Source: Dictyostelium discoideum (taxonomy: Eukaryota). From it: DNA of 64,000 nucleotides. Location of the stretch: NCBI GenBank assembly GCA_000004695.1, contig CM000153.2, positions 3,936,001-4,000,000 of the forward strand, read 5' to 3'. Each line of letters starts with the position of its first letter. The first letter of the stretch is position 1. The position numbers were made by a program, and so were the translations under genes. Of the stretch, positions 1 through 64,000 are shown piece by piece. Below the pieces are notes generated by a model. It was given only the letters and a program-made list of their open reading frames with translations. It had not been told where the DNA came from and made no database searches.

Positions 1-629
1 TAGTTTTCACAACGAAAATTATGAGAATTTAATCAATTTTTTTAATTTTTAATTTTTAATTTATTTTCATTTATACATTTTTGTGTCAATGCGGTTAGTG
101 ATCGATGTGTTTTGTGTGAGTGTGGTTTTTTTTTTTAGGATGGTATTGGAAAGTGAGAAATTGTAAAAAAAAAACTAAAAAAATTATTTATTTATTTTTT
201 TTTTTTTTTTAGTCAATTCCTTTGGGTGGTTTTTTTTTTTTTTTTTTTTTTTAATTCTTTTTATAACCTTTTTTTTGTTTTTAATTTATTTGATAATTAA
301 ATTTTAAAATATGAAATTAATTTAATTTTAAAAAGTTGATTAATTTATATATTTATATAAAATTTATAATTTTTTGAATTATGGTATTTTTTTTTTTATT
401 ATTTTACATTTGTTTATAATTTTTATTAAAACTTATTATTTTTTTAATTGTTTTATACTTGTAAAATGAGTCCATTTTCTTTTAAAGATAAAGAATGTCA
501 TTTATTTTTATGTATAATTGATAATGGATGTTTATATTTTAAAATGGTTTTCTCCATTGTGTACTTACTTGTCCAAAATTGCAAAATAATAGAGCAATAC
601 CCAAAAATTTATCTGTAATTTATTGGTAA

Positions 630-729
630 NNNNNNNNNNNNNNNNNNNNNNNNNNNNNNNNNNNNNNNNNNNNNNNNNNNNNNNNNNNNNNNNNNNNNNN
701 NNNNNNNNNNNNNNNNNNNNNNNNNNNNN
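630..729. other. Assembly gap of 100 N; the flanking sequence (about 730-800: cccttcccccca..., ggccccccaaattccccc) is atypical and probably low-quality read ends
   Basis: Run of n characters. The six-frame ORF 565-864 is spurious because it spans the gap. Confidence 0.99.
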
Positions 730-805
730 CCCTTCCCCCCATTTTTTTATTGTTTTTTCTTCCAAACTTTTTTGAAGGCCCCCCAAATTCCCCCTATATT
801 TAGGG

Positions 806-852
<47 letters not shown>

Positions 853-1494
853 AAAACCAATCAAAAAAACAAATTATTATTATTATATCTATTTATATAT
901 ATGTTGAATGTTTTTATTTTTTATTTTTTTATTTTTTTTTTTACATAACCAAAAGAAAACCTAATATTATTATAATTATTACTATAAAAGTTGAACAAAT
1001 TTCATTGGAATGGGGGAAGATAAACAAAAGATTTTATTAAATAAAAAAAATAATTATCAAATTAATAAAACTATTAAATACCAATTTATTATTCTAAAAA
1101 TAAATAGATAAAAAATTATTTGGAAAAAAAAAAAAAAAAAAAAAATGATTTAAAAAAAAAAATAATTTTTATTTTTTTTTAAAAAAAAAATAATGATAAT
1201 AAAATTTCCAATATAATTAATCAAATTATATATAATTATTATAATTAAATAAAATATATAAAAAAAACAAAATAAAATAAAAAAAATAAAAAAATATCTA
1301 TCTATAAAAAAAAAAAGTAAAGAGTGCAGCAGTTTGATTTTAAAAGATAATGATAGAGTGATGATGGTGATTTATATTTTTGGATACAATTAATAGATAT
1401 CTAATAAAAGTTAGTAGGTATTGTGTTTACCACTACTAGTGCTATTAATATTAATAATTACCACCAGTTGTCAACTACTATTTATTATTATTAT

Positions 1495-1529
<35 letters not shown>

Positions 1530-1637
1530 GTATTAGTAAATTTATTATTAATTTAATTTTTATTTATTTTTTTATTTAAATTAATTTTATTTTAATTTTA
1601 ATTTATTTTAGTCTGTATGAATTTTTTTAAAAGTGAT

Positions 1638-1685
<48 letters not shown>

Positions 1686-2160
1686 AAAAAAAAAAAAAAA
1701 TTATAGAAAGAAAATTAAATTAAAATAAAATAATTATATAAAAGATAGATAAATTTAATTTTAAATTATTAAAGGGGTTGATAATGTAATAAAATTAAAT
1801 TTTAATTGGGTTGTGTATTTTGGTTTTAAAATTATTATTATTATTATTATTATTATTTTATCATGGCTATAATTTTACTTTATTACTATCCAACTTTTTA
1901 TTTATATCATTATTTTTGATATCATGATACCCATACATATTATATATATATATAAATATATTATATAATTTTATTAAAAAAAAATGGAAAAAAAAAAAAA
2001 AAGAAAAATAAAATAAGACAAAACCATCTAAATTTTTTTTTTTATTTTTTATTTTTTTTTTAAATTTTTTTATTTATTTATTTATTTTGGATATTTGAAT
2101 ATCAAAAGTAGAACAACTTTTTACCTTTTCAATTATAAAACAAATAAAAAAAAAAAATAT

Positions 2161-2191
<31 letters not shown>

Positions 2192-2464
2192 AATATTGGG
2201 TGGTGTTTTTGTTAAAGAGAGTGGGAAAGGGATGAAAGGAGGTGTGTGATTATAATAAATAAATAAAAAAAATAAAAAAAAACATTGTGGGTTATAATTT
2301 TTTTATACATAAAACTTTAATTTCCAAAATTATATAGGTTAGTACGTACACACAAATGCACTTGTGTATTTATTTTTGAAATTAAAGATTGATGATTTCA
2401 CAGTACCAATACATATTCACACACTCACACCACTACCACAAGCACTCTTTAAATAATAACAACA

Positions 2465-2525
<61 letters not shown>

Positions 2526-3340
2526 AAAAAAAAAACAATTCTCCAAATTGATATTAGATATATTATTAAATTAATAATTTATTCTATGGTCTCAAAAAAA
2601 AAAAAAATATAAAAAAAAAAAAATAAAAAAATAAAAATAAAAAAAAAAAGTTTAAAAAAAAAAAAAAAAAAAAAAATGTAGTTTAAATAAGAAATAGCGC
2701 AAGTAAATTAAAAGATTTTAAATGTGTGTGTGTTTTACCATAAAATAATTTAGAAATTTCGTAAAAAGTACATTTTATAAATAGTTACATTTTGGAAAGA
2801 TAAGAATATATTAAAATATTTTATATTTTAAAGTATTAAAAAAATAAATAAAATTAATCTGTAGCTAAAAATAGGAAGAGTTTTTAAATAACAAGATCTA
2901 TCGGGAAATGAAAACGAATTTACAAATAAATTTTTGAACTTTAATTTTAACACTTTTACTTTTTTTTTTATTCTTTTATTTTTTTATTCTTTATTTTATT
3001 TTATTTTATTAAATTATTTCTTACAAAACATACTTTTGCTTATTTTTTTTTTTTATTTTTTTTTCCCCTTTATTATTCTTACAATCTTTTTTATTCACTT
3101 TATTATTTTAAAATACAGTTTAAAATTAATTAATATTAATTATTTATTGTATTTAAATATTATTTTTTTAATTTTTCCTAAATAATATAAAAGTAAAAAA
3201 ACAAAATAAAAAAAAAAAAATGAAATAAGACAAGAATATCAAAAAAAAAAAACTGTACACATGATTTAATTTAAGGAGTATTATATACAATTAACTGTTT
3301 TATTTAATGATGGTATTATTATAATAAAGTTTTAAACTTT

Positions 3341-3373
<33 letters not shown>

Positions 3374-3529
3374 CCCATAAAAATAAAAAAAAACAAATAA
3401 AAAAACATTAAAAAAAAAAAACACAAACCGACTTTCAACTCGATTGATAGATTCAATTGATTATTAAATTTACTAAAATTAATTTCTACTGACTATTGGT
3501 ATTGATTATTATTTTATTATATTGATATT

Positions 3530-3560
<31 letters not shown>

Positions 3561-3783
3561 TTATTATTTTTATTATTATTATTTGACATTTTATTATAAA
3601 ACACTTTTTATCTTTATGTTTTTTTTTTATTATTTATTTTTTTTTTGGTGTTTAAAAAAAATTTTTTTTTTTTTTTTTTTAGTTGGGTGTTTTTTTTTTT
3701 TTTTTTTTTTTTCTTTAATCATTTTTTTTTTTTTTTTTTTTTAATATATAATTAATTAATTAAATTAATTATTTTTTTTTTTT

Positions 3784-4347
3784 TTAAAATCTTCTTTCAC
3801 CTTTATTTGAACGATAATTATTTGAATTATTTGAATTATTTTTATCTTTTCTATTTGATTTAAAAGAAACGACACCAGAAGATAATGAAGCATTACCAGT
3901 GATGAATGCCCAATCTACAGATAATTTCAAACCAGCCAATTCATAACCTGAACCATTTTTAATTGCATCCTCAGCTTCAGATCTCTTTTCATATTCAATT
4001 AAAGCATAACCTTTTGTAAAACCTGTTCTTCTATCAATGTTTAAATGAATATTTTTAATTTGTCCATACTCTGCGAATATATCCATTAAATCTGGTTCTT
4101 GAACTTCCTCTTGAATATTTCTAACAAATATAATCCAACCTTCAATTGATTTCAATGGTTCTCCAACTTTATCACCACCATCATCATTTAATGAATGAAA
4201 TTCACCACCTTTACCTGAATATCTTTCACTTGAATCAATATCCATTGAATCACTATTATTTGCTCCACGACCTTTAATTTTACTTGGTAAAATACCTTTT
4301 CTTAAATCTTTTGTATATATTTTTTCAACTTCTTCTTTATCTGTCAT
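3784..4347 (-). CDS. RNA-binding protein Y14/RBM8A homolog (exon junction complex); single exon, 187 aa
   Basis: The translation has one RRM whose core (GWIIFVRNIQEEVQEPDLMDIFAEYGQIKNIHLNIDRRTGFTKGYALIEYE...GLKLSVDWAF) closely matches the Y14 RRM ([52 protein letters not shown]...). It has a basic/RS-like C-terminal tail. Confidence 0.85.
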   Translation of the reverse strand: MTDKEEVEKIYTKDLRKGILPSKIKGRGANNSDSMDIDSSERYSGKGGEFHSLNDDGGDKVGEPLKSIEGWIIFVRNIQEEVQEPDLMDIFAEYGQIKNIHLNIDRRTGFTKGYALIEYEKRSEAEDAIKNGSGYELAGLKLSVDWAFITGNASLSSGVVSFKSNRKDKNNSNNSNNYRSNKGERRF

Positions 4348-4350
4348 TTC

Positions 4351-4432
4351 TTATATTTATATTTATATTTATATTTATATTTATATTTATATTTATATTT
4401 ATATTTATATTTATATTTATTGTATTTTTTCT
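4351..4432. repeat. (ATATTT)n microsatellite, about 13 units, immediately upstream of the Y14 start codon
   Basis: Direct reading: ttatatttatatttatattt... Confidence 0.8.
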
Positions 4433-4844
4433 ATTATTATTATTATTATTCTTCTTTTCTTTTTTTCTCTTTTTTTTTTTTTTTTTTTTGTTGTAAACAC
4501 CTAATTATTAATATGCAATTCTAGTAGAATAAAATGAATAAAAAAAATAAAAAAAAAAAATTCAAATGAAATTCAAAAAATTAAAAAAAAAATAAAAAAA
4601 AATAAAAAAAAAAAAAAACTATTTAAACGAGTTGATGTGAGTCATATTTGTCTATTTTTATTTTCATTTTTTTTTTTTTTTTTTTTTTATATTTTCATTT
4701 TTATTTTTTTTTTTATTATTTTTTATTTTTTATTTTTTTTTTCTATAAAACACCCACCTATTACATAAATAAAATAATTTATATTTATAATTTTTATTTT
4801 TATTTTTTATTTTTATTAATATTAATTAATTAAATAAAATAAAA

Positions 4845-5717
4845 ATGTCAAGTCCAAAATTTGATTCATATGATTGGGAAAATGATCCAAATTGGAAAGA
4901 ATTTACAGGTACATCAACTTCAATTAATAAATTAAAAGAAGAATATTTTAAAAAGAATATTGATCCAAATTATAAAAGTAGTAATAATACAACCACACAA
5001 AGACCATCAACTTCATCATCATCAAGAACATCATCATCATCAACTTCATCACCAAGAGCAACAAGAGCAAAACCAACATTTAGAAGATTTTTATATGGTG
5101 CATGGGTGATTGCACAAATATCAGTTATACTCTTTACATTATTTTATTTTATTAGCGGTAATCCATATTTCTTTTACAAAGCATTATTAGGTGCAACCAT
5201 TGCCTATTCAATACCAATTTTCAATACATTTGAAGGACGTAAACCTGATAGAGCATTGGCAGCCCAATTGGTGCAAGATGAGAATGCTCAATTCGTATTC
5301 TATTGTATGATTTTCTACTTTTTTGGTAGTTCATCATTGGTTTATCTTTTACCAAATTTCATTTACTCCTTCTTTCATATGTTGAAAATTGTGATTCCCT
5401 ATACATCAAGTGTACCATTCATAAAGAATCTTTTAGAGAAAGTTAATTCTACCAATGCCAAAGCCATTGATTTCGCAATTAGTGTCGAGATTAACATTGT
5501 TTTAATCGCTTTCTTTGGTATTTTCTCCTCATTTTCAAATATTTTATTGGTTTTCATTTATTTCCGTTACCTTAAATTACGTTATCAATTCTCTCAAAAA
5601 ATTAAATCAAAGATTAATGAATACAGTCAAATGGTTGATCAATTATCTGCTCATCCAAGTTGTCCTACCTTTATTAGAAATATTATCCCAAAAATTAAAA
5701 TGGTCTTATCTCGTTAA
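4845..5717 (+). CDS. TMEM33/Tts1/Pom33-family (UPF0121) ER membrane protein, 290 aa, single exon
   Basis: Multi-pass hydrophobic protein. The C-terminal block FIYFRYLKLRYQFSQKIKSKINEYSQMVDQLSAHPSCPTFIRNI aligns to human TMEM33 FIYYRFLTLRYSSRRNPYCRTLFNELRIVVEHIIMKPACPLFVRRL. Confidence 0.8.
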   Translation: MSSPKFDSYDWENDPNWKEFTGTSTSINKLKEEYFKKNIDPNYKSSNNTTTQRPSTSSSSRTSSSSTSSPRATRAKPTFRRFLYGAWVIAQISVILFTLFYFISGNPYFFYKALLGATIAYSIPIFNTFEGRKPDRALAAQLVQDENAQFVFYCMIFYFFGSSSLVYLLPNFIYSFFHMLKIVIPYTSSVPFIKNLLEKVNSTNAKAIDFAISVEINIVLIAFFGIFSSFSNILLVFIYFRYLKLRYQFSQKIKSKINEYSQMVDQLSAHPSCPTFIRNIIPKIKMVLSR

Positions 5718-5880
5718 TTAAAATAAAATTCTTAAAATTATAATAAAAAAATTATATTGATCTATAAAAAAAAAAAAAACAAATTGAATAATTATTTTTA
5801 TATAATACTAAAATGGGTATCATAACGAATAGATCAACAAATACTTATTTGTATATTTTGTAATGAAAGCTATAGTTTTT

Positions 5881-6366
5881 TTTTTTTTTTTTTGTTAGTT
5901 GCTCCTTGAGATAATTGTTTTAGGATTTAAATAGTGGTTTGATTTTTTTTGTGTAATCAAGATGGGAATAGTGGTTTGAATATAGAAAAAAATTTTCAAA
6001 ATGTAATAATCGCGAATAATTAAGCGACATAAATTAATATATAAAGTTTTTATCCCTGGTAAATTACAAATATGGAAATAAATCTGTAACTGAAAAGATG
6101 TTAACAAATACAAGATTCTTAATTTATTCTCAGAAATTTTACCAACGGTTTCTTTAGTAAAATTAATTTTACTGTAAATAGTAAAATAAAATAAAAATTA
6201 TTTCATTGTTGTTTTATTCCAAATTGTGCACAAACAAAACTTATAAGTAAAAATTTATTACATATAAGTTTATATATGAGATATAATATTATTTATTATT
6301 TATTATTAATTATTTCTGTGTGTTTAAGGGTATTATATAAGTATATACAAAAGTATTTCATAGGAA
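5881..6366 (-). mobile_element. Internally deleted TRE5-like retroelement fragment: a 5' segment of about 370 bp plus a C-module-like 3' end with oligo(A). Its 5' end lies about 40-48 bp upstream of tRNA-Asp and it points away from the tRNA.
   Basis: The plus strand shows poly-T at 5881-5893, followed by a minus-strand motif ...atctcaaggagcaactaac that resembles the C-module motifs at 10340, 14190 and 14960. Positions 5985-6365 are about 90% identical, inverted, to 14240-14610. The position and orientation relative to the tRNA fit TRE5 behaviour. Confidence 0.5.
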
Positions 6367-6403
6367 TTGGAATACGACGTTAATTACAAAAAAATATCAC
6401 AAA

Positions 6404-6475
6404 TCCTTGTTGGTCTAGTGGTGAGGATTTTCGCCTGTCACGCGAAAGGCCCGGGTTCAATTCCCGGACAGGGAG
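6404..6475 (+). tRNA. tRNA-Asp (anticodon GUC), 72 nt
   Basis: Cloverleaf read directly: acceptor TCCTTGT/ACAGGGA, anticodon loop CTGTCAC, B box GGTTCAATTCC, followed by a CTTTTTT pol III terminator. Confidence 0.92.
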
Positions 6476-6479
6476 CTTT

Positions 6480-8335
6480 TTTAAAAAAACATAAAATCCG
6501 AACTTCGTAAAAAGAAATTCAACCAGATGTGATTAGATATTCATGCATACTATTATTTAATAAAGAAGATGATATCTCAATCATTAAAACAAACATTGAT
6601 GCTATAAAAGGTAGTAAGCATCCAATAAGAGCCTTCATCTCTGAATATAACAATAAAGAAATAAGAGATGTTAGAAAAAAAAAAAACACAAGTAATAAAA
6701 ACCAACAACTACAAATACAACTAAATCAATACCATCAACTCCACCAACAACTAATGCATCAACAACCACACCAATAACAACCACACCAATAACAACCACA
6801 CAAACAACAACCACACCAACAACAACCACACATCAATTACCAACAAGCAATACAACAATCTACAACCTAAACAAAACTACTACTACTACTACTACTACTA
6901 CAAAACCTATCAATAAAATTACTACAAGCAATGGTACCAAGTTTCCAATTGCCAGTAGTATTAGAAAATAATGGAACAATTAAAATTATTACTATGGAAC
7001 TGCAGAGGTAATCAATCAACCAACGCTAAGAATAAAACAGAAGAAACGATAAAAAGAATTGGCACTCAATTAGCACTCCTAACTGAAACTAATTTCAATG
7101 GATTCAACCACCACAAAACAATGTTCAACTTTGAAAGAATAGATCATGGTTCAGGTAAAGGAACTGGCATAGCAATAAAAAATAGAGATACAAGAAAAGG
7201 CCACATATCAATAAACTTCAAAGACGATGATGGTAGAATACTATCAATTAAATACAATTCCTTTAATTCTATCAACATATTATTGATCTATGCTCCAGCG
7301 ACTATATCTGAAAGAAACACCTTCATAATCAACTCAAAATCACTGTTTAAAAAATATAATTCAATCAACCATCAAATAATAGCAGGCGACTTCAATAACA
7401 ACCACGATTGCAACAGCTTCTTCGGTACTGAATTACGTAAAATAATAGACCAAGACATGCTACTAGATACTGGTATTGAAGAAAACACTCCAACATTTCC
7501 AAGATCAATGAAGAGACTAGATAGAATCTACTGTCATCCAACACTACTAAACCAAAATTCAAAACTGGTAGTCCACAACACAGTATTTAACAAATCAGAT
7601 CACTTTCCCATCACAATCACAATACAAACCAACAGTGAAACAACAACAACAACAACAACCAAACTAGAAAGACTCCCTTGGACATTATGTAAAGAAATTC
7701 TCAACAACAAACATATACATGATGGGTTATCAGAATTAATCAGTAAGAACAAAGATAAGATCAAATCAGTGGAGGAATGGACGAAATTTAAAAATAATGT
7801 CATCAGAGATTATTTAAAAAAAGAACAAAACAAAATAAAGAAAGAAAAGAACAAAAGAAAATACGTAATCCACAAATTACTTGGAAATAGTGATATCATT
7901 CCAAAGATGAGAAAAGAACTCAATGAAGAAATAAGTAGAATATTAGAAGAAGAAAGAAAGGTAAAAGCATGGGATATCAAATTAAAACTCCACCTGCATC
8001 AAGAAACACCAAGCAAATACCTCACAAGTATCCTTAAATCCAGAGCCAAAGATAAATCAATATTCCAAATAAAAGATAAAGATAATAAGACCATATCAGA
8101 TAAAGAGAACATAGCAAAAAGATTTGTTGAATTCTATCAAGATCAATATGAAGAGAAAGAAGATAACGAAGAAACCCACAAGAAGTTATTAGAAAAATGG
8201 GAAGTAGACGTTGATTTAATCAAGAAACTCGAGATAGACAGACCGATAAGAATACATGAAGTGACCAAAGCAATCAAAACTTCAAGTATCCACAAATCTC
8301 CAGGTTTAGACGGTATCAATGCACTATTCTACAAG
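6480..8335 (+). mobile_element. TRE3-like tRNA-targeted non-LTR retrotransposon, 5' portion. Short ORF1 (6529-6777) with a Thr-rich tail, then ORF2 (6971 onward) with an APE-type endonuclease and the start of the RT domain. The element runs into the assembly gap.
   Basis: It starts within about 50 bp downstream of the tRNA-Asp 3' end, in the same orientation. ORF2 begins MEQLKLLLWNCRGNQS...LALLTETN...HFPITITI (AP-endonuclease fold), and the RT onset is ...SPGLDGINALFYK. This is the classic TRE3 placement downstream of tRNA genes. Confidence 0.7.
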
Positions 8336-8435
8336 NNNNNNNNNNNNNNNNNNNNNNNNNNNNNNNNNNNNNNNNNNNNNNNNNNNNNNNNNNNNNNNNN
8401 NNNNNNNNNNNNNNNNNNNNNNNNNNNNNNNNNNN
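8336..8435. other. Assembly gap of 100 N between two converging retroelement copies
   Basis: Run of n characters. Confidence 0.99.
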
Positions 8436-9620
8436 GAGGTCATGTTAGGAGTCTTCTCTCTGTTTTCCGAGGATGAATGGATGTTAGTGCTCGTTTTGTT
8501 GGCATTGTCTTTTTGGATGGCGTTGGATGTTGTGGTAGTGGTTGTGGTGGGTTTGACAGATTGAGATTCTGCTTGGTTTTTGGGGGGAAGAGGTTGAGAG
8601 GATTTTTTTGATTGGGCTCTTTTCTCTTGGGTTGATTGTTTATCAGACTTATTGTTTGCTGGGTTGTTTGTTTGTTGTTGTGGTTTTGGTTGAGAGGATT
8701 TGATTGCTATCCTGTTTTGGATGTTGGGAGGATCATCTGTCATCTCATCTTCTAATGGTTCTTCCGTGTTGTTTGACTCTACTTTCTTATTTTTCTTTTG
8801 TGAGGAGTAGGTTTTGGTGGCCGTTCTGATGGTAAAGTTGGCGATTTCTGTATTGTGTTGGCCAGATTTCATTTGATCGCCTATTTTGCATTCTATTAGA
8901 CCGAATACTAGGAGGTGGTCGGTGGAGTATATAGTATGGTATATTGCATAGGGTATTTCTTCTGCAAAGGCAGTTTTGATGAGGGCATCCACTATTCCTG
9001 CCTTTTCTCTTGGAATTCTTACTCTTCCTGTGAGGACGTGGTAGTCTCTACTGGAGGTGATGAAGGTTCCCAATTTGCTTCTATCTCTAATGATATTTAG
9101 GAGAGATTGTTCGTTTTTAATCATCAGGTGGATCGTTTTTCTAGTTCCTTTGCCTATGTATATCTTGTCGATTGGGATATCGTAGTTTGAGAGTGTTTTT
9201 CTCATTTCTTCTAACCCCATGAGATCCATTTTGGGGAATTCGAGTGTAATTGGGTAGAATCCGTTGTTTTTCTCGTAGGTTGAGAGAGCAGTCATGTTCA
9301 ATATGGTCTCGCAGTATTTGGAGATGTCTTTGAGGCCTATTGATAATTTGGGGTAGGTCTCCTTTATCTCTGCTGTTTTTGTGGAGAATTCCTTAATGAA
9401 GTTCTCTGATGCCTCGTCCATATGGGTGGAGGGGTTGGCCATTTTAGCCGCGTCTGCGTAGGAATTCATCTCGATGGGATTCCTTTGAATCGGCGATTTG
9501 GTAAATTAGATCTGTAGATCGTGGTGGATTGGTGATTTTTTTTGAAAGATTGGTTAAAATTGACCGAGATTAAGGATAGAAAAGGATGAATTACTTTTCA
9601 CGTGTATCTTGTATCCTCTT
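8436..9620 (-). mobile_element. Second TRE-type element on the minus strand: ORF1 (9469 down to the gap, more than 340 aa) plus 5' UTR. Its 5' end is about 100 bp downstream of tRNA-Ser.
   Basis: The long ORF MNSYADAAKMANPSTHMDEASENFIKEF...TTTTTTTSNAIQK has Gln/Thr/basic-rich low-complexity typical of TRE ORF1 proteins. It is placed and oriented as for TRE3 (downstream of the tRNA, same strand). Confidence 0.6.
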
Positions 9621-9722
9621 GATCGCGGTGCGGTTTTTTTGTTTATCGGTTGGAATGTTGATGTGTTTGTTAAAAACCGAACTTCCTAAAGTATCAAAAT
9701 ACTTTACATCATATAAAATAAT

Positions 9723-9804
9723 CGACATCGGCAGGGTTCGAACCTGCGCCTCCTAGGAGATTTGATTTCAAGTCAAACGCGTTAGACCACTTCGCTACGA
9801 TGTC
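9723..9804 (-). tRNA. tRNA-Ser (anticodon UGA), 82 nt with long variable arm
   Basis: The reverse complement folds as GACATCG...anticodon loop CTTGAAA...variable arm TCTCCTAGGAGGC...T arm GCAGGTTCGAACCCTGC...CGATGTCG. Confidence 0.88.
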
Positions 9805-9854
9805 TTTGATGAAATCGTGTAAAAAAGTTACTTAATAAAATTAAAGATATTAAA

Positions 9855-10395
9855 TAAGCATATTTATTAATTATAGTTGACACATTTAAATAATATAATA
9901 ATAATAATAATAATAATAAAAATGCACGTAACCTTTTTTAATTTTCGCATGGGCAAAAACATTAACAAACTAATCAGAATACGAACAAACAACCAAGGAG
10001 ATGAAAAGAAACAAACACAAACAATCTCAAGAGCACTCCAATATTTCAGCAAACAATGGAACTCCCCACTCAACAAATCAAAATTACCACCCCACTTAGA
10101 CCAATTCATCACTACCATTAACACACTCTTTGGGTAAAAAATTAAATAAATAAATAAATAAATAAATAAATTAATAAATAAATAAATAAATAAATAAATA
10201 AAAAAACAATAATAAGAATATTATAAACAACAAAAATAATAGCAAGATAAAAAAAAAAAAAAAAAAAAAAAAAAATAATAAGAAAAAAAAGAAACTAACC
10301 CCCTCTTTCAGATGCCCTGTAAATATGTTACAAATAAAATGAGATCTATCATCTCAAGGAGAAGCAACTCAGAATTGAGCTATTCAATTCAAAAA
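9855..10395 (+). mobile_element. Heavily deleted TRE5-A-like fragment about 50 bp upstream of tRNA-Ser (head to head with it), ending in C-module plus oligo(A)
   Basis: The C-module motif aaaatgagatctatcatctcaaggagaagcaactcagaattgagctattcaattcaaaaaaaaa at 10335-10395 recurs at 14168-14235 and 14947-15010. The ORFs in 9867-10137 are probably non-genic. Confidence 0.5.
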
Positions 10396-10442
10396 AAAAC
10401 TTTTTTTTAATTTGGAAAAAATGGGGTAGAAATTTTAACCAT

Positions 10443-11271
10443 TTAAAAAAAAGACCATAACAGATAACTGTCCCAATCCATAAAAGTTTTTCCATATGCT
10501 TTTGCAATGTCAATTGATGGTGTTGAGTATATACCTTTCCCATATGCAAATCGGGTACATTTAGATAGTTGATAACCTTCTTTAGCTATTGAACTACACG
10601 AAATATCATTTGTACCATGGTATGAAACTAACCATTCATTTGGACCATTACAATGTCCTAGCCAAGTTTTTCCATCAGTTTCTGTGTTATATTTGTTTAC
10701 ATTTAATGCAAATCTCATCCAACCACATGGGCGAGTATATATATACTTCACTACCACGATAATGAACAATTGGATCTTTAATGTTTCTAAAATCAAAATC
10801 AAATGATGGCGAAGTAAAACCATCATTAATGAAATAAATAAAACTGGTACCACCTCCTTTTTAAACCAATTTCCATATGAATAGTTGATCCAAAGGTAAT
10901 GTTATAATCTGAAATTATATGACCATCTTCAAGTTTTTCCCCTCGATAAAATAATGTTTGAAATCTTACTGGTAAATCAATTTTATAACGAATTTTTTCT
11001 TTTAAATCTTTATCCAATTCAGATTCTTTAACTTGAAGCCAAAACGATTCACCATTTAATGTCTTTATGATGATATTTGTTCTAATTTCTATTCGATTAA
11101 TATTGCTAAGATCTGTATTGCTGGCTCATCCATTTGCAAAAAACGTTTATGAAAAGATTCAGTCTCTAAACCAATAAAACTATACCCCAAATAATTTTTC
11201 TTTTCACTTTCATAAATAACCAAATGATTAAAAATTGCTGATAATCCGAGAGTTAATAAAGATTTATCCAT
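10443..11271 (-). pseudogene. Frameshifted, 3'-truncated paralog of the Ubl/PARP-like gene at 35817-36755
   Basis: Three overlapping minus-strand ORFs in different frames are collinear with the intact gene: N-terminus at 11089-11271 (MDKSLLTLGLSAIFNHLVIYESEKKNYLGYSF...), ubiquitin-like segment at 10826-11017, and ART segment at 10443-10853 (YTRPCGWMRFALNVNKYNTETDGKTWLGHCNGPNEWLVSYHGT...GKGIYSTPSIDIAKAYGKTF). Homology ends around 10475, next to the TRE5 fragment. Confidence 0.75.
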
Positions 11272-11330
11272 TTTATCAAAAAATAGTAATAATATAAAAC
11301 TAAATTTTTTAATTTATAAAAATTATTCTA

Positions 11331-11519
11331 ATTTTAAATTGTTTGAGTCTTATTTTGGAATAGATCTATTCTTCAAACTCACTTGCCCAACTTTGACATA
11401 TGTGTTCAACAAAAAAAAATAAGTAAATAAAAAACTTTAAATTTAAAATTGTTAGAGTCCTTTTTTGGAATAGATCTATTTTGCAAACTCACTTGCCCAA
11501 TTTTGACATTTGTGTTTAA
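11331..11519. repeat. Two tandem copies of an upstream element of about 78 bp (11331-11408 and 11441-11519); a third partial copy sits upstream of the intact paralog at 36991-37062
   Basis: Consensus ttttaaattgtt.gagtcc(t)tttttggaatagatctatt.t.caaactcacttgcccaa.tttgacat.tgtgtt.aac. Candidate promoter or UAS for this gene family. Confidence 0.5.
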
Positions 11520-11679
11520 CTTTTCTTACAATTTTTTTTTTTTTTGTCATCTTTATTAAAAAAAAAAAAAAAAAAAAAAAGGAAATTGAGCTGTGTAACT
11601 CCTTTTTTTACAACCATCTCTAAATCTCCAACATTGGATTGTGAATTTAAAAATTATTTCTTTTTTTTTATTTTTAAAA

Positions 11680-11792
11680 GGAATCGAACCTACAATCTTA
11701 TCCTTAGAGGATCAAATAAATGGAGAAGAAGGGTATCGATCCCTTTACCTCTCGCATGCTAAGCGAGCGCTCTACCATCTGAGCTACATCCC
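11680..11792 (-). tRNA. tRNA-Ala(AGC)-like gene with an aberrant 3' half; probably a tRNA pseudogene or chimera
   Basis: The reverse complement starts GGGATGTAGCTCAGATGGTAGAGCGCTCGCTTAGCATGCGAGAGGTAAAGGGATCGATACCCTT, so 5' acceptor strand, D arm, AGC anticodon arm and a T arm are all intact. The expected 3' acceptor strand ACATCCC is replaced by CTTCTCCATTTATTTGATCCTCTAAGGATAAGATTGTAGGTTCGATTCC, which contains a second B-box-like GGTTCGATTCC. Confidence 0.45.
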
Positions 11793-11830
11793 CTTTGATG
11801 AATTTTTATAATTAACGTTGTATCCTAATT

Positions 11831-12107
11831 CCTATGGAAGAGATCGAAAAAAACAAACAACAACAACAATCTCTTTTTTTGATTATTTCATTTTTCATAT
11901 AAAAAAGACTTAAAAAACAAATAAATAAATAAATAAACTATTTTAAAAAGCCATCTTTTTACTTTATTGTAATTTATTATTTGTTTCGTTTTGAGAATTT
12001 TGCGTAGCAAAATTTTCAAAAAAAAAGCAAAAAATAATCAGATCGAAAAAAACAAACAACAACAACAATCTCTTTTTTTGATTATTTCATTTTTCATATA
12101 AAAAAGA

Positions 12108-12142
<35 letters not shown>

Positions 12143-13848
12143 GGAACCAAGTTAATTAGAAAATTTCCAGATTTTTAACTTTTTAAAGAAAAATAAAAAA
12201 GATAGAAAGAAAATAAAATGAAAATCACAAACAACACCACAAATATTAAGCAACACAAATGCCTACAAAAAATAAGCGAAATTGTGGATAAAACTCAATT
12301 AAAAAAAAAACAATTCAAATACGTCATAAACATCAATCACGAACCAGACGATAAAATAAAAAAAGATTTAGAAAAAAGTTTGGACAAAAAAGATGTTTTA
12401 ATCAAAAGTAATAATACATTCAAAATTCTCACAGACAGTATTAGTACAGTAATCTATTTTGTAAATATGTTTGATGCAGAATTAAAAGGACAATTTATAA
12501 CCACTATAAGACCAAAAAATATGTATACAGATTTTGATTGGTATAAATCACTCACAGAAATAGAATGGGTAATAGAAAATGAAGGATGTAAACTAATTAA
12601 ATCAGAAATTAAAGGCGAAACTCTAATTATCAAAACAGTGAAAAGAGTCGTAGAAGAATTTGACACTATCATTGAACTAGACAATCTAACATTAATTGGA
12701 CACTCCAACAAAGGATGGAGAGATCAAACCTCATTACCAGAAAATCAAGAAGAAAACAAAAATAAAAAACAATCAGATGAACAACAACCACAATCTACAT
12801 CAGAACAAATACCAAAACAAGGAAAAAGAACAATCATTATCCCACCAATCACATCCTCATCTAATGATAAAACATTTATGGCCCTAGATGATACAGCTCA
12901 AAAGGTAATAGAAGCATCACTAGAAAACGTAGATGAACTAACAAGAATAGAGAATGAGATCAATACACAATCGATAAACAATCAAGAAATTAAAACAAAA
13001 TCAGAAAAACCTATCGAACCACCATCTCCATACAATACACCAATAAAACAACACGGCGAAACAAAGGGACTAACAACGGAAGAAAAACTTAGAGAGGCAA
13101 ATGATATCTTCGACTTCACCAGCCCAAACACTGATGCAATAAGAAAAATAGAATTCCCACTTTCAATCCCTTCAAATCAATGGTTCTTCTCCTCTCCAAT
13201 AAAACATATCATGAGTTTCAGCCCAACCTATGGTACACCATCGAAAATTATCGATTCACCAAGTAAATTGTTAAACACACCAAAAAAGAAACAACAAGAC
13301 AAAACAAACAAGACCAACAAAACACCAGTCAAACCAAAATTGGGTGAATATGGACAAAAAAGCATAAAAACAAAAATGGATGAAGATATAGACAACTTCA
13401 ACAAGGAAATTCTAAAACAAATCAATAAATCAAAAAACCCCACAAACACACAAGACCAACAACACAACGAACAAAGTAAAGATCAGTTAGAAGACAAAAT
13501 AAACCAGAAACTTCAAAAGGTAGATAAAAATCTACCCCAAATAAAACTATAAAGAAAAACACAATAAGAATAGGTGTTTGGAACGTCCAAGGATCCAACA
13601 CCATCCAATCTGCCAGCATAATAAACACCGTTTTAGACAACAACAAGCTGGACGCAGCACTTCTAACTGAAACAAATATAAAAACAAATAAAATTTACTC
13701 AATAAATCAACAATATAAAAACAAAATAACACACCACGCACCAATTGATAAAACAGGACAAGGGGTGTCACAAATCATCATCAACACCCGCAATAGAACT
13801 TCCTAAACATCTCAAAAAATACAATAATTCACTCAGTACTTTCTATAA

Positions 13849-13905
<57 letters not shown>
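11831..13905 (+). mobile_element. TRE5-A (DRE) non-LTR retrotransposon about 40 bp upstream of the tRNA-Ala-like gene, facing away from it. It has a duplicated A-module (about 11831-12040 and 12043-12217), ORF1 at 12218-13552 (444 aa), the start of ORF2 at about 13565-13800, then truncation and oligo(A) at 13860-13905.
   Basis: The roughly 76-bp block gatcgaaaaaaacaaacaacaacaacaatctctttttttgattatttcatttttcatataaaaaagacttaaaaaa is repeated at 11832 and 12043. The ORF2 start translates RIGVWNVQGSNTIQSASIINTVLDNNKLDAALLTETN (APE endonuclease N-terminus). It is followed by a 46-nt A run. Position relative to the tRNA matches known TRE5-A behaviour. Confidence 0.75.
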
Positions 13906-13907
<2 letters not shown>

Positions 13908-14235
13908 CCAGGTTATTCAAAAAATTAAAAAAGATGGAAGGAAATTAAAGGGAAATTCACAAACAACACCACAAATATTAAGCAACACAAATGCCTACAA
14001 AAAATAAGCGAAATTGTGGATAAAACTCAATTAAAAAAAAAACAATTCAAATACGTCATAAACATCAATCACGAACCAGACGATAAAATAAAAAAAGATT
14101 TAGAAAAAAGTTTGGACAAAAAAGATGTTTTAATCAAAAAGACCCTGTAAAAAAAAAAAAAAAAATAAAATGAGATCTAGCATCTCAAGGAGAAGCAAAT
14201 AATAATTGCGTTATCCAATTCAAAAAAAAAAAATA
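13906..14235 (+). mobile_element. TRE5-A remnant: B-module end, first about 190 bp of ORF1 (a copy of 12225-12410), C-module and oligo(A)
   Basis: 13955-14148 is near-identical to 12225-12410. The C-module motif aaaatgagatctagcatctcaaggagaagcaa...caattcaaaaaaaaaaa follows. Confidence 0.55.
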
Positions 14236-15040
14236 ATTCCTATGGAATACTCTTTTTAATTTGTATTTACTTGTGTGACCCTTGAACACACAGAAATAAT
14301 TAATAATAAATAATAAATAATAAATAATATTATATCTCTTATATAATATAATAAAACTTCCGTTTGTGCACAATTTGGAATAAAACAACAATGAATTAAT
14401 TTTTATTTTATTTTACTATTTATTCTAAAATTAATTTTACTAAAGAAACCATTGGTAAAATTTCTGAGAATAAAGTAAGAATCTTTTATTTGTTAACGTC
14501 TTTTCAGTTACAGGTTTATTTCTATATTTGTATTTTACCAGGGATAAAAACTTTATATATTAATTTATGTCGCTTAATTATTCGCGATTATTACATTTTT
14601 TCATTTTTAGCCAAAATTTAGATTGATATTTTTAAGATTTTTAAAAAAATATATACATTTTATGTGTTTTAAAATGTATGATATAAAAAACTTAAGAATA
14701 TTAAATCAAATATGGTAATAATTAATAAAAAGTTTAATTTAATAAAAAATCATTAAGGAACTTACATTAAACCCTTCCGATTCTTTAACGAATAGAAGGT
14801 GATAAGGTAGAATTAGATATGGTAATTTTTGAGCAAAAGTATCGAATATTCCCTTTTGATGTAATGGTCCTGTCTGTAGATTACCCAAAGATGGTTATTA
14901 CAATTTTTTATTTTTTTGAATATTTTTATTTATCAGACTTTTATATTTAATAAAATGAGGTCTCAAGAAGAAGCAACTATCAATTGCATTATTTCATCAA
15001 AAAAAACTATCAAACTTTTATTCGCTCCCCTCAAAAAAAA
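14236..15040 (+). mobile_element. TRE5-like internally deleted element. Its 5' segment of about 370 bp is an inverted duplicate of 5985-6365, and it ends in a C-module-like end at about 14947-15010.
   Basis: It starts aattcctatggaatactcttttt..., sharing the cctatgRaa start with the TRE5-A A-module at 11831. The sequence is colinear, inverted, with the element upstream of tRNA-Asp. Confidence 0.5.
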
Positions 15041-15261
15041 CAAAAATATCCTACCTTTGTATGAAGTTTTATTAAAAATTAACATTTAATAAATATTATA
15101 TAAGATCTAAATGATACAAACAATATAGATATATTTTATAGGTATAATACGTCCTAAATTGAATCACAAGCAATTTATATACATCAAAACCTTTTAGAAT
15201 ATTTTTTTGAGTGAATACTAATTAATTAGATTATGGTTTATTTGATATAATTTCAAATATA

Positions 15262-15305
<44 letters not shown>

Positions 15306-15358
15306 ATAGATTAGGTTTTGTTTAGTTTAGTTTAGTTTGACCTGAGGTGTTTTTTCTA

Positions 15359-15938
15359 TTAGAAAGTTGGATAATAAGAGTTATAAGCAAATATTGCAAG
15401 GTTATCATTTGATGCTGTAATACGCATATAACCAGATTCGCCCCACCATGAACCCCAACTGTTTTTAATCTTATAGGCATCAGTTGCTTGGTCATAACCA
15501 ACAAGTAAGACAAGATGATTAATACCAGTGTATTTAGTTGCTGAGTTATATATACCACTCTTGTAATTTTGGAATGCAGAATCTACATATACTGCAATTG
15601 TAACTGGACCTTTTTTAAGTTCTGCAAGTAAAGCAGCTTTAGTTTTTTCGGTATAACCATAGTTTGTGTACTTGAACCTTGCAACTGAACTTGTAGTAAT
15701 ACATGAAGTACCAGTAACAGCTTTGTATGGATCATCTTTTTCATAAGCAATACCTGGTGTTTTAAAGAAATTGAAATAGTTTCCTGACCAACCACCATTA
15801 CAACCACTAGCAATACAATTTACAGCATTTTGATTTGATAATTGAAGTGTCGATTTTTGTGCTGTACCATATTTAATAAGGTAACGAGATTCAAGTGCTG
15901 CACTACTAGCAAATGCCCAACATGATCCGCACTAATTG

Positions 15939-16002
<64 letters not shown>

Positions 16003-16471
16003 CTATTGAATTGGAAAATTAAAAAACAAAAAATTAAAATTAAAAAACATACTTGTCCTTGATCTCTTATTGGAGTTTGGTATGAAGTCCAATCTACTGT
16101 AAGAGTTGATGTTGGGGCTGGTGTTGTTGGGGCTGGTGTTGTTGGTTTTGGAGTAGTTGGAGCTGGTGTGGTTGGTTTTGGAGTGGTTGGAGCTGGTGTT
16201 GTTGGTTTTGGGGTGGTTGGAGCTGGTGTTGTTGGTTTTGGAGTAGTTGGAGCTGGTGTGGTTGGTTTTGGTGTGGTTGGAGCTGGTGTAGTTGGAGCTG
16301 GGGTTGTTGTTTTTGGAGTATAAGGAAGAACACCCTTAAATCCACCTGCTGGGTAATATGAACATGAAACTTCAGATTTATCTGGACATATTGTCTTTGC
16401 GCAACCATATGAAGTACTCTTACTCCAAACAGCCTATAAAAATTTAAATATAATTAAAAAACAATTTAATT

Positions 16472-16516
<45 letters not shown>

Positions 16517-16914
16517 CTTACATATGTCCATAATTGACAATTATAATTTGCAGAACTATTACAACCTTTAGCGTTCCAGTCATAAAAAGAGGCACCTTTT
16601 TGGATATTATCAAGAGTTGCATTTAAATTGAAATAAGTATTTGGAGTCCACCAACTTTGCCATTCACTATTAGTTCCATACTGTGACATCGTACTAAATT
16701 TACCATCACATTTATCTAAACTACTTTGAAGAGCAGCTGCAATTGTTGCATTCCATTTTAATGCTGGAATTGTTGTTGATGGAGTTGGACCAATTGGAGA
16801 TGATCTCCATTTATTGTGATACGAAACAATAATTTGTTGTTCGGTTGGTGACAATCCACCTTTTACAACAAAAAGTGTTGAAATTAAACATAACAATACT
16901 AATATTAATTTCAT
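15359..16914 (-). CDS. Secreted CAP/PR-1 (SCP) domain fused through a Pro/Thr-rich linker to a papain-family (C1A) cysteine protease mature domain, with no I29 propeptide. Three exons: 16914-16522, 16433-16053, 15931-15359 (about 448 aa).
   Basis: Exon 1 has a signal peptide, then HNKWRS...YGTN...CQLWTY (CAP motifs). Exon 2 (after a GTAAGT...ATAG intron) reads AVWSKSTSYGCAKTICPDKSEVSCSYYPAGG (CRISP signature) followed by (TTPAPTTPKP)n and ...TVDWTSYQTPIRDQGQ. Exon 3 (after a GTATGT...TTAG intron) reads CGSCWAFASSAALESRY...INHLVLLVGYD...NSWGSWWGESGYMRI, which is the Cys/His/Asn catalytic triad context. All junction phases check and there are no internal stops. Confidence 0.8.
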
Positions 16915-17659
16915 TCTTTTGGGTGATTTTAAAACTATATATATCTAAATATATATAATTAATTTTTTAATTAATTTTAAAAAAGATAAAAAAAAAAAAA
17001 AAAATTAAAGAATTGATTTTAAAAAAAAAAAAAATGTTTAAATAAAAAAAAAAAATATAATAAAAATAAATAAAAATTAACTTTTTTTTTTTTTTGATTA
17101 AAAAATAATCACAAAAGAGATCTTTTTATTTGGAAAAAAAAAAAAAAAAAGTTTGAAATCAGTTTATTTTTAAAAATTAAAAAGAAAAAAAATATCTTTT
17201 GGATTTAAAAAAAAAAAAAAAGAATTATTGGTTTATTTTAAAATAATGAATGGGTTTTAATACTTTGAATGAAAAAAATGGTTTTTTTAAATAAAATATC
17301 ATATGATATTTCAAGTGATCCCATGAAATCTTGATTACCAGCCCGTTTTTTTTAATTAATTAACGATTTGAATTTTCGTTCAAGTTGCAAATTTAACCAA
17401 TTTCAAAAAAAAAAAAAAAAAATATTAAAAAAATTAAATTAAAACTGATCATCCCAAAATATCTCTGAATTGTTTTTTTTTTTTTTAATTTTTTTTTTTT
17501 TTTAAAATTAAAAAAAAAAAAAAAAAAAATAAATTATTGTAAAACCAAATCACAACTATTTTTAAAATTTTTTATTAAAAAAAAAAAAACAAAATAAATT
17601 GTGTCTTTGTTAAATAATTTATTATTTTTAAAAACAATTAAAGAAATAAAAAAAAAAAA

Positions 17660-18522
17660 ATGAAAATTATTGTTTTAGTTTTATTAATTTTGGGATGTTC
17701 TCAATTAATTAATTCTCAAGAAGTCCCAAGTGATTCAATTCTTTTTCAACAATTTATAAATTGGATGGATAATTATGGAATTTTTTATACTTCTGGTGAT
17801 ATGCAATCAAAATTCAAATCTTGGAAAGTATGTTTATTTTTAATAGTTATAATTATTTATTTCTTTATTATTTTTTTTTATAAAAAAAAATAAAAAATAA
17901 AAAATAAAAAAAAAGTAACATATTTTTAATATTATATTATGTAATAATTTTTTCAGTCAAATGTATTAGAAATTGCAAGTTTAAATTCAAACCTTAATGT
18001 TCCAGATGTACTCTATACTGTAACTGAAACACCAGTATCCAATTTAAGAACACTTTTAGATGCTGAACCAACAATTGTTGAATCATATCCAGGTCAAGAT
18101 ATTCAACAATGTAATTATCTTTTTTTTTTTTCCCCTCTTTTATTTTCAATAATATTAATTTTTTTTTTTTTTAAAAAAAATTATTAGTTGAAGTTAATCA
18201 ATTTTCAGATTTAACAGCATCAGAGTTTAGTAATATTTATGCCGGTGCAGATGCATCATTAGCTATTTCTGAAGTAGCAGCATCAACTTTATCAACTGGT
18301 GCCATTGTTGGTATTGCAGTTGGTGGTAGTGTTGCACTTATTGGAGCTACTGCTGCAACTGTTTTAATTGTTAAAAAGAAGAGACAAAACAAAAAACCAC
18401 AAGTTTCTGAACCAATTGCAACAACTCAAGATGTTAAAATGAAACCAACCAATGGTATAGATCTTTTAAATCGTACTGAAAATCAACATAGATCAATCAC
18501 TGCAAGAGCATTCTATTCTTAA
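17660..18522 (+). CDS. Type-I membrane protein carrying a stand-alone cathepsin-propeptide inhibitor (I29) domain, about 218 aa. Three exons: 17660-17827, 17957-18110, 18188-18522.
   Basis: Signal peptide; ERFNIN-like block [34 protein letters not shown]; GNFD-like block [17 protein letters not shown]; one TM helix ([24 protein letters not shown]) followed by a KKKRQNKK stop-transfer; short cytoplasmic tail. Introns are GTATGT...TTTCAG and GTAATT...TTATTAG, with phases consistent. Confidence 0.8.
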
Positions 18523-18571
18523 ACAATTCAATTATTAATTTATTAGCTAATTAATTAATTCATTTTTTGAT

Positions 18572-18622
<51 letters not shown>

Positions 18623-18951
18623 TTAAATTTTTATTTTTTATTAATATAATAAAAATAAAAAAACAATAAACCCAAATTTCAATTTGATTTTTTTCACAAC
18701 AAAAAAAATAAGTTTAATATTATTTTCACTTTTCCTACATAATCATTTTAAAAAAAATAGATTTTTAAAAAATATATATACTTTCAATATTAAATAAATG
18801 AAAATAAAAACAATAATATTAATAATAAATTAAAAGTAATTAATATAAATTTAAAGAAACAAATAAAAAAAAAAAAAAAAAAAAAAACAATAATTATGAT
18901 TTCCAAATTAAATTTAATTTTATTTTAATTGGATGAGAAATTTAAATTTTC

Positions 18952-19322
18952 TTAAATTTCAGACATTGCTTCAATATCAACACTCTGCAAAATTTTAAAA
19001 AAAAAATAAAAATAAAAAAAAGAAATTATATTAGTATAATTTTATAGTTTAAAGTTTTTTTTTTTTATAAAAATATATTAATTAAACCTACTTGAACTAA
19101 ATCCATATTGTTGATTTTCATTTCTAAGTCATCAACTGATGTTTTGTTTTCAACAACAGCCAATGCTCTAAGACGAGCTAATTTACCAACTAATGGTTCC
19201 TTTCTGAATTCACCCCAAGTTAAACCGTCCATTTTAATGTTTTTGACATTCTTTTCAACATCTTGAATGTTGGTTTCTTCAGAGGCTGGAGAAATCAAAA
19301 AGATAACTGATGTTTTATGCAT
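18952..19322 (-). CDS. Short eEF1B-type guanine-nucleotide-exchange domain protein, about 87 aa. Two exons: 19322-19092 and 18984-18952. No N-terminal domain was found.
   Basis: KTSVIFLISPASEETNIQDVEKNVKNIKMDGLTWGEF...LVGKLARLRALAVVENKTSVDDLE...MDLVQ|SVDIEAMSEI aligns with the EF-1beta C-terminal GEF domain ([34 protein letters not shown]...YVQSMDVAAFNKI). The intron is GTAGGT...TTTTGCAG. Confidence 0.6.
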
Positions 19323-19886
19323 TTTGAATATTTATTTTATTTTGAATTATACAAAATATAACAATTAAAAAACTTTAATTTATACTAATTTCCAAAAATC
19401 TTTTTTTTTTTTTTTTTATTTTTTCCCAAAAAAAAAAAAATATTAATTATTTTTATTAATAATAAAATTTAATAAATCTTTTAAAGGGTTGTGGTTTAAC
19501 TTCCATTTTTGGAATTTTTTTTGCTTTTATTGAAAATAAGAAATTTCAAATTAATATATATTTTTTTTTTTTTTTCATTTTTTTATTTTTTTATTTTTTT
19601 TTTTTTTATTTTTTATTTTTCCAGTGTTTAAGAATTTTTACTAAATTTGTAAAAACAAAAAAAAAAAAAAAAGTGTTAATGTATGAGTGGGTAGTACTTT
19701 TTATTCGATTTTAAAATTCCAAAAAAAGTAAATGACAATTATTTAGATAGGAGAATTTTTTTTTTTTTTATAGGGGTTTTATTAAATAAATTATAATTTT
19801 TTTTTTTTTTTTTTTTATGGGAATAATAATTATTTGGTTTTTTAATTTTTAATTTTTTATTTTTAAATTTTTATTATTTTTTTATT

Positions 19887-19939
<53 letters not shown>

Positions 19940-19940
19940 A

Positions 19941-22182
19941 TTAACGAATATATTGCATTAAAGATTCAATTCTTCTAAATGCATCATCAGGAGTTATTCC
20001 TAAATCAGCAACAGCTTTTAATTGACTTTCATATTTGAGATCCAAGAAAGTTTCAATTAAGTCACCATCAATGAAATTTTTAGAGTCAATAGTATGATGA
20101 TCATTTGAGAAAGCTCTCCAAGTTTCATGACTGAAACCACCAACACCACGAACTACTTGATTTAAACCCTTTTGTAATTTTGAGAAAAAGATGAAATCCT
20201 CTTCAGAGATAGAGGCAACTACACCAATTGAACCATTGACAGAAGCATAAAGGATTGTAGGAATAATTGGTTGATCTGAATCTGGTAAACGTACTAATGA
20301 ACCATGTCTCATTGAATTGATTGATTCACCAATATGATAATGACCAACACTATCCAATAGCTCTCTCTCTAGCTCATTAGTTGAATCATTATTCTTTTTG
20401 ACAACGATGAAATTATTACTTGCTTCAGCACCAATGAAATAGTCATCATTTATCATTGCAACTGATCTAATCCAAATTGGTTGTGGATTTCTAGCGATTT
20501 GTTCCAACGAACCATCAGATTGTTCAACCAATAATGACATTGACTTCATCATATCGCCAACGAGTATGAAATGACCTCTACTTGCTAATTTCAAAATCAT
20601 AGTATGACCTTTATGTACACTCTCACTTGAAATAACTTTACAATTCTTTTCCTTTGAATGAGTATATCTAATTGAAAATAATCTTTTATGTACTGCTGCA
20701 ATTAATCTACCATTAAATGATAATAAGAAATAAACACTTGATCTAAATTTAATTTCTTCTAATAAAGTTAATTTACCATTAGCACCACTATTATTATTAT
20801 TGTTGTTATTATTGTCTAAACTATCTTTATCATTCGATGATGATGATGATGATAAACTAAATAATAAAACTCTACCACTTGATTTAATTGGTGTATTAAT
20901 TGAAGTACCAACTGCTAAATAAGTATTTACATCATCACCAGCAAATTTACATGGTGTAATTGACCAACCCATTTCATATGGATCCAATTTATAAGAGGAG
21001 ATGAGTTCAAATGTTTGATCATTATAAATACGAATGTATGAAACCTCTTCATCCTCTTCACATAAATCTTGTGCACCACCTAATAAACCTTCATTATTCT
21101 TTACCGTTATCACTGCATAACATGAATGATCTTCTAAATGTACAATTCTTCTACCCATCTCTTCATTCAATGGTATGGTTTTAATATGAAGTTTTTGAAT
21201 TTCATCAATTGTACCAATTGTCAATGAATTGGTTGTAGCAATTGCCATTGAATTTGGGAATCCATCTGAATTAAATGATGTAACATTTGTAACATCCTTT
21301 AAATTTACAACTGAATAAAATAATTTCTTATTATGACTATAAATTACTGTTGGTCTATCTGAAATTGCAAATATATTAATTGTATTTTTTAATTTAAATC
21401 TTTTAAAAAAAAAAATAAATAATTAAAAAAATTAGAAATTAGAAATTTGAAACTTGAAATTTTTTTTTTTTTTTTTTTTAAAAATACAAACTTTTTTAAA
21501 ATTATTGGTTGAGTACCTAAAGTTAATTTTCTTTTATCAAATAATTTAAAACTTGAAAAATCAAATTGAAATTTAAATAAATGACCATCACCTAATGAAC
21601 AGAAAATATAATCTATTGAATCAAAAGAAATCATTAATATTGATCTTGGTAAAATTTCACCACCCAATGGTTCTTTCCAAATCTCTTCAAGTGTTGGTAA
21701 TTTGAAGATACGTAAAGTGATATCATTCCAAAGTCCAACAGAGACCAATTGAGATTTAGTATCCATAAATGAATCAAAAGGTGAAATATCAATACAAGAG
21801 ATTTCATGAGGTAGTTCAATCTCCTTTACCAATTGAATTGATTTGTTGGATGAATTAATTTGGAAATATAATAATGATTTATCAATTGATAAAACGATTT
21901 GATCTTGATTGGTTGATACTAAATTAATTCTACGAGATGGTTCAACATTCCATTGTGATACTCTTTTGAATGTATTTGAATCGATTAAATTGATTGAGAC
22001 ATTGGTAATTTGAATCAATAAATTCAATTTATCAATGGTACCACAATAAAGTGTTGAACAATTTGATTCTAAACCTTCAAATTCTGTTTCTTCAATCTCT
22101 TCACCTTGAAATGATAATACCTTTGTACATTCAATAAATGATGTAATTAAATATCTATCTTTTGAATCAGTTATACCATTAC

Positions 22183-22249
<67 letters not shown>

Positions 22250-23710
22250 TGGGAAAATACCTTTTATACCTTCCAATTCTATTGATGCTTGTTCAGCAAT
22301 ACCAATACCATTTCTAATGATACGTAATGAACCATCCCTATAGGTACCAGAACAAGTTACAATTTGAGCTTGACCTTGTTTTTCAGCATCAACAACACAG
22401 AAATCAACGACTGGACCAATGTTTGTAAATGCTTCTAAATAGGTGACGTATGAATCTGTAGTTTGATCTTTTTCAGTATTTAATCTTATCAATTGAGAAT
22501 CACCTGAACTTGAACCAATATAAACTACACCAGAATCTAAATAACTAATTGATGATGGTATTGAGATACGACCCAATTGTTCAAATTTCAATTCCATTAC
22601 TTTTTGTTGTTGATGAATTAATACCAATACTGATAATCTACCAAAATGATCACCAAAGAGGAATCGAGAACCATCTTTATCCACTCTAGTGAATGCTAAA
22701 AACTTTGTATATGATACTGCTACGGATCTAGTGACCTTACCATTTAAATAGGTGATACCATTATCTGCTACCACCAATACACCACCCAATGGTACAGGTA
22801 CTAACAATGAACTATAAACTCCAACATTTGATTGTGACCATGGTCCAACTACTAATTCTGTATCCTTTGATGATATCTCATAGGTTGATATATGTTTTTC
22901 ATCTTTTGTATCCTTAAAAAGTACCGCTATCGTTGGTACTTTACAACCATATAAAAATGTCATATCTAAAACTTGTAATTCCTCTAATCTAACATTATTT
23001 ACATTCTTTTGAATTGGTGAATTATTATTATTATTATTAATATTAAAATTATTATTATTAATATTATTATTATTATTATTATTATTGTTATTATTATTAT
23101 TGTTATTATTATTATTATTATTATTTATTTTATTTGGTGTATTATTATTATCCAAGGTAATTAATTTTAATAAACCTTCATAAAGATGTAATGCAACTAT
23201 TCTACCATCAGGATCTATAATGCCAAGTTGACCAGCTTCGGTTGGTCTACCAATTGTATCTTCAGCATTACCAGATGCTTTAGTTATAATCTCTTTCTTT
23301 TCATAGTCATATGCTAATATACAAAATTTAAAACTCTCTGTTGATATAAATAAATAATCCTGTTTACTACCAGCAACTGAAAATAATTTTAATACTGATA
23401 TTCTACCATAAATATTAACATCAAACATTGGTTTTAATCCATCTTGATCCATTAAAAATATTTCAATCTTTGTACATTTACTAAGTATTTATTGTTTATT
23501 ATTTATTATTATTATTTATTATCAAAAAGGGAAAAAAAGAAAGTTAATTTCAATATTATATTTTATTATTTTATTTTTTTAATTTTTTAATTTTTTATTA
23601 TTATATAATTACCTAATTATAAGATTTTTATCATTGGGACCTGTGAAATTACCAGTTACAGAATGTGTAACTGATGTTGGTTTTTGAACAGTTGATACAA
23701 AATTATACAT
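19941..23710 (-). CDS. repE: DNA damage-binding protein 1 (DDB1), 1181 aa. Three exons: 23710-23613, 23480-21492, 21399-19941.
   Basis: N-terminus [32 protein letters not shown]|[34 protein letters not shown]... aligns residue for residue with human DDB1 ([44 protein letters not shown]...). Across the second intron it reads ...[10 protein letters not shown]|[36 protein letters not shown] versus human [46 protein letters not shown]. The C-terminus reads ...[18 protein letters not shown]. Two poly-Asn insertions interrupt the propellers. Confidence 0.9.
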
Positions 23711-23920
23711 TTAGAGATGTATGTATATATTAATTAATTTATAATATCCTCTTTATCTCTAAGCGTTGGGAATGAAAAAAGAGAAAATATAAAAATAATA
23801 AAAAAAAAAAAAATTTTAAATCCAAAAAAAAAAAAAAGTAAAAAAAAATTTTGAAAAAAGAAAAAAAATTTAATTTAAAAAAAAAAAGTGAAAAAAAGGA
23901 AATAGCACATCAAAAAATTT

Positions 23921-23954
<34 letters not shown>

Positions 23955-24038
23955 CATTTTTATTTTTTTATTTTTATTTTTATTTTTTTATTTTTATATA
24001 TTTTATTATTTATAAATATATAAATATATAAATAAAAA

Positions 24039-25493
24039 ATGAATAGAGTTGCAGTTGTAGTTTTAGGTGATATTGGTAGATCACCAAGAATGCAATATCA
24101 TTCAATGTCATTATCAAAATTAGAGAATACCAAAGTTACATTAATAGGTTACAGAGAGAGTGAACCACATCCACAAATTGTTAATAATGATTCGATTACA
24201 ATTGAACCATTAAAACCATTTCCAATATCAATGTCAAATTCATTTAAAAAGATACCATTAATTTCGATATTTATGTGGCCACTATTAGCGATATGTAAAG
24301 TACTTTTTCAAATTATTCAATTAATGTATGTACTATTAGTTAAAGTTCCATCACCATTGAATACGATATTGGTTCAATCTCCACCTGCAATTCCAACAAT
24401 ATTCGTAATGCAAATAGTTTGTTGGATTAGAGGTGTTCATTTAGTAATAGATTGGCATAATCTTGGTTATACTCTATTAAAATTATCACTTTCTAAATCT
24501 GATAATCATCCAATCATTCGTTTAGCAAAATTCATTGAGCGTTATTTCGCAAAGAATGCCTACGCTCATTTATTCGTAACAAATGAAATGAAAATTCAAT
24601 TAGTTAGAGATTGGAATTTAAAGTAAGTATTTTTAATAATAAATACTTACTTTAAAAATATATATACATATTAATTTTATTTTTTTTAGGGGAAAAACAT
24701 TTGTATTTCATGATAAAGCCTCACCAATTTTTAAGAGTTTAACAGATAGAGAACAAGAAGAATTTTTAAAAACATTTATAAATAAATATTCTATTAAAGG
24801 TGAGGATAAAGTTTATATTGAGTCTGTAATTTCAAAGAAATCAATTAGAAATCCAAAACAACAAACTTCAATTATAATCTCTTCAACAAGTTGGACACAA
24901 GATGAAGATTTTTCAATATTACTAGATGCAATTGTGAAATATGATATTGAGCATGCTATAAACAACAACAACAACAAAGTAGAGGAAGCACAAGATGAAT
25001 CAGTTGTTTTAGCAGAGAATTTATTATTTATTATTACTGGTAAAGGACCACAAAAAGAATATTATCAAGAGAAAATAAATTCATTATCATTAAAGAAATC
25101 AAGAATCATTACAGTTTGGTTAGATTCTGAAGATTATCCAAAACTATTGGCATGTTGTGATTTAGGTGTTTCACTTCATAATAGTAGTAGTGGTATTGAT
25201 TTACCAATGAAAGTGGTGGATATGTTTGGTTGTTGTTTACCAGTTTTAGCAATTGATTTCAAATGTATTGGAGAATTGGTTAAAGTTAATTACAATGGTT
25301 TCCTATTCAAAGATTCTGATCAACTACATCAATTATTAAATCAATTATTTACTCATCCTACCAATAACAATACCATTACCAATACCAATAACAATAAGAA
25401 TTTAATTTTAGAGAAAATGAGAAAAAATTTAACAAAAGATAGAGAAACTGACACTTGGGAAAGTAATTGGTTAACAATTAAACCATTATTCAT

Positions 25494-25558
<65 letters not shown>

Positions 25559-25587
25559 CTTCAAACTCAAAATCAAAGAAAGATTAA
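24039..25587 (+). CDS. alg1: ALG1 chitobiosyldiphosphodolichol beta-1,4-mannosyltransferase. Two exons: 24039-24622 and 24690-25587. The C-terminus carries a poly-Ser run of about 22 residues.
   Basis: MNRVAVVVLGDIGRSPRMQYHSMSL... is the conserved ALG1 N-terminus. The intron is AA|GTAAGT...TTTTTTTAG|G, preserving the frame into GKTFVFHDKASP... Exon 2 contains the GT4 glycosyltransferase core (ITGKGPQKEYY...DLPMKVVDMFGCCLPV). Confidence 0.85.
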
Positions 25588-25628
25588 TAATAAAATAAAA
25601 TAAAATAAAATAAAATTTATATTTATTA

Positions 25629-26211
25629 TTATAATAATAATACATTTTGACTACTTAGGTAGACAATAAAAGCTCCACCTTTTGAATTTTCTTCAAATAG
25701 TAAAGAATTTTCTTTTAAAAAGCTATTTACTCTTGGTTTAATTTTAGCTTCACCAACACTATGACTACCTCTACCAGTAATAACTAATAGTTTTCCTTTA
25801 TATTTTTCTTTTATTAATTGGTTTATTCGATTTTTTAATTCTAAAATTGCATGATCTGAATATAACCCATGAAGATCAATTGTATATTTATCTCTATCTT
25901 TATTACTATAATTTTTTTTTTTTTTTTTTTTGAATATTAAAAAATTGGTTTTTGTGTAAATATAGGAATAAAAAAAAAAAAAAAAAAAAGAAATTTATAT
26001 ATGTATACCTTAATTGAAAAATCTGAGAATTAAAATCATCAACGGTTGGTTTTATTAGTTGGTATTTTTTCTCTTTTTTTAGTTGATTAACTTCTTTATT
26101 TAATTTTTCATGAAGAGAATCAACATCTTCTAAATCTTCTTTTGTTACAAATAATCTTCTAACAAATTGGTAGGTTAAAATTGCACCTACCAACAATACA
26201 ACTGCAAACAT
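25629..26211 (-). CDS. Small membrane-anchored Smr (MutS2-related) domain protein, about 159 aa. Two exons: 26211-26009 and 25905-25629.
   Basis: N-terminal TM helix, then a coiled coil (EDLEDVDSLHEKLNKEVNQLKKEKK). After a GTATAC...TTATAG intron it reads NKDRDKYTIDLHGLYSDHAILELKNRINQL...LLVITGRGSHSVGEAKIKPRV, which is the Smr signature. Confidence 0.65.
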
Positions 26212-27393
26212 TGTTTTTTTTTTTTATTTATTTTATTTTATTTTATTTTAGATTTATAAGAGGTTTTTTTTTTTTTTTTTAAAATAAAAAATAAAAAAAA
26301 TTAAAAATAAAAATTTAAAAAAAAAAAAAAAAATTAATTATTAAAAATTAATTTTAATTTTTAAAATGGTTATTCCATGAATAATTTAATTTTCTTTTTT
26401 GAAATTTGTTTCAAATAAAATAAATTTTATTATTAAAGATATTAAAAAAAAAAAAATTTATTTGTAATACAAAATAAAATAAAATAAAATAAAATAAAAT
26501 AAAATCTTTGAAATTTAAATTTATAAATAATTAAAAATTTTTTTATTTTTATTTTTTATATATTTTTTTATAAGAATTATTTTAGGATTTGCTTTTTTGT
26601 TTCCAAAAATTAAAATTAAAAAAATTTAAATTTTTAAATGTAAATTAATCCCTTAATAAAATAATGTGGATGCGGAAAGACAAGATTCTAAAATAAAAAA
26701 AAAAAAATAAAAAAAATAAAAATAGTAAAAATAAAAAAATAAAAATAAAATATAGGGAATTAATGATGATATAATTATTATTATTTTAATTAGTTTATTA
26801 TTTTTATATTTCCTTAAGGAGAAATAAATTAAATAATGATTTAAGAAATAATGAAATAAAAAAATTAAAAAAAAAATGATGAATATATGAATATATATAA
26901 ATATGTTATTAATAATAAAAAGAAATATTTTGATTTTAGATTCCATTGTTTTTAACATTAAATTAATTTAATATATTATTATTAAATATTATTTATTTTA
27001 TTTTAAAAAATATCATCATCATCATCATCATATAATTATTTTAAAACTAATACTTTTTAACAACTACAATTCAATTATTATTACATTAATTCTTTTAAAA
27101 ACTATCAATAACAAAAATAGCAATTAATCATCAATAAATAAAATAAATAAAAAAATAAATAAAAAAAATAAATAAAAAAATAAATAAAAAAATAATTAAT
27201 TAAATAAAAAAATAAATAAAATAAATAAAAATGTAACCTTAATTTTTTTTTTTTTTAAAATAATACACTCAAACCACTTTCTTTCACTTTCCATATTAAT
27301 AAATATACAAATAACCATGATGTGCTATTATTTTTGACTCTGATTTAATTATTTTATTATAAGTTTTTTTTAGTTTTTGTGTGTGTGTGTGTA

Positions 27394-27424
<31 letters not shown>

Positions 27425-27719
27425 ATGTTTTATTTTATGTTATTATAAACCCTCACCCAATCATTCAAGGTCATAATTATTGACCAATAAATATTTTTAT
27501 TTTTATTTTTTATTTTTATTTTTTGATTATTGTATAAATACACAATAAAACCACACCAAATCACCACACCTCACCACTTATTTTTATCAAATAAAACCAC
27601 AAATTTTCACTATGGTTCATAATATCGATACAGAATAGCAATAAATAATTTTATTATTCTAATGCCTATCATTTTGAACGAATCTGTTCTATCAATTTGT
27701 TATTAATAACAAATTTTCT

Positions 27720-27766
<47 letters not shown>

Positions 27767-28323
27767 TTTTGTATTTATAAATTATATATATGCCAACATT
27801 CTCACCCACTCACACTTAATCAATTCATCATTACACACAATTGTTAATTTGTATTTTTTTTATTTTTTTTTTTATTATTTATTTATTTTTTTTTATTTTT
27901 TTTTTATTTATTTATTTTTTTTTAAAAAAAAATTTATTATTTATATTTATTTTTATAAGCAGTATAAGTAATAATCAAATTATAAAAAATACAAAAAAAA
28001 AACAAGAAATTAATATTATTAATTTAATATTATTCAATTATATATATATAAATATTTTTTAAAAAATAACCCAAAAAAGTTGTTAGATAAATATAAAAAT
28101 ACATTATTATAACATTACAAAAATTTTTTAAAAAAAAAAAAAAAAGAACAACAATAAAATAATAAAAAAAATAATAAAATAAAGTAATTATTATTTATTT
28201 GAAAAAAAAAAAAAAAAAAAAAAAAATTAAAAAAAAAAAAGTAATAATTAAAATATTTTTATTAATTTTATAATTATTATTATTATTTAATTAGAATTTG
28301 ATTTTATTTTATTTTTAGATGAA

Positions 28324-29976
28324 ATGAAAATATTAAAAGCATTAATATTATTAACAGTATTATTTAAAACAGTTATAGGAGGTGTAGAGACATCAACTAA
28401 AGGATTACATGTTTATGGTAGAAATATATTGAATGAAAATGGAGAATTAGTAATGTTAAGAGGAGCAAATCGTCCAGGTACAGAGTATTGTTGCGTTCAA
28501 TATGCTAAAATATTTGATGGACCACATGATCAAGCACAAGTTGATGAAATGAGAAAGTGGAAAATGAATGCAGTGCGTGTTCCATTGAATGAGGATTGTT
28601 GGTTAGGAGTTCATGCACCAGAGACCGAATACTTTGGAGCATCCTATAGAAAAGCCCTTGAAGATTATATTAAACAATATACCGATAGCAACATGGCTGT
28701 GATTATAGATTTGCATTGGGCATCTGAGAATGGTAAATTGGCAACTCAGCAAATTCCAATGCCAAACAATGGTAATAGTTTGTTGTTTTGGGAAGACGTT
28801 GCCAGAACATTTAAAGACAATTCACGTGTTTTGTTCGATCTTTACAATGAACCATACCCATATGGAAATAGTTGGGCCAACCCAGACGCATGGCAATGTT
28901 GGAAGAACGGTACTGATTGCGGCACCCTTGGCTATGAGGCATCTGGTATGCAGCAAATGATTGATGCAATTCGTTCCACTGGCTCAACTAATATCATCCT
29001 TTTGAGTGGTATTCAATATGCAACTTCATTCACAATGTTTTTAGACTACCAACCAACAGACCCTGCCAAACAAATGGGTGTTGCACTTCATAGTTACGAT
29101 TTCAATTATTGCAGATCTAGAGGTTGTTGGGATACTTATTTGAAGCCAGTTTACTCTCTCTTCCCTATGGTTGCCACTGAAACAGGTCAAAAGGATTGTC
29201 TTCATGATTTCCTCTCTGATTTCATTAACTATTGTGATAGCAATGATATACATTATTTAGCATGGTCTTGGCTAACTGGTGAATGTGGTATTCCATCATT
29301 GATTGAAGATTATGAAGGCAATCCAAGTAATTTCGGAGTTGGTTTGAAAAGACATCTCTCTGATTTAGCCAAAGGTGTCACTCCATACTACACCGATACC
29401 TTTGAAATCTACAATGATAAACTCACACATTGGGCTGATGATTGGAGTTCTGCAACTCGTATTATCAATAGTACCACTCAAGTTTACTCTGGTAAATACT
29501 CTATCGAATGGTTACCATCCGCTTCTAAATCACTTCATTTCATGTGTTGGAGTTGTATCAAACCAAAGATTCATAAATCTGTTGATTTCTATGCCAATGG
29601 TGGTAGTAAAGGTGGTCAAGATATGGATATTGATCTATTGAAATTAAATCCAGATGGTACAAACACTATCCTTCATACCTATAAACTAAGTCAACTTTTA
29701 GGTGGAAAAGTAGTTCCAAAATCTGAATGGGTTAAAGTGGTTTTGGATTTAACAACTCTACCAAAAGATGAAGAATATGATGGTTTTTGGTTAAAATCTG
29801 ATACAAGTCAACCTTCAATGTATGTTGATGAAATTACAATTCAAGCAATTCATGAACCACCAACTCAAATTCCAGATTCTCAATGGGAAGAACAAAATGG
29901 TGATAGTTCAATAGGTTCAATAATTACTGTAAATTTAATTTTATTTATATTTACTTTATTATCATTATTATTATAA
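28324..29976 (+). CDS. Secreted glycoside hydrolase family 5 (cellulase-like) with a C-terminal beta-rich module and a hydrophobic GPI/TM-like tail, 550 aa
   Basis: Signal peptide. GH5 landmarks: ...ELVMLRGANRPG, NAVRVPL, IIDLHW, LFDLYNEP (acid/base Glu), MVATETG (nucleophile Glu). It ends in the hydrophobic tail IITVNLILFIFTLLSLLL. Confidence 0.8.
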   Translation: MKILKALILLTVLFKTVIGGVETSTKGLHVYGRNILNENGELVMLRGANRPGTEYCCVQYAKIFDGPHDQAQVDEMRKWKMNAVRVPLNEDCWLGVHAPETEYFGASYRKALEDYIKQYTDSNMAVIIDLHWASENGKLATQQIPMPNNGNSLLFWEDVARTFKDNSRVLFDLYNEPYPYGNSWANPDAWQCWKNGTDCGTLGYEASGMQQMIDAIRSTGSTNIILLSGIQYATSFTMFLDYQPTDPAKQMGVALHSYDFNYCRSRGCWDTYLKPVYSLFPMVATETGQKDCLHDFLSDFINYCDSNDIHYLAWSWLTGECGIPSLIEDYEGNPSNFGVGLKRHLSDLAKGVTPYYTDTFEIYNDKLTHWADDWSSATRIINSTTQVYSGKYSIEWLPSASKSLHFMCWSCIKPKIHKSVDFYANGGSKGGQDMDIDLLKLNPDGTNTILHTYKLSQLLGGKVVPKSEWVKVVLDLTTLPKDEEYDGFWLKSDTSQPSMYVDEITIQAIHEPPTQIPDSQWEEQNGDSSIGSIITVNLILFIFTLLSLLL

Positions 29977-30260
29977 AAATATAAAAAAAAAAAAAAAACA
30001 ATGGTTATTATATAAAATATAAATAAGATCTAAAAATAAAAATAAAAAAAAAAAAAAAAAAGAAATCCAATGCTAAAAATAATTTAATTTCCCTCCAAAA
30101 ATAGTCATTTTTGAACTTTTTTTTTTTTTTAATTTTTTTTATTTTTTTTTTTATTTTTTATTTTTTTTTTTTATGAAATACGCGCAATTTTTTTTTTATA
30201 ATTACACTTTACATATTCACACACTCATATATATAAACATTAATAAATAAATATTTAAAT

Positions 30261-31572
<1,312 letters not shown>

Positions 31573-31752
31573 AATAAAAAAAAAAAAAAAAAAACAAAAA
31601 AAAAAAAAAAAAAATCTTAAATAAAATTTTCAATCATATTATAAATAAGATTATTAATATGAATTTTAATAAATTGGGAAAATAACAAAATAAATAAAAT
31701 AAATTATTATTTTTAAAATATTATTTTTTTTTTTTTTTTTTTTTAATTGAAA

Positions 31753-32097
31753 TTATTTATTTGAAAAATATGATAATGATATTGGACCAAGATTATCATA
31801 ACAATTTTTTAAATCATTTTCAGAGATAAATTGGAAAAGGAATTCAAATGTCTTAAAATTTTCTCTATCTATTTCTAATAAATTTTTAATTGTTGGGTGA
31901 TTTTTAATTTGTTTTAAAATTTGAGAATAATTTTTACTAAGAATTTCTTTAGTTTCAAATTTAATTTTATTATTTGCTTTGTAAGGTGAAGTGAATGAGA
32001 ATTTTGATTTTTTAGAGAGGTAGATAAAATTTAATATCTGTTTTATCATATGAATGACTTGTAAAAATGTGTGATAAATAATCTTAGAAATATACAT
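31753..32097 (-). CDS. Hypothetical small protein of 114 aa, with no recognisable domain
   Basis: ORF with protein-like composition lying convergent to RFC4. There is no homology I can assert. Confidence 0.3.
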   Translation of the reverse strand: MYISKIIYHTFLQVIHMIKQILNFIYLSKKSKFSFTSPYKANNKIKFETKEILSKNYSQILKQIKNHPTIKNLLEIDRENFKTFEFLFQFISENDLKNCYDNLGPISLSYFSNK

Positions 32098-33202
32098 CTC
32101 TATAATAAAATTCTACTGATAGACCAATAACCAAAGTGTTTTAATAATTCTAAAATTTTAAAATAAGAATGAAAATTATTAAAAGTATCATGAAAGTAAG
32201 ACCTATGGAAATCAAATAAATAATTTAATACACCAATTGAATAATATAAAATGTTGGTGGTACAATTGGGGAATCTAGAATTGATAACTTTTAACTTGTT
32301 TGCATTAATTTAAATCGTGGATTGCACAGACAGATTAATGAAGATTCAATTCAGGCAATAAAATCAAACTATATTGCTTTTTATTATTAAAATTTATTGA
32401 ATCAAATTCATTATAATAAAAATTTATTAATACTGATTTACCCATTTCGTTGGGTTTTGTTTTCTTTCAATTTTAATATTAATTTACAAATTCTAAATAT
32501 CCTCTCATTTGATTTTTTTTTTTTTTTTTTTTTTTATTGGAATTAGAAATTAGAATGGAACCTTTTTTAATTCTTACTTTTATGGTAATATCGAATCTCT
32601 AAAATTATAAAGGGAGATTATTTTATTAAGTTTTTTTTTATTTATTTTTTTCTATTTTTTTTTTTATTTTTTTTTTATTTTTTTATTTTTTTTATTTTTT
32701 TTTTATTTTTTTTTTTTAAAAAGGAAAGAATAAAATGCTAAAAAACCCAAAAAAATTTGATTATCGATTTTGGAAATTCAAAAAAAAGTAAAATTTTGTA
32801 ACAAAACCTTTTTAGGATAGATTATAAAAATATTTCCAAAGGTGGACGATCTTGATTAAAATTTTTTTTTTTTTTTTTGCACAAAAAGAAAATTTTTTTA
32901 TTTTCCAAATAGTCATTTTACACAAACAATCAGTAAATCAAAGTTTAAAAATAATAATTTTATATAAATATTTTAATGAAATTAAAAAAAAAAAAAACCA
33001 ATTGCAACAAACTTAAAAATAATAATTTTTTATAAATATTTAAATCAAATAAAAATGTATAAAATAATTTAATAATCATTTTTATTTTAAAAAAAAAAAA
33101 ATCAATTTTTTATTAGGGTTATTTGTTGTTTTAATATGACTTGTTCAAAAACAGGGGTTAAAGATTTATCTCTGGACAAAACCATTTGATTCCATCTTCT
33201 AA

Positions 33203-33218
33203 TTGTTTAATAAAAGAA

Positions 33219-33249
<31 letters not shown>

Positions 33250-33356
33250 AAAAAAAAAAAAAAAAAGGAAAAAAAAAAAAAGGAAAAAAAAAAAAATTAA
33301 AAGAAAAAAAAAAGGAAAAAAAAAAAAAAAAAAAAAAAGGAAAAGGAAAAAAAAGG

Positions 33357-33435
<79 letters not shown>

Positions 33436-33445
33436 CTTTAATTAA
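33203..33445. repeat. Very long A-rich tract, (A)n interrupted by GG, about 240 bp
   Basis: Direct reading. The Lys-rich ORF 33203-33445 is spurious. Confidence 0.85.
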
Positions 33446-33789
33446 AGTAAATCTTTTAACTCATAGCTTTTGAACTTGGTAAATATATTTAATATACATA
33501 GAATATAATGTCCTATATTTATAATATTATTTTTTACAATTAAAATAACAATATCAATAATAAAAATAATTTTTTTTTTTTTATAAAATCAATTTAAATT
33601 TTAATTTAGTTGAAAAAAAGTAAGGTATTAAAACTTTATTTATATAATAAAAATATCTAAAAAAATGATTTGGATAATTTTAATATTTTTTTTTTTTTTT
33701 CTTCCTTTCTTTTTCTTTATTTTTTCTCTTAGATAAACTTGAAGAGTTCTTCAAAAACCTTTATTTCTAAATCTCACTGGCTGTAACTC

Positions 33790-33985
33790 AATATTAAAAA
33801 GCTTTGTGAATACTTTTTCAACTGATCAATTGAATGGCTACTCCTAACTCAAATGTCCCAGTATTAAAATGCTATGAGAATAGCTTTGCAACTGCTCAAT
33901 TGAATGGCTACCCCTTACTCAAATAATCCAGTATTTAAATGCTATGTGAATAGTTTTGCAACTGCTCAATATAATGGCTAGAGAT
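33790..33985 (+). repeat. Three tandem degenerate copies of a unit of about 63-65 bp (gctatgNgaatagctttgcaactgctcaattgaatggctaccccttactcaaat..cc(c)agtatt.aaat), in unusually GC-richer sequence about 0.9 kb upstream of tRNA-Lys
   Basis: Self-similarity read directly. There is no ORF. Candidate small-RNA gene array or satellite. Confidence 0.6.
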
Positions 33986-34862
33986 CACTCAACGATCTGG
34001 TTTAATAAATTATTGGAGGTAACAAAGACTTTTCTCAAGGAGTTTTTAATGTCGGTTCCTCAATAATTGAATAATAAAAAAAATAAAATTAAAGAATAAT
34101 ATAAAACAATTAAAAAAATAGATTTTTTATCTTTTTTGTAGTCAAAATTAACATATTTCTAATTTGATTTTAAAAACATTTACCAATATTAATAAATTAA
34201 CATAAAATAAACTATAAACAAATTCATTAGGAAAATATCCGTTATTTTATTTTTTCACAACTATAATTTTTTTTGTTAAATTAATTGCCTTTTTTTTTCG
34301 AATTTTTAATTGTATTATTACTTTTGATTAAAACATCTTTTTTGTCCAAACTTTTTTCTTAATCTTTTTTATTTTATTTGTGGTCGGCTTCGTGATTGAT
34401 GTTGATGACATATTTGAATTGTTTTATTTTATTTGTGTTTTGTCTTGGCTTATTTTTTGTAGGCATTTGTATTGCATAATATTTGTGGTGTTTTTGTTTT
34501 TTTTAAAAGTCTTTTTATTTGAAAAATGAAATAATCAAATAAAAGAGATTGTAGTTGTTGGTTCACTAAAATGGAGCCTATTTTTTTTTTTTTAATGACC
34601 TCATCCCAATTTATTTAATAGAGGAATTCAAAGCGAATTTAATGATTAAATAATGGTAAAATAAAAAATTTGTTAGGTAGTAGGGCCACTCACCCCCCTT
34701 TTATTTTAAGAGTTTTTCAAAAAAAAAAAATTTTAAGTAAAAGCAAGGTATTGGATCGATAACATTGAGATATATATATATGAAAAATATATGATCTAAT
34801 TCGGGATTGTCCTTTTGTTTTTTAGTTTTAATTTATGTAAATATAATATTTTTTCAACAAAT

Positions 34863-34935
34863 GCCCAGATAGCTCAGTCGGTAGAGCGCAAGGCTTTTAA
34901 CCTTGTGGTCGGGGGTTCGAGCCCCCCTTTGGGCG
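34863..34935 (+). tRNA. tRNA-Lys (anticodon UUU), 73 nt, with no flanking retroelement
   Basis: GCCCAGATAGCTCAGTCGGTAGAGCGCAAGGCTTTTAACCTTGTGGTCGGGGGTTCGAGCCCCCCTTTGGGCG: acceptor 7 bp, anticodon loop CTTTTAA, T arm GGGGGTTCGAGCCCCCC. ORF 34815-35045 running through it is spurious. Confidence 0.9.
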
Positions 34936-35816
34936 AATTTTTCAAACCACTCAATATAAGTCGAGTGTTCGATTCCCTTCTAAAACTCAAAATAGAAACT
35001 GAAAAAAAACTTCAATGCTACATACCAACTATACAATTAATTTAAAATGTGTTAATTCAGAACATTCGTATTTAGAAACATAATAGGGTTAATAATGCAT
35101 CATATTTGGGTTTGGATATGCAATCAATATCGACAAACCTAAAAGAGATGAAAAACCAACAAATGGTACAAACTAGCTATTCAAGAATAAAAAAAGAAGT
35201 TAATTTTAAAATTAACTCTTTCAAAAGATCAGAACAATTTTAAAGACCCAAACAATTTCCTTAAACAAATAATCAAACAAATATTAACTCAAAATTTCAA
35301 AAAAAGAAAATAAATTAATAAAATAAACCTATTGCTGTTTATTTCCTTTAATGTGTAATCATTAATCAAAATAAAAAAAATGTTGACGTTCGAACTGAAA
35401 TGTTCTAACCGAATTCTTTGTAAAGAGTATATTAGAAAGTTTTAAAAGATAGTAAAAATACTCAATAGGCTGACAGATTTTATGTAACAAATAAATACTA
35501 TATGTAAATTACCTTAATAAATAATTCCAGAGTGGAGCCATTAATCTCTGATTTATGAGAATATGAATTAATTTGAGGAATTGAATTATTCTGTCCATTC
35601 ATTACCTTTTTGATTAATGTAAAATTGGTTTGCTCAAAATTTTAATTAAAAACATTATATTGTATCAATGATAATAAAAAAAAAATAAAAAATTTTATCA
35701 ACAGCATCTTTTGGTGCTCTAGAATGTTTTTTCATAAAACTATTTATTAAAATTTATAAATTGATTATTTTTTACTATAAATTATTGTCCCACACAAGCT
35801 ATATTATTTTAAAAAT

Positions 35817-36755
35817 CTATACTTTCTTAATGCAAACACCATATGGTCTAATATCTGCGTCATTTGGAGATATCCAATATTGAATATTGTCTATTTTTAT
35901 TACAGTCTTTGGATTGACTCTATTTTGAAATACTATTACATAATGACAATTATCTTTTTTAAAAGTTCTTCCATATGTTTTTGCAATGTCAATTGATGGT
36001 GTTGAGTATATACCAACCCCAAATGCAAATCCGGAACAACTTGATAGTTTATAACCTTCCATAGCAATTGGATTACAAGATTCCTCTTTTGTACCATGGT
36101 ATGAAACCAACCATTCGTTTGGACCATTACAAAATCCTAGCCAAGTTTTTCCATCAGTTTCTGTGTTATATTTATTTATATTTAATGCAAATCTCATCCA
36201 ACCACATGGGCGAGTATATACTTCACTACCACGACTATGAACAATTGAATCTTTGATGTTTGTAAAATCATAATCAAATGATGGCGAAATAAAACTATCA
36301 TTAATGAAATAAATAAAACTGGTACCACCTCCACCTCCTTTTAAACCAATTTCCATATGAATAGTTGATCCATAGGTAATGTTATAATCTGAAATTAGAT
36401 GATCATCTTCTAGTTTTTTCCCACAATAATATAATGTTTGAAATCTTACAGGTAAATCAATTTTATAACGAATTTTTCCCTTTATATTTTTTACCAATTC
36501 AGATTCTTTAACTTGAAGCCAAAATGATTCTCCATTTAATGGCTTTATTATGATATTTGTTGTTCTAATTTCTACTTGATTAATATAGTTAAAATCTGTA
36601 TTTGTTGACTGTTCATGTTGCAAAAAACGTTTGTGAAAAGATTCAACCTCTAAAGCAATAAAACTATACCCCAAATAATTTTGCTTTTCACTTTCATAAA
36701 TAACCAAATGATTATAAATTGCTGATAATCCAAGAGTTAATAAAGATTTATCCAT
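35817..36755 (-). CDS. Ubiquitin-like domain fused to a PARP-type (H-Y-variant) ADP-ribosyltransferase catalytic domain, about 312 aa; the likely start is MDKSLL at 36755
   Basis: Ubl: NIIIKPLNGESFWLQVKESELVKNIKGKIRYKIDLPVRFQTLYYCGKKLEDDHLISDYNITYGSTIHMEIGLKGG, followed by a GGGGT linker. The ART segment WLVSYHGTKEESCNPIAMEGYKLSSCSGFAFGVGIYSTPSIDIAKTYG aligns to PARP1 [50 protein letters not shown] (H-G-S/T ... G-x-G-I-Y-F/S ... S-x-x-Y). The C-terminal NIQYWISPND lacks the catalytic Glu, so a mono-ART type is inferred. Confidence 0.8.
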   Translation of the reverse strand: MDKSLLTLGLSAIYNHLVIYESEKQNYLGYSFIALEVESFHKRFLQHEQSTNTDFNYINQVEIRTTNIIIKPLNGESFWLQVKESELVKNIKGKIRYKIDLPVRFQTLYYCGKKLEDDHLISDYNITYGSTIHMEIGLKGGGGGTSFIYFINDSFISPSFDYDFTNIKDSIVHSRGSEVYTRPCGWMRFALNINKYNTETDGKTWLGFCNGPNEWLVSYHGTKEESCNPIAMEGYKLSSCSGFAFGVGIYSTPSIDIAKTYGRTFKKDNCHYVIVFQNRVNPKTVIKIDNIQYWISPNDADIRPYGVCIKKV

Positions 36756-36990
36756 TATATCAAAAAATAATGATAATAGCAATAGTAAACTAAATTAGAA
36801 AATTTTATTAATAGAATAAATTTTTTTTTTTTATAAAAAATTAGTAACCTTAAGATTTCAATACATGACTAAATTTAAATAATTAACTTAAAAGGTAATT
36901 TAAAACAATATAAATCTCTTATAATTTATAATATTAAATAAAACTATATTAAATGTAAACAACTTAAAAAAATAAAAAAAAATTTTAAAA

Positions 36991-37062
36991 TTTTAAATTG
37001 TTCAAGTCCTTTTTTGGGAATATTCTGAAAAATCGATTTTGACATTTTCATTTTATTGTCAA
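36991..37062. promoter_or_regulatory. Partial third copy of the element of about 78 bp found upstream of the pseudogene (11331-11519), here about 240 bp upstream of the intact Ubl-ART gene
   Basis: ttttaaattgttcaagtccttttttgggaata...ttttgacattt matches both ends of the 11331/11441 units. Confidence 0.4.
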
Positions 37063-37236
37063 TGAAAAATAAAGAATTATTGTAAAATCTATTAATCTCT
37101 TTAGTCTTAAAAAAAACCAATCACATTAATTAAAAAGGGAAAATTAAAATGGAATCAAAAATATATAGTTAGTCATATTATTAATTTTAATATATAGTTA
37201 ACTATTATTAATTTTATTTTAAAACATTATATAAGA

Positions 37237-39427
37237 TTACATAAATTGGAATTCATCTAAGAATGCATTTACATCACGAAGATCAGCTTTTTGAACCAAA
37301 TCTTCTCTATTCATTAATCTGAAAACCATTTTCAAATTATCCCAAATGTTTGGAGCTGGATGGATTGCAATAGCACCCAAAAATGTTGTAGCTGATTCTT
37401 GAAACATATTTAAAGAGAGGTAACTGATACCAAGATTACTACGAGCTCTAACATAGGATGGTTTATGTTCCAATGCTTTAAAGTAAGCACCCAATGCCTC
37501 TTGAGAACGATTACTATTGGCTAAAGTTGCACCAAGTTTATTCCAAAGTTGATAATCGGTTGGTGAATTTTGAAGGGCAGCTTTAAAACAATCGACAGCT
37601 TTATCATAATCATAGGACATATTGTAGAGAAGACCGAGAGCAGTTTGTACCTCTGGATCAGGGTTGCTTGGTCTTGAACGAGCAGCCTCAATAAAGAGGT
37701 TAGTTGTGAATTCATGACGTGACCAAGTGTCTAAAAATGAGTTTGGATCGACAGAACCCTTGAATTGTTTATAGAGTGCTGTATATTCGGGTGTTCTTTG
37801 TAACCATTCTTCGAGGGTATCCAATGCACGCTCCTTTTGATAATCATTTGTATGACTAACTGCCAATGCTAATCTCGCTTTACTATTGGTTGGATCGATT
37901 TGTAATGATTTGATTAAACAAGTGGTTGCTTGACTATCTTGATCATTCTCTGCATGAGCGATACCTAAATACATCCAAGCCATTGCATTCTCTGGATTTC
38001 TCTTTACTTCACTCTCCAATGCAATGATTGAATCCGATAGATGACCTTCATTAAATAATCCCATACCACGTTCTAATGTATCGCTATCTCTTGCCTCTTG
38101 AATTGAGAATTGATATTCTTGAATACGATGTTGTGGTATATGTTCATGAAAATCATTATAATCCTCTGTCCATTGATCTGCTTGTTGTTGATACTCCTCT
38201 TGTCTCTTAAAATCTGGATTGTGTACAACATCTGAACCAACAATCGATGCCTCTCCACTATTCAATTGATTCATAAACTTCATGAAATTGGATTTCTTTA
38301 ATTTTGGATCATTAATTTGTGTAATTGGACGAGTTATATCACTAATGGTTCTACGTGCAGTCTCATCCCATGCTGCTTCAACTGATCTATCCGATTCTGT
38401 CCATGCTGAATCATATGGATGAAAATCATCTCCTTTATCCCATTCCTCATCTAATTCATAATCCTCTAAATCACCATCATCAAATAACTCTTGTTGATGT
38501 TGTTCATAATCTTCATATTCTTCTGGTAAATCATTTACATATTTTTGATATTGATCATATTGACCTGTTGTTGTTGTTGTAGTTGTTGTAGTAGTAGTTG
38601 TTGTATGATGTGGTTGTGAATCCCAAACTTGATCAAAATCATCACCAACTTCAATACCTAATGAATCTAACATTCTATTTAATTGATCCTCTTCAAATTG
38701 TTCTGATTCTCCGTTTGAAAAATGTTTTAACATAATACTAGATCTATTTTTAATCTTTGATTTATCTTCAAATGTTAATGGTAAATGATTTAATGATGAT
38801 GGATGAAATAATTGCTAAAAAAAAAAAAAAAATAATAATAATAATAATAAAATAATAATATTGAAATTTTTTTTGTTTTTCTTTTTGTTAATAATTATAT
38901 ATTATATTATATTGTATTATATATAAATATTTATTTTTATATGCTTACACCAGCTCTTGTAGAATTTATAAAATCTTGAAATAAAAATTGTAAATCACTT
39001 TCAACATTTGATAATGGTAATTCTTTATGTTCTCTTGGACCATCTCTTAAATTTAAATGTCTATCCATCATTAAATGAATGTCATCCTCTTGTCCCTCAC
39101 CATCAAATATACTATCTAAATGACGTTGTTCATTATATTCCTCTTCGTGACGATATAATGAATCATAAAATTCATTCTTTCCATGATCTTCAAATTTATC
39201 CTAAATATATGTGTGTATGTATATGTTATGTATATATTATTAATAAATTATTTAAATTTTAATATTAGTATGATATCTAATAAGAAACTATTATGTGTAA
39301 TATAAATTATTATTAGTTATTGTTTACATACATGATATGATCTTTCATTTGTAAAATGTTGAACGAAATTGCCAAGTGCGTTTGGTTCAGAGCATTCTCC
39401 TTCTACTAAATCTCTGAAAACTGACAT
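37237..39427 (-). CDS. pex5: Peroxisomal targeting signal 1 receptor PEX5, about 641 aa. Three exons: 39427-39332, 39200-38949, 38814-37237.
   Basis: Exon 1 MSVFRDLVEGECSEPNALGNFVQHFTNERSYH (matches human [32 protein letters not shown]), then GTATGT...TATTTAG. Exon 2 reads DKFEDHG...FINSTRAG, then GTAAGC...TTTTTTAG. Exon 3 contains a poly-Thr run and C-terminal TPR repeats (AWMYLGIAHAENDQDSQATTCL...SLQIDPTNSKARLALAVSHTND...TALGLLYNMSYDYDKAVDCFKAAL...LWNKLGATLANSNRSQEALGAYFKALEHKPSYVRARSNLGISY). Confidence 0.88.
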
Positions 39428-40038
39428 TATATTTATAAGTGTAGTATATTTATTTTAAAATAATAAAAAATAAAATTTTAAAAAAAAAAATTGTGTGTTT
39501 TTTTATTATTTTTTTATTTTAATTTATTTTTATTTGTTTTTTATGCGTATTAAAAAAAAAAAATATATATTTAATATTTCTTTTATTTTATTTTATTTGA
39601 AATGCACTGGGAGCTGGAAAAAAATCATGTTTTTTCAAAAAAAAAAAAAAAAAGAAAACCGCCTTGTAAATCAAAAAGAAAAGGTGGTTTTATGATTTTT
39701 TTTAAAAAAGATTAAAAAAAAAAAATTAAAATTAAAATTTGAGTTAAAAAAATAAAAATTTAAATGAGTTCCCAAAAAAAAAAAAAAAAAATTAATTTAA
39801 TTAAATAAAAATAAAAATCAAGTTGGGTACCCAAATCTTGTTTGGTAGTATAAGCAAAATTAAATAAAAAAATATCCATTTTTAATTTAAATTGGGATTA
39901 CTCATCCCTCTTTAAAAAAATTAAATAAAAAAAAAAAAAAAAAAATATATAAAAAAATAAAATAAAAAAAAAAAAAAAAAAAAGAATTAACAATTTTACA
40001 GGAAATATTATTTTTCATTTTTTTTGAATTTAAAAAAT

Positions 40039-40077
<39 letters not shown>

Positions 40078-40132
40078 AGGTATCATTTCATGATTATCTT
40101 TTTAAATTATTTTATTATTATTATTTTAGGTT

Positions 40133-44036
<3,904 letters not shown>

Positions 44037-44259
44037 AAAACAAATTAAAATATTTGTATTCTCTTTTTTTAAAATATTTTTTTTAAAATTTTATTTATCT
44101 ATTTTAAAATATTATTTATTGATAACTATATTGTAAAAGAAAAAAAGAAAAAAAAAAAAAGAACGAATTTAATTGAATATTCTTAAATAAACAATTAATA
44201 AGTCTTCTATTAACAACATCAATCGATATTGGTATTACTATATTAAATAAACCTTATTA

Positions 44260-44564
44260 TTATAATTTCATAAAATTTGATAAATTTGATGGTGAAGAAG
44301 ATATAACAACCCTTCTATGAAGTATTGGTGAAAAAACTTTTGATTTAGTGTTATCACGAGAAGGTGAATACGTTGAAAACTTTTTTAAAACCTTTTTACT
44401 ATTTCCACTTATACAAAGACTATCGAATGAATCCTCTAAATCTTCATTATTAGATGGATTCTCCACATCACAATTAATAATACTATTTTTATTTTCACGT
44501 TGAACAATATTATTCATTATACTATTATTTAAATTACTTCTTCTACTTATAATTATACTATTAC

Positions 44565-44627
<63 letters not shown>

Positions 44628-45591
44628 TATTATTATTATTACTATTATTATTATTATTACTATTACAATTACTCGTACAAACTAAACTATTACATTCTTG
44701 ATAATTATTTATACATTTATGAATAACATTACTATTGTTATTACTATTATTTGTACTATATATTAAAAGTGGTGATGGAGATATTGGTGATGAAGTTGGT
44801 GATGTTGCTGTAAATTTTAAACTTGCTAATGATTCTAATAATTGATTGGTTTTAGATAAATTTGATGATGAATTATTATTATATATTTCAACCATTCTCA
44901 TTTTTCTTTCATATTCCTAAGAAGAAGAAGAAGAAGAAAAAAAAAAAATATATTAATATTCCAATTAAAAAATGAATTAAATAAATAATAAATTAAATAT
45001 ATAGATATATGTGTATACTTTTTTCTTTTGACCAATTGATATTTTATGCATTGCAATCATTCTATGTTGTGAAATGAATACACCTTGTGAACTATTATTT
45101 GATGATAAGGATAGCGAAGAATTAAAATAATTAATACCATTTGGTGGTGATGGTGGTGGCGTATATAAAGTAATTCTGTTATCACTTGATAATGTTGGTG
45201 ATGTCATTGATATTGTAGTTGTTGTTGTTGTAGTGGTAGTTATAACTATATCATTAGCTTTACTACTACTACTACTATTATTATTATTATTATTACTCGT
45301 TCTTATTATTGTTTCTTCATAATTGTTATCTATGCTATTTTTATTGTCGCAAAGACTAATACCATTTAAATTTATATTATTTATATTATTTGAATCAATG
45401 TTGTTATTGTTGTTGTTGTTATTGTTGTTAGCATCAATAGACATCGTATTCATCATCGTTGATAAATCATTGCCACCAATAAAACCTTTTGAAACAATAT
45501 CATCACTACTGATACTGTTATTTTGTTGGTTTAAATTTAATGATGTTCTAAATGTTAAAAAGTCTGGAGAGGATGATAAAGGGTCAAACAT
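44260..45591 (-). CDS. Asn/Ser/Thr-rich low-complexity hypothetical protein. Two exons: 45591-45019 and 44916-44260; the splice is inferred.
   Basis: Two consecutive minus-strand ORFs can be joined in frame by a 102-bp AT-rich intron (GTATAC...CTTCTTCTTAG). There are no recognisable domains. Confidence 0.4.
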
Positions 45592-46739
45592 TTTTTTTTT
45601 TATTTTATTATTATTATTTTTCTTTTTTTTCTTTTTTTTATAATTTTAAAAAAAAAAAATAAGATTTTATTTTTTTATTTTTTTATTTTTTTTTTTATAT
45701 AAAATATTATGTGTTATTATTATCTATTGTTTTGTTTTTGTTTTTGTTTTTATTTTTGTTTTTGTTTTTGTTTTTGTTTTTTTTTTTTTTTTTTGGTTTT
45801 TTTTTTTGGTTTTTTTTTTTGGTTTTTTTTTTTTTTTTTATATATAAAAATCAAAAGAGATATCTTTAATATTGTGTGTGTATGTGGGTGTGTGTTTGTG
45901 TGTTTGGATTAAGTTTTAATATATAATTTTTTAATAATGGATATATAAAAATTGCGAATAAGATCAAAAAAAGGTATGATTTTGTTTTTTTTTTTTTTTT
46001 TTTTTTTTTTTTTGTTAGGCGGGTATGGACGAAAAAAAAAAAAAAAATGAAAATAAAAAAAAAAAAAGGGTGGGACTTTAAAAATTTTTGTTTAGATAAT
46101 TTATATTAAAAAAAAAAATAAAAATAAAAATAAACAATAATAACAGTTATAAAAAAAAAAAAAAATAGAAACAAAGCAAAAATTGCCAACAATTGACAAA
46201 AAAAGTCAGGACAAAGAAAAAATTAAAAAAAAAAAATCAATAATTTTATATTTGTTGGGCAGTTTGCGAGCCTATTTTTGCTATTTATAAGATATTTTTT
46301 TTAAAAAAAAAAAACGTTAGTTGATATTATTTTTTTTTTATTTATTTTTTTTTTTTTTTTTCTCAAAAACCATCAAAAAAAAAAAAAACAGATTCGAAGC
46401 TTTTTTTTTTTTTTTTTTTTTGTCCATTTTTTGTTTTATTTTATTTTATTATTCTTTATAAAAAAAAAAAGAATAATAAATTGTTAATTAATATTAATAA
46501 TTATTAAATAGTTTACATTTATATTAAATATCGTATTCATTATATTTTGAAACTTATACAAAAAAATAAAAATAAAAATAAAAAATTATTAAGAAATCTC
46601 ACCCCTTTAATATTTTCAATACAAAAAAGGTAAAAAATTATAAAAAAAGTTTATTAATTCATTCAAAAAGTTGTCATTCAATTCAAACAATTCATAAATA
46701 TATTTCCTTTTTCTTTCTTGCATATTTGTTATAGGTCGT

Positions 46740-46793
<54 letters not shown>

Positions 46794-47150
46794 CCAAAAA
46801 ATCAAAGGGGGCCCCCTTGGGTTAATTTGGCAACCAAAAAAAAAAATTTTTTTTTAAATTTTTTTTTTTAAAATCCAAGGGTTTTAAAAAAAACCAGTAA
46901 AAATTTTTGGCAAAAAGCCTTTTGAATTGGGGACCCTTTTTTTTTTTTTTTTTTCCCAATTTTTTAAATTTTTCAAATTTTTTTAATTTTTTAAAAACCC
47001 CCCCCCCCTCCTTTAGGGGGAATTTTTTTAAAAAAAAAAAAAAAAATTTTTTTTTTTCGGCCAATAACAAATCAAGGAAGGTTTTTTTTTTTTTTTTTTT
47101 AAAAAAAACAAAAATTTTTTTCTTTTTTTTTTTATTTTTTAGTTTATACA
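46740..47150. other. Homopolymer-dominated segment (A, T, G, C runs such as gggggccccc and cccccccccctcc). Probably poor-quality sequence or an assembly patch.
   Basis: The composition is atypical: C/G homopolymers of 5-11 nt are almost absent elsewhere in the window. ORFs 46822-47151 and 46907-47236 are spurious. Confidence 0.5.
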
Positions 47151-47223
47151 TATGTATAAATTTTATATGGGAACTATATCAAATTTATTTTTATAACACT
47201 ATAAATATCCAACCACACTTTTA

Positions 47224-47272
<49 letters not shown>

Positions 47273-47687
47273 CAAACCACACACACCATTATCATTTTTT
47301 ATATAAATCTTTATTTGTTTTTTTATTTATTTAATTTTATTTTTTAAAATTTTATACACTTTATTTTTATTTTTGTTTTTTATTTGATTAATAGCTTATT
47401 TTTTTAATTTTTTTTTTTTTAATAAATATTATTACATAGCGTACAATAAAAACGATAAAAACTATTAAAATAATAATAATAAATAATAATAATAATACTA
47501 ATAAAAAAAACAATATTATTTAAACTTAAATTTTATTAGAAACAATAGCATAAACCTTTTGTATTATATAATTTTAGTAACAACAAATCAAACAATAAAA
47601 TATCAAAATCAAAATAAAAAAAGAAAAAACAGTTGTAATAATAAATAATATTGGTAATAATAGTAGAAATAATAATAAAAATTAGAA

Positions 47688-48515
47688 ATGGCAACAGATA
47701 ATGAAACATTAAATGATGTTTTAGGATACATTACAGATGTTTTATTATGTCTTTCAATTGTTGGTTCATTCTTTACAATTTTCACATTTATGATATTTCT
47801 TTTTCTTTTTCTTTTTCTCTCTCCCCTAATTATAGTTACTAATAGGCAATTCATTATAAAATATTAATAATAATAATAATTATATAGGTTATTTACAATC
47901 AGATTTACCAGTTTTCCTTGGTTTCTTTGTACCAGGTTTATTAACAGTTTGTGCAAATGCAGTAATTTTCTTCTTTATTGCAAGAGAAATTCATGATACT
48001 TTAAAGAATGCCCCAAGAACAGACAAAAAAGAAAAATCAAAAGAATTTAGAGTTTACTTTTCAATCTTTGTTTCAATTGGTTTATCATGGATCTTTGGTT
48101 TTATTATGACTTTCTTTAGTAGTGCCAGTGTTTTAGGTTATATCTTTTTAATTTTATTCTCTGTTACAACACCATTACAAGTAATTATCATTTATAAAAA
48201 AAAAAAAAAAAAAAAGAAAACAAAAAAGAAAACAAAACAAAACTAAATTAACACACTTGAAATTATTTTTATTATTTATAGGGTTTCTTAATTTTTATTT
48301 CATATTGTATAAATGATAAAGTTTTAGCAACTTATGCAAGAGGTTTCAGATCAATTGGTATTCCAATTTTCAACAGATGGGTCAATATTGATGATAGCAC
48401 CAAAAGAGGTAATACTTCTACAACTGGTTCTAATACTTCAACTGATAAGAGTGACAGATCTGAAAATATTTCATCTGATTCATCAATCTCTATCAAAGCA
48501 CCAAGAAATAATTAA
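47688..48515 (+). pseudogene. Internally deleted paralog of the downstream family-2 GPCR: TM1, then directly ECL2/TM5-TM7 and the tail
   Basis: 47688-47800 encodes MATDNETLNDVLGYITDVLLCLSIVGSFFTIFTFMIF (compare MPSQLLNTVLSYLTDILLSLSIVGSFLTIFTFML in the downstream gene). It then reads through CT-rich sequence to a stop. 47888-48180 and 48282-48515 encode YLQSDLPVFLGFFVPGLLTVCANAVIFF...EFRVYFSIFVSIGLSWIFGF...TPLQ|GFLIFISYCINDKVLATYARGF..., colinear with TM5-7 of 49122-50208. No phase-compatible splice links the first segment to the second. Confidence 0.5.
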
Positions 48516-48681
48516 ATTTGATTAGTTTGTTTATTAGAAGAAGAAAAAAAAAAAAAAAAAAAAACAAAAAAAAAAAAAAAAAAACCAAAAAAAAAAAAAA
48601 AAAAAACAAAATATAATATAATATAATATAATATATACACAAAATTTAAATCGATTTTTTAAAAAATAAATAAAATGTACC

Positions 48682-48718
<37 letters not shown>

Positions 48719-49121
48719 TAAATAATTTTATAATTAAATTATTTAATTGTTTTTTATTTTTTTTTATTCATTTTTTTTATTTTTTTTATTTTTTTTGTGA
48801 AAATATATATAATAGTAATAATTAGATTAATAGCAAAGATATACTAACACAAACACACATTCAAAAAAGAAACACCTTTTTGATTTTTTTTATTTTTTTT
48901 TTTTTTATTTATTTATTTTTATTTAATTAATTTTTTTTTTCATTAAAACAATTATAGATTTATATTTATATCACCACATCATACATCAAAATAATAATAA
49001 TAATACACACCCTTTTATTATTTAAAAGTTAAAAAAATCACTCTAAAATTAGAATTATAGTTTTATAAAAATTATAATCAAATATAATATTAGGTGAATT
49101 AAAAAAAATAAATAAATAAAA

Positions 49122-49598
49122 ATGCCATCACAATTATTAAATACAGTTTTATCATATTTAACTGATATATTATTAAGTTTATCAATAGTTGGGTCATTTT
49201 TAACAATATTTACATTTATGCTTTACCCAAAATTAAGGTCATATCCAATAAAATTGATAATATATTTATGTATGTCAATTGTGTTTTCATTATTCTTTTT
49301 TGAGATATCATTCAGGTCATCAAATTCGTTATTTTGTATACCAGCAGCAATTTTGGTTCATTACTTTTTTTTAGCAAATTTCTTTTGGACATTTTCAGTT
49401 TCTTTCAATTTCTTTCAAATGATTGTTAAAAGGAATAGAGATTCTGAATTTTATGAAAGATATTATCATTTAATTTCATGGGGAATTCCATTTATAATTA
49501 TAATTTTTTGTGCAGCATTTAAAAAATATGTTGATAGAGGTGGATTGTAAGTTAAATAATTAAAATTGGAAAAAAAAATTAATATTAAAATAATATTA

Positions 49599-49635
<37 letters not shown>

Positions 49636-50208
49636 TTGTTATTTAGAAGATCAATACTCTGTTTATTTTGGATTTTTCATGTAAATATTAAATATTTTAT
49701 TATTATCTTTTTTTTTTTTCTAAAATTTGTTTTTATTTTTTTATTTTTAAAAAAAAGGCCAGGAGTAATTATTGTTTGTTCAAATATATGTATTTATGTA
49801 TTTGTTGCAAAAGAAATTTATAAAACTTTAAGACATACACCAACACAAAAACGTCAAACGGTTAAAGAATTTAGAGTTTATTTTTCAATTTTTGTATCAA
49901 TTGGAAGTTCATGGATTTTTGGATTTATTTATATGTTTTCAGATTCAAATTCAATTATTGGATATATATTTTTAATTTTATTTTCAATTTCAACATCATT
50001 ACAAGGATTTTTTATTTTTATTTCATATTGTTTAAATTATAAAGTTTTTGCTCATTATTCAAGATCTTTCACACAATATGGGGTTTCATTCTTTAAAAGA
50101 TGGGAAAATTTGGATGGTGAAACAACACAATCTGGTCCAACTGGTACAACTGATTCATCATCAACAATGACTTCAACAACAACAACAACAAATGTTTATT
50201 CTGCATAA
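49122..50208 (+). CDS. Family-2 (secretin/adhesion-like) 7TM receptor, LrlA-like, about 306 aa. Three exons: 49122-49546, 49636-49680, 49758-50208.
   Basis: Seven hydrophobic helices. GWGxP motif in TM4 (ISWGIPFIIIIF). ECL2 Cys (CYLEDQYSVYFGFFMPG) is encoded by a 45-nt micro-exon. TM7 has FQGxF (SLQGFFIFISY). Introns are GTAAGT...TTTAG and GTAAAT...AAAAAAG. The C-terminal tail is Ser/Thr-rich. Confidence 0.75.
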
Positions 50209-50272
50209 ATTTTTTTAAAAAAAAAATAAATAATAAATAATTATAACCATTTTTTTTATTTTTATTTTTTAT

Positions 50273-51355
50273 TTATTTAAGTAATATACACCAATCAATA
50301 TTTGGATGAATTGTTTTTGAATCATTTGAAGTTGAAATAGACATATGACCAGAAAAGAATTCTGTATCATATTCTGTACCATTATCATCGATTAAGACTG
50401 GAACAGAGAGGAAACCTTTTGGAACTTCATTAGTATCAACAAATATCCATTCTGTTGTTAAATTTCCACAAATACCTCTATCGTATTTTTCTTTATTATT
50501 GCCTACCCATTTACCATTGTTATTGAATACACAAAATGCAGTGATCCAACCTGATAAATATCTTGGACCAGAACCACCACCTACTACATGAACAATACAA
50601 TTCCACCAGCATGTATCAGGGTTACCATTAACAGAATCAATTATATTATCAATGATTGGATGAAGTAATTCAGTCCAAGAGTTCATACAATTTCCATCTG
50701 GATTACCATCGAAATCAAATTCTTTTAATTTTTCAATTCTATTTTTAATATCGATCCAATCATTAATTGTACCTAAAACTGTAACCTCTGGTAAAGAACA
50801 TCTTAGTGACATTTTATATTCAAAGAAATTTTTAACTGATGCCATCAATGCAATTGAAGCTGCCATTGTATCATTTGGAGTTGATGTTGTGAATGGTTTA
50901 TTAGCCCATTCTCTAATTGATGGATCTTTAATATTCTTTTCAATTTGTTTTGTCATTAAATTTGTAAGTTGTTCATAGTTTGCTGTCATTAATGTACCAC
51001 CACCAACTACTTCTAATTGTTTCTTTCCTTCGAAATCAACTATCTTGTTTCTTAACTTTTCAGAGTTTTCATTCAAATATAATGAAAATTGTACTAAAAT
51101 TGCAATCCAAACATCATCAGGTTTAATTGTTAAACCATGATGATTATTATATGCTTGAAGGGATGATAAAATAAAAGAATTTCCTCCAACACTTTTTGAA
51201 ATTCCTTCTTTAATACTTGTTCTTACTATTTTTCTCTCTTTTGGTTGAGTTTTAATAAAACTCATTGATGGATCTAAATATAATTGTTTATGATCAAAAT
51301 CCTTTCCTTTAAATTCATTAAATTCTACATCTGAAACCTTAAATGTTATTGACAT
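50273..51355 (-). CDS. Conserved hypothetical soluble protein, 360 aa, possibly of the DUF4419 type
   Basis: Single ORF with non-repetitive composition (…HHGLTIKPDDVWIAILVQFSLYLNENSEKLRNKIVDF…DTCWWNCIVHVVGGGSGPRYLSGWITAFCVF…). I cannot verify the domain family without a search. Confidence 0.6.
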   Translation of the reverse strand: MSITFKVSDVEFNEFKGKDFDHKQLYLDPSMSFIKTQPKERKIVRTSIKEGISKSVGGNSFILSSLQAYNNHHGLTIKPDDVWIAILVQFSLYLNENSEKLRNKIVDFEGKKQLEVVGGGTLMTANYEQLTNLMTKQIEKNIKDPSIREWANKPFTTSTPNDTMAASIALMASVKNFFEYKMSLRCSLPEVTVLGTINDWIDIKNRIEKLKEFDFDGNPDGNCMNSWTELLHPIIDNIIDSVNGNPDTCWWNCIVHVVGGGSGPRYLSGWITAFCVFNNNGKWVGNNKEKYDRGICGNLTTEWIFVDTNEVPKGFLSVPVLIDDNGTEYDTEFFSGHMSISTSNDSKTIHPNIDWCILLK

Positions 51356-51714
51356 TTTCTTTTTTATATTTTTCTTTTTTTTTTTAAAAATAATAAAAGA
51401 AAAAAAAAAAAAAAAATATAAATATTAAAATTTTTAAAAAAAAAAAAAAATATCTTGTTCAATGAATCAAAACAGTACCAATTAAAAAATAAATATTAAA
51501 AACTTTTTTCAAATAAAAAAAAATATCTTTCTTTTTTTTTTTCTATTTTTGTACAAATTTCTTTTATTATCATTATTATTAAAAATTAATATCTAAACCT
51601 AATAAAGATTTTACAATTTCTAATTAATTAATTAAAACAGTATTAAAAAAAAAAAAAAAAAAAAAATAAAAAAAAACTTTTTTTTTTTCTATTTTTATAC
51701 AAATTTCTTTATTA

Positions 51715-53124
51715 TTAAAAATTAATATCTAAACCTAATAAAGATCTTGCAGTTTCTAATTTTGAATTTGAATTTGTTAAATTTTTAATTCTTGACATTA
51801 ATTGTTTTGAAACTAAAGATAAATGTTTTGATAAGGTATCATTTTCATTAATTATTTCCCAATATTGATAAGAGAAAGTTTTAGCAGAATCTGTTAAATT
51901 ATTTTGAACTGGATGATTATGAAATAATTTCTTTGGAATTTGATTTTTCTTTGCATCTATAATTGTTAGAATAATACCTTGAGAAACTAAATCGATACGA
52001 TCAAATAAAATTTTAGAGAATTTTTCAATCTTTTGAATTTTCTCAGAAGGTTCTTCATTCTCATTTGTAATCATTTTAATTGTTTCTTTAACATCATCAT
52101 AATGACCACTTAATAAAATTGCCCAAACATCTTTTTCATGTTTAATAACTTTTGGTGAACGAAGTGATAATCTTGCCAATGTTATATACCACTCTGTCTT
52201 GATTTTATACATTTTACCTGAATTTTCAAATTTCAATACACAGCCCTCAATTAACTTCATTTGTTTTACAAGTTCAACTAATTCAATTGTACTTTTACAT
52301 GATTTAAATAACGATTGATCAGATGTTGTATCGATTAAATCCACCATTGGTATATTGAATGCTGTACATGTTTCTTGCAACTCTTTCCATTTTAAATATT
52401 CACCAGTGTGATTATTTCTAAGTGCTAAACATCTTAATCTCTCCTCACCATAGTATAATATAATTTGTTGTTTTGATGAACTATATTCAAATAGTGGTGT
52501 ATACCCTAACTGAATCCATTTCATTGAGAAATCATTATATTTAACTAACCCAATAGCTTCAATTCTATTCACATAATCATTTAACATTGTACCTAAATCA
52601 CTTATACCTTGTTTTGATCCCCAATAAACTTGACCTTTATTTAACATTGGTGCAATTAACGATCCATCAATTTTATCCATTAAAATATATGGTTCATTTA
52701 AATCAATAAATTCCTATTTTGGAAATAAAATAAAAAATTAAAATTTATTTAAAAAATATTTAAAATTAATTAATTATTATTTACTACTTACAGCTTTAAC
52801 TTCTTTAAATTCATTTATATTAAAAAATTTATGTAATTTTCTACATAATAATTTTTCTGTTTTTAAATCAAATATTAAACCTCTACATTCTCTTCTACAA
52901 CGTAAAAGGAATTGTTTCTTTTGATCTGGTTCTGATAATGGATCTGGAAATGATTCATCTGATAATGAATCATAATTAAAAACTATTGTATCATCTCTAA
53001 TTGATTCTCTAAATCCTGATACTCCTTTTATACATTCTCTTACATCATCTATTGTTAACCCTAAAGGATAATAATTTTTATTTCTTTCTCTATAAATTTC
53101 TTCTTCTGTTTGTTTTAATTCCAT
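51715..53124 (-). CDS. Covalent nucleotidyltransferase (ATP-dependent RNA/DNA ligase-like) with KxDG motif I, about 443 aa. Two exons: 53124-52792 and 52713-51715.
   Basis: Exon 1 ends ...EFKEVKA|GTAAGT and the acceptor is ...CCAAAATAG|GAATTT. Exon 2 starts EFIDLNEPYILMDKIDGSLIAPM (motif I, KIDG), later EGCVLKFENSGKMYKIKTEWY (motif IV EG.V.K and motif V K.K). The overall size suits the Rnl2/REL-like RNA ligase family. Confidence 0.65.
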
Positions 53125-53459
53125 TTTTGATTTATTTTATTTTTTTTTTTTTTTTCTAAACAAAAAAATTAATTTTAAGTTAAAACTGTTTCTTTTTTTT
53201 TTCATTTTTTTTCCAATTTTTTTTAATTTTTTTTTTAATTTTTTTTTGTAAAAATCTAAGAAACTAATCATAAAAAAAAAAAAAAAAAAATAAAATGTGG
53301 AAAAAAAAAAGATAAAAATAACTTTTTTTTTTAAAAAGTCTGAAAAAAAAACAGTAAATAATCACTGAGGTACCTTATAATTATAAAGCATCAGTATTTT
53401 TTTTTTTTTGTTTCATACTTTTTTTTTTTTTTTTTTTTTTATTTTATTACGTGCGAACC

Positions 53460-53490
<31 letters not shown>

Positions 53491-53628
53491 ATTATTCACT
53501 TTTTTTTTTTTTTTATTCACTTTTTTTTTTTTTTTCTCCTCTCCAATGAATACACATACAATTTTAATTCACTATCACCAATACAAGGTGTAGTGTAAAT
53601 TCAAATAAAATAAAAATAAAAAATAAAA

Positions 53629-55515
53629 ATGACAAAATTTAAAAAAAATATTGATGGAACACCATTACTTTCATCAACATTTATAAATGATCAAAAAGAT
53701 GATGAATATTATAGTATTTATGGTGGTGGTGATAACAGTGCAGGGAGTAGTAATAGTGTTGGTGAAATGAGTCCAACAATTACTTCATCATTAATTAATT
53801 CATCTGATAAGAATTCATCAGATTTATATAATCAACAATTAAATTATAATACTATAAATATAAATAAAAATAATAATTCAAATATCAATAATAATAATAA
53901 TAATAATTATAATTACGATAATGATGAACAAGATAATAAAAATTATTTAGAATCAAGTAGTGATAAAATTTTTTCACTATTTTATAATCAATCTATACTC
54001 TATCAAAATTATTATACAGATTGTAGGATTTTAGTGATAACAGGTGAAAAAGATGTTGTAAGAATTTCATTAGATGAATTGTTTATTATAATTGAAGAAA
54101 TTAGAAAATTCGATCCAACTTTATCTTCAACAATACAAATTAATCCACCAACTACAACAACCACAACAACAACAACTACTACTACAAATAATAATAAAAA
54201 TAATAAAAATAATAATAAAAAAGTAAATAATGAAAAGATTAATTTAATAATTCAAGAATATTTTAATAATGCAGAAAAAAGTTTTTGGATTGATATTTAT
54301 GGATTACAAGATGATGAATTAATTACATTATGTAAAGCATTAACTATTCATCATTTAAATGTTGAAGATATTTTATCAAATGATACAAATGAAAAATGTG
54401 AATCACATGATAATTATTTATTCATTGCAACTTCTGAAATGGGTAGACATTCAACTAATGCTTCAAAGAATAGAGGACTTTACAAACCAAATCATTATAC
54501 AAATAATAAACAACAACAATATTCCTCTTCTTCAACTTCTTCATATATAAATAATAGAAATAGAAATAATAATAATAATAATAATGAAAATAATATTTAT
54601 AAAGAATTAATTGAAAATTTCTTTTATATGTTTTTATTTAAAAGAATAATTTTCGTATTACATTCTGTAGAATTGGATAGTTTTAATGATGTTTTCAAAT
54701 CATTTAGACATTTAAAGAATGAAAAGAAATTTTTAACATCTCCAGAATGGGTACTTTGTAATTTCTTGGATTCAATAAATGATTTAATATCTTTGGAAAG
54801 TGATAGAATGATGACGGAAATTTCAAAATTGGATGAATTGTGTGATTTAAAAGAATCTGATAATGATGATGGTGATGATTATTATTATGATGATGATGAT
54901 TTTAATAATAATACAAAGAGAAGGAATAAAGGTTTTATCAATAAAATTTTAAATTTCTTTAATGACGGTGGAGGTGGTGGTAGTGATAATGGTGGTGGTG
55001 GTGGTGGTAAAAGTGATGATTATATAAATTCAACTGAATTATATATTAGAATTGGTAAAGCATCAAAAAGAAATACAAATATTTTATCAAACTTATTTAA
55101 TAAGGATGTTTTATTATCATCATTATCAAGACAATCATTCAGTTTAAGGGATACTAAAATATTTGTATTACATATTAATAATAAATCAAAACGTTTAAAA
55201 GAGAGAATTAAATTATGTGAAGAACTATTGGAGGGTATTCATGCCAATTATATAAATAAAGTATCCCTTGTATTAAATGAAGAATCTCATGCTCTAACTA
55301 TTAGTATGAAGAAATTTGCAAATTACAGTTTGGTTTCTTTTCCACTAATACTCATTGCTACAATATTTGGAATGAATTGTAGAGTACCTGGAATGATTGG
55401 ATTTTTGGAAGAAGGTGAATCTGGTGTAATCTATTTTTATATTATTATTTTATCAATGTTAATTATTGGTATTTTAACTTCTTATTTATATAAGAAAATT
55501 GGTTGGATTGAATGA
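53629..55515 (+). CDS. CorA/Mrs2/Alr1-family Mg2+ transporter, 628 aa, with a long low-complexity N-terminus
   Basis: Two C-terminal TM helices with the diagnostic GMN motif (LILIATIFGMNCRVPGMIGF...VIYFYIIILSMLIIGILTSY). An acidic/Asn-rich cytoplasmic N-domain precedes them. Confidence 0.75.
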   Translation: MTKFKKNIDGTPLLSSTFINDQKDDEYYSIYGGGDNSAGSSNSVGEMSPTITSSLINSSDKNSSDLYNQQLNYNTININKNNNSNINNNNNNNYNYDNDEQDNKNYLESSSDKIFSLFYNQSILYQNYYTDCRILVITGEKDVVRISLDELFIIIEEIRKFDPTLSSTIQINPPTTTTTTTTTTTTNNNKNNKNNNKKVNNEKINLIIQEYFNNAEKSFWIDIYGLQDDELITLCKALTIHHLNVEDILSNDTNEKCESHDNYLFIATSEMGRHSTNASKNRGLYKPNHYTNNKQQQYSSSSTSSYINNRNRNNNNNNNENNIYKELIENFFYMFLFKRIIFVLHSVELDSFNDVFKSFRHLKNEKKFLTSPEWVLCNFLDSINDLISLESDRMMTEISKLDELCDLKESDNDDGDDYYYDDDDFNNNTKRRNKGFINKILNFFNDGGGGGSDNGGGGGGKSDDYINSTELYIRIGKASKRNTNILSNLFNKDVLLSSLSRQSFSLRDTKIFVLHINNKSKRLKERIKLCEELLEGIHANYINKVSLVLNEESHALTISMKKFANYSLVSFPLILIATIFGMNCRVPGMIGFLEEGESGVIYFYIIILSMLIIGILTSYLYKKIGWIE

Positions 55516-55548
55516 AATAGTTAAAAAAAATTAAAAAAATGTCATTAC

Positions 55549-55621
<73 letters not shown>

Positions 55622-56051
55622 TACAATTCATATTATATCAAATAATTAAATAATTAAATAAATAAATCCAATTAAACAAATATTATTATAATATTAAAAG
55701 TCAACATGTCCCCAAATAATTTAAAAAAAAGATAAATGGGTGGACAGAATTTAAAATAGTAATTACTTTTTTTTTTTACTTTTTCTAATTTTTTTTTTTT
55801 TTTTTACTTTTTCTAATTTTTAATAAAAAAAAGTAAATGAATTAACTGTGTAGTTAAATTTAATTTGGATAATTTTATTTATTTTTTTTTTAAATTTCAT
55901 TTTTTCAAATATTCAATTTTTACACTAAAAAAAATAAAAAATTTACCAACCAAATCAATTTTTTTTTTAAATTATTAAAATTATTGAAAATAAAAAAAAA
56001 AAAGTTCAAAAGACATAATGTTTTTTTAAATTTAAAAATAAATTTAAATCA

Positions 56052-56090
<39 letters not shown>

Positions 56091-56726
56091 AAAATAGAAA
56101 AATAAAATGAAAATATATTTTTTTTTCTTTTTATACTTGGAATCTCGGATTTGATTTTTTTCATCAATATTTTCAATCAACCACATAAAATTTCAAATAA
56201 AAGTTAACAATTTTTTTTTTTTTTTTTTCAGTCAATTACCCCTTTATTATTTAAAAAAATCTCAAAGTATGAAATTCTCAATTATTATTTTATTTTTCAG
56301 TAGTGCTATTATTATTTTTTTATTTTTTTTTTTTATAATTTTTTTTTTTAAATAATTTTTGATTACTAATATTTTTTTTTTTTTTTAATTTATCACTAAT
56401 AATTTTTTTTTTTTATTTTTTTTTTTTTAATTTTTGATATTTTAAAATTAAAAATTAGTCCAGTATCCATCACGAATTTTACAACAAAAAAAAAAATAAA
56501 AAAAAAATAAAAAAATAAAATAAAATTTTTTTTTTTTTTATCACAGATTGCTTTCCCACCTGTCATCATAAAGAATCATTATCGTTAATATTAATATTAA
56601 TCACTAACCCAGTTATTTTTTTTTTCATTATAATTTTTTTTTTTTTTGACACAAATATAACCTTTTTTTTTTTGTTTTTTTTTTTTTTTTGCAAACAACA
56701 ATAATAAAAAAAAAAAAAAATCCAAC

Positions 56727-57486
56727 ATGTCATCCGAAGACGAAGAAACATCAACTATTCTTCAAGAAGAAGAAATTGATAATAATAATAATAGTAATAA
56801 TAATAACAATAATAATAATAACAATAATACTAATAAAAACTATATCAATAATAATATTCCAATTCAATCTATTAAAGGTAGATCGGGTATACATAGAAGT
56901 TTGTCAACATTAAGCGATGATTCATATCACCATCATCACCAAAAACAATTAAATTCTAGCAACAACCAATTTTTTTTAAATAAAAATTTTGAAATTAATA
57001 ATAATATTAACAACCACGACGATAATATCAATAATATCAATAACAATATTATTAATAATAACAATAGTAATAATAATACTACAACGACAACAACTACAAC
57101 AACTACAACAACAACGACAAATTCAATAGAAAGAAATAGTGCAACAATAGCAAAAGAACAATTACAAAATCAATTATTAAGTTCTATTACACCAAAAACA
57201 TCAATTAGAAAGAAATCTACATCATCGGTTGCACCAGTTGCATTGACAAAGGATTATTTATCACAATTTAGTGAAGACGAAGCATCTGAATTTACAACTA
57301 AAGGTGCACCAATTAAACCATACAAATTAACAAGGAAAATGTCAAATCTTAGTAATAGTAGTGCTGCTTTAAGTATTGTTTCATTTAGTCAATTAGATGT
57401 TCACGATTCTGATTTATTATTGTCAAATTTTAATAAACTCTCTGTAGAACAACAAGAACAAATTCGTGCATCATCACCTAATAAGC

Positions 57487-57584
<98 letters not shown>

Positions 57585-58952
57585 GGTGCAGAACATTTAC
57601 AATTGCAACAACAAATTAAACAATTACAAGAGCAATTGCAATTACAACAACAATTATTACAAAAACAACAACTACAAATACAACAACAATTATTGCAAAA
57701 ACCAAATGATACTATTATACCACCACTACCAACAACAACAACAACAACAACAACAAATGAAAATAGTTATGGTGATGAAAAATTCATTATTAAAGAAAGA
57801 AGAACAACTTCAATTTTAAATAATATAAATAATTTCGATTCAACTGAAGTTTCATCTGCATCTGATTCTGATACTGATCAACCAATTAATACACCATCAC
57901 CACAACAACAACAATTACAACAAAAGCAACAACCATCTTCTTCTACTTTTCCACAAGATAATGAAAAACAACAAGATGCTAATGATAATAAATCAAAACC
58001 ATTAAATAATAATAGTAATAATAATAATAATAATAATATATTTATAAATGGTCATTATGTTGATAAAACTATACCAATTAATTTTAATGTTGGTGGTACA
58101 TTATTTGCAACATCATTACGTACGATTTCATTATATCCAAGATCATTACTTTTCAAGATTGTTGAATTACAAATTGAATTAATATTAAAGGATGAAGTGA
58201 TTTTCATTGATAGAAGTCCAGTTTATTTTGGGGTAATATTAGATTTCATTAGAAGTGGTACTTATAATGTTACTCCAAATATTAGTACTAAAGGTATCCT
58301 TCAAGAATCAGAATTCTTTCGTATGGATCAATTGTCCACATTGATAAGGGACGAACCTGAATTAACAAGAACCGAAGTTGTAAATATTATAAACTCTTGT
58401 TATGATTTCCCCAGATTTAGAGGAATGTGGTTATGTAAAATAAATTTCTCAGGTTTAGAACTCTCTTGTGCCCTATTCGAATATTCAAATCTTACAGGTT
58501 GTCTCTTTAATTCTTCATTCATAACTAAAGCAAATTATCAAGGTTGTAAATTAGATTGTAGTAGTTTTAAATATAGTAAAGCTGATAGTGCAAACTTTTC
58601 AAAATCTTTAATTACAAATTCAAACTTTTCAAATGTCATTGGTTCAGAGATCACTTGTATCGGTGGTAATTTCACAAATTCAAAACTTTCAAATAGTACT
58701 CTAAGCTGTAGTGATTTCACTAGTTCAACTTTTAAAGGTGCTCTCATTGATGGTGTTGATTTTACAAATTGTAATCTCACAGATTGTGATTTTCGTGGTT
58801 GTGTTTTTAGTTCAACTACAAATTTTAGTGGTTCAATTTTAAAAGGTTGTTTATTCGATGAAAATTCACTTTCAATAGCTACAAATAAAAAAAGTTGGAA
58901 AAAACCAAAAAGTGTTAGATTAAGAAATAAAATTTCAATTCCTCATGTTTAA
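56727..58952 (+). CDS. KCTD9-like protein: low-complexity N-terminus (polyN, polyQ, polyT), BTB/T1 tetramerisation domain and C-terminal pentapeptide repeats, 741 aa
   Basis: BTB: INFNVGGTLFATSLRTISLYPRSLLFKIV...DEVIFIDRSPVYFGVILDFIRSG. Pentapeptide repeats: NFSGLELSCALFEYSNLTGCLFNSSFITKANYQGCKLDCSSFKYSKADSANFSKSLITNSNFSNV... Confidence 0.75.
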
Positions 58953-59639
58953 AAATATATAAAAAAAAAAAAGTGGAAAAAGGTAAAAAGAAAAATTATT
59001 CTTTTAAGTATCATTTAAAAATTATACTTTAAAAGAAAGAAAAAAAAAAAAAAATATTTATTCATTGTATATTTAAAAATAAATAAAAAAAAACAAATAA
59101 TTTTATTTAATTTTAATATTTTTATAAATTTTTTTATTTTTTTCATTCTACAAATATGTGTGTGTATGCTATTTGCATTCAATTATTTTTTTTCCAAAAA
59201 TATGAAAATAAAAAAATAAAAAAATAAAAAAATAATTCTTTTATGACTTCAAATGGTGATAATGGAAGAGATTATGAAAGAGAAGCGAATTTATATTAAA
59301 AATCAAATAAATTTAATGATTATTATTCTCAAGGTGGTGGCAGTGATATTGAATTACCAAAACCATCAGAGTTAAGTGAATTGGAGATTGTATCAGGTTT
59401 ATCAAAACAATGGTGGTTATATCGTTCAATTGATAATAATCATTTAATGATAAATCATAATGAAAAAGTACCACAATCATCAATCAATGGAAATAAAGAA
59501 AAACAAAAACAAATTGCAATTGGATAATTAAAAAAAGGTAATAATCAAAATAATGAAAAAATTAATACATAAAAAATAAAAATGAAAATGAAAGAAAGAA
59601 TTTAATTTTTTTTTTTTTATTTATTTATTTATTTTTATT

Positions 59640-60823
59640 TTACCAAAATTTAATATTAATATTTTTATAATCTAAAATAAAAGCTAATAAACATAAAGCA
59701 AAAGTATAAGAAGTAATGATAATCATTGATTGTTCAACTGGTGCATAAATTGTTTTCATTGAGAAATTAATTAAACCAGTTAAGATGTTACCTAACAAAA
59801 AGATGAATAGTTGATTACGATTGATTGATTTTGCAATTACAGATGCATTATGATTACCAGTGATCAATGTAATGAGTATATTTATTGAGAAATTGAATAA
59901 ATTTATTGATAGAATTGCCAATACATAACCTAAATTTGCCATTCTTCTTGAAGTTTTGTCAATATAGATTTCACATAAAATCCAAAGAATATAGAAAACA
60001 ATTGAAGAGATTAATAATTTAGTTGCAAATTTTCTCCATTCTGTCAAGCTTGATCTAACTTTAAATAATTCTGTACCGATTTTAGTACCAATTAAATAAA
60101 TTGCTAAATAACCAACAAAACTACAAATACCTTCTTTATTCATTGAAATTAAATTATCACGTGGATGATTGAGAATATAATCTGTTAATCCAAAACTATT
60201 CAATAGGAATTGATATACACAAATGAGTACTACACCTAAAATCGCTGAAATATTTGCATTAAATTTTAAGAATGCTAAAGAGATTGAAACAAAACCTAAT
60301 GTAAAAAAGAAATTCCAATGTAATCCATACTCTGAAACATGTTCTTGATAATTTATTGATTTTGTTAATATCATTCTAACAAATCCTAATATCATTAATG
60401 GTGCTTGTGCTTTAACTTGATGCCACATTAATGAACTTCTACTTAATACTTGTTGTTGTTGTTGTTTTAAAGCGGATGATGATGATGATGATGATGATGA
60501 AGTTTTATTTATTTTATCATTATCGTCTTCTTCCTCTTCTCTTTTCTTTTTTTGTTGTTTTTCAATTAAAGATGATCTTGATTGTCTTGAAACTAAAGCA
60601 CCTGATAATACAACTGAACCAACGCCAATATCCATTAATGAGATACCATAAGTTTCAGTTTTACCTAATCTTCTTGGGAAAACTTGAAAATCAACTGCTA
60701 AAATACAAATACAAGTTGCTGCCATTACAAATGCTCTATATTCTTCAAGAAATCCTTTTCTCATTGAATTTAAATTTAATAATGTTTCTTTTGGATTTTT
60801 AAAATAAATTGTAACATTTTTTC

Positions 60824-60861
<38 letters not shown>

Positions 60862-61117
60862 CTAATAATTAATAATAAAATAATAATAAAAAAAATAATA
60901 AATAAATAACTTACTGTGCAAACATTGGAACTACTAAACATGTAATAAGCATACCAACAATTAAAAATGGTGTTAATTCTGTAAAAGTGATTGCTGATAT
61001 AAATGGTACTATAATAAAAAAAAATTCTAATATAAATCTGAGTGCCAATGGTAATGGGAATTTGTCATTGTTGAAAAATGTTGCAAATACTACTCTTTGA
61101 AATAATACAGATATCTA

Positions 61118-61148
<31 letters not shown>

Positions 61149-61179
61149 AGAAAAGGTGTTAATTAAAATGATAAAATAA

Positions 61180-61216
<37 letters not shown>

Positions 61217-61332
61217 AAAAATAAAGATAACATTACTGGCATTAAAGTTAAAATGAAACATGTTTCAAAAAAGGTAGATCCATCATTACCTGAAACAAAA
61301 TTTTGATGATCATTTTTATATTGATCATCCAT
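59640..61332 (-). CDS. GPI inositol acyltransferase PIG-W/GWT1, about 492 aa. Three exons: 61332-61237, 61114-60915, 60822-59640.
   Basis: Exon 1 MDDQYKNDHQNFVSGNDGSTFFETCFILTLMP, then GTAATG...AAATAG. Exon 2 ISVLFQRVVFATFFNNDKFPLPLALRFILEFFFIIVPFISAITFTELTPFLIVGMLITCLVVPMFA, then CA|GTAAGT...ATATAG|A. Exon 3 KNVTIYF...FLEEYRAFVMAATCICILAVDFQVFPRR...HVSEYGLHWNFFFTLG (the GWT1 hallmark EYGVHWNFF), multi-TM to the end. The six-frame ORF N-terminus (MFSSSNV...) is intronic read-through. Confidence 0.8.
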
Positions 61333-61805
61333 TTTTTTTTTTTTTAATATGCAAGGTGTGAAGTTTTAAAAAAAAAATAAAAAATAAAAAATTATAATGA
61401 ACATTTTTTTTTTATCTTTTTTTTTTTTTTTAATTTTTTTTTTTTTTAATTTTTTTTTTATTTTCCCATATAAATTAAAGTGGTCAAAAAAAAAAAAAAT
61501 GAATATTAATTCTTATGTTAGAAATTTGTGAAATATTGTAATGACAAAATTATTAATATTTTTAATAAATAATAAATAAATAATTCCTTATTTTTTTTTT
61601 TTTTTTTTTTTTTTTTTTATTTTTTTTTAACATGCCCTAATTAAAAAAATAAATTGGGCTTAAAAAAAAAAGAATAAAATGGGGATTAATAAAATCGAAT
61701 TGGAAGGCATTGAAGACGTCATCCTCTTAAAACCGGGCTTAAAAAAAAAGTTTAAAAATTTGATAAAAAAAACGGCTTGCGAAGTGTTTTTTTATTTTAC
61801 GAAGT

Positions 61806-61841
<36 letters not shown>

Positions 61842-62260
61842 ATTGGATAGAATTAAAATTTTAATATTCCATTTTTTTTTTTTTTTTTATTTAAAAATAA
61901 ATATTTCCAAATAGTAGTAATAAATAAATAAAAAAATAAAAAATAAAAATAAAATATATTTAAAAAAATAAATTAATAAAACTAAAAATAGTAAAATAAG
62001 TTGGAAAAAAAAATAAAAAATAAAAAAATAAAAAATTAAAAATAAAAAAACTGCAAAGGACATAAAAAAACAAAAAAAAAAAAAAAATAAAAAAATAAAA
62101 ATCGATCTTTATAATAATTTATATATTTTAATCCCTAAACAAAAATAATAGTTAATACGAAAAAATAGATAATTTATTTAGTAATAATTTTTTTTTAAAA
62201 ATATAAATAATAAGAAAAAAAAAGAAAAAAAAAAAAAAAAAAAAAAATTAAATACAATAA

Positions 62261-63466
62261 ATGGATATAGTAAATGATTTAGTATCATCAATATCATCAA
62301 TATCATCAGAAGCAGCAGAAGAAGAAGCAATAAGAGATGAATTAAGAAATGATAAAGGTGGTTTAATAGCAGGTATTTTCGTATTAACACTAACAGCATC
62401 ATTTGTGCCATGGTTTTTAACAAAAGCAAAGATTACAAATTTAGTTTCAGTTGTTTCAATTTTAACATGTTTATCAGCAGGTGTTATCATTGGTGCTGGT
62501 TTTAATCATATCTTACCAGATGCAGCGGAAGAATTTCAATCATATGTAGAGGCAGTGGCACCAGATAATAAATATGGTGATTTCCCATTCGCTCATACAA
62601 TTACAATTGTAACAATGTTTGCATTAATTTGTGTTGATAAAATTTTAGTTAGTGGTGGTCTAGATGGTGAAGCCGACCACAATCACATGGACTTAAGTCA
62701 ACATAACCATCCAAGTCCACATGCTGCTGGTGAAATTGATTTAAATATTTATACAAATGGTGACGACGACGACGATGATGTAAATGAAGATCAAGAAGAG
62801 GATAGCACAAAAGATGATGAAAAAGAACATGGTCATGGTCATGGTCATGGACATGGTCATAATAGTAGTAATAGTAGTAGTAATGGTCATGGACATGGTT
62901 TAAAAAAAAAGAAAAAATCAAAAAAAGAGCATGGTCATGGTCATAATCATGATCATAGTTCAAATGGACATAGTCATAAGGATGAGAAGGATAGTGAGAA
63001 AGTAAATGTTTCAAGTAAAAGTAAAGCATGGGTATTCTTAGTTGCCCTATCACTTCATTCAATATTTGATGGATTAGGATTAGGATCAGAGACACAAAAA
63101 GATAGTTTCTATGGTTTATTAATCGCAGTTTTAGCACACAAATTTTTGGATGGATTGGTATTAGGTATTGCAATTAAATATGCTTATTTCTCTTTCAAAT
63201 TCAGTTGTATTGCATTGGTATTCGCAGCAGCTATGACACCATTAGGTATTGGTATTGGTATGGCTATATCAAGTGCCTATGAATCAAGTACTGATGCCTA
63301 TTTAGTTAAAGGTATCATTCTATCAATTACATGTGGTTCTTTTATTTATATCTCTCTCATTGAATTATTACCATCTGGACTTTGTCAAAAAGGTTGGCCA
63401 AAATTAAAATTGGCCGTTGCTTTCCTTGGTTATTCCGTTATGGCAATTCTAGCTCTTTGGGTTTAA
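62261..63466 (+). CDS. ZIP (Zrt/Irt-like) metal transporter with a His-rich cytoplasmic loop, 401 aa
   Basis: TM helices. Loop (HG)n / HGHGHGHGHGH...EHGHGHNHDHS. Conserved ZIP TM4-5 motifs LSLHSIFDGLGLG and HKFLDGLVLGIAI. Confidence 0.85.
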   Translation: MDIVNDLVSSISSISSEAAEEEAIRDELRNDKGGLIAGIFVLTLTASFVPWFLTKAKITNLVSVVSILTCLSAGVIIGAGFNHILPDAAEEFQSYVEAVAPDNKYGDFPFAHTITIVTMFALICVDKILVSGGLDGEADHNHMDLSQHNHPSPHAAGEIDLNIYTNGDDDDDDVNEDQEEDSTKDDEKEHGHGHGHGHGHNSSNSSSNGHGHGLKKKKKSKKEHGHGHNHDHSSNGHSHKDEKDSEKVNVSSKSKAWVFLVALSLHSIFDGLGLGSETQKDSFYGLLIAVLAHKFLDGLVLGIAIKYAYFSFKFSCIALVFAAAMTPLGIGIGMAISSAYESSTDAYLVKGIILSITCGSFIYISLIELLPSGLCQKGWPKLKLAVAFLGYSVMAILALWV

Positions 63467-63679
63467 AAAAAAAAATATCTTATTTAATTAGATCGATTGG
63501 AAAAAGACAAGAAAAAAAAAAAAAAAAAATTTAAAATTAAAATAAATTTTAAATAATATAGTAGTTATGAGTAATAACTTCAATATTATTTTATTGTATA
63601 ACTTGTAAACATAACAAAATAATAAATTTAGAATAGTTGTGTATTTTTTTTTTTTAAAAGTTTATTTATAGTTGGTTGG

Positions 63680-63711
<32 letters not shown>

Positions 63712-63752
63712 CTATTATTATTATTATTTTTTATTTTTTTTTTTTATTTTAT

Positions 63753-64000
63753 TTAATCTTCATCATCATCATCATCATCAATAACTCTTCTTTTAACTTT
63801 CTTTGTTGATACAATTAAATCTTCATCTTCATCTTCATCATCATCAAAATCTTGTTTACGGGATTTATTATTTTTATTGTCATTACTATTTTTATTTTCT
63901 TTTTTCTTTGATTTATTATCACCATCGGAATCACTTTCAGATTCACCACTTTCAGAACCATCATCATCAGAACTATCGGAACCATCATCATCACTTTCTT
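63753..64000 (-). CDS. 3' end of a gene for an acidic (Asp/Glu/Ser-rich) protein; it continues beyond the window
   Basis: Minus-strand reading ...SDDDGSESGESESDSDGDNKSKKKENKN...RKQDFDDDEDEDEDLIVSTKKVKRRVIDDDDDDED*. Only the C-terminal tail is visible. Confidence 0.4.
   Translation of the reverse strand, partial: ESDDDGSDSSDDDGSESGESESDSDGDNKSKKKENKNSNDNKNNKSRKQDFDDDEDEDEDLIVSTKKVKRRVIDDDDDDED

Follow-up and report, generated by a model that had tools for sequence, protein, structure and literature searches.

Introduction

[quoted passage not shown] TRE5 ORF2 is able to mobilize RNAs in trans (PMC3159450). On the protein side, the closest described systems are the catalytic domains of PARP16, PARP10, and PARP13/ZAP (H-Y-E class) and the fusion proteins Ub-eS31 and Ub-eL40, in which ubiquitin directly precedes another domain. 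A published survey of the PARP family (PMC2964712) does not cover the ubiquitin-PARP-like family described below.

Here we analyze a decayed member of this family in a 64,000-nt stretch of the Dictyostelium discoideum genome (CM000153.2, forward-strand positions 3,936,001 to 4,000,000; this whole stretch is called the window, and all positions are counted from its first letter). The decayed member, copy A, lies among tRNA genes and retrotransposons, and an intact paralog, copy B, is present in the same window. We find that copy A is very probably a non-processed (duplicative) pseudogene.

Results

Copy A is a colinear but broken copy of an intact gene

The two gene copies and the parts of copy A are as follows.

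Positions 10481 to 11271, minus strand: pseudogene body (copy A), a decayed Q54MD2 paralog, defined by nucleotide and tblastn colinearity with copy B.
Positions 35817 to 36755, minus strand: intact paralog (copy B), 312 amino acids, Q54MD2 / EAL64394.1, the "ubiquitin domain-containing protein" of D. discoideum AX4, defined by its ORF and exact protein identity.
Positions 11272 to 11306, minus strand: proximal upstream stretch, alignable with copy B by blastn.
Positions 11134 to 11271, minus strand: segment 1, N-terminal region, amino acids 1 to 46, frame 0 (ORF list and tblastn).
Positions 10859 to 11125, minus strand: segment 2, linker and ubiquitin-like domain, past a net 1-nt deletion in 11120-11134 (alignment and tblastn).
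Positions 10747 to 10857, minus strand: segment 3, region past the Gly run, past a 5-nt deletion at 10859 (alignment and tblastn).
Positions 10481 to 10742, minus strand: segment 4, first two-thirds of the PARP-like domain, past a TATA insertion at 10746 (alignment and tblastn).

Blastn aligned the minus strand of 10481-11306 with copy B at 35960-36796 at 88.3% nucleotide identity over 841 columns, and a global alignment of the two copies gave one colinear path only. The alignment starts 35 nt 5′ of the ATG (11306/36796) and ends at 10481. When an intact relative was used as the query, tblastn found four colinear minus-strand pieces in copy A, corresponding to amino acids 1 to 46 (11271-11134), 49 to 145 (11125-10859), 147 to 192 (10857-10720), and 184 to 270 (10742-10482). 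The proposal in a first-pass annotation that this is a decayed paralog, with its pieces in the order of the intact gene, is thus borne out, and the pairwise alignment of the two copies revealed neither a break in colinearity nor a rescue by introns.

Copy B is a 312-codon ORF without interruption and without introns. Relative to it, copy A carries three frameshifts (−1, −5, and +4): a net loss of 1 nt inside 11120-11134, a loss of 5 nt at 10859 within the run of Gly codons, and a gain of 4 nt (TATA) at 10746. Another 3 nt are missing, in frame, at 11082. Copy A is read as four segments, in frames 0, 2, 0, and 1, and its ORFs lie at 11089-11271, 10826-11017, and 10443-10853. These three ORFs had been taken for the N-terminal, ubiquitin-like (Ubl), and ADP-ribosyltransferase (ART) parts of the gene; their order was correctly recognized, but there are actually four segments, and the third ORF is out of frame across the segment at 10747-10857. 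The same ORF runs on through unrelated filler sequence to a stop codon at 10443-10445. Segment 4 carries the motifs YHGT and GIYSTP, and its end coincides with the homology break.

After frame correction, copy A and copy B were 83% identical at the amino acid level overall, inside the range of 75 to 85% estimated at first reading. By region, identity was 91% in the N terminus, 47% in the linker, 85% in the Ubl domain, 88% in the post-Gly region, and 78% in the PARP-like part. Homology breaks abruptly at 10481, which corresponds to residue 264 of the 312 in copy B, and the last 48 codons are gone from the DNA of copy A. The lost codons span residues that are invariant in 59 homologs, namely, Q277-N278-R279, W294, and Y305. 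Copy A is unable to encode the protein.

The ratio of nonsynonymous to synonymous substitutions (dN/dS) was 0.61 to 0.73 for copy A against other copies of the cluster and 0.40 against the B ortholog of ACTFIY, based on few substitutions. The B ortholog pair gave 0.39, and intact family pairs gave 0.39 to 0.69. With a ratio below 1 for copy A, and with intact members also high, these values are no more than suggestive of relaxed constraint on copy A; they would fit a fast-evolving family and are not decisive.

Copy B represents a ubiquitin-PARP-like family

Residues 68 to 136 of copy B matched the ubiquitin family (PF00240) with 52.5 bits, over the Pfam gathering score. The C-terminal part scored 16.8 bits against the PARP catalytic domain PF00644, under the 26.7 cutoff. 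A profile of this C-terminal domain, when compared with PDB sequences, hit only PARP13, PARP10, PARP16, PARP15, and exotoxin A; the hits were weak (E values of 0.01 to 0.3), and the alignments paired YHGT and G-x-G-I-Y with the His and Tyr motifs of PARPs. H220 and Y250 are invariant among the 59 family sequences. The candidate third catalytic position, 292, is E in 34 of the 59 and Q in the discoideum subfamily, its equivalence to the catalytic Glu being judged from sequence only. Together with the ubiquitin-like domain, these matches support, at the level of the fold, a PARP-like ADP-ribosyltransferase domain in the parent gene and the earlier label "Ubl-ART" for it.

The consensus of the family is nearly ubiquitin, ending in LRL-GG(G), followed by a conserved domain of ~165 amino acids. 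It resembles Ub-eS31 and Ub-eL40 in that near-ubiquitin with LRL-GG(G) stands directly before another domain; unlike them, it carries 65 additional N-terminal residues ahead of the Ubl domain, and cleavage after GG is putative. Compared with the catalytic domains of PARP16, PARP10, and PARP13/ZAP, the family domain is much shorter and has an invariant Q-N-R motif, with Q at the Glu-like position in the discoideum subfamily, and any activity is putative. The distribution of the family among eukaryotes is patchy: it was found in dictyostelids, Glomeromycota, some ascomycetes, Hydra, and rotifers.

Copy A lies at its native site and has decayed independently in other genomes

The window belongs to strain AX4, as shown by the protein identities of the TMEM33 homolog, copy B, and the 444-amino-acid ORF at 12218-13552. 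We compared the locus with the corresponding regions of ACTFIW (L001), ACTFIR (L007), and Dictyostelium citrinum (L008). The landmarks in the window are the following.

Positions 9723 to 9804, minus strand: tRNA-Ser(UGA), the downstream neighbor of copy A and target of a TRE5-family fragment; the same gene is present in L001 and L007.
Positions 11721 to 11793, minus strand: tRNA-Ala(AGC), the upstream neighbor of copy A (tRNA search).
Positions 6404 to 6476, plus strand: tRNA-Asp (tRNA search).
Positions 4845 to 5717: TMEM33 homolog, 100% identical to AX4 Q54ME7 (protein identity).

The ACTFIW locus is syntenic with 800-21800 of the window, with ~92% identity in both flanks, and keeps the order and orientation of the three tRNA genes. 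Its gene order is CAP/peptidase, tRNA-Ala, P5 (ACTFIW_013067), tRNA-Ser, P4 (ACTFIW_013068), tRNA-Asp, and TMEM33. P4 is intact there and encodes 317 amino acids. In nucleotide sequence, copy A is closer to P5 (89.4%; L001 7326-8187) than to copy B (88.3%) or P4 (85.6%), and it is the positional ortholog of P5. Copy A had been described as "parked" in a retrotransposon cluster. That description does not hold: in ACTFIW, the same two tRNA genes, for Ala and Ser, bracket the gene, and tRNA-Ser and tRNA-Asp bracket a second copy. Copy A is at its native site, and it was the TRE5 and TRE3-like elements that were drawn to the tRNA genes, in keeping with the known behavior of TRE5-A (PMC3159450).

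P5 of ACTFIW is full length but dead: 2 nt are deleted from its linker, and two TAA codons interrupt its reading frame. In ACTFIR, the whole block from tRNA-Ala to tRNA-Asp is inverted; the P5/A copy is reduced to codons 222 to 316 plus an inverted scrap, and P4 has a stop codon and a frameshifted stretch. No lesion is common to copy A and its ACTFIW and ACTFIR orthologs, and no intact copy A ortholog was found among the annotated proteins of sequenced relatives. Copy B is intact in every genome examined. Three unrelated losses in three lineages, with copy B kept, suggest that the gene is dispensable and that its family evolves by birth and death.

In D. citrinum, the interval from TMEM33 to CAP/peptidase holds only tRNA-Ala and an LTR retroelement; either the gene block is specific to the D. 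discoideum complex or it was lost in D. citrinum.

Retrotransposons flank copy A but probably do not account for its decay

Searching the whole window against Rfam at gathering thresholds returned four tRNAs only. The transposon-related features around copy A are as follows.

Positions 11840 to 14233, plus strand: TRE5-A.2-type retrotransposon, identified by A-module duplication, ORF1, C-module, oligo(A), and target-site duplication.
Positions 11680 to 11690, minus strand: external B box (GGTTCGATTCC) downstream of tRNA-Ala, read from the sequence and conserved in L001 and L007.
Positions 9924 to 10399, plus strand: 3′ portion of a non-LTR retrotransposon of the TRE5 family, not TRE5-A itself, identified by similarity of its tail to TRE5-A.
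Positions 10400 to 10480, no strand assigned: filler of 81 nt that separates the gene break from the TRE5-type tail, with no convincing match.
Positions 6971 to 8476, plus strand: APE endonuclease ORF of one element in the P4 slot.
Positions 8324 to 9469, minus strand: 381-amino-acid ORF of the other element in the P4 slot.

The element at 11840-14233 lies head to head with tRNA-Ala, 46 nt upstream of it. A target-site duplication of 14 bp, TAATTCCTATGGAA, brackets the element (11826-11839 and 14234-14247). Its A-module is duplicated (11841-11937 versus 12040-12136, 95% identity), and its 444-amino-acid ORF1 (12218-13552) has an identical multicopy counterpart among AX4 proteins; the element lacks ORF2. 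It matches TRE5-A.2 in its AB-ORF1-(B)C structure, its oligo(A), and its orientation toward the tRNA gene (PMC3159450).

The fragment at 9924-10399 consists of the end of an ORF, an A-rich 3′ untranslated region, a C-module-like tail, and an oligo(A) at 10391-10399. Its 5′ side faces tRNA-Ser, the same relative orientation as that of the element beside tRNA-Ala. Over 68 nt, positions 10332-10399 match the TRE5-A tail at 14163-14230 with 89.7% identity, and 10249-10399 match, at 80% identity over 164 nt, the 3′ end of a full TRE5-A in L007. Because it is only 80 to 90% identical to TRE5-A in the C-module and has a different ORF end, the fragment probably belongs to another TRE5 subfamily, TRE5-B or TRE5-C being the likeliest source of 9924-10135. 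By eye, we recognized no target-site duplication for it. Its 5′ junction, expected ~50 bp from tRNA-Ser, was not found, and 9805-9923 are AT-rich with low-complexity matches only.

The P4 slot of AX4 (6524-9714) is occupied by two convergent non-LTR elements that are TRE3-like. Each is placed as TRE3 elements typically are, downstream of a tRNA gene. We found no remnants of P4 between 6524 and 9714.

The first-pass annotation had copy A abutting the TRE5 C-module and suggested that a TRE insertion or an associated deletion had killed it. The 3′ loss does lie near the TRE5 tail, but the two are not in contact, with 81 nt between them. The filler gave no convincing match in the window or in L001, L003, L004, and L007, and 9852-10135 gave low-complexity matches only in the same sequences. 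Apart from these, the searches gave a single AT-rich match of 22 nt, which was wrongly oriented. Since the TRE5 fragment meets the filler, not the gene, with its oligo(A), the junction of gene and filler is a separate event.

A deletion associated with TRE5 could still have killed copy A first, the frameshifts having come later. The truncation takes out invariant residues of the catalytic domain at most 82 nt from a TRE5-type 3′ end, and, with no lesions in common with the ACTFIW and ACTFIR orthologs, the common ancestor may have been intact and the copy inactivated three times independently. We nevertheless consider this sequence of events unlikely. Unrelated lesions killed the copy in two other lineages, the ACTFIW copy being untruncated and the ACTFIR copy keeping a remnant of the 3′ part; the gene does not meet the oligo(A) end directly; and the order of events is unreadable from one sequence. 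A TRE insertion or deletion as the killer of copy A is not supported.

An upstream element, doubled in AX4, is shared among the young paralogs

Upstream of the two genes, we identified the following repeats.

Positions 11330 to 11406, minus strand: upstream element, proximal copy, 77 nt, containing the palindrome AATAGATCTATT (self-alignment).
Positions 11440 to 11516, minus strand: upstream element, distal copy, 77 nt (self-alignment).
Positions 36988 to 37047, minus strand: partial upstream element, 235 to 295 nt 5′ of the copy B ATG (alignment).

As the first reading had noticed, a tandem element precedes copy A and a partial copy precedes the intact gene. Over their 77 nt, the two copies upstream of copy A share 89.6% identity, and their tandem period is 110 nt; a 26-nt core occurs exactly 2 times in the window (0 expected). 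The partial element of copy B, on the strand of the gene, comprises a 30-nt match at 36988-37017 (90%, E value of 8e-5) as well as a colinear 12-mer (37036-37047). B orthologs in ACTFIR and ACTFIY have a fuller element, that of ACTFIR with its own 22-nt internal duplication. P5 of ACTFIW retains just the 3′ 40 nt, and P4 retains little. The tandem doubling was seen in AX4 only.

In the upstream DNA of copies A and B, only this element and the 35 nt beside the ATG still align, which indicates that the duplication carried upstream DNA with it. It had further been proposed that the duplication carried the promoter; the element is best read as a putative promoter remnant. It had also been put forward as a family-specific cis-regulatory element. 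Any regulatory role is putative, and the element is common to the young B/P4/P5 subfamily but not family-wide, as it is absent 5′ of four more distant family members, which form a second tandem array.

We also considered, and rejected, an origin of the repeat from a TRE3 3′ end. If a TRE3 had inserted downstream of tRNA-Ala, its poly(A) would lie on the strand opposite to that of the poly(A) at 11558-11580; in addition, copy B has the element upstream although no tRNA gene is present there. A DUSE-like small-RNA promoter motif did not match.

The 77-nt repeat might instead be a functional unit under selection, either a small RNA gene or a transcription factor site. Its being the sole alignable A/B upstream stretch apart from that by the ATG, its perfect 12-bp palindrome AATAGATCTATT, and the constancy, across four genomes, of its strand and of its location with respect to the genes all speak for such a unit. 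The remaining evidence makes it quite improbable. The upstream region gave only noise in Rfam at E values up to 10, and both element copies, on both strands, folded no better than shuffled sequences (z scores of −0.76 to +0.84). The element is missing 5′ of the distant family members, half of it is deleted in ACTFIW, and the palindrome is broken in all B copies. Moreover, G/C-bearing islands simply align more readily than AT-rich, slippage-prone DNA, and the paralogs are young (dS of about 0.13).

DDB_G0286019 is a fragment of the dead paralog

The first ORF of copy A (11089-11271, 60 amino acids) is annotated in AX4 as hypothetical protein DDB_G0286019 / Q54ME4. A search of the literature for Q54MD2, XP_637902, EAL64394, DDB_G0286019, and Q54ME4 found no paper. 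We asked whether the locus could still be functional, either through unrecognized introns or because DDB_G0286019 is a real small protein. Besides the annotation itself, this would be in line with the 91% identity of the N-terminal 46 codons to copy B and with the annotation of the ACTFIW ortholog, a 243-amino-acid model that spans the lesions with introns. However, that model lacks invariant residues, such as D163-F164-T165. In copy A, the indels of 1 to 5 nt are flanked by coding sequence that aligns base by base, so that an intron would drop conserved codons and no intron scheme rescues the gene, and the 3′ 48 codons are missing from the DNA altogether. A functional locus is thus very improbable. 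DDB_G0286019 is the first fragment of a dead Q54MD2 paralog and is to be treated as a pseudogene.

That copy A is a processed retro-copy, made by the TRE machinery and inserted beside the tRNA genes, is scarcely credible: it sits among non-LTR retrotransposons, and TRE5 ORF2 mobilizes RNAs in trans (PMC3159450), but it retains noncoding upstream sequence homologous to the promoter region of the parent, lacks a 3′ poly(A), and occupies the same syntenic slot in ACTFIW and, within the inverted block, in ACTFIR. The loss of introns is uninformative here because the parent gene has none.

Discussion

The evidence very strongly favors copy A being a non-processed, duplicative pseudogene. Its homology to the parent is colinear, its lesions are proof against splicing, and it has parental flanking DNA and a conserved position. 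Together with B and P4, copy A would make up a trio of young paralogs in the D. discoideum species complex, its native site lying between tRNA-Ala and tRNA-Ser and that of P4, in other strains, between tRNA-Ser and tRNA-Asp. The ancestral duplication would have taken in at least about 300 nt of upstream sequence, hence the presence of the 77-nt G/C-containing element in the copies. A 110-nt unit holding this element may later have been duplicated in tandem in AX4. Copy A would then have decayed through small indels and lost its last 48 codons, probably by a deletion or rearrangement upstream of tRNA-Ser, in a zone repeatedly hit by TRE5-family insertions. Our data show the homology, the lesions, the synteny, the identities of the transposons, and the independent decay in other lineages; in this scheme, we infer the order of events, the dispensability of the copy already at truncation, and the identity of the element as promoter sequence.

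A more far-reaching idea, which we put forward only tentatively and think rather unlikely, is that B, P4, and P5 form a very young subfamily of the D. discoideum complex with high dN/dS and with states that differ from strain to strain, a pattern typical of conflict or immunity genes, the element with AATAGATCTATT serving as a shared regulatory module. If this were true, copy A would be a snapshot of rapid gene turnover, aided by tRNA-targeted retrotransposons that are usually called "safe" integrators. This locus is a concrete case in which a truncated gene copy and a fully replaced one both coincide with TRE elements that target tRNA genes. TRE elements are thought to avoid insertional damage, and our findings do not overturn this view, because the affected copies look dispensable.

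The main value of the duplicative pseudogene reading is for annotation, in that DDB_G0286019 should be reannotated as a pseudogene. The uncharacterized family itself, with a Ubl domain ending in GG and a short PARP-like domain with an invariant Q-N-R, may also merit attention.

Copy A is like other pseudogenes of birth-and-death families in its retained upstream DNA, its frameshifting indels, its truncation, and its strain-variable state (intact, decayed, or deleted). It differs from ordinary examples in nothing essential; its setting, interleaved with tRNA genes, adds transposon-associated rearrangement.

The Ubl-PARP-like family and the first fragment of pseudogene copy A

The intact parent gene, copy B (window 35817-36755), belongs to an uncharacterised family whose members carry a ubiquitin-like domain with a C-terminal GG(G), followed by a short PARP-like domain in which H, Y, Q-N-R and W are invariant. 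In Dictyostelium, members of the family lie in tandem arrays, one of them being of double length (593 aa), and a second array is found in strain ACTFIW (locus L005). Beyond Dictyostelium, the family occurs in Glomeromycota, Metarhizium, Arthrobotrys/Drechslerella, Hydra and bdelloid rotifers. The AX4 annotation lists the first fragment of copy A, the dead paralog, as a protein-coding gene:

11089-11271, minus strand: first pseudogene fragment, 60 aa (hypothetical protein DDB_G0286019, Q54ME4, XP_637890.1)

tRNA genes and TRE5-A sequences beside the paralogs

The neighbours of copy B include a tRNA gene and a transposon fragment:

34300-34563, minus strand: TRE5-A A-module/5' fragment, upstream of tRNA-Lys
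34862-34936, plus strand: tRNA-Lys

The two lie head-to-head, the expected orientation, and a gap of about 1.3 kb separates the fragment from the 3' end of copy B, so both paralogs have transposon-targeted tRNA genes as neighbours.

Upstream of copy A, tRNA-Ala is followed about 30 nt downstream by an external B box that has been kept in both ACTFIW and ACTFIR:

11680-11690, minus strand: external B box, GGTTCGATTCC

The roughly 160 nt separating this box from the distal upstream repeat of copy A (11517-11677) have no counterpart in ACTFIW; they hold a T23 tract (11558-11580), which reads as A23 on the plus strand, together with a short TRE5-tail-like motif, GAAATTGAGCT.

Transposon turnover between tRNA-Ala and tRNA-Asp

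The flanking DNA of strain ACTFIT (L004 1-6014, GCA_054883475.1) matches that of AX4 at 99.3% identity. This strain carries about 3.3 kb of extra retroelement sequence between the two TRE3-like fragments of the tRNA-Ser to tRNA-Asp slot, and a large RT-encoding ORF takes the place of tRNA-Ser and copy A. This indicates that transposon turnover at this hot spot has been recent.

In ACTFIR, the whole block of tRNA-Ala, gene, tRNA-Ser, gene and tRNA-Asp (L007 12185-15743, GCA_054859385.1) runs in the opposite orientation to its counterparts in AX4 and ACTFIW; both of its gene copies are dead, and a TRE5-A lies 48 nt upstream of tRNA-Asp. The orthologous interval of D. citrinum (L008 10891-17020) contains only tRNA-Ala and an LTR retrotransposon, with no Ubl-PARP-like gene, tRNA-Ser or tRNA-Asp, and a protein search found no close B-type homolog from this species.

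The slot between tRNA-Ser and tRNA-Asp carries an intact second paralog, P4, in ACTFIW (ACTFIW_013068). Its AX4 counterpart (6524-9714), in which no remnant of the P4 gene was found, is occupied by two convergent non-LTR retroelement fragments:

6971-8476, plus strand: APE-endonuclease ORF of the first fragment
8324-9469, minus strand: 381-aa ORF of the second fragment

Each fragment lies downstream of a tRNA gene, as TRE3-like elements do.

Follow-up and report, generated by a model that had tools for sequence, protein, structure and literature searches.

In papain-family (C1A) proteases the N-terminal propeptide is the textbook example of a folding template that also acts as an inhibitor. 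The canonical zymogens (procathepsins L, K and H, propapain and procaricain) carry this I29 propeptide and the papain-fold catalytic domain on one polypeptide, with I29 at the N terminus. The action of the propeptide in trans has been studied mainly in vitro or in soluble inhibitor paralogues. The separately encoded propeptide homologues mouse CTLA-2 alpha/beta, Bombyx BCPI and Drosophila crammer are small soluble proteins that target enzymes retaining their own propeptide, and we know of no genomic pairing between such a free-standing I29 inhibitor and a propeptide-less protease. Outside this family, the lipase-specific foldase (Lif) of Pseudomonas and Burkholderia is a membrane-anchored steric chaperone, encoded beside a secreted enzyme, that replaces an intramolecular pro-sequence. 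Inhibition of cathepsin L-like enzymes in trans by CTLA-2, BCPI and crammer is documented by references in PMC3286859. Fusions of the papain-family protease with a CAP domain are also on record: CAP:C1A proteins occur only in amoebozoan slime moulds, and the reverse order, C1A:CAP, is found in Aphanomyces (PMC10084794).

The locus described here holds the two modules of a canonical zymogen on two genes, the I29 domain being membrane-anchored C-terminally and the protease carrying a CAP domain and a PT-rich linker in the place of the propeptide. In contrast to CTLA-2, BCPI and crammer, the I29 protein spans the membrane with a transmembrane (TM) helix, continues into a conserved cytoplasmic tail and has an obligate partner in the genome. 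The working logic is like that of Lif, although Lif belongs to an unrelated family, is bacterial and periplasmic, is encoded in an operon and not by divergent genes, and works as a chaperone, not by inhibiting an active site. The modular proteases of Aphanomyces euteiches are also secreted papain-family enzymes with a CAP domain, but the CAP domain is C-terminal and no paired I29 gene is described for them (PMC10084794). A conserved pairing of CAP-C1 and I29-TM genes was not found described in the accessible literature, and a literature search for DDB_G0286021 or DDB_G0286015 gave no matches.

The two genes lie in a 64,000-nucleotide stretch of Dictyostelium discoideum DNA (the window, in whose numbering all positions are given). 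The protease gene occupies the minus strand (15359-16914) and the I29 gene the plus strand (17660-18522). Their features are the following.

15264..15307, minus strand: (AUUU)11 tract in mRNA sense, 51 nt past the gmsA stop codon
15359..15931, minus strand: gmsA exon 3, C1A catalytic domain from CGSCWAF to the stop codon (Pfam Peptidase_C1, E 4e-50)
15461-15463, 15515-15517 and 15920-15922, minus strand: codons of the GmsA catalytic residues Asn415, His397 and Cys262, respectively
16053..16433, minus strand: gmsA exon 2, a single open frame that leads from the end of the CAP domain over the PT-rich linker into the first part of mature C1A (TVDW...DQGQ)
16522..16914, minus strand: gmsA exon 1, signal peptide (residues 1-19) and the first three quarters of CAP (spliced model, Pfam CAP)
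16915..17659: intergenic region of 745 bp between the divergent start codons, presumed bidirectional promoter
17190..17400: spacer block of about 190 bp, candidate cis-regulatory element, with about 95% identity to its D. dimigraforme counterpart
17660..17827, plus strand: I29-TM exon 1, signal peptide, I29 helix 1 and the beginning of the ERFNIN helix (model, Pfam I29)
17957..18110, plus strand: I29-TM exon 2, end of the ERFNIN helix and a 40-aa dictyostelid-specific insertion (residues 67-106)
18188..18522, plus strand: I29-TM exon 3, GNFD strand, helix 3, 16-aa Ala-rich juxtamembrane segment, TM, tail and stop
18289..18369, plus strand: glycine-rich TM helix, residues 142-168, followed by KKKR (hydropathy, conservation)
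18445..18507, plus strand: cytoplasmic tail motif G-I-D-x-(F/L)...H-x-S-I-T-A-R (conservation)
18570..18621, plus strand: (AUUU)13 tract, 48 nt past the I29-TM stop codon

The spliced model of the minus-strand gene has three exons joined over phase 0 GT..AG introns and gives a product of 448 aa, identical (100%, full length) to DDB_G0286015, the gamete and mating-type specific protein A (gmsA). The order of its domains is signal peptide, CAP, a (PAPTTPKPTT)n linker and Peptidase_C1. In Pfam, CAP (PF00188) covers residues 31-157 with 35.8 bits (cut-off 21.1; profile positions 2-117 of 117) and Peptidase_C1 (PF00112) covers residues 243-444 with 171.3 bits (cut-off 20.7), the linker lying between them at residues 171-240 (window 16107-16316). 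The first-pass annotation of this DNA had described a protein of this architecture without I29, and the motifs that it read are all present in GmsA, from HNKWR and SCSYYP (in SCSYYPAGG), both visible in the CAP domain, to YGTN, CQLWTYAVW and VDW...DQGQCGSCWAF. Its suggestion that the CAP-papain fusion was undescribed did not survive, since the gene is the named gmsA, the Pfam architecture is precomputed publicly and CAP:C1A proteins are noted in PMC10084794; both the architecture and the gene were already known from databases and literature. gmsA has been reported as gamete-enriched and mating-type specific, and as not essential for mating (PMC4910948). In the accessible literature it appears as a marker for expression or as a knock-out candidate, and neither the missing propeptide nor the adjoining I29 gene is discussed.

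Gln256, Cys262, His397 and Asn415 of GmsA fall at the positions of papain Gln19, Cys25, His159 and Asn175, and the catalytic Gln, Cys, His and Asn are kept in all 16 aligned members of the CAP-C1 family. From these intact residues the protease domain is predicted to be active-looking, and an enzyme that looks active therefore needs control. Inhibitor_I29 (PF08246) was not detected at the curated Pfam cut-off in the 448 aa of GmsA, nor was it present in any of the CAP-C1 relatives found in the GmsA homology search, whereas the ordinary cathepsins from the same search do carry it. That the CAP domain replaces the propeptide, as first proposed, can be upheld as to position, the CAP domain and PT linker occupying the propeptide's usual place in the predicted protein. 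Two of the findings that the first-pass annotation had named as overturning its view were not encountered. An upstream I29 exon spliced onto the protease was looked for, and the minus strand showed no I29-like coding potential upstream of or inside gmsA between 15359 and 17660; a hidden exon is also ruled out by the T. lacteum orthologues, which are intronless single ORFs. The CAP and protease parts belong to one transcript, not to separate ones, because the continuous open frame of exon 2 spans the CAP C-terminus, the linker and VDW...DQGQ.

The three exons of the divergent gene encode 218 aa, 100% identical to DDB_G0286021, laid out as signal peptide, I29 propeptide domain, glycine-rich TM helix and conserved cytoplasmic tail. 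As the first-pass annotation had it, the ectodomain is I29-like and is followed by a single TM. Inhibitor_I29 matches residues 32-121 with 43.3 bits (cut-off 24.4; profile positions 1-59 of 59), the match being split by the 40-aa insertion between the ERFNIN-type and GNFD-type motifs. Both motifs are conservative variants, with ERFNIN-type spacing at D47-K51-W55-N58-I62-N66 and the GNFD-type motif at E109-N111-F113-D115. At least 90% of 42 family members share N58 and N111, and these two, like I62 and N66, do not vary among the nine paired orthologues. In profile searches the family aligns, in two collinear segments, with procaricain, pro-papain, the TgCPL propeptide and pro-cathepsin H. An earlier AF2 run of the protein with a 9-sequence alignment gave a pLDDT of 35 and was repeated with 42 sequences; in the resulting model the core has a pLDDT above 90 and a helix is predicted at 141-174. 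The insertion has a low pLDDT in that model and is absent from the Planoprotostelium relative (P0162). In Foldseek searches of the PDB the best matches to the model were nearly all procathepsin pro-regions (for example 3f75_P, TM-score 0.83, rmsd 2.9 A), with procathepsin H, the TgCPL propeptide, propapain and procathepsins L and K at the top and crammer (2l95) also among the fold matches; the E-values were weak (0.07-1), as expected because the domain has only about 75 aa. Profile and model agree in identifying the ectodomain of DDB_G0286021 as a genuine propeptide homologue with a predicted I29 fold.

Outside the I29 domain, the TM helix, the KKKR and the 50-aa tail are conserved in about 40 family representatives, and S210, I211, T212 and R214 of the tail are kept in at least 90% of the 42 members. 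The Ala-rich juxtamembrane segment is 12-17 residues long in the nine paired orthologues measured. With KKKR behind the TM helix, the I29 domain is placed in the lumen or outside the cell, and since GmsA also has a signal peptide, the two proteins are predicted to face the same lumenal or extracellular side, a compatible topology.

Strong comparative support for the idea of a split module comes from the arrangement of the two genes in other species. At the DNA level the CAP-C1 and I29-TM genes were divergent, immediate neighbours at all 13 dictyostelid loci examined: one each in D. discoideum, D. dimigraforme, D. purpureum, D. firmibasis (a paralogue), P. violaceum and A. subglobosum, two each in T. 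lacteum and C. fasciculata and three in H. album. All four major dictyostelid groups are represented, as are several paralogue pairs. Even at the A. subglobosum locus, picked as a likely counter-example, the pair was present. Synstelium would add a fourteenth pair, by gene numbering only (genes 18028 and 18029). Outside the closest relatives, the pair is flanked by different genes in different species. Neighbour-joining trees of the two families are congruent, and their distance matrices correlate with a Mantel r of 0.886 (reached by none of 5000 permutations), a value inflated by the species tree common to both families. The pair has evidently duplicated as a unit, repeatedly. Because adjacency and orientation are kept while the flanks change, and because the genes co-duplicate, we regard the pair as a conserved two-gene module, which appears to have stayed adjacent since the dictyostelid ancestor.

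The spacer between the two start codons, put at about 750 bp in the first-pass annotation and measured here as 745 bp, corresponds to spacers of 55-891 bp in the other species, never longer than 891 bp. Outside the block of about 190 bp the D. discoideum and D. dimigraforme spacers align poorly, the block was not detectable in D. purpureum, and the D. discoideum spacer had no 10-mers of meaningful complexity in common with those of more distant species. A non-coding RNA was considered for the block and rejected, since neither an Rfam match (E up to 1) nor a tRNA was found and folding was unremarkable (z-scores -1.1 and +0.5). Both genes have, in the four species of the gmsA orthologue clade, an (AUUU)n tract 30-100 nt past the stop codon; in D. 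dimigraforme, D. purpureum and P. violaceum these lie at the same position as in D. discoideum, and at three of the four loci they are the only such repeats of at least 5 units. We read the short spacer and the matching tracts as indirect signs that gmsA and DDB_G0286021 may be regulated together.

Taken as a whole, we favour the reading that the locus is a conserved two-gene split zymogen, in which a secreted, propeptide-less CAP-protease is matched by a membrane-anchored I29 partner, with a probability of roughly 0.55. The complementary domains of the two products (CAP and C1 without I29 in one, I29 only in the other) support it. A split protease with a membrane-anchored propeptide was already the proposal of the first-pass annotation; it has gained the divergent pairing at 13 of 13 loci, the co-duplication and the same-side topology, while the binding, inhibition and chaperoning of the propeptide-less enzyme by the I29-TM protein are still inferred. 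In such a system both proteins would enter the ER lumen, where the I29 ectodomain would dock on the catalytic domain of its cognate protease like a cis propeptide and the short Ala-rich juxtamembrane segment would run backwards through the active-site cleft. Docking would keep GmsA latent and tethered to the membrane, and might serve as a template for its folding as well. Routing of the complex to the cell surface or to an acidic compartment, where low pH or cleavage would free the active CAP-protease, could then fall to the glycine-rich TM helix and the ...SITAR tail. A routing role of the TM helix is backed by the known surface sorting of glycine-rich TM domains in Dictyostelium via TM9/Phg1A (PMC4510845). 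In D. discoideum the system would be deployed in gametes of one mating type. Some C1A enzymes, for example falcipain-2, fold without a prodomain, so a need of GmsA for a chaperone cannot be assumed. Other observations count against the split-zymogen reading, namely the 40-aa insertion inside the I29 domain, the unpaired Planoprotostelium I29-TM gene and the dispensability of gmsA for mating. If the reading is true, zymogen control can be divided over two genes, giving the cell a spatial control of latency through the membrane, and the dictyostelid pair makes this directly testable, the host organism being genetically tractable.

The I29-TM protein might instead be a guard inhibitor only, a membrane-bound version of CTLA-2 or BCPI that sits on the membrane of the producing cell and shields it from its own CAP-protease or confines the activity, with no co-travel or folding. 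This is possible but unlikely in our view. I29 proteins that stand alone are known to inhibit (work cited by PMC3286859), the conserved adjacency and co-duplication would fit an enzyme and immunity pair equally well, and the glycine-rich TM domain suggests a surface location. However, a guard leaves the latency of a propeptide-less C1A enzyme in the secretory pathway unexplained, and the short, length-constrained juxtamembrane segment, which would hold a bound enzyme flat on the membrane, suits a co-travelling complex at least as well. It is also doubtful, and somewhat more so, that the genes are merely co-regulated, with a bidirectional promoter serving both in the same cell state, the I29-TM protein acting on other cathepsins or being non-inhibitory, and the CAP domain, or nothing, substituting for the propeptide in cis. 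The use of the TM and tail cassette as a general amoebozoan scaffold with varied ectodomains, the unpaired gene in Planoprotostelium and the C1A enzymes that fold without a prodomain all speak for this, but 13 pairings out of 13 over roughly the whole dictyostelid depth, with independent duplications of the unit, can hardly be put down to promoter sharing alone, especially as the products correspond exactly to the halves of a known zymogen.

The pair could also be a relic of history: an inversion, for example, might have broken an ancestral procathepsin gene, and the halves would then have stayed together for no other reason than the shortness of the spacer. This is very improbable, since in every species both genes have kept their frames open, their motifs conserved and the catalytic residues intact. 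Head-to-head genes are what results when the 5' part of a gene is inverted, and the I29-C1-stalk-TM-tail proteins of Mastigamoeba could resemble the ancestor, but the pair was kept while the flanking synteny was lost, and it was repeatedly duplicated as a unit. A more elaborate scheme, which we consider a long shot, makes the I29-TM protein an obligate trans foldase and tether that displays the latent CAP-protease on the gamete surface as a device for presentation and signalling. Contact or acidification would free the enzyme, and the emptied or clipped I29-TM stub would be cut within the membrane to release the ...SITAR tail as a signal. The intramembrane cleavage is proposed alongside the glycine-zipper likeness of the TM helix to the TM region of APP/C99, to which it has a weak profile similarity. 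If true, the pair would be the first papain-family zymogen known to be split in nature and would link protease activation to signalling in amoebozoan sex.

Beyond the dictyostelids, no CAP-C1 gene was found within 10 kb on either side of the single Planoprotostelium I29-TM-tail locus examined, so an I29-TM protein can exist unpaired. A CAP-only homology search for non-dictyostelid CAP:C1A proteins, including the Planoprotostelium one of PMC10084794, gave no matches. The same TM and tail cassette is found in Amoebozoa on unrelated ectodomains, including CAP domains and whole procathepsins, and the dictyostelid pair in this way brings to light a widespread amoebozoan cassette. I29-C1-stalk-TM-tail proteins of Mastigamoeba balamuthi (P0180, P0211) have the glycine-rich TM and ...SIT(A/G)R tail of the I29-TM protein, and a Planopodium CAP-...-TM-tail protein (P0199) has the same TM and tail. 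Their ectodomains, too, are built from I29, C1 and CAP modules. In Mastigamoeba the whole zymogen (I29 and C1) is anchored in cis, whereas in Dictyostelia the anchor is on I29 alone, the protease being fused to CAP and encoded separately.

The minus-strand gene at 15359-16914 and its divergent neighbour on the plus strand were spliced from the window's AT-rich D. discoideum DNA (G+C 23%), gmsA with canonical GT..AG junctions:

16914-16522, 16433-16053, 15931-15359, minus strand: exons of gmsA, 448 aa
17660-17827, 17957-18110, 18188-18522, plus strand: exons of DDB_G0286021, 218 aa

From end to end, the minus-strand product matches DDB_G0286015 at 100% identity; UniProt's name for that protein is 'gamete and mating-type specific protein A' (gmsA). 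The plus-strand product is identical to DDB_G0286021, a membrane-anchored I29 protein (I29-TM). Between the two start codons lie 745 bp. The two genes thus stand as the first-pass annotation had drawn them, including the divergent spacing of about 750 bp. The gmsA gene is reportedly gamete-enriched and mating-type specific, yet not essential for mating (PMC4910948).

In GmsA, Pfam detects a full CAP domain (residues 31-157) and a Peptidase_C1 domain (243-444), but no Inhibitor_I29 anywhere in the 448 aa. The two domains are joined by a 70-residue (PAPTTPKPTT)n linker, and the papain-type domain opens directly with TVDW...DQGQCGSCWAF. Its catalytic positions (Gln256, Cys262, His397 and Asn415) are conserved in all 16 aligned CAP-C1 proteins, that is, proteins with both domains. 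Because exon 2 is a single open frame that joins the end of CAP, the linker and the start of the catalytic domain, CAP and protease lie on one transcript, as first proposed. Both T. lacteum homologues are intronless ORFs of the same architecture, and one of these was also recovered whole on a transcript-like contig of 1.39 kb (L008), assembled from a public sequencing run. The claim that the protease has no I29 propeptide also held. When the pro-regions of 22 ordinary procathepsins were compared by tblastn with window 14000-20000, no I29-like coding potential, and so no hidden I29 exon, appeared outside the plus-strand gene. In precomputed annotation, PF08246 (Inhibitor_I29) is absent from all CAP-C1 relatives and present in ordinary cathepsins from the same search.

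The neighbour's product has a signal peptide, and its I29 domain scores 43.3 bits in Pfam (cut-off 24.4). Within the domain, a 40-aa insertion separates the ERFNIN-type spacing (D47-K51-W55-N58-I62-N66) from a GNFD-type ExNxFxD motif. After the domain come a 16-residue Ala-rich segment, the glycine-rich TM helix at residues 142-168, KKKR and a tail of 50 residues. A 9-member family profile matched procaricain, pro-papain, the Toxoplasma cathepsin L propeptide and pro-cathepsin H, each time as two collinear pieces on either side of the insertion. AF2 was uninformative with nine close sequences; with 42 diverse family members it gave a mean pLDDT of 73, exceeding 90 over residues 21-70 and 111-120. 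The best Foldseek PDB matches of this model were almost exclusively procathepsin and propapain pro-regions, plus crammer (for 3f75_P, target TM-score 0.83, rmsd 2.9 A); the domain's small size makes the E-values weak. The I29-like nature originally read from motifs is thus borne out by profile and fold. The TM helix and KKKR (window 18289-18381) also gave a weak family-profile match to the human APP/C99 TM region (GAIIGLMVGG...KKK; E ~0.003-0.06). This likeness may be compositional, but the helix could conceivably undergo intramembrane cleavage or oligomerise through a glycine zipper.

To compare neighbourhoods, a subset of the CAP-C1 and I29-TM homologues was followed at the DNA level, at 13 loci including the window. 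In every dictyostelid neighbourhood examined, the two genes lie directly side by side and are transcribed divergently:

D. dimigraforme: one pair (L011)
D. purpureum: one pair (L001)
P. violaceum: one pair (L002)
T. lacteum: two pairs (L004, L007)
C. fasciculata: two pairs (L003, L006)
H. album: three pairs, two in tandem (L005, L012)
D. firmibasis: group-4 paralogue pair (L009)
A. subglobosum: one pair (L013)

A. subglobosum was picked as an expected counter-example, its known CAP-C1 and I29 proteins being on different contigs; by tblastn, the unannotated divergent neighbour in L013 proved to be a CAP-C1 gene. With Synstelium polycarpum, where the pairing is read from consecutive gene-model numbers (18028 and 18029), the 13 loci cover all four major dictyostelid groups. 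The spacer between start codons varies from 55 to 891 bp, and the flanking genes differ from species to species except among the closest relatives. The two protein families have correlated distance matrices (Mantel r 0.886, reached by 0 of 5000 permutations), which in part simply reflects the shared species tree, and the group-4 paralogue pair branches at the same place in both trees. In C. fasciculata, the second CAP-C1 gene is closely followed downstream by a gene with Peptidase_C1 alone (L006 11521-12954, 385 aa; neither I29 nor CAP is recorded for it). One protease model of the H. album tandem (L012 48-8725) runs to 777 aa; it either has a long C-terminal extension or is a merged model.

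The nine partners obtained by splicing at these loci follow a common plan: signal peptide, I29 with insertion, a juxtamembrane stretch of 12-17 residues, a TM helix LS(T/A)GAI(V/I)GIAVGG and basic residues. In eight of the nine the tail ends in G(I/V)(D/N)(I/V)F....(P)H(H/R/Q)SITAR; the motif is missing from the partner in the D. firmibasis paralogue pair. When 1.84 billion representatives were searched with a profile, about 40 full-length family members emerged, nearly all dictyostelid among those with a source name. Planoprotostelium fungivorum has one, lacking the insertion, and no CAP-C1 gene was found within 10 kb on either side of it. The Planoprotostelium model PROFUN_08730 (I29-TM-tail, L010 10001-12719) is annotated at 702 aa; its first ~540 residues look unrelated, a signal-peptide-like start stands immediately ahead of the I29 part, and it is probably a merged model. 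The same search found TM and tail alone as a cassette on other amoebozoan ectodomains: on complete procathepsins of Mastigamoeba (P0180 and P0211, I29-C1-stalk-TM-tail) and on a CAP-domain protein of Planopodium (P0199). I29, C1, CAP and anchor are therefore modules that were recombined within the phylum. The cassette (window 18289-18519), a glycine-rich TM helix with a G(I/V)(D/N)(I/V)F...SIT(A/G)R tail, is common to type-I membrane proteins of Amoebozoa whose ectodomains are unrelated (P0174, P0176, P0177, P0182, P0188, P0196, P0204, P0180, P0199, P0211).

In C1A zymogens, the I29 pro-region binds the mature domain and threads the active-site cleft in reverse; this inhibits the enzyme and, in many family members, helps it to fold. 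Here the sole conserved partner of the CAP-C1 protease gene is the gene for the missing pro-region, facing the same lumenal or extracellular space. On the simplest account, the I29-TM protein would act in trans on its neighbour's protease as inhibitor and tether, and possibly as a template for folding. With so short and length-constrained a link from helix 3 to the membrane, the cleft of a bound enzyme would lie against the bilayer. Glycine-rich TM helices are escorted from the ER to the cell surface by Dictyostelium TM9/Phg1A (PMC4510845), which by analogy suggests surface delivery of the I29-TM protein, perhaps with a role for the SITAR tail.

The chaperone role is the weakest link, since falcipain-2 and some other C1A enzymes are reported to fold without a prodomain. 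A guard that only inhibits in trans, with neither co-trafficking nor chaperoning, is a rather unlikely alternative. Somewhat less probable is mere co-regulation, the I29-TM protein having another target and CAP, or nothing, replacing the propeptide; that the pair is the relic of a split gene is very improbable. Both of the latter fit poorly with pairing at 13 of 13 loci, duplication as a unit and purifying conservation of both proteins.

Public databases already carry the gene, its name, its Pfam architecture and the neighbour's automatically annotated I29 domain, and CAP:C1A proteins have been remarked in amoebozoan slime moulds (PMC10084794); the fusion, of which the first-pass annotation knew no description, is thus on record. 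The literature searched, with the original gmsA papers outside its reach, showed no recognition that the protease lacks a propeptide, and no mention of a membrane-anchored propeptide gene as its universal divergent neighbour or of the two as a module. The trans-acting reading would amount to zymogen control by propeptide, here divided between two genes and given a membrane anchor.

D. discoideum and D. dimigraforme share a spacer block of ~190 bp (window ~17190-17400) at ~95% identity, while their remaining spacer aligns poorly; the block was not detectable in D. purpureum. As an RNA gene it was rejected (no Rfam or tRNA match, no unusual RNA folding). In four species, an (AUUU)n tract in mRNA sense lies 30-100 nt past the stop codon of both genes:

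D. discoideum: window 15264-15307 and 18570-18621
D. dimigraforme: L011 3189-3224 and 6625-6672
D. purpureum: L001 6455-6478 and 9926-9949
P. violaceum: L002 1421-1440 and 4580-4599

These are the only (ATTT/AAAT) repeats of at least 5 units in L011, L001 and L002, and the two longest of five in the 64-kb window; more distant pairs have none. The tracts resemble overlapping AUUUA AU-rich elements, consistent with a putative joint post-transcriptional control of both mRNAs in the gmsA orthologue clade.

Past the I29 gene, a small minus-strand ORF (19065-19322) resembles by eye an EF-1 guanine-nucleotide-exchange domain, and a large minus-strand beta-propeller gene (19941-23452) the RSE1/CPSF_A (DDB1) type. 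EF1_GNE and RSE1/CPSF_A genes occur in the same order in D. purpureum L001, so the I29 side appears syntenic within group 4, the window ORFs being judged by eye. Two 100-base N runs (630-729 and 8336-8435) are assembly gaps or masking, and the second breaks an ORF at 8324-9469.
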